DNA from: Candidatus Iainarchaeum sp.
Lineage (GTDB): Archaea; Iainarchaeota; Iainarchaeia; Iainarchaeales; VGJJ01
Assembly (NCBI GenBank): GCA_030688545.1
Contig: JAUYHT010000003.1
Span: forward strand, 1-6,255
Reading direction: 5' to 3'
DNA: 6,255 bases
In this document: positions 1-6,255 of the stretch, piece after piece
Numbering within the stretch: the stretch's first letter is position 1
Layout of the letters: each line of letters opens with the position of its first letter
Program-made: the position numbers and the translations under genes
The notes under the pieces: generated by a model
What the model was told of the DNA's origin: nothing
Seen by the model: only the letters and a program-made list of their open reading frames with translations
The model's database searches: none

Positions 1-219
1 GGATTGGGAGGACCCATTCACATCCAATTCCTGGCTGATAAACCCCGAATGGTCCAACGCCACAAATAAATCATCAACATACTGATCAGTAATGCGCCTT
101 TCTTCAAAGAGGGTCGCGGGTTGCGTGGGGAGGGAGCTGAATACTAATACCCCCACCACGAGGATGAGGGCTAACACCACGTCCGCGCTGAACGCAAATC
201 CCTGGGGGTTAGGTCGCAT
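1..219 (-). CDS. Class III signal peptide (archaeal type IV pilin-like) protein; 5' part only, runs off the left edge; absent from the supplied ORF track
   Basis: Reverse-complement translation from ATG (219..217) gives MRPNPQGFAFSADVVLALILVVGVLVFSSLPTQPATLFEERRITDQYVDDLFVALDHSGFISQELDVNGSSQS, open for all 73 codons to position 1. It has a short polar leader, G|F, then a roughly 20-residue hydrophobic helix. GGAGGT (complement 228..233) lies 8 nt upstream of the ATG. The start overlaps the end of the upstream gene by 11 nt. Confidence 0.6.
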   Translation of the reverse strand, partial: MRPNPQGFAFSADVVLALILVVGVLVFSSLPTQPATLFEERRITDQYVDDLFVALDHSGFISQELDVNGSSQS

Positions 220-724
220 ATACGGTGACCTCCACCAGGGTTTCTTTTCCATTGAGGGTGGCGAGGCGCTGCACCACGCTTCGATGGGCGGAGGAGGGAG
301 GAGCTTGTCCAGTGGCGAGGAATGGGCCTCCTGAGAATGTGATGTAGAATTCGAATGGGTTGACTGACAGCCTGGTTTTAGTGAACGCGTAGTCCAGATT
401 CCCCAGGTTCACGAATGCCACTACTTTATCGGGATCCAGAACCCGGTCTTTCTGGGCGAGGCCGAACGCCTTCACCTGGTTCAAGTCTGAAATGTCCTCC
501 CAATTGGATGGATCCCCGGGATTCTTGATGATGAACTCAGCGATGTTGGCGGCCACCACATCCAGCCCTTTCCGGGCGATGGATTGTTGGGTCTGGGATT
601 GGACGTCATTCATGTAGCCCAAAAGGCCCACCACAATGACCAGGAATAATCCGGTGGCGAATAATACGTCGGGCATGCTTACCTGCGCTTTGGGGGGAGC
701 GGGGGCGATTGGTAATGAATTCAT
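209..724 (-). CDS. Class III signal peptide (pilin-like) protein, 171 aa
   Basis: N-terminus MNSLPIAPAPPKA|QVSMPDVLFATGLFLVIVVGLLGY: Lys at -2, Ala at -1, Gln at +1, then a hydrophobic helix. The QVSM tetrapeptide is shared with the 532-aa protein. AGGTG (complement 730..734) lies 5 nt before the ATG. There is an ATGA start/stop overlap with the upstream gene at 721..724. The rest is soluble and beta-rich with no recognisable enzyme motif. Confidence 0.8.
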   Translation of the reverse strand: MNSLPIAPAPPKAQVSMPDVLFATGLFLVIVVGLLGYMNDVQSQTQQSIARKGLDVVAANIAEFIIKNPGDPSNWEDISDLNQVKAFGLAQKDRVLDPDKVVAFVNLGNLDYAFTKTRLSVNPFEFYITFSGGPFLATGQAPPSSAHRSVVQRLATLNGKETLVEVTVYAT

Positions 725-1875
725 GTGAACACCTGTTCCGCCACTATTTTCCCAAAGGGGTTGATGAGCGTGGCTTTAGTGCCGGGAATATTCCATAACG
801 TCTGGTTAAGGTCCAAATAGATGGTGGTAGGGGTATTGGTTCCCTGTCCGGTGTGAACCCGCGCGGCCCCATGGAGGATATAGGGTTCGGGAAACGTGAT
901 GAGGGGCACATCATCCCGGAGCAGGGTGAAATGGGATAGTTCCAATGATTGGAGGGCGAGGAATTCAAGGAATTCCTTGGCGATACTTCCTTCGTCGAAC
1001 TCCACCTCCGAGATGATGACTAATGGATTTCCATCCGGACCGAAGCCGGGGTTGTCATACCCGCAGTCGGCGCTGTAATAGAGGGGGATGATTTGGTAGA
1101 CGCACGAGGTACCGTCGCAGGAATACGCTTGCCATACTTTGGTCGTATCGACGCAAGTGAATGTGTCGGGGCCGCATGTTTCCTGTGTGCAGACCCCTCC
1201 TTCGTCATCGTCGGAGAGGAGCGCATCATCCCCGATAGCTTCCTCGGTATCAGTTTCGGGGGTGAAGGCCGCGGATTCGTTCCCCCAGACGCGGTCGAAT
1301 AGCACCCGGTACACGGACACGATGTGTTCTTCACAGGCCACCTCAATGACATCGGGGGCTTGCGCATACAGTCGGGGGTCAGTGCCGAATATCACCGATT
1401 CCCCATCAATGAGGAGGAAATTAGTGGCCACAAATTTGGTCACGGACTTAATACGAATGTGCGCCCCTTCGAGGAAGAATTGGGGGTTGAGGGTGGGGTC
1501 TAAGATCAATCGAACGGTTACCCCCCGCTTGATGGCCTGGCGCAAATGATCGCGGAACTCTTTAGGAGCGGGGGTGCGCAGGATGGCGTCGATTGTGTGA
1601 CTGGCCGAGTCCACCTGCACCACTATTTTCTCGAGGCAGTCAAGGTGAGTGCAATCGAATGAGAGGGAACATTGGTCATTAGCCAGGGCTTTGGCCGCTG
1701 ATACACTTAACCCGGGGATGACGTCCGGATTGACGTGGGGGGTGGTGTCCCCTGGAGCGGGGGGCAGAGGGTCAGGAAATAATAAGATGAGGGCGCCCGC
1801 CACGAGGATAAGGACAATGGGCCCCACTAACCATTTCCATTCGAAGCGGAAGGGAATAAGCTCAGGGGCGGCCAT
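721..1875 (-). CDS. Membrane-anchored protein: N-terminal TM helix, PLD/Nuc-like domain with degenerate HKD motif, acidic Cys-rich linker, C-terminal lamin-tail domain (LTD)
   Basis: TM anchor WKWLVGPIVLILVAGALILLF (aa 13-33). Residues ~78-197 fit the PLDc_2/Nuc pattern by eye (IDAIL..., LRQAIKRGVTVRLILD, ...FLLIDGESVIFGT..., ...VLFDRVW). Linker TPETDTEEAIGDDALLSDDDEG is followed by 6 Cys in aa 229-271. Residues ~284-383 fit the LTD pattern (VIISEVEFDEG...EFLEF...LSHFTLLRDD..ITFPE.YILHGAARVHTGQG...LWNIPGTKATLINPFGKIVAEQVF). GGTGATC (complement 1880..1886) lies 4 nt before the ATG. A 1-nt spacer separates it from the upstream stop. Confidence 0.85.
   Translation of the reverse strand: MAAPELIPFRFEWKWLVGPIVLILVAGALILLFPDPLPPAPGDTTPHVNPDVIPGLSVSAAKALANDQCSLSFDCTHLDCLEKIVVQVDSASHTIDAILRTPAPKEFRDHLRQAIKRGVTVRLILDPTLNPQFFLEGAHIRIKSVTKFVATNFLLIDGESVIFGTDPRLYAQAPDVIEVACEEHIVSVYRVLFDRVWGNESAAFTPETDTEEAIGDDALLSDDDEGGVCTQETCGPDTFTCVDTTKVWQAYSCDGTSCVYQIIPLYYSADCGYDNPGFGPDGNPLVIISEVEFDEGSIAKEFLEFLALQSLELSHFTLLRDDVPLITFPEPYILHGAARVHTGQGTNTPTTIYLDLNQTLWNIPGTKATLINPFGKIVAEQVFT
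727..1026 (-). other. Lamin-tail domain (LTD) coding segment, aa ~284-383 of the 384-aa protein
   Basis: By-eye match to the LTD consensus (IsEv....eFvEl.N....dLsGw.L.d.....y.fP....l.pg....v.tg.g........lWnn.gd.v.L.d..G..vd.v.y). Confidence 0.7.
1405..1428 (-). other. Degenerate HKD catalytic motif (A150-T-N152-F-L-L-I-D157) of the PLD-like domain
   Basis: Reverse complement of 1405..1428 reads GCC ACT AAT TTC CTC CTC ATT GAT = ATNFLLID. Against the canonical H-x-K-x4-D, His is replaced by Ala and Lys by Asn, while Asp is kept. The downstream GS.N is GTDP here. Confidence 0.7.
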
Positions 1876-1876
1876 C

Positions 1877-3475
1877 TCAGATCACCACCAGGTTGAGGTT
1901 ATCAAAACTAATAATGACGCCCTCTCGAGGAGTATCCCAGTCGCCCAAGCCCCCACCCAAATCAATGTAATAGGTCCCTGGTCCCGTGACCAAAGACGTG
2001 AGATTTTGGACATGAAATCGGGTGTCCGCCGAGGGGTTTTCTTTAAACCAAATCTCGGGGGTGGGATCGGCATCCACCGCACCAATGTCGAGGTCGCTTC
2101 CCAAAAACGTAATGGTGTTCTGGTCGTGGAACCGGAGCTTGACCCAGGATTCCTCTCCATTGTCCAAAGCATTGCTTCCCGTGGGATCGGGGTCAATGGA
2201 ATAAAGGAAGCTGAACCGGAGTTTCTTTCCAGCTGTGAGGAGGGAATACATATCCGCGTTCACGTCGAATTGTATTCCAAAAGCCCCGGAGGTGACCATG
2301 CCAATGGTGGCATTATCATCCGGGTTGATAGGAGAATTAGGCACGATCCCCGGCCCCCCCATGCGGAGGTCCAGACTTTGAGTGAGGGGGACTTGGGAAT
2401 CCGAGGTGTTCTTGTCATAATTGGGATCGGCATTGAACTGCACCCCCGCGGGGATGGTACCCCCATAGGTTAGCTTATCCCAGTCCCACCCATCATTCCC
2501 TATATTGAAATCAATTCCAAAGGTGTTGGCGACGCTGTTGACATCCGTGGAGAAATCCAATGGTTGGGGGAGATCATTCCCGTGTTCCCATAAGTCAATG
2601 AGATATCCTTGCTGGGTGAAGTTGACGTCGATGAACCCATAGTCGATGGAAATGGTTTGCCCCACCCCCGCGGGCTCATACGTCATGCGGATACGGGCAT
2701 TGTTAGCTTGGTTGTAGTCCGTGATGCACCAGCTCAAATCGGGAGATGAATAATAGGTTTCCGAAAAATAAGGGGTGTAGGGCTCGATATCCACCCATTG
2801 AGTGTTGTCCCAGCATTGCACCATGTTCTGAGGCCCGTTCAATCCCACGTGGTAGGATTCGAAGTGCTTGATGTGCACGAATACGGAGTTGATGATGTTG
2901 GCGCTGGTGAGCCCTAAATTGTTGAACCGGAACTCCACCCAATCCGGGTTCTCGTTGGGGTTGTCGTCGGAGATCGCATACAGCGCGTCATCGGCCCCTA
3001 CCTCCACCCTCCACGTCTGATTCTGGTCATCGATGAGGAGAAATATCCCATTGCTCACATCCCCACCCCCACTTGGGTCATTGGGGGGGGTGAATGGGTT
3101 GTAATTCGTATCATTCGTGAAGATGACCGTGCCATTCAGGTCGAATGCTTTCACAATGCCCCGGTAGAGTTGCACATTGGACACACTCCCTAATACGGGG
3201 CACAACGCGTCTCCCACCAGGACAAAATTGTTGGTGATGTTCGCGTCCTGCAACAGTTCGAATTTAGTCTCGGTGTAGGGGGGGTTGGAACTCATGTATG
3301 TGATAATGGAAGAAAGCTGGATGCACACCTCCTCCTCCCCCACATTCTGTTGAAGCCGGGCGGAGGATTGTTTGTTTTGTTCGATGAGGAGGAGCGCCAC
3401 GACGAAGAGCATCAGGAGGAAGAGGATGGAGGAAAGCACTTCCATGCTGACCTGGCCGGATTGAACGGGAGTCAT
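1877..3475 (-). CDS. Large class III signal peptide (pilin-like) protein, 532 aa, with extended beta-rich C-terminal domains; putative tip/adhesin subunit
   Basis: N-terminus MTPVQSG|QVSMEVLSSILFLLMLFVVALLLI with Gln at +1 and Glu at +5. GGTGA (complement 3480..3484) lies 4 nt before the ATG. There is an ATGA overlap with the upstream gene at 3472..3475. The remainder is N/D/T/G-rich with 8 N-x-S/T sequons and only 4 Cys. The C-terminal end ...GVIISFDNLNLVVI is reminiscent of lectin/CBM-type beta-sandwich terminal strands. Confidence 0.85.
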   Translation of the reverse strand: MTPVQSGQVSMEVLSSILFLLMLFVVALLLIEQNKQSSARLQQNVGEEEVCIQLSSIITYMSSNPPYTETKFELLQDANITNNFVLVGDALCPVLGSVSNVQLYRGIVKAFDLNGTVIFTNDTNYNPFTPPNDPSGGGDVSNGIFLLIDDQNQTWRVEVGADDALYAISDDNPNENPDWVEFRFNNLGLTSANIINSVFVHIKHFESYHVGLNGPQNMVQCWDNTQWVDIEPYTPYFSETYYSSPDLSWCITDYNQANNARIRMTYEPAGVGQTISIDYGFIDVNFTQQGYLIDLWEHGNDLPQPLDFSTDVNSVANTFGIDFNIGNDGWDWDKLTYGGTIPAGVQFNADPNYDKNTSDSQVPLTQSLDLRMGGPGIVPNSPINPDDNATIGMVTSGAFGIQFDVNADMYSLLTAGKKLRFSFLYSIDPDPTGSNALDNGEESWVKLRFHDQNTITFLGSDLDIGAVDADPTPEIWFKENPSADTRFHVQNLTSLVTGPGTYYIDLGGGLGDWDTPREGVIISFDNLNLVVI

Positions 3476-3903
3476 ATGTTCACCACGTGTACGTTTACAT
3501 CCCCCATCGTCACGCGCAAAGTATAGGGCCCTTGTTCGAAGAATAGGAATCGGGAATCGATATGGGCCTTGGTGAATGCAAACACATGAGTGGGGCTTCC
3601 CCCTTGGTGGAGGGTGGCGATCACATAGTTTTGGTCCACTCGCAATTCCGACAGGCCTTGAGGAAGGGTGATGTTCAAAAGAATGGAGTTGCCCGGCCCT
3701 TTGGCATAGACGAAGTCCACCGCCGAGGAGAGGGAGTCCACCGCGGCCTGCGTTTGGACAAGTTGGATGGATTGGGAATAGATGGTGAAAGCATACGCAA
3801 AAAGGATAACCACGACGATCAGGAGGAAGGTAGTGAAAATGAGGTATTCGAAACCCACTTGTCCTCGGGAAGATGCCATGAATCCTCCCATCGAAACCGC
3901 CAA
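3472..3903 (-). CDS. Small class III signal peptide (archaeal type IV pilin-like, DUF361-like) protein; first gene of the operon
   Basis: ...ASSRG|QVGFEYLIFTTFLLIVVVILFAYAF has Arg at -2, Gly at -1, Gln at +1 and Glu at +5. The start is uncertain. The ORF-track start at 3903 is a TTG preceded by GGAGG (complement 3913..3917) with a 9-nt spacer. In-frame ATGs at 3891 (MGGFMASS) and 3879 (MASSRGQ, preceded by GGAGGA) are alternatives giving shorter leaders. Confidence 0.8.
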   Translation of the reverse strand: MAVSMGGFMASSRGQVGFEYLIFTTFLLIVVVILFAYAFTIYSQSIQLVQTQAAVDSLSSAVDFVYAKGPGNSILLNITLPQGLSELRVDQNYVIATLHQGGSPTHVFAFTKAHIDSRFLFFEQGPYTLRVTMGDVNVHVVNI

Positions 3904-3949
3904 TAAAAAACCCCTCCGCGGAAAAGAGGGTAAAGGGCGGGAAATGGGT

Positions 3950-3999
3950 GGTTTATATTGGGGGATAGGCGCGTTTAAAGCCAGAATGACTTATGTATA
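3950..3999. promoter_or_regulatory. Divergent promoter region with candidate TATA-like boxes
   Basis: The 132-nt gap between the divergent starts at 3903 and 4036 contains TTTATATT (3952..3959), palindromic TTTAAA (3974..3979) and TTATGTATA (3991..3999). Their spacing is compatible with transcription starts roughly 25-30 nt away in either direction. No transcript data, so assignment to a strand is a guess. Confidence 0.35.
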
Positions 4000-4002
4000 G
4001 GC

Positions 4003-4031
4003 GAGTGGGGGCAAGGATAGGGGAGTGGGGG
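4003..4031 (+). repeat. Direct repeat GAGTGGGGG x2, 20 nt apart, in the leader of the plus-strand gene pair
   Basis: GAGTGGGGG occurs at 4003..4011 and 4023..4031. The second copy overlaps the SD-like GGAG/GGAGG just upstream of the ATG at 4036. Confidence 0.5.
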
Positions 4032-4035
4032 AGGC

Positions 4036-4614
4036 ATGACCGAGACGAAAGAAAGGTTCTACCGTGTTCTCCTTGAGAAATACGCGGGAATCATCAACCA
4101 GAACGAGCAGCGCACGGTAGGGGAGATCAAGGCGCTCGTCGACCCCATGGACCCGGGGGTGCAAGGGTTGCTCCAGGAATTCAAACCCACCCCATATACG
4201 TTTGAGCGGGATTATCTTTTCACGGCCCAGCAGGTGTTCGAGCACATCACCCAAGAAATCAAGTATGTTCCTAATGACTTGACTATCAATTTCTGGCTGA
4301 AGCCCCATGAAATACTGGCCAACAAAGTGGCCGATGATGAAGATTTGGCCGTGCTCGTATGCACGGTGTTACATGCGTTGGGGGACGAGAATGCCATGGT
4401 CGTGCTTATGGAATTAGAGAATCTGACGACGCACGCGGTGGTTTTGACAACGGTGAATGGGAAGACACTGCTCCTGGACCCCTGCACGGGACATAATTTT
4501 TTCAAGTATCATGGCGAAAAATCCCATGTGTTCAAGCGGTATCATTTCAATGGCCAACGAATCAAGCGGGCCTTGTATCGGTTTAACGCGCAGATGTACG
4601 AACAGTTCATCTGA
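4036..4614 (+). CDS. Transglutaminase-like (papain-fold) domain protein, 192 aa, with the catalytic Cys position occupied by Asp
   Basis: ILANKVADDEDLAVLVCTVLHALGDENAMVV...THAVVLTTVNGKTLLLDP aligns by eye to the Transglut_core pattern G.C.dFA.lfvallRalG...HaWvev....g.W..lDp. D-L-A matches d-F-A. His133 (4432..4434) and Asp148 (4477..4479) are in place. Asp101 (4336..4338) sits at the nucleophile position. That this ORF is coding is well supported (longest ORF, SD-like GGAG upstream); the fold assignment is less certain. Confidence 0.6.
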   Translation: MTETKERFYRVLLEKYAGIINQNEQRTVGEIKALVDPMDPGVQGLLQEFKPTPYTFERDYLFTAQQVFEHITQEIKYVPNDLTINFWLKPHEILANKVADDEDLAVLVCTVLHALGDENAMVVLMELENLTTHAVVLTTVNGKTLLLDPCTGHNFFKYHGEKSHVFKRYHFNGQRIKRALYRFNAQMYEQFI

Positions 4615-4659
4615 CGGGGTGGGTGACATATAGATAAAGAGAAAGGAGTTGTGAGATTA

Positions 4660-5763
4660 ATGGAATGGGAAGTGCATGGGACGGCCTTGCGTCAATTAGC
4701 ACAGTATTGGCATTCTATTTTAGAGGGGGGATATGTGCAGCAACTCCGGGGGGTGGGAACAGACACCTTTGTTCTGCGGATGCACACCAAAAATGGGAAT
4801 ATTGAATGGGCTATTCGACTGCCTGGGGTCATTACCCAAACCCTCCGGAAATGGACGCCCGAAGAAAAACAGCCAGGATTCGTGAATGCCACCAAGACAG
4901 GGTTGGCGAATGCCCGAATCATTGGAGTAAGGCAGCATGGGATGGACCGCGTGCTCGTCCTGGAATGCGAGGAAGGGTCATTAGTCATCGAATTGTTCGG
5001 AAAGGGAAATCTGGTGTGGGTAACATCCAATGGGACGATTGGCGCGGTGCTCCATGCCAAAGAATGGCGTACCCGCACGATGAAACGAAACCACCCTTAT
5101 GTGTTTCCCCCAGGCCCCCCCGATTGGGAAGCATTACCCGCAACGGGGGACAATACTCCTTTTGAGGGAACATGGGGCGCGTGGTGGGTGACACGAATGG
5201 GGGTTCCTCGAGAGTGGGTGGAATATGTGTGCGAGCGAGTACGCGTGGAAAAGGATGCCCCGTGGACAATGGATGCGGCGACATGGGATTTGGTTAGGCA
5301 TACTTTGAAAGAGTTGGTTGCATCACTCGTGCCCCAATTTGAAATAATTAAGAGTGAAAAGAAGAATGTCGTACTAGTTCTGCGTGTGGACGACACCGTA
5401 AAAGAAGGATTAGATCAAGAGGCGTTGTTTTCCCGACTGGATGCCATTTTGGTTGAAACCACTCCGGAGGCTGCCCCATTGTCAACGACAGATCAGGCAC
5501 GGAAGGCCTTGGAGGTGAACCACGCGCGGCAGGTGGCGATGATGAAGGCGTGGGAAACGGAAGCGGCATCTTTACAAGTCAGTGGGGAATGGGTCTACTC
5601 TCATTTCGAAATGGTGGAGGAATTGCTCGAGGCGGTGCGGCGGGGACGCGCGTTAAACGTGTCGGATGCGCACGCCCTCTTTGAATTGAAGAAGATCGTT
5701 GGGGAAGTGACTAAAGTGGATGTGGCGGCCGGAACGATCGAATTGGAAGTGGAAAAGGAGTAA
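4660..5763 (+). CDS. NFACT family protein (RqcH/Rqc2/NEMF-type ribosome quality control factor homologue), N-terminal half only: NFACT-N + HhH + first coiled-coil helix
   Basis: Strong by-eye match to NFACT-N: GGYVQQL, PGFVNATKTGLANARIIGVRQHGMDRVLVLE (conserved D-R at 4945..4950), LVIELFGKGNLVWVTS, RNHPYVFPP. This is followed by an HhH-like WWVTRMGVPREWVEYVCERV and a long helix ending ...GEWVYSHFEMVEELLEAV. The ORF track starts at GTG 4651. I prefer ATG 4660, which is 11 nt after GGAG (4645..4648), versus 2 nt for the GTG. Confidence 0.85.
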   Translation: MEWEVHGTALRQLAQYWHSILEGGYVQQLRGVGTDTFVLRMHTKNGNIEWAIRLPGVITQTLRKWTPEEKQPGFVNATKTGLANARIIGVRQHGMDRVLVLECEEGSLVIELFGKGNLVWVTSNGTIGAVLHAKEWRTRTMKRNHPYVFPPGPPDWEALPATGDNTPFEGTWGAWWVTRMGVPREWVEYVCERVRVEKDAPWTMDAATWDLVRHTLKELVASLVPQFEIIKSEKKNVVLVLRVDDTVKEGLDQEALFSRLDAILVETTPEAAPLSTTDQARKALEVNHARQVAMMKAWETEAASLQVSGEWVYSHFEMVEELLEAVRRGRALNVSDAHALFELKKIVGEVTKVDVAAGTIELEVEKE

Positions 5764-5794
5764 TGGGCCCTCAGGGGAGTGGGTCCCCATGGTG

Positions 5795-6061
5795 TTATTC
5801 GCCCATACTGGTTATTTCGCGCTCGTCCACGATGAATACATCGGAGACCGCCGTGACGGCCGCATACGGGACTTGAATAATCCGGTCCTGCAGGTTGGCT
5901 TTCTTGATGACCCTGGATTCGGCATCCACTTCGACGATTAAGGCCTCAATATTCCCCGTTCCTTCGTCCACGAGCAGATCGGAGAGACGCCCTACTTCAT
6001 CCCCTCGATTGGTAATAACGCGTTTGGTCGCCAATTGGCGGGCAATGGCATATTTGTACAT
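5795..6061 (-). CDS. Stand-alone PRC-barrel domain protein, 88 aa
   Basis: ARQLATKRVITNRGDEVGRLSDLLVDEGTGNIEALIVEVD...IIQVPYAAVTAVSDVFIVD fits the archaeal PRC-barrel pattern (l.gk.V....G..lG.v.Dl.vD...g.ie.Livev.....i.vPy..V..v.d.iiv). GGGGG (complement 6071..6075) lies 9 nt before the ATG. The gene is convergent with the NFACT gene. Confidence 0.85.
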   Translation of the reverse strand: MYKYAIARQLATKRVITNRGDEVGRLSDLLVDEGTGNIEALIVEVDAESRVIKKANLQDRIIQVPYAAVTAVSDVFIVDEREITSMGE

Positions 6062-6097
6062 ATTCTAAAACCCCCTTGTGCATCATGGACCACGCTG

Positions 6098-6112
6098 AGC
6101 TATAAAAGGCTT
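6098..6112 (-). promoter_or_regulatory. Candidate BRE/TATA element for the PRC-barrel gene
   Basis: The minus strand reads GGAAAAGCCTTTTATAGC, a purine-rich stretch followed by TTTTATAG. It is centred about 43 nt upstream of the ATG at 6061, which would give a short leader containing the SD-like GGGGG. Confidence 0.3.
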
Positions 6113-6143
6113 TTCCTTGACCCGTGGCCCGCAGCCCAATGGT

Positions 6144-6173
6144 CCTCCCCGGCGAAAATCTTCCGGGGGGAGG
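6144..6173. repeat. GC-rich inverted repeat (hairpin) in the right-hand intergenic region
   Basis: CCTCCCC (6144..6150) pairs with GGGGAGG (6167..6173). Alternatively CCCCGG (6147..6152) pairs perfectly with CCGGGG (6163..6168), with loop CGAAAATCTT. Function unknown: possibly a terminator if a minus-strand gene ends at 6191, otherwise a regulatory or structural element. Confidence 0.3.
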
Positions 6174-6233
6174 CGTTTATCATGTAGGGTTTAGAGCTTT
6201 TTGATGGGCTTCCGGGGTTTGGAGGGGGGATAC

Positions 6234-6255
6234 ATGTCCCGCAGGGCCTCGCGTT
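6234..6255 (+). CDS. Possible 5' end of a plus-strand gene (MSRRASR...) running off the right edge
   Basis: ATG at 6234 is preceded by GGAGG (6221..6225) with an 8-nt spacer, the spacing seen before other genes here. An A/T-rich stretch GTTTATCATGTAGGGTTTAGAGCTTTTTGAT (6174..6204) upstream could hold a TATA box. Only 7 codons are visible. A minus-strand reading ending at 6191 is an equally open alternative. Confidence 0.25.

Follow-up and report, generated by a model that had tools for sequence, protein, structure and literature searches.

We have found that the minus-strand genes at positions 1-3903 of the window (the whole stretch of DNA analysed, 6,255 nt) are the promoter-proximal half, with the pilins, of a type IV filament (TFF) operon of 11 genes. 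The operon most likely encodes a pilus for adhesion or attachment in an ultrasmall archaeon. The unusual part of this otherwise known machine type is the product of the third gene, C, a membrane-anchored, catalytically dead nuclease-fold protein. The window is an entire 6.3-kb contig of a Diapherotrites/Iainarchaeales MAG (DPANN).

Gene layout and the complete operon

As a sequence-only reading had described, five packed ORFs (A to E) lie on the minus strand, and the junctions it gave are confirmed, i.e., ATGA at 3472-3475 (A/B), a 1-nt spacer at 1876 (B/C), ATGA at 721-724 (C/D), and an 11-nt overlap at 209-219 (D/E). The overlaps of A/B (-4) and D/E (-11) are found again in most orthologous loci. 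Every start from A to E is indeed preceded by an SD-like motif: GGGAGG for A, GGTGA for B, GGTGGTGAT for C, AGGTG for D, and GGTGGAGGT for E. The ORF of A as called mechanically spans 3472-3903 from a TTG; its true start is likely the ATG at 3879, which gives a small prepilin-like protein of 135 aa (3472..3879, minus strand) with the leader MASSRG and the mature N-terminus QVGFEY. Between the operon and a divergent transglutaminase-like gene, an intergenic region can be read at 3880..4035, which presumably holds the operon promoter, with A/T-rich boxes AATATAAA and TTTAAA.

These genes had been described as a five-gene cluster. They are not a self-contained unit but the 5' part of an operon of ~13.5 kb and 11 genes, which is conserved gene for gene in Iainarchaeales. 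The order PRC, NFACT, DUF553 and, divergently, A-B-C-D-E-F-G-H-ATPase-T2SSF-T2SSF is identical in loci L001 and L002 and in 15 GTDB species loci, with the A-to-E order kept in all of them. In every longer orthologous locus, E is followed by F, the fifth prepilin-like gene, whose counterpart here would lie just past the contig end. After F come G, a second membrane-anchored ectoprotein with a TM anchor and a weak PKD match, and H, a small winged-helix protein which corresponds to the ATPase N-terminal domain in sister systems. The orthologous loci then show a T2SSE match (E 8e-39) and two T2SSF matches (TadB/C-like platform genes), and the ATPase is closest to afGspE 2oap (4e-69), then to FlaI and CpaF. 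That is, the assembly ATPase and platform genes which the earlier reading noted as absent from the window are found directly downstream in the orthologues; as the contig ends before them, we infer their presence here from orthologues at about 55% identity. It is F, G, H, the ATPase, and the two platform genes that make the window the pilin half of a complete TFF operon.

Four sister loci in other archaea (L019, L020, L022, and L023) carry B-like, A-like, D-like, E-core, and F-like genes together with an ATPase and two T2SSF genes. They have neither C nor G, and their E is without VWA and propeller domains. Homology to these loci is clear for B (6e-64), D (HMM E 5e-20, hhalign prob 98.8), and the ATPase (48% identity), and the H C-terminus matches the N-terminus of the sister ATPase at 4e-5, while A, E, and F reach an hhalign prob of 15-28% and are equated from position and N-terminal motif only. 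An extra classic pilin, KG/QGATEYLIIL (slash, cleavage site), stands after the platform genes of the sister loci.

Class III signals

The products of A, B, D, and E carry class III (prepilin-like) signals, conserved in at least 15 related species. In these four families and in downstream F, the motif [KR][GA]/[QFV] and a following uncharged hydrophobic stretch of ~20 residues occupy identical positions across the 13-15 species, whereas the leaders vary freely, and a strict six-frame scan of the 21-kb loci finds the pattern confined to these operon genes. The signals are thus far beyond chance. C and G of the same operon have no cleavage motif and appear, for contrast, as plain anchors.

The N-termini quoted in the earlier reading are correct, including Glu at +5 in A and B. 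On the minus strand, B (532 aa, 1877..3475) has the leader MTPVQSG and the mature QVSMEV (Gln+1, Glu+5), D (171 aa, 209..724) has a leader ending in PPKA and the mature QVSMPD (Gln+1, Pro+5, Asp+6), and E (1..219, the first 73 codons before it runs off the contig end) has MRPNPQG and FAFSAD. The window copies of B and E are without K/R at -2, which their orthologues usually have. Gln+1 had been regarded as an Epd-type trait, and leader length, Gly/Ala at -1, Gln+1, and Glu+5 do agree with the EppA-processed Epd pilins, which have Gln at +1, Glu at +5, and a short Gly-terminated leader (PMC3875500). On the other hand, the pilin models of Pfam (Class_IIIsignal, DUF361, etc.) and NCBIfam match none of the window proteins, and A and B also have no match to PDB sequence models of pilins. 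For DPANN, the literature has already noted T4P loci whose pilins are unrecognisable 'dark matter'. No prepilin peptidase occurs within +/-10 kb of any locus. Overall, the prepilin-like reading is borne out by the orthologous loci, with their ATPase and two platform genes directly downstream.

The pilin-like subunits

Gene A is the first of the operon and has its strongest SD motif (GGGAGG). Its mature N-terminus is Flp/Epd-like (Gln+1, Glu+5, Tyr+6), and [KR][GA]/QVG[LF]EY is invariant in 12 orthologues; Pfam and PDB sequence searches gave no match for the protein, which is a candidate for the major subunit.

For B, the AF2 model (pLDDT 80) has an N-terminal helix at residues 11-63 (53 residues) and is all-beta thereafter. 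The Foldseek matches to SGBP-B, CBM22, CBM16, and reelin repeats are all of low TM and so support the fold class alone. The model thus supports predicted tandem jelly-roll or CBM-like beta domains after a long helix, a layout as in type IV pilins, and B is probably a lectin-like minor pilin or adhesin. Its C-terminal half is also kept in proteins of 700-800 aa in the sister pilus loci. D may be a distant member of a DUF7287-like family, as 13 of its 15 family members match PF23958 from end to end (best E 2e-5), though none of them reaches the gathering score.

The sequence-only reading had counted one giant pilin-like subunit. Such a subunit exists, but it is E rather than B: the E orthologues have 1050-1211 aa, in which the pilin N-terminus is fused to a VWA domain (MIDAS DRSGS) and LVIVD beta-propeller repeats (in L001, LVIVD E 1.6e-39 and VWA 1e-12). 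From these domain matches, E is predicted to be a giant VWA/beta-propeller adhesin with a pilin N-terminus.

Gene C, a dead nuclease fold on a membrane anchor

C (384 aa, 721..1875, minus strand, as are all its parts below) is a non-pilin bitopic membrane protein. It is anchored by a TM helix, next to which stands the conserved motif RFELKW, and continues with a PLD/Nuc-fold domain, then a Cys-rich module, and finally a lamin-tail domain (LTD). The anchor (residues 14-34, 1774..1836) has no preceding G/A cleavage motif. The PLD/Nuc-like domain (residues ~57-205, 1261..1707) was found by Foldseek (PLD 7e0m, Zucchini 4gel, NucT 6ehi, TrmB 2f5t, and FAM83 5lzk; E 1e-5 to 3e-7) and by profile searches against PDB (MitoPLD/Zucchini E 9e-4, Nuc 0.013), and the profile extends to bona fide PLDc_2 proteins among 1.84e9 proteins. 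Its HKD motif, canonically H-x-K-x4-D, is degenerate (A150-T-N152-F-L-L-I-D157, 1405..1428). Aligned to 'HHKFAIVD' of Zucchini, H is replaced by A and K by N, and the later G-S-x-N reads G-T-D-P; 27 homologues keep A/S/T150, N152, D157, and G164. Since the catalytic His, Lys, and Asn are lost, C cannot act as a PLD or nuclease.

After an acidic linker comes the Cys-rich module (C229...C271, 1063..1191), where AF2 confidence is low. Its pattern C..TTK..Y.C....C.Y...DCGY..P is also present in SNase+LTD proteins such as P0098, and the ten Cys that are invariant in the C homologues indicate an extracellular location. The LTD, an Ig-like beta sandwich (residues ~279-384, 724..1041), matches the lamin Ig folds 3jt0, 1ifr, and 3gef in Foldseek (E about 1e-5, TM(target) 0.66-0.70), and its profile matches Pfam-verified LTD proteins down to E 1e-20. 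PF00932 is precomputed in 12 of 34 C homologues; in the window copy, the LTD is below Pfam detection. The ectodomain is strongly acidic (net charge -3 for the PLD domain, -11 for the Cys module, and -10 for the LTD; pI about 4.1-5.8). Fold, profile, and motif alignment therefore all uphold the earlier description of gene 3 as a membrane-anchored, catalytically degenerate PLD-fold plus LTD protein. NCBI labels one homologue 'TrmB sugar-binding domain', though C is not a transcription factor.

Among the 1.84e9 representatives, full-length C occurs in one 50%-identity cluster only. Outside it, the C domains match separate sets, i.e., canonical TM-anchored HKD proteins on one side and SNase+LTD or PKD+LTD proteins on the other, and judging from these searches, the two-domain (PLD + LTD) architecture appears only in this lineage. 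The earlier reading knew of no characterised archaeal pilus with such a component, and we have likewise found no paper that describes a PLD-fold + LTD protein in a pilus locus.

Comparison with known systems

The operon is closest to the archaeal two-platform-gene (Epd/Tad-like) systems, a known machine type. Archaeal TFF System 1/clade 1, to which the Methanococcus maripaludis Epd pilus belongs, has been reported in some DPANN (Makarova 2016, Sivabalasarma & Albers 2026) and comprises an ATPase, two TadC, at least five class III minor pilins, and large PilY-like adhesins (Makarova et al. 2016). Here, too, one secretion ATPase accompanies two TadC-like platform genes, each locus has at least five class III signal proteins and large adhesin-like proteins, the leaders are 5-16 aa long, with Gly/Ala at their end and Gln+1 and Glu+5 after it, and a transglutaminase-family gene adjoins the locus. 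Unlike that system, the pilins here have no detectable homology to DUF361/Class_IIIsignal models, the locus has no EppA or FleN/MinD gene, and the descriptions of that system mention neither C nor G nor the VWA/LVIVD expansion of E; in addition, the weak PilB3_C, DUF7287, and DUF7262 signals would fit euryarchaeal clade 2 sets equally well.

The bacterial Tad/Flp pilus (CpaF, TadB/TadC, Flp, TadE/F, TadG) shares the CpaF-like ATPase (E 3e-51), the split platform, the G/xxxxEY motif of A, and, with TadG, a VWA-bearing pilin-like protein. However, A has ~130 aa with a globular domain versus ~50 aa in Flp, the operon is without a secretin or outer-membrane parts, and a weak TadE match is seen in one family member only (E 0.038).

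The resemblance to minor-pilin/tip modules noted earlier agrees with the model of archaeal clade 1 by Makarova et al. 2016 (minor pilins + large adhesin). As in FimU-PilVWX-PilY1 and T2SS GspH-K, one operon holds several low-abundance pilin-like subunits and a large VWA/beta-propeller adhesin, and the subunits without Glu+5 (D, E, and F) are the tip candidates; unlike in FimU-PilVWX-PilY1, E carries the adhesin domains on its own pilin N-terminus, and there is no separate PilY1. We take this likeness, drawn partly from the clade 1 literature, to be architectural, without sequence homology.

C resembles the single-HKD TM-anchored nucleases (Nuc, NucT, Zucchini/MitoPLD) and the pseudo-PLDs (FAM83 DUF1669, TrmB effector domain) in its PLD fold and N-terminal anchor, and also has their D(x)6G(S/T) framework and preceding Cys pair. 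It differs by having no catalytic site (His to Ala/Ser/Thr, Lys to Asn, Asn to Pro) and by being extracellular and fused to the Cys-rich module and LTD. In ExeM and the SNase+LTD proteins (P0076, P0098, P0116), an LTD likewise stands at the C-terminus behind a nuclease-type domain, and P0098 also shares the Cys-rich module, whereas C is PLD-type, inactivated, and embedded in a pilus operon.

Alternatives and proposed mechanism

It is unlikely that the locus encodes a competence-like filament capturing nucleic acids, in which C, an inactivated nuclease, would serve as a membrane-anchored DNA/RNA receptor functionally like ComEA or NucT. The retracting filament would bring captured nucleic acid to C, which would pass it on to an uptake route and so supply a DPANN cell unable to make nucleotides. 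The PLD sequence of C is nearest the nuclease branch (Zucchini/MitoPLD, Nuc, weakly NucT), among its remote relatives small TM-anchored HKD proteins come nearest, extracellular SNase+LTD nucleases share both the LTD and the Cys-rich module, the nuclease ExeM carries an LTD, and the motif retains D157, G164, and S/T165 besides several invariant Arg/Lys. However, the residues that would bind the scissile phosphate (His, Lys, and the GSxN Asn) are all replaced and the ectodomain is strongly acidic, which argues against this reading; a DNA receptor role of C is possible and disfavoured. Further, neither a ComEC-like channel nor a retraction ATPase nor an active nuclease is encoded in the locus, the sister systems do without C, and ExeM without its LTD still degraded extracellular DNA in vivo, with a drop in activity seen in vitro. 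Quite improbable, too, is a short pseudopilus or surface-display machine (as the T2SS pseudopilus or the Sulfolobus bindosome), in which a five-pilin stub would present the B/E ectodomains or push them through the S-layer, with C and G as an envelope collar. Five pilin-like genes, one small and four larger, parallel GspG and GspH-K, no obviously abundant small stand-alone major pilin was seen near the Iainarchaeales loci, and the literature proposes that functionalised TFF machineries, those with class III signal binding proteins, are widespread. But A has the Glu+5/Tyr+6 of filament-forming Flp/Epd pilins, the sister loci have an additional classic pilin, and nothing in the sequence sets filament length.

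We give hardly any credence to the idea that these are not pilins, i.e., that the N-termini are ordinary uncleaved signal anchors of unrelated co-transcribed surface proteins. The missing matches to pilin models and the absence of K/R at -2 in the window B and E would fit it, and the FlaFind pattern would presumably reject A, E, and F. Yet the cleavage motif is fixed by position in five families and at least 13 species with leaders free to vary, in two divergent lineages the genes are always accompanied by a T2SSE ATPase and two T2SSF genes, the B model has its pilin-like 53-residue helix, and the motif-free C and G show how plain anchors look in this operon.

For the adhesion pilus, a prepilin peptidase encoded elsewhere would remove the leaders of 5-16 residues, and the ATPase and split platform would pull the hydrophobic N-terminal helices out of the membrane and assemble them into a polymer. 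A, as the smallest subunit and first gene with the strongest SD and Glu+5/Tyr+6, would most likely be the bulk subunit, as long as no stand-alone major pilin is encoded elsewhere. B, D, E, and F may form a minor-pilin priming or tip complex, displaying the adhesive domains, i.e., in B the CBM-like jelly rolls and in E the PilY1/TadG-like VWA and beta-propeller. C is no pilin but a lineage-specific accessory that remains in the membrane, and it probably descends from a small TM-anchored HKD nuclease, fused to the Cys-rich module and LTD. Its architecture points most likely to a non-catalytic ectodomain at the machine base that would serve in binding (adhesion) or anchoring. ArlF and ArlG of the archaellum are bitopic proteins with extracellular beta-sandwich domains, whose genes lie within a TFF operon and which undergo no pilin-type cleavage; C may be likened to them by function only, with no match in sequence or fold and with a PLD-fold domain added. 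Like such anchors, or like co-expressed adhesins, C could tether the filament or the cell to an envelope or host-surface ligand.

Operon organisation and assembly machinery

The window (6255 bp, GC ~53%) holds five minus-strand ORFs across 1–3903, as proposed in the sequence-only reading of this DNA. They are gene A (3472–3903 from a TTG, or 135 aa from the conserved start ATG at 3879), gene B (1877–3475, 532 aa), gene C (721–1875, 384 aa), gene D (209–724, 171 aa), and gene E (1–219, continuing past the contig end, with its first 73 residues in the window). The junctions given in that reading are all exact, i.e., ATGA at 3472–3475, one spacer base at 1876, ATGA at 721–724, and an 11-nt overlap at 209–219, and the −4 and −11 overlaps are found again in most orthologous loci. 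An SD-like purine-rich motif does lie 5′ of all five starts (GGGAGG, GGTGA, GGTGGTGAT, AGGTG, and GGTGGAGGT). Neither the tRNA scan nor the Rfam scan of the window returned a match, and a PHROGs scan of its proteins gave no viral signal.

We have compared the orthologous loci of Iainarchaeales, namely L001 (complete Ca. Iainarchaeum genome CP064981.1), L002 (a 212-kb contig), and L004–L018 (15 loci, different GTDB species), and the gene order is identical in all of them. The five-gene order is thus conserved in related genomes as part of an identical 11-gene order: A (134 aa), B (528–572), C (382–391), D (~170), E (1050–1211), F (~330), G (~376), H (170–272), a T2SSE ATPase (496), and two T2SSF genes (297 and 338). 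One flank, divergent from the operon, carries a PRC-barrel, an NFACT_N, and a transglutaminase-like DUF553 gene. Given this identical order, the window most probably comprises the flanking genes and, of the 11 operon genes, the first four and a half.

The secretion ATPase is found six genes downstream in every orthologous locus that is long enough, and not in the 6.3-kb window. Its match to T2SSE has an E-value of 8e-39, and its nearest PDB relative is Archaeoglobus GspE2 (afGspE, 2oap, 4e-69), followed by FlaI and then the Tad ATPase CpaF. Directly after it come the two consecutive T2SSF genes, that is, a split platform. This agrees with the earlier remark that the window itself lacks ATPase and platform genes; in relatives, both lie ~6 kb past the point where the contig ends. 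No prepilin peptidase of the PibD, FlaK, or EppA type is present within ±10 kb of any locus. Overall, class III subunits, secretion ATPase, and platform protein, the features of a type IV filament system, would all be present, with the ATPase and platform read from the orthologous loci, and the pilin-filament interpretation first made from the window finds support in its core.

Two further genes precede the ATPase. Gene G (L001:16304–17434) is the least conserved member of the operon, at 27–36% identity from species to species. Its product combines a TM anchor with a weak PKD match, a Cys-rich stretch, and a C-terminal region that is FN3-like by eye only. Gene H (L001:17462–18280), directly before the ATPase, encodes a small Pro-rich protein with the conserved N-terminal motif GLFAGLAKILHLHQLP.

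The ATPase gene of L004 (17453–20488) is split by an intein of ~515 aa with a LAGLIDADG homing endonuclease (Intein_splicing 4e-20, LAGLIDADG_3 1e-20). The insertion point follows 'LTIED' in the Walker B region, and the intein end reads '...VVCHN/TRE'. L008 and L014 show a gap of equal size at the same position.

Prepilin-like N-termini

The class III-like signals first noticed in A, B, D, and E are confirmed, and the motif is kept in 13–15 species. The window N-termini read MASSRG/QVGFEY, MTPVQSG/QVSMEV, ...PPKA/QVSMPD, and MRPNPQG/FAFSAD (a slash marks the predicted cleavage site), as first reported. In the orthologues, the leaders vary in length (4–16 aa, sometimes longer) and sequence, and the cleavage-site region is constant: [KR][GA]/QVG[LF]EY for A, [KR]G/QVS.E for B, [KR][GA]/Q[AV][ST].PD for D, and [KR][GA]/FAFSAD for E. 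Gene F carries such a signal as well ([KR]G/[VI]LFTFL). All five continue with ~20 uncharged hydrophobic residues after the cleavage site, and a strict six-frame pattern scan of 21-kb loci recovered the class III pattern in these operon genes only. In the AF2 model of B (pLDDT 80), residues 11–63 form one continuous 53-residue helix and beta domains come after it, an arrangement that corresponds to the type IV pilin plan.

In M. maripaludis, the leaders of the Epd pilins are 5–13 aa long with a final Gly, and the mature proteins carry Gln at +1 and Glu at +5, which may be a determinant for EppA (PMC3875500). This description fits A and B, and A additionally shares Tyr at +6 with the Flp motif. 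In D, Gln+1 goes together with Pro+5/Asp+6, and E and F differ. The Pfam and NCBIfam scans detected no pilin family among the window proteins: the pilin models of Pfam, NCBIfam, and PDB do not match A or B, DUF361/Class_IIIsignal (PF04021) matches no window protein at E≤1, per-member Pfam scans of the A family return scattered weak matches only, and the A-family and D-family profiles find nothing meaningful among PDB sequences. For the D family, 13 of 15 members align end-to-end with DUF7287 (PF23958), with a best E-value of 2e-5 and all scores below the gathering score of 27 bits (window copy, E 0.025).

The window copies of the B leader (MTPVQSG, 3455–3475) and the E leader (MRPNPQG, 199–219) have no Lys/Arg at −2, and the B leader is without any basic residue. 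Most orthologues have Lys/Arg at this position (nearly all for B). The missing basic residue may be relevant to peptidase recognition.

Genes C and G do not follow this pattern. C as a cleaved pilin is rejected, as it has no G/A at −1, and a conserved RFELKW (IPxRFELKWLxGP) plus a TM helix is found instead. G has a plain TM helix in which the class III motif is absent. Both are predicted to be ordinary bitopic anchors.

Adhesin-like domains of B and E

The orthologues of E combine the class III signal with a VWA domain (1e-12, MIDAS DRSGS, DxSxS) and LVIVD beta-propeller repeats (1.6e-39). The pair of VWA and beta-propeller is also known from TadG/PilY1-type adhesins; in the E orthologues it is fused to the pilin helix, and the likeness is architectural only. 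For B, Foldseek of the model points to jelly-roll/CBM-like domains at the level of fold class; as the TM values of these matches are low, no specific ligand can be claimed.

Gene C joins a degenerate PLD-like fold to a lamin tail domain

Within a collection of 5.8 billion proteins, C has 34 homologues, all full length, 51–58% identical, and all from Iainarchaeum/Diapherotrites MAGs. Its AF2 model (pLDDT 73) contains a TM helix (14–32), a confident alpha/beta domain (~57–205), a low-confidence Cys-rich stretch, and a beta sandwich (~280–384). The alpha/beta domain matches PLD, Zucchini/MitoPLD, NucT, Nuc, the TrmB effector domain, and the FAM83 pseudo-PLD in Foldseek (E 3e-7 to 1e-5). PLDc_2 reaches E 4e-4 on the window protein, which is below the cut-off, and the C-family profile matches MitoPLD/Zucchini (E 9e-4) and Nuc among PDB sequences, with 'FVATNFLIID' aligned to 'YMHHKFAIVD'. 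Compared with the catalytic H-x-K-x4-D-x6-G-S-x-N, C reads A150-T-N152-FLLI-D157-x6-G164-T-D-P. That is, His is replaced by Ala, Lys by Asn, and the later GSxN by G-T-D-P, and none of the 27 homologues has kept the H or the K. An active nuclease or PLD is rejected on this motif loss, and C is a predicted pseudo-enzyme that should be unable to act as an HKD phosphodiesterase.

The beta sandwich matches the lamin Ig folds 3jt0, 1ifr, and 3gef in Foldseek (E ~1e-5, TM(target) 0.66–0.70), and the C-family profile matches Pfam-verified LTD proteins with E-values down to 1e-20. The Pfam model PF00932 itself is undetected on the window protein and gives a weak match in two homologues examined. Taken together, structure comparison and family profile uphold both halves of the sequence-only reading of C, a catalytically degenerate PLD-like fold (with the HKD motif loss) and an LTD. 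For prokaryotic LTDs, membrane or envelope targeting has been suggested, and in vivo, ExeM could degrade DNA without its LTD (PMC6085458). Ten Cys are invariant in the ectodomain of C across the homologue alignment, which fits an extracellular, disulfide-bonded ectodomain.

An exhaustive profile search of 1.84 billion cluster representatives returned one full-length C cluster, and all other matches span only one of the two domains. On the PLD side, small proteins with a TM anchor predominate, and the HKD motif is intact in most of them; on the LTD side, several of those checked are SNase+LTD or PKD+LTD proteins. Three matches of the profile, P0098, P0116, and P0076, are extracellular SNase (staphylococcal nuclease) + LTD proteins. 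As P0098 shares the Cys-rich module of C (C..TTK..Y.C....C.Y...DCGY..P), the comparison suggests a mobile 'Cys module + LTD' cassette that has been joined to different nuclease folds. According to these domain matches, C appears to derive, by inactivation, from the common 'secreted nuclease + LTD' theme and to have become fixed within a pilus operon of one archaeal order.

Public databases name the homologue P0010 'TrmB family transcriptional regulator sugar-binding domain-containing protein' (NCBI), and the UniRef name of another, P0031, begins 'Transcription r'. Regulator_TrmB reaches E 0.009 on the window C, on the shared PLD-like fold. A TrmB-like regulator is rejected, since the N-terminus is a TM anchor and not a winged helix, and since the ectodomain is disulfide-rich; for the same reasons, the transcription-related names are probably misleading.

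A shared core with lineage-specific additions

Distant homologues of B (35–40% over the C-terminal half) and of D occur in sister loci of other archaea (L019, L020, L022, and L023). The order there is B-like (697–805 aa), A-like (~130), D-like (~165–182), E-like (~140), F-like (~285–300), ATPase (612–632), T2SSF, and T2SSF, with the B-like gene of L022 cut by the assembly. Homology between the Iainarchaeales and sister systems is significant for B (E 6e-64), D (E 5e-20), and the ATPase (48% identity). For A, E, and F, homology was attempted by hhalign, and the probabilities of 15–28% are above the cross-controls and not significant, so we call these genes positional equivalents instead. In the sister loci, there is no C, no G, and no VWA/LVIVD insertion in the E-like gene. 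Since these three elements are missing there, the Iainarchaeales system can thus be read as a five-pilin core with three putative lineage-specific ectodomain additions, i.e., C, G, and the VWA/propeller insertion in E.

The sister ATPases have an N-terminal winged-helix extension (in L023, a Zn-finger plus wHTH N-terminus). The C-terminal winged-helix region of H significantly matches this extension of the longer sister ATPases (E 4e-5 versus L019:13872–15722), and H looks like a split-off ATPase N-domain. A further classic pilin, MDLKG/QGATEYLIIL, follows the platform genes in L019 and L023, and a sister-locus pilin reaches E 0.0018 with Class_IIIsignal (PF04021), below the cut-off. A KaiC-like gene lies directly upstream in L023 and farther upstream in L019 and L022. 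The upstream region of L019 also carries response regulators and histidine kinases.

Relation to known filament systems

Clade 1 of the archaeal type IV filaments (System 1), to which the Epd pilus and some DPANN systems belong, is described as having a pair of platform genes, five or more class III minor pilins, and large adhesins of the PilY-like type. The Iainarchaeales loci likewise have the platform in two genes. In contrast to the Epd system with EppA, a dedicated 9-TM peptidase, they contain no such peptidase gene, and the weak PilB3_C, DUF7287, and DUF7262 signals point to euryarchaeal clade 2 sets instead of System 1. As the pilins are without a model match, EppA is absent from the locus, and the weak signals are clade-2-like, full System 1 membership is not established by these comparisons. 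The system is not categorically new, nor does it represent a machine of a new kind. Pilus loci of DPANN archaea in which the pilins are largely unrecognisable have been noted before (PMC6393860). For C, the literature gave us no pilus locus in which a PLD-fold/LTD component is described, and searches on LTD in pilus loci, DUF7287, and Iainarchaeum pili returned nothing relevant.

Proposed assembly and possible roles

In the assembly we propose, the leaders would be cut by a prepilin peptidase encoded elsewhere than in the loci, and the FlaI/CpaF-type ATPase, together with H and the split platform, would build the filament. The bulk subunit is probably A, the smallest of the set, which comes first in the operon, has the best SD motif, and carries Glu+5/Tyr+6. 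B, D, E, and F may form a minor-pilin priming or tip complex presenting lectin-like and VWA/propeller adhesive domains, and C and G would be accessory ectoproteins that stay in the membrane.

For C, a role in non-catalytic binding or anchoring is favoured. Its nuclease ancestry would also suit a more particular role, in which the inactivated nuclease, anchored in the membrane, would serve as a receptor that binds nucleic acid or some other phospho-ligand, and the filament would be an archaeal counterpart of a competence pilus. We consider this improbable, as the ectodomain is acidic (net charge −3 for the PLD domain, −11 for the Cys module, and −10 for the LTD), which disfavours DNA binding. 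That DPANN cells would capture extracellular DNA or RNA by this means, for nucleotide scavenging or gene uptake, seems just as doubtful. To our knowledge, no archaeal system that captures nucleic acid in a competence-like way by means of a type IV filament has yet been characterised. Nucleic-acid capture is nevertheless a testable link, if an unlikely one, and binding or anchoring stays the preferred role of C.

Most DPANN archaea, which are ultrasmall, have not been cultured; contact with other cells is believed to be essential to them, and their surface machinery is largely 'dark matter'. Here, a block of 'hypothetical proteins' becomes a type IV filament operon with 11 annotated genes for the order Iainarchaeales. 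Its conserved five-pilin core, elaborated by the E insertion, C, and G, offers concrete candidates for host or surface attachment, and we regard the operon as worth annotating and as a reasonable target for DPANN cell-surface biology.

Flanking genes

The plus-strand gene at 4036–4614, divergent from the operon and syntenic in all 15+ loci, encodes a cytoplasmic transglutaminase-like protein (DUF553/CEP76-peptidase-like) with an apparent Cys-His-Asp triad and without a signal peptide. Its synteny is of interest because transglutaminase-family peptidases have been linked to clade 1 pilus loci (Makarova 2016). The next plus-strand gene (4651–5763) is NFACT_N/RqcH-like, with 370 aa (290–312 aa in relatives) versus 645 positions in the archaeal RqcH model, and its score of 127 bits is far below the cut-off of 400 bits. 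The gene thus appears to encode a ribosome-rescue homologue that is either truncated or divergent.

Follow-up and report, generated by a model that had tools for sequence, protein, structure and literature searches.

The stretch of archaeal DNA analysed here, 6,255 nt in length and called the window below, raises the question of why a gene for a PLD/Nuc-like domain with altered catalytic motifs lies among genes for pilin-like proteins, and of what its product, the target protein, could do there. The target comprises the following features.

721..1875, minus strand: target open reading frame, 384 aa (ORF list, 34 homologues, AF2 model).
1774..1845, minus strand: signal-anchor/TM helix, aa 11-34 (AF2 helix and column conservation).
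1708..1773, minus strand: Pro-rich, weakly conserved stalk, aa 35-56 (pLDDT <50 at aa 42-53; mean column identity 0.44).
1267..1707, minus strand: single PLD/Nuc-fold domain, aa 57-203, predicted to be catalytically dead (PLDc_2 HMM, Zucchini/Nuc sequence matches, Foldseek, family profile).
1405..1428, minus strand: degenerate HKD motif, A150-T-N152-F-L-L-I-D157 (ATNFLLID, aa 150-157; column counts and remote alignment).
1375..1386, minus strand: G164-T-D-P167, the counterpart of GSxN/GSNP (column counts and remote alignment).
1192..1266, minus strand: acidic flexible linker, aa 204-228 (10 D/E and 0 K/R in 25 residues; column identity 0.56).
1051..1191, minus strand: Cys-rich beta-hairpin module, aa 229-275, with six conserved Cys (Cys columns 33-34/34; AF2 strands at aa 238-265).
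724..1050, minus strand: lamin-tail domain (LTD), an Ig-like beta-sandwich, aa 276-384 (Foldseek, homologue HMM, family profile).

From the N-terminus, the order is TM anchor, Pro-rich stalk, PLD/Nuc-fold domain, acidic linker, six-Cys module, and LTD, and 34 full-length homologues are 51-58% identical to the window protein. The AF2 model has a mean pLDDT of 81; its pTM is only 0.63, so that the interdomain arrangement is uncertain. The protein has 10 Cys (69, 75, 80, 181, 229, 234, 241, 253, 258, and 271), six of them within 43 residues, which agrees with the count in the earlier note on this DNA. In overall terms, the target appears to be bitopic and exposed on the surface of an archaeon of the Iainarchaeota type (DPANN).

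The membrane anchor proposed earlier is recovered as an N-terminal TM helix, which the AF2 model places at aa 14-32. This segment is conserved as strongly as the globular domains, with a mean column identity of 0.71 versus 0.44 in the linker after it (34 homologues), and F11, W15, P19, A26, and P34 are invariant. A prepilin (class III) signal, defined by FlaFind-type rules as a short charged leader ending in [KR]-[GA] and cleaved ahead of a hydrophobic N-terminal helix, was also sought in the target and could be rejected. The N-terminus reads …IPxRF[EDQ]xKWLxGP…, G or A is present at position -1 in no orthologue, and the [KR]-[GA] site occurs in none of them, whereas five neighbours have one. 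The TM helix is probably uncleaved; signal-peptidase cleavage past it may occur.

The fold of the following domain was addressed by both sequence and structure. Pfam, the AF2 model, and Foldseek agree on one PLD unit per chain, in accordance with the lone PLD/Nuc-like domain of the earlier note, which had named the PLDc_2 model and the Nuc structure as the proper comparisons. The Pfam PLDc_2 model (PF13091) matches the window protein with E 4.2e-4, but the 20.6 bits obtained are below the gathering score of 27. It also matches 30 of the 34 homologues, with a best E of 3.6e-5, and when 1.84 billion proteins were searched with the family profile, genuine PLDc_2 proteins (103-182 bits on PLDc_2) were recovered at E 2e-10. 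The PLD similarity is beyond chance, though the single protein scores below the curated cut-off. The AF2 model, for which pLDDT is mostly 84-94 across aa 61-210 with a dip to 71 at aa 141-150, was compared with the PDB by Foldseek, with TM values normalised to the target. Nuc (1byr) was matched with TM 0.72 and an rmsd of 3.0 over 151 columns, NucT with TM 0.70, and Zucchini with TM of about 0.6; PLD3/4 and F13 were matched as well, with a probability of 1.00 in all these cases. FAM83 and TrmB are further matches of the same domain.

The catalytic register was fixed by three independent alignments, all of which place A-x-N at the catalytic His/Lys columns, as had been claimed before. In a phmmer comparison with Drosophila Zucchini, mHnKfciiDg is aligned to vAtNfLLiDg; the family profile gives the identical register against mouse Zucchini/PLD6; and in an hmmalign alignment of 68 remote PLD relatives, the H, K, and D of 80 domains fall on the columns of A150, N152, and D157. 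Among the homologues, the His position is occupied by Ala in 29, Thr in four, and Gly in one, the Lys position by Asn in 34/34, and the Asp is kept in 34/34. The pattern [A/T/G]-x-N-x4-D is present in 34/34 homologues and in 17/17 distinct genomic-locus copies examined, with no intact HKD among them, which answers the earlier concern that orthologues might have retained the motif. In addition, no His is invariant anywhere in the PLD domain of the 34 homologues, and the window protein has Gln in place of the sole near-invariant one (position 87). Since the His/Lys replacement is present in every orthologue, the domain, judged from its sequence, is a conserved pseudoenzyme rather than a sequencing or assembly artefact.

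The second motif was described earlier as GTDP in place of GS.N. It is indeed altered, but it is less degenerate than this description implies, as GSNP is found in the closest active relatives and G-[ST]-[DN]-P in the target family (G in 34/34, S/T in 31/34, D/N in 33/34, and P in 29/34). Pro stands at the canonical Asn position; residue 166 is Asp in 21/34 and Asn in 12/34. With His replaced by Ala, Thr, or Gly, Lys by Asn, and the GSxN Asn by Pro, phospho-histidine chemistry should not be possible. N152, F153, D157, G164, Y170, A171, and D175 are invariant in the homologues, and four Cys are conserved within the domain. The near-invariance of the old active-site loops, judged from the sequence, suggests that the pocket has been kept as a putative binding site and is not decaying.

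The target can be compared with both active and inactive members of the superfamily. It shares the fold and the one PLD unit per chain with Nuc (Salmonella, 1BYR), NucT (H. pylori, 6EHI), and Zucchini/PLD6 (4GEL, 4GGJ), and it keeps scaffold motifs of single-HKD nucleases (…A..RGV.V…, …D157…, and G164-S/T) as well as a Zucchini-like Cys pair just ahead of the first helix. Unlike these enzymes, it has lost the His, Lys, and GSxN Asn, carries a Cys-rich module and an LTD, and has its gene in a pilus operon. Known pseudoenzymes with a PLD fold include eukaryotic FAM83 and PLD5 and the cytoplasmic TrmB regulators. The FAM83 DUF1669/SACK1 domain (5LZK, 4URJ), which binds CK1, and the effector domain of TrmB/TrmBL2 (2F5T, 5BPD), which in TrmB binds sugars, resemble the target in having a PLD fold without a working HKD, and Foldseek relates the target to them at E 1e-5 to 7e-7. 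The FAM83 pseudo-PLD domains without His bind their protein partner via the pseudo-HKD Asp region (PMC6008594); the retained Asp is needed for this binding, and the equivalent D157 is invariant in the target. The relationship of sequence to either group is at the superfamily level only. Moreover, FAM83 is vertebrate and cytosolic, and TrmB regulates transcription in the cytoplasm and carries a wHTH at its N-terminus, whereas the target is TM-anchored, Cys-rich, and LTD-fused; no HTH was found in it by Pfam or in the AF2 model, and its N-terminus is a TM helix, unlike that of TrmB regulators.

Beyond the PLD domain, the acidic stretch noted earlier, TPETDTEEAIGDDALLSDDDEG, lies within the linker at aa 204-228, whose composition of 10 D/E without K/R bears out that description. 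The pLDDT drops here, and E211-E212 is invariant. The possibility that this pair serves as a MIDAS ligand for the VWA domain of the neighbouring gene product g5 is weakened by a Woesearchaeota locus that has a VWA pilin-like giant and lacks the target. The Cys module is predicted to be disulfide-rich or metal-binding, and an equivalent module is also present in an SNase+LTD nuclease (P0063). For the C-terminal domain, the "clear LTD" of the earlier note holds with respect to fold, homologues, and profile, but not as a direct HMM match, since Pfam LTD (PF00932) gives nothing at E<=1 for the window protein. The LTD model matches 30/34 homologues (best E 2.4e-7; gathering score of 34.3 not reached), and the family profile matches genuine LTD proteins (62-309 bits on LTD) with E down to 1e-21. 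Foldseek matches the lamin A/C and B1/B2 Ig folds with TM 0.55-0.65, 19-22% identity, and E 2e-5 to 2e-4; lamin A/C itself gives TM 0.62-0.65 at E 2e-5.

The same modules occur in proteins that have kept their catalytic residues. ExeM (Shewanella) and the PLDx2-LTD and SNase-LTD proteins of uncultured archaea and bacteria resemble the target in being secreted or membrane-anchored with a C-terminal LTD after a nuclease-type domain; these hydrolase-LTD fusions keep their catalytic residues, unlike the target, and none was found in a pilus operon in this analysis. Module-sharing nucleases include a protein with two HKD-containing PLD units and an LTD (P0042), the SNase with Cys module and LTD (P0063), and a membrane-anchored single-HKD relative consisting of a TM segment and one HKD PLD unit (P0061). 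To judge by this sharing of modules, extracellular nucleases of the PLD-LTD and SNase-Cys-LTD types, which are common in related archaea, are the most likely ancestors of the target.

The genomic setting gives the target a more definite context. The neighbouring genes in the window are as follows.

3472..3903, minus strand: g1, small pilin-like protein with the class III signal …RGQ/VGFEYL (motif kept in five loci).
1877..3475, minus strand: g2, 532-aa pilin-like protein with SGQ/VSMEVL and no Pfam domain (ORF list, Pfam, signal motif).
209..724, minus strand: g4, 171-aa pilin-like protein with KAQ/VSMPDVL (ORF list, signal motif; weak DUF7287 match).
1..219, minus strand: g5, truncated to its N-terminal 73 aa (translation agrees with the start of the 1209-aa protein of locus L001).

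The true start of g1 is probably the ATG at 3879. The partial gene g5 is an orthologue of a 1050-1200-aa LVIVD + VWA pilin-like protein, both domains being found in the 1209-aa orthologue. The junctions g1-g2, g2-target, and target-g4 are either 4-nt overlaps or 1 nt apart: the g1 stop overlaps the g2 start (ATGA), the g2 stop precedes the target ATG by 1 nt, and the g4 start overlaps the target stop (ATGA). This arrangement of overlapping and abutting coding regions, indicative of translational coupling, upholds the co-translation with pilin-like neighbours that had been suggested. Class III motifs are conserved in g1, g2, g4, g5, and g6, and absent from the target. The window covers the pilin part only, where it matches the orthologous loci upstream of the target, and ends before the ATPase and TadC genes, so the remaining context was read from orthologous loci on longer contigs. 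There, the operon consists of a pilin-like gene, a ~530-aa pilin-like gene, the target, another pilin-like gene, the LVIVD+VWA pilin-like gene, three further genes, a T2SSE ATPase gene, and two T2SSF/TadC genes, with the target in third place and an identical gene order in four long contigs (L001, L002, L004, and L005). In each of the 15 species-representative loci whose DNA continues past g2, the target is the next gene downstream. Through its operon, the target belongs to a type IV pilus-like (T4P/Tad-like) gene cluster. PADLOC gave no match for the target or its neighbours, and a defence-system origin was rejected on this basis. ARAGORN and Rfam (at the gathering threshold) each found 0 RNA genes in the window.

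The full architecture forms one 50%-identity cluster in Iainarchaeota-type MAGs, and within it the target was not found outside the pilus operon, the context being the same at every locus examined. Pilus loci of another Iainarchaeum clade and of Woesearchaeota contain pilins, ATPase, and TadC and lack the target, so that pilus assembly in itself does not require it. This distribution suggests that the target is a lineage-specific accessory part, neither a core assembly factor nor a general pilin receptor. The earlier idea of an adaptor for pilins is plausible in this restricted form, as an accessory of one lineage, but not as a general receptor. The link to the pilus could also be only regulatory or genomic. 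Non-pilin genes within bacterial minor-pilin operons, such as those of PilY1 and TadG-type VWA proteins, offer a parallel to the target among its pilin genes (in part PMC4858521, in part general background on these proteins), and the target operon likewise encodes a VWA + beta-propeller (LVIVD) protein; PilY1 and TadG have neither a sequence nor a fold relationship to the target. A location at the pilus tip is unlikely because the TM anchor is retained.

Collectively, the evidence tilts toward the target being a non-catalytic surface binding or adaptor subunit, a fixed accessory of one lineage-specific type IV pilus-like machine. We infer an extracellular position, disulfides, a binding function, and a physical association with the pilus. 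The uncleaved N-terminal TM helix would hold the protein in the cell's own membrane, and the short stalk would present the PLD domain, the Cys mini-module, and the LTD outside the cell. Translated together with five prepilin-like proteins from one polycistronic message, the target would join a pilus-like machine with a T2SSE ATPase and two TadC-like platform proteins as an accessory subunit. The former nuclease architecture would now serve for binding or as an adaptor, without enzymatic activity, either at the base of the pilus or on the cell surface. As for its ligand, the charge changes would favour a protein partner or glycan over a phosphodiester.

One alternative is a dead-nuclease DNA receptor, which would bind extracellular DNA uncut and pass it to the pilus-like machine for uptake or scavenging in the style of ComEA or DNA-binding minor pilins. 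The nearest structural and sequence relatives are the nucleases Nuc, NucT, and Zucchini, the Cys module and LTD are common to SNase-LTD and PLD-LTD extracellular nucleases, the genome of the organism is ~1.05 Mb, and natural transformation in some archaea needs type IV-like pili. In ExeM, an extracellular nuclease, the LTD adds to the activity seen in vitro (PMC6085458). However, the cationic phosphate ligands His and Lys are both lost, the frequent Asp at residue 166 adds to this, and the ectodomain pI is 4.4 in the window protein and 4.13-4.52 across all members; because of the loss of both cationic residues and this acidity, retained phosphate or DNA binding is doubtful, which weakens the earlier suggestion of a module that binds nucleic acids or phospholipids. 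Charge by itself is uninformative as a test of DNA binding, since the median PLD-domain pI of active remote relatives (5.35) does not discriminate them from the target family (5.8). No DNA channel or ComEC-like gene was found in the operons examined (the four long contigs). We regard such a receptor as unlikely, and its more specific form, in which the dead Nuc-like ectodomain serves a DPANN pilus-based uptake machine as a receptor for DNA or nucleotide polymers and captures environmental or host DNA undegraded, as rather unlikely. If this is true, an extracellular nuclease that lost its activity would have given rise to an archaeal functional counterpart of ComEA or of DNA-binding minor pilins. 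A glycan- or sugar-binding module as in TrmB, which would recognise N-glycans of pilins or the S-layer, or a host glycan, and thereby hold the pilus base in place or orient it, or act in adhesion, would suit an old pocket that appears polar and acidic, not cationic. Regulator_TrmB matches 24/34 members (best E 9.4e-6; 0.0086 and below threshold for the window protein), Foldseek matches TrmB and TrmBL2 over 200-233 columns, and one source labels a homologue a TrmB sugar-binding-domain protein. But genuine HKD enzymes (P0050, P0055, and P0061) match the TrmB model as well or better, so that the signal is a superfamily-level one and a specific kinship to the TrmB sugar-binding domain was rejected; the RMSD to TrmB structures is 10-20 Å. 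This module is quite unlikely.

Two other readings dispense with either the pilus or the loss of catalysis. The target might have nothing to do with the pilus and be a structural protein associated with the cell envelope or the S-layer, its gene merely embedded in the pilin block, as might be expected from the distant operon versions without it and from the proposal that LTDs direct proteins to membranes and membrane-associated structures generally (PMC6085458). This is distinctly improbable, given that the gene keeps its place wherever a close g2 is present, its coding region overlapping or abutting those of its neighbours, and was never found outside the pilus operon at any locus examined. 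That the target is still an enzyme, with other residues (e.g., D157, D166, D175, and K143) or a bound metal hydrolysing a phosphoester or another bond, is highly improbable. Several invariant acidic and polar residues do surround the old site and the four PLD-domain Cys could hold a metal, but characterised catalysis in the PLD superfamily proceeds in all cases via a phospho-histidine intermediate (PMC6008594), the domain has no invariant His, with Gln at position 87 in the window protein, and the Lys and the GSxN Asn are lost too.

For the preferred reading, a non-catalytic accessory of the pilus-like machine, no description of a PLD-LTD protein in archaeal pilus loci was found in the literature, nor any of a surface-exposed, pilus-operon-encoded PLD pseudoenzyme, and the census of archaeal T4P does not mention PLD, phospholipase, or lamin (PMC4858521). 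One groundwater study reported type IV pilus components to be missing in DPANN genomes (10.1101/2020.05.14.094862). If the target is a real pilus subunit or partner, it would provide a conserved handle on the purpose of the Iainarchaeota pilus, be it attachment, glycan recognition, or DNA capture; these organisms are uncultured. It would also be a clean natural example of a nuclease architecture, with catalytic domain, Cys module, and LTD, turned into a putative binding protein. With a single 50%-identity cluster the family is narrow, and pseudoenzymes as a class are common, which makes the finding useful rather than surprising.

A promoter-like element was also observed upstream of g1. The hairpin at 3911-3930 was considered as a terminator and rejected, as it is not conserved as a hairpin in orthologous loci. 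Conservation at this site is limited to a G-rich + TTTTTATT element, for which a TATA box is the better interpretation.

The protein in question (hereafter the target) is encoded at window 721-1875 (-), and the coordinates that the earlier note had given for its ORF and for the degenerate HKD (the H-x-K-x4-D catalytic motif of the PLD superfamily) proved exact. An AlphaFold2 model with 34 homologues as input (mean pLDDT 81, pTM 0.63) divides it as follows.

Features of the target and of its operon neighbours; all lie on the minus strand and neighbour coordinates are window positions
721-1875: target ORF, 384 aa
aa 14-32: N-terminal helix (model)
aa 42-53: disordered part of the Pro-rich stalk, pLDDT <50 (model)
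~aa 57-203: alpha/beta domain (model)
aa 150-157, window 1405-1428: ATNFLLID, degenerate HKD
aa 164-167: GTDP
aa 204-228: acidic stretch, ten D/E and no K/R
between the alpha/beta domain and the beta-hairpin module: flexible acidic linker (model)
aa 238-265: small beta-hairpin module (model)
aa 286-382: C-terminal beta-sandwich (model)
aa 69, 75, 80, 181, 229, 234, 241, 253, 258, 271: ten Cys
3472-3903: g1
1877-3475: g2
209-724: g4
1-219: g5, first 73 codons

Against Pfam, the target alone reaches 20.6 bits with PLDc_2 (gathering score 27, E 4.2e-4, aa 87-164) and has no match to the lamin-tail domain (LTD) at E<=1. Thirty of the 34 homologues match PLDc_2 (best E 3.6e-5), and 30 match LTD (best E 2.4e-7). 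The family profile, searched against 1.84 billion representative proteins, gave matches down to E 1e-21 in the LTD region and 2e-10 in the PLD region, and the proteins found are genuine Pfam members (LTD 62-309 bits, PLDc_2 103-182 bits). In Foldseek searches of the PDB, the PLD part matched Nuc (1BYR; TM 0.72, rmsd 3.0) and NucT (0.70), followed by Zucchini/PLD6, PLD3/4, vaccinia F13, the FAM83 pseudo-PLD and TrmB/TrmBL2, while the C-terminal part matched the Ig-fold of lamins A/C, B1 and B2 (TM 0.55-0.65, identity 19-22%). Both assignments hold despite the Pfam result for the target alone; structurally the target belongs to both the PLD superfamily and the LTD family, with the single PLD unit that had been described. 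An identity as TrmB, a label given to one homologue by one source, was rejected as a superfamily cross-hit, because real HKD enzymes match the TrmB model too.

The catalytic register was established by the agreement of three independent alignments. In phmmer, Drosophila Zucchini places mHnKfciiDg opposite vAtNfLLiDg; the family profile meets mouse PLD6 in the same register, with GSlN opposite Gs.d; and in 80 domains, obtained by aligning 68 remote PLD-domain relatives to the family's PLD-domain HMM, H, K and D fall exactly at the columns of A150, N152 and D157.

Residues at the catalytic columns among the 34 family members
His position (150): A 29, T 4, G 1
Lys position (152): N 34
Asp (157): D 34
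Gly (164): G 34
Ser position (165): S/T 31
Residue 166: D 21, N 12
Canonical Asn position (167): P 29, S 3, A 2

This pattern recurs in 17 distinct locus copies, 14 of them from the scan of species-representative genomes, so that the substitution is conserved in orthologues and is not an artefact. No invariant His occurs anywhere in the PLD domain of the 34 homologues; a His at position 87 is near-invariant in the family and is Gln in the window protein. No displaced His and Lys, no lack of PLD-family matches and no orthologue with an intact HKD was encountered, any of which the earlier note would have taken against its pseudo-enzyme proposal. Residues N152, F153, D157, G164, Y170, A171 and D175 of the old active-site loops are invariant. 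The cationic catalytic residues have all been lost, and the protein is under strong purifying selection, which extends to these loops. Since catalysis in the superfamily requires a His nucleophile (PMC6008594), the PLD domain is a pseudoenzyme, lacking the HKD by which PLD enzyme families are defined. The replacement of the downstream GSxN motif by GTDP was borne out insofar as the Asn position is mostly Pro; the motif is not wholly degenerate, because GSNP stands here in many of the closest active relatives, and the form seen in the family, G-[ST]-[DN]-P, thus keeps most of it.

The target belongs to a pilus operon, which four long contigs show with the same ten genes; one of these contigs is the complete chromosome of Ca. 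Iainarchaeum (CP064981.1, 1.05 Mb). After g1, g2, target, g4 and g5 come genes for a pilin-like protein of ~330 aa, a TM protein of ~376 aa that matches PKD weakly, a protein whose C-terminus is weakly wHTH-like, an ATPase of the T2SSE family and two membrane proteins resembling T2SSF/TadC. In the window, ATGA overlaps join g1 to g2 and the target to g4, and 1 nt separates the g2 stop from the target ATG. The class III (prepilin) signal pattern of archaea, [KR]-[GA] ahead of a hydrophobic helix, is conserved in g1, g2, g4, g5 and, in orthologous loci, g6; it is absent from the target, which was therefore rejected as a prepilin. The g5 product (L001 11684-15313; start overlapping g4 by 11 nt there and in the window) has 1050-1200 aa and combines a prepilin-like N-terminus with LVIVD beta-propeller repeats and a VWA domain; as a modular adhesin-like pilin it recalls the PilY1/TadG-type proteins of bacteria. 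In one Iainarchaeum MAG (L004 17513-20503) the T2SSE ATPase is 996 aa long with an intein inside (Intein_splicing and LAGLIDADG_3), compared to 496 aa in its orthologues.

Scanning species-representative genomes with the g2 alignment yielded 25 loci. The target directly follows g2 in 15 of 15 close-g2 loci (54-58% identity) where the DNA continues. Nine more distant loci, from another Iainarchaeum clade, Woesearchaeota and other MAGs, resemble g2 in its C-terminal module only (30-46% identity). The six that were read through (L022, L023, L025, L026, L028 and L029) all have pilin-like N-termini, and four contigs carry TadC-like multi-pass ORFs together with an ORF of ATPase size, which was confirmed as T2SSE only in L026. 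No PLD or LTD protein is encoded in any of the nine; therefore, the target is a lineage-specific accessory to one form of a type IV pilus-like machine rather than a core assembly factor. The g2 product itself, 532 aa long, carries a class III signal and no Pfam domain, and its C-terminal ~240 aa (GNDGWDW motif) recur at the C-terminus of pilin-like giants of 680-1630 aa in other DPANN pilus loci (L022-L030), which points to a common pilin head module, as yet undescribed.

The target is most likely a non-enzymatic binding or adaptor subunit, which would be held at the cell surface beside the pilus base; its operon position is fixed and the coding regions overlap. From the K/R before the helix, the acidic residues after it, the ten conserved Cys and the LTD, an N-in/C-out topology is predicted. 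The TM segment equals the globular domains in conservation (column identity 0.71; stalk, 0.44), with F11, W15, P19, A26 and P34 invariant, and the anchor may be uncleaved and make specific membrane contacts. The Cys could form five disulfides, or C69, C75, C80 and C181 a metal site, and a homodimer is conceivable by analogy with single-HKD PLDs. An invariant E-E pair (aa 211-212, window 1240-1245; 34/34 homologues and 17 loci) sits in the otherwise variable, low-confidence acidic linker and could be a short linear motif, e.g., a MIDAS metal-site ligand for the operon's VWA protein.

A phosphate ligand, from DNA or a lipid head-group, at a retained old site is argued against by the His-to-Ala, Lys-to-Asn and Asn-to-Pro changes there, by Asp at residue 166 in 21/34 members and by an ectodomain pI of 4.1-4.5. 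These changes would be in better agreement with a putative ligand that is a protein or a glycan. The charge argument is weak, since acidity is frequent among active relatives as well, and capture of DNA therefore remains a candidate. In its mode of work the domain is likened to the PLD-fold pseudoenzymes FAM83 (DUF1669) and the TrmB effector domain; FAM83 binds CK1 through its pseudo-HKD region (PMC6008594), to which a region of the target corresponds. No description of such a pseudo-PLD protein in archaeal pilus loci was found in the literature. The observation is solid and its context informative; the family is narrow, and pseudoenzymes are common.

The full-length architecture comprises 34 clusters at 90% identity (382-391 aa, 51-58% identical to the window protein), merging into one at 50% plus fragments. 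Where a source is named, it is an 'archaeon' MAG or Candidatus Iainarchaeum; a Thaumarchaeota name on one contig is probably a binning label. The target's parts are common to real extracellular nucleases of uncultured organisms, of which a single one has a named source, a protein from a Woesearchaeota (DPANN) MAG.

Remote relatives from the profile search
P0050 (Woesearchaeota cluster): 2xHKD PLD
P0055: 2xHKD PLD
P0061: TM and 1xHKD PLD
P0042: 2xHKD PLD and LTD
P0063: SNase and LTD, with the target's Cys-rich module (CxxxxC…GTTK…Y.C….C.Y……..DCGY)

The simplest history is loss of catalysis by an anchored nuclease-Cys-LTD protein. Two TM-anchored, PLD-like proteins of the metagenomic library are also degenerate, P0117 (Y-x-N-x4-D) and P0171 (E-x-N-x4-D, in two dead repeats beside a coiled coil), so the HKD was lost more than once in surface-anchored PLD-fold proteins.

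Upstream of the operon, the divergent neighbours in the long contigs, transglutaminase-like, NFACT_N and PRC-barrel proteins, match window 4036-6061. The small transglutaminase-like/CEP76-peptidase-like (DUF553) protein (4036-4614, +) is the divergent neighbour in all loci examined. The RqcH/NFACT-like gene (4651-5763, +) is the NFACT_N part only, its 370-aa product scoring 126.7 bits (cut-off 400) against the 645-position archaeal RqcH model, and a short form of 290-371 aa occupies the equivalent position in L001, L002, L004 and L005. A hairpin at 3911-3930 that resembles a terminator does not keep its hairpin form in orthologous loci. In the leader region (3877-3999, -), a G-rich plus TTTTTATT element (~3903-3914) is kept 5' of g1 in the same four loci and resembles a TATA box of archaea, placed ~25 nt ahead of the second ATG (3879) of g1, whose product probably begins MASSRGQV…, nearly leaderless, and not at TTG 3903. 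A second conserved motif in the divergent intergenic region, ATATACATAAG (3987-3999), may serve the transglutaminase-like gene.
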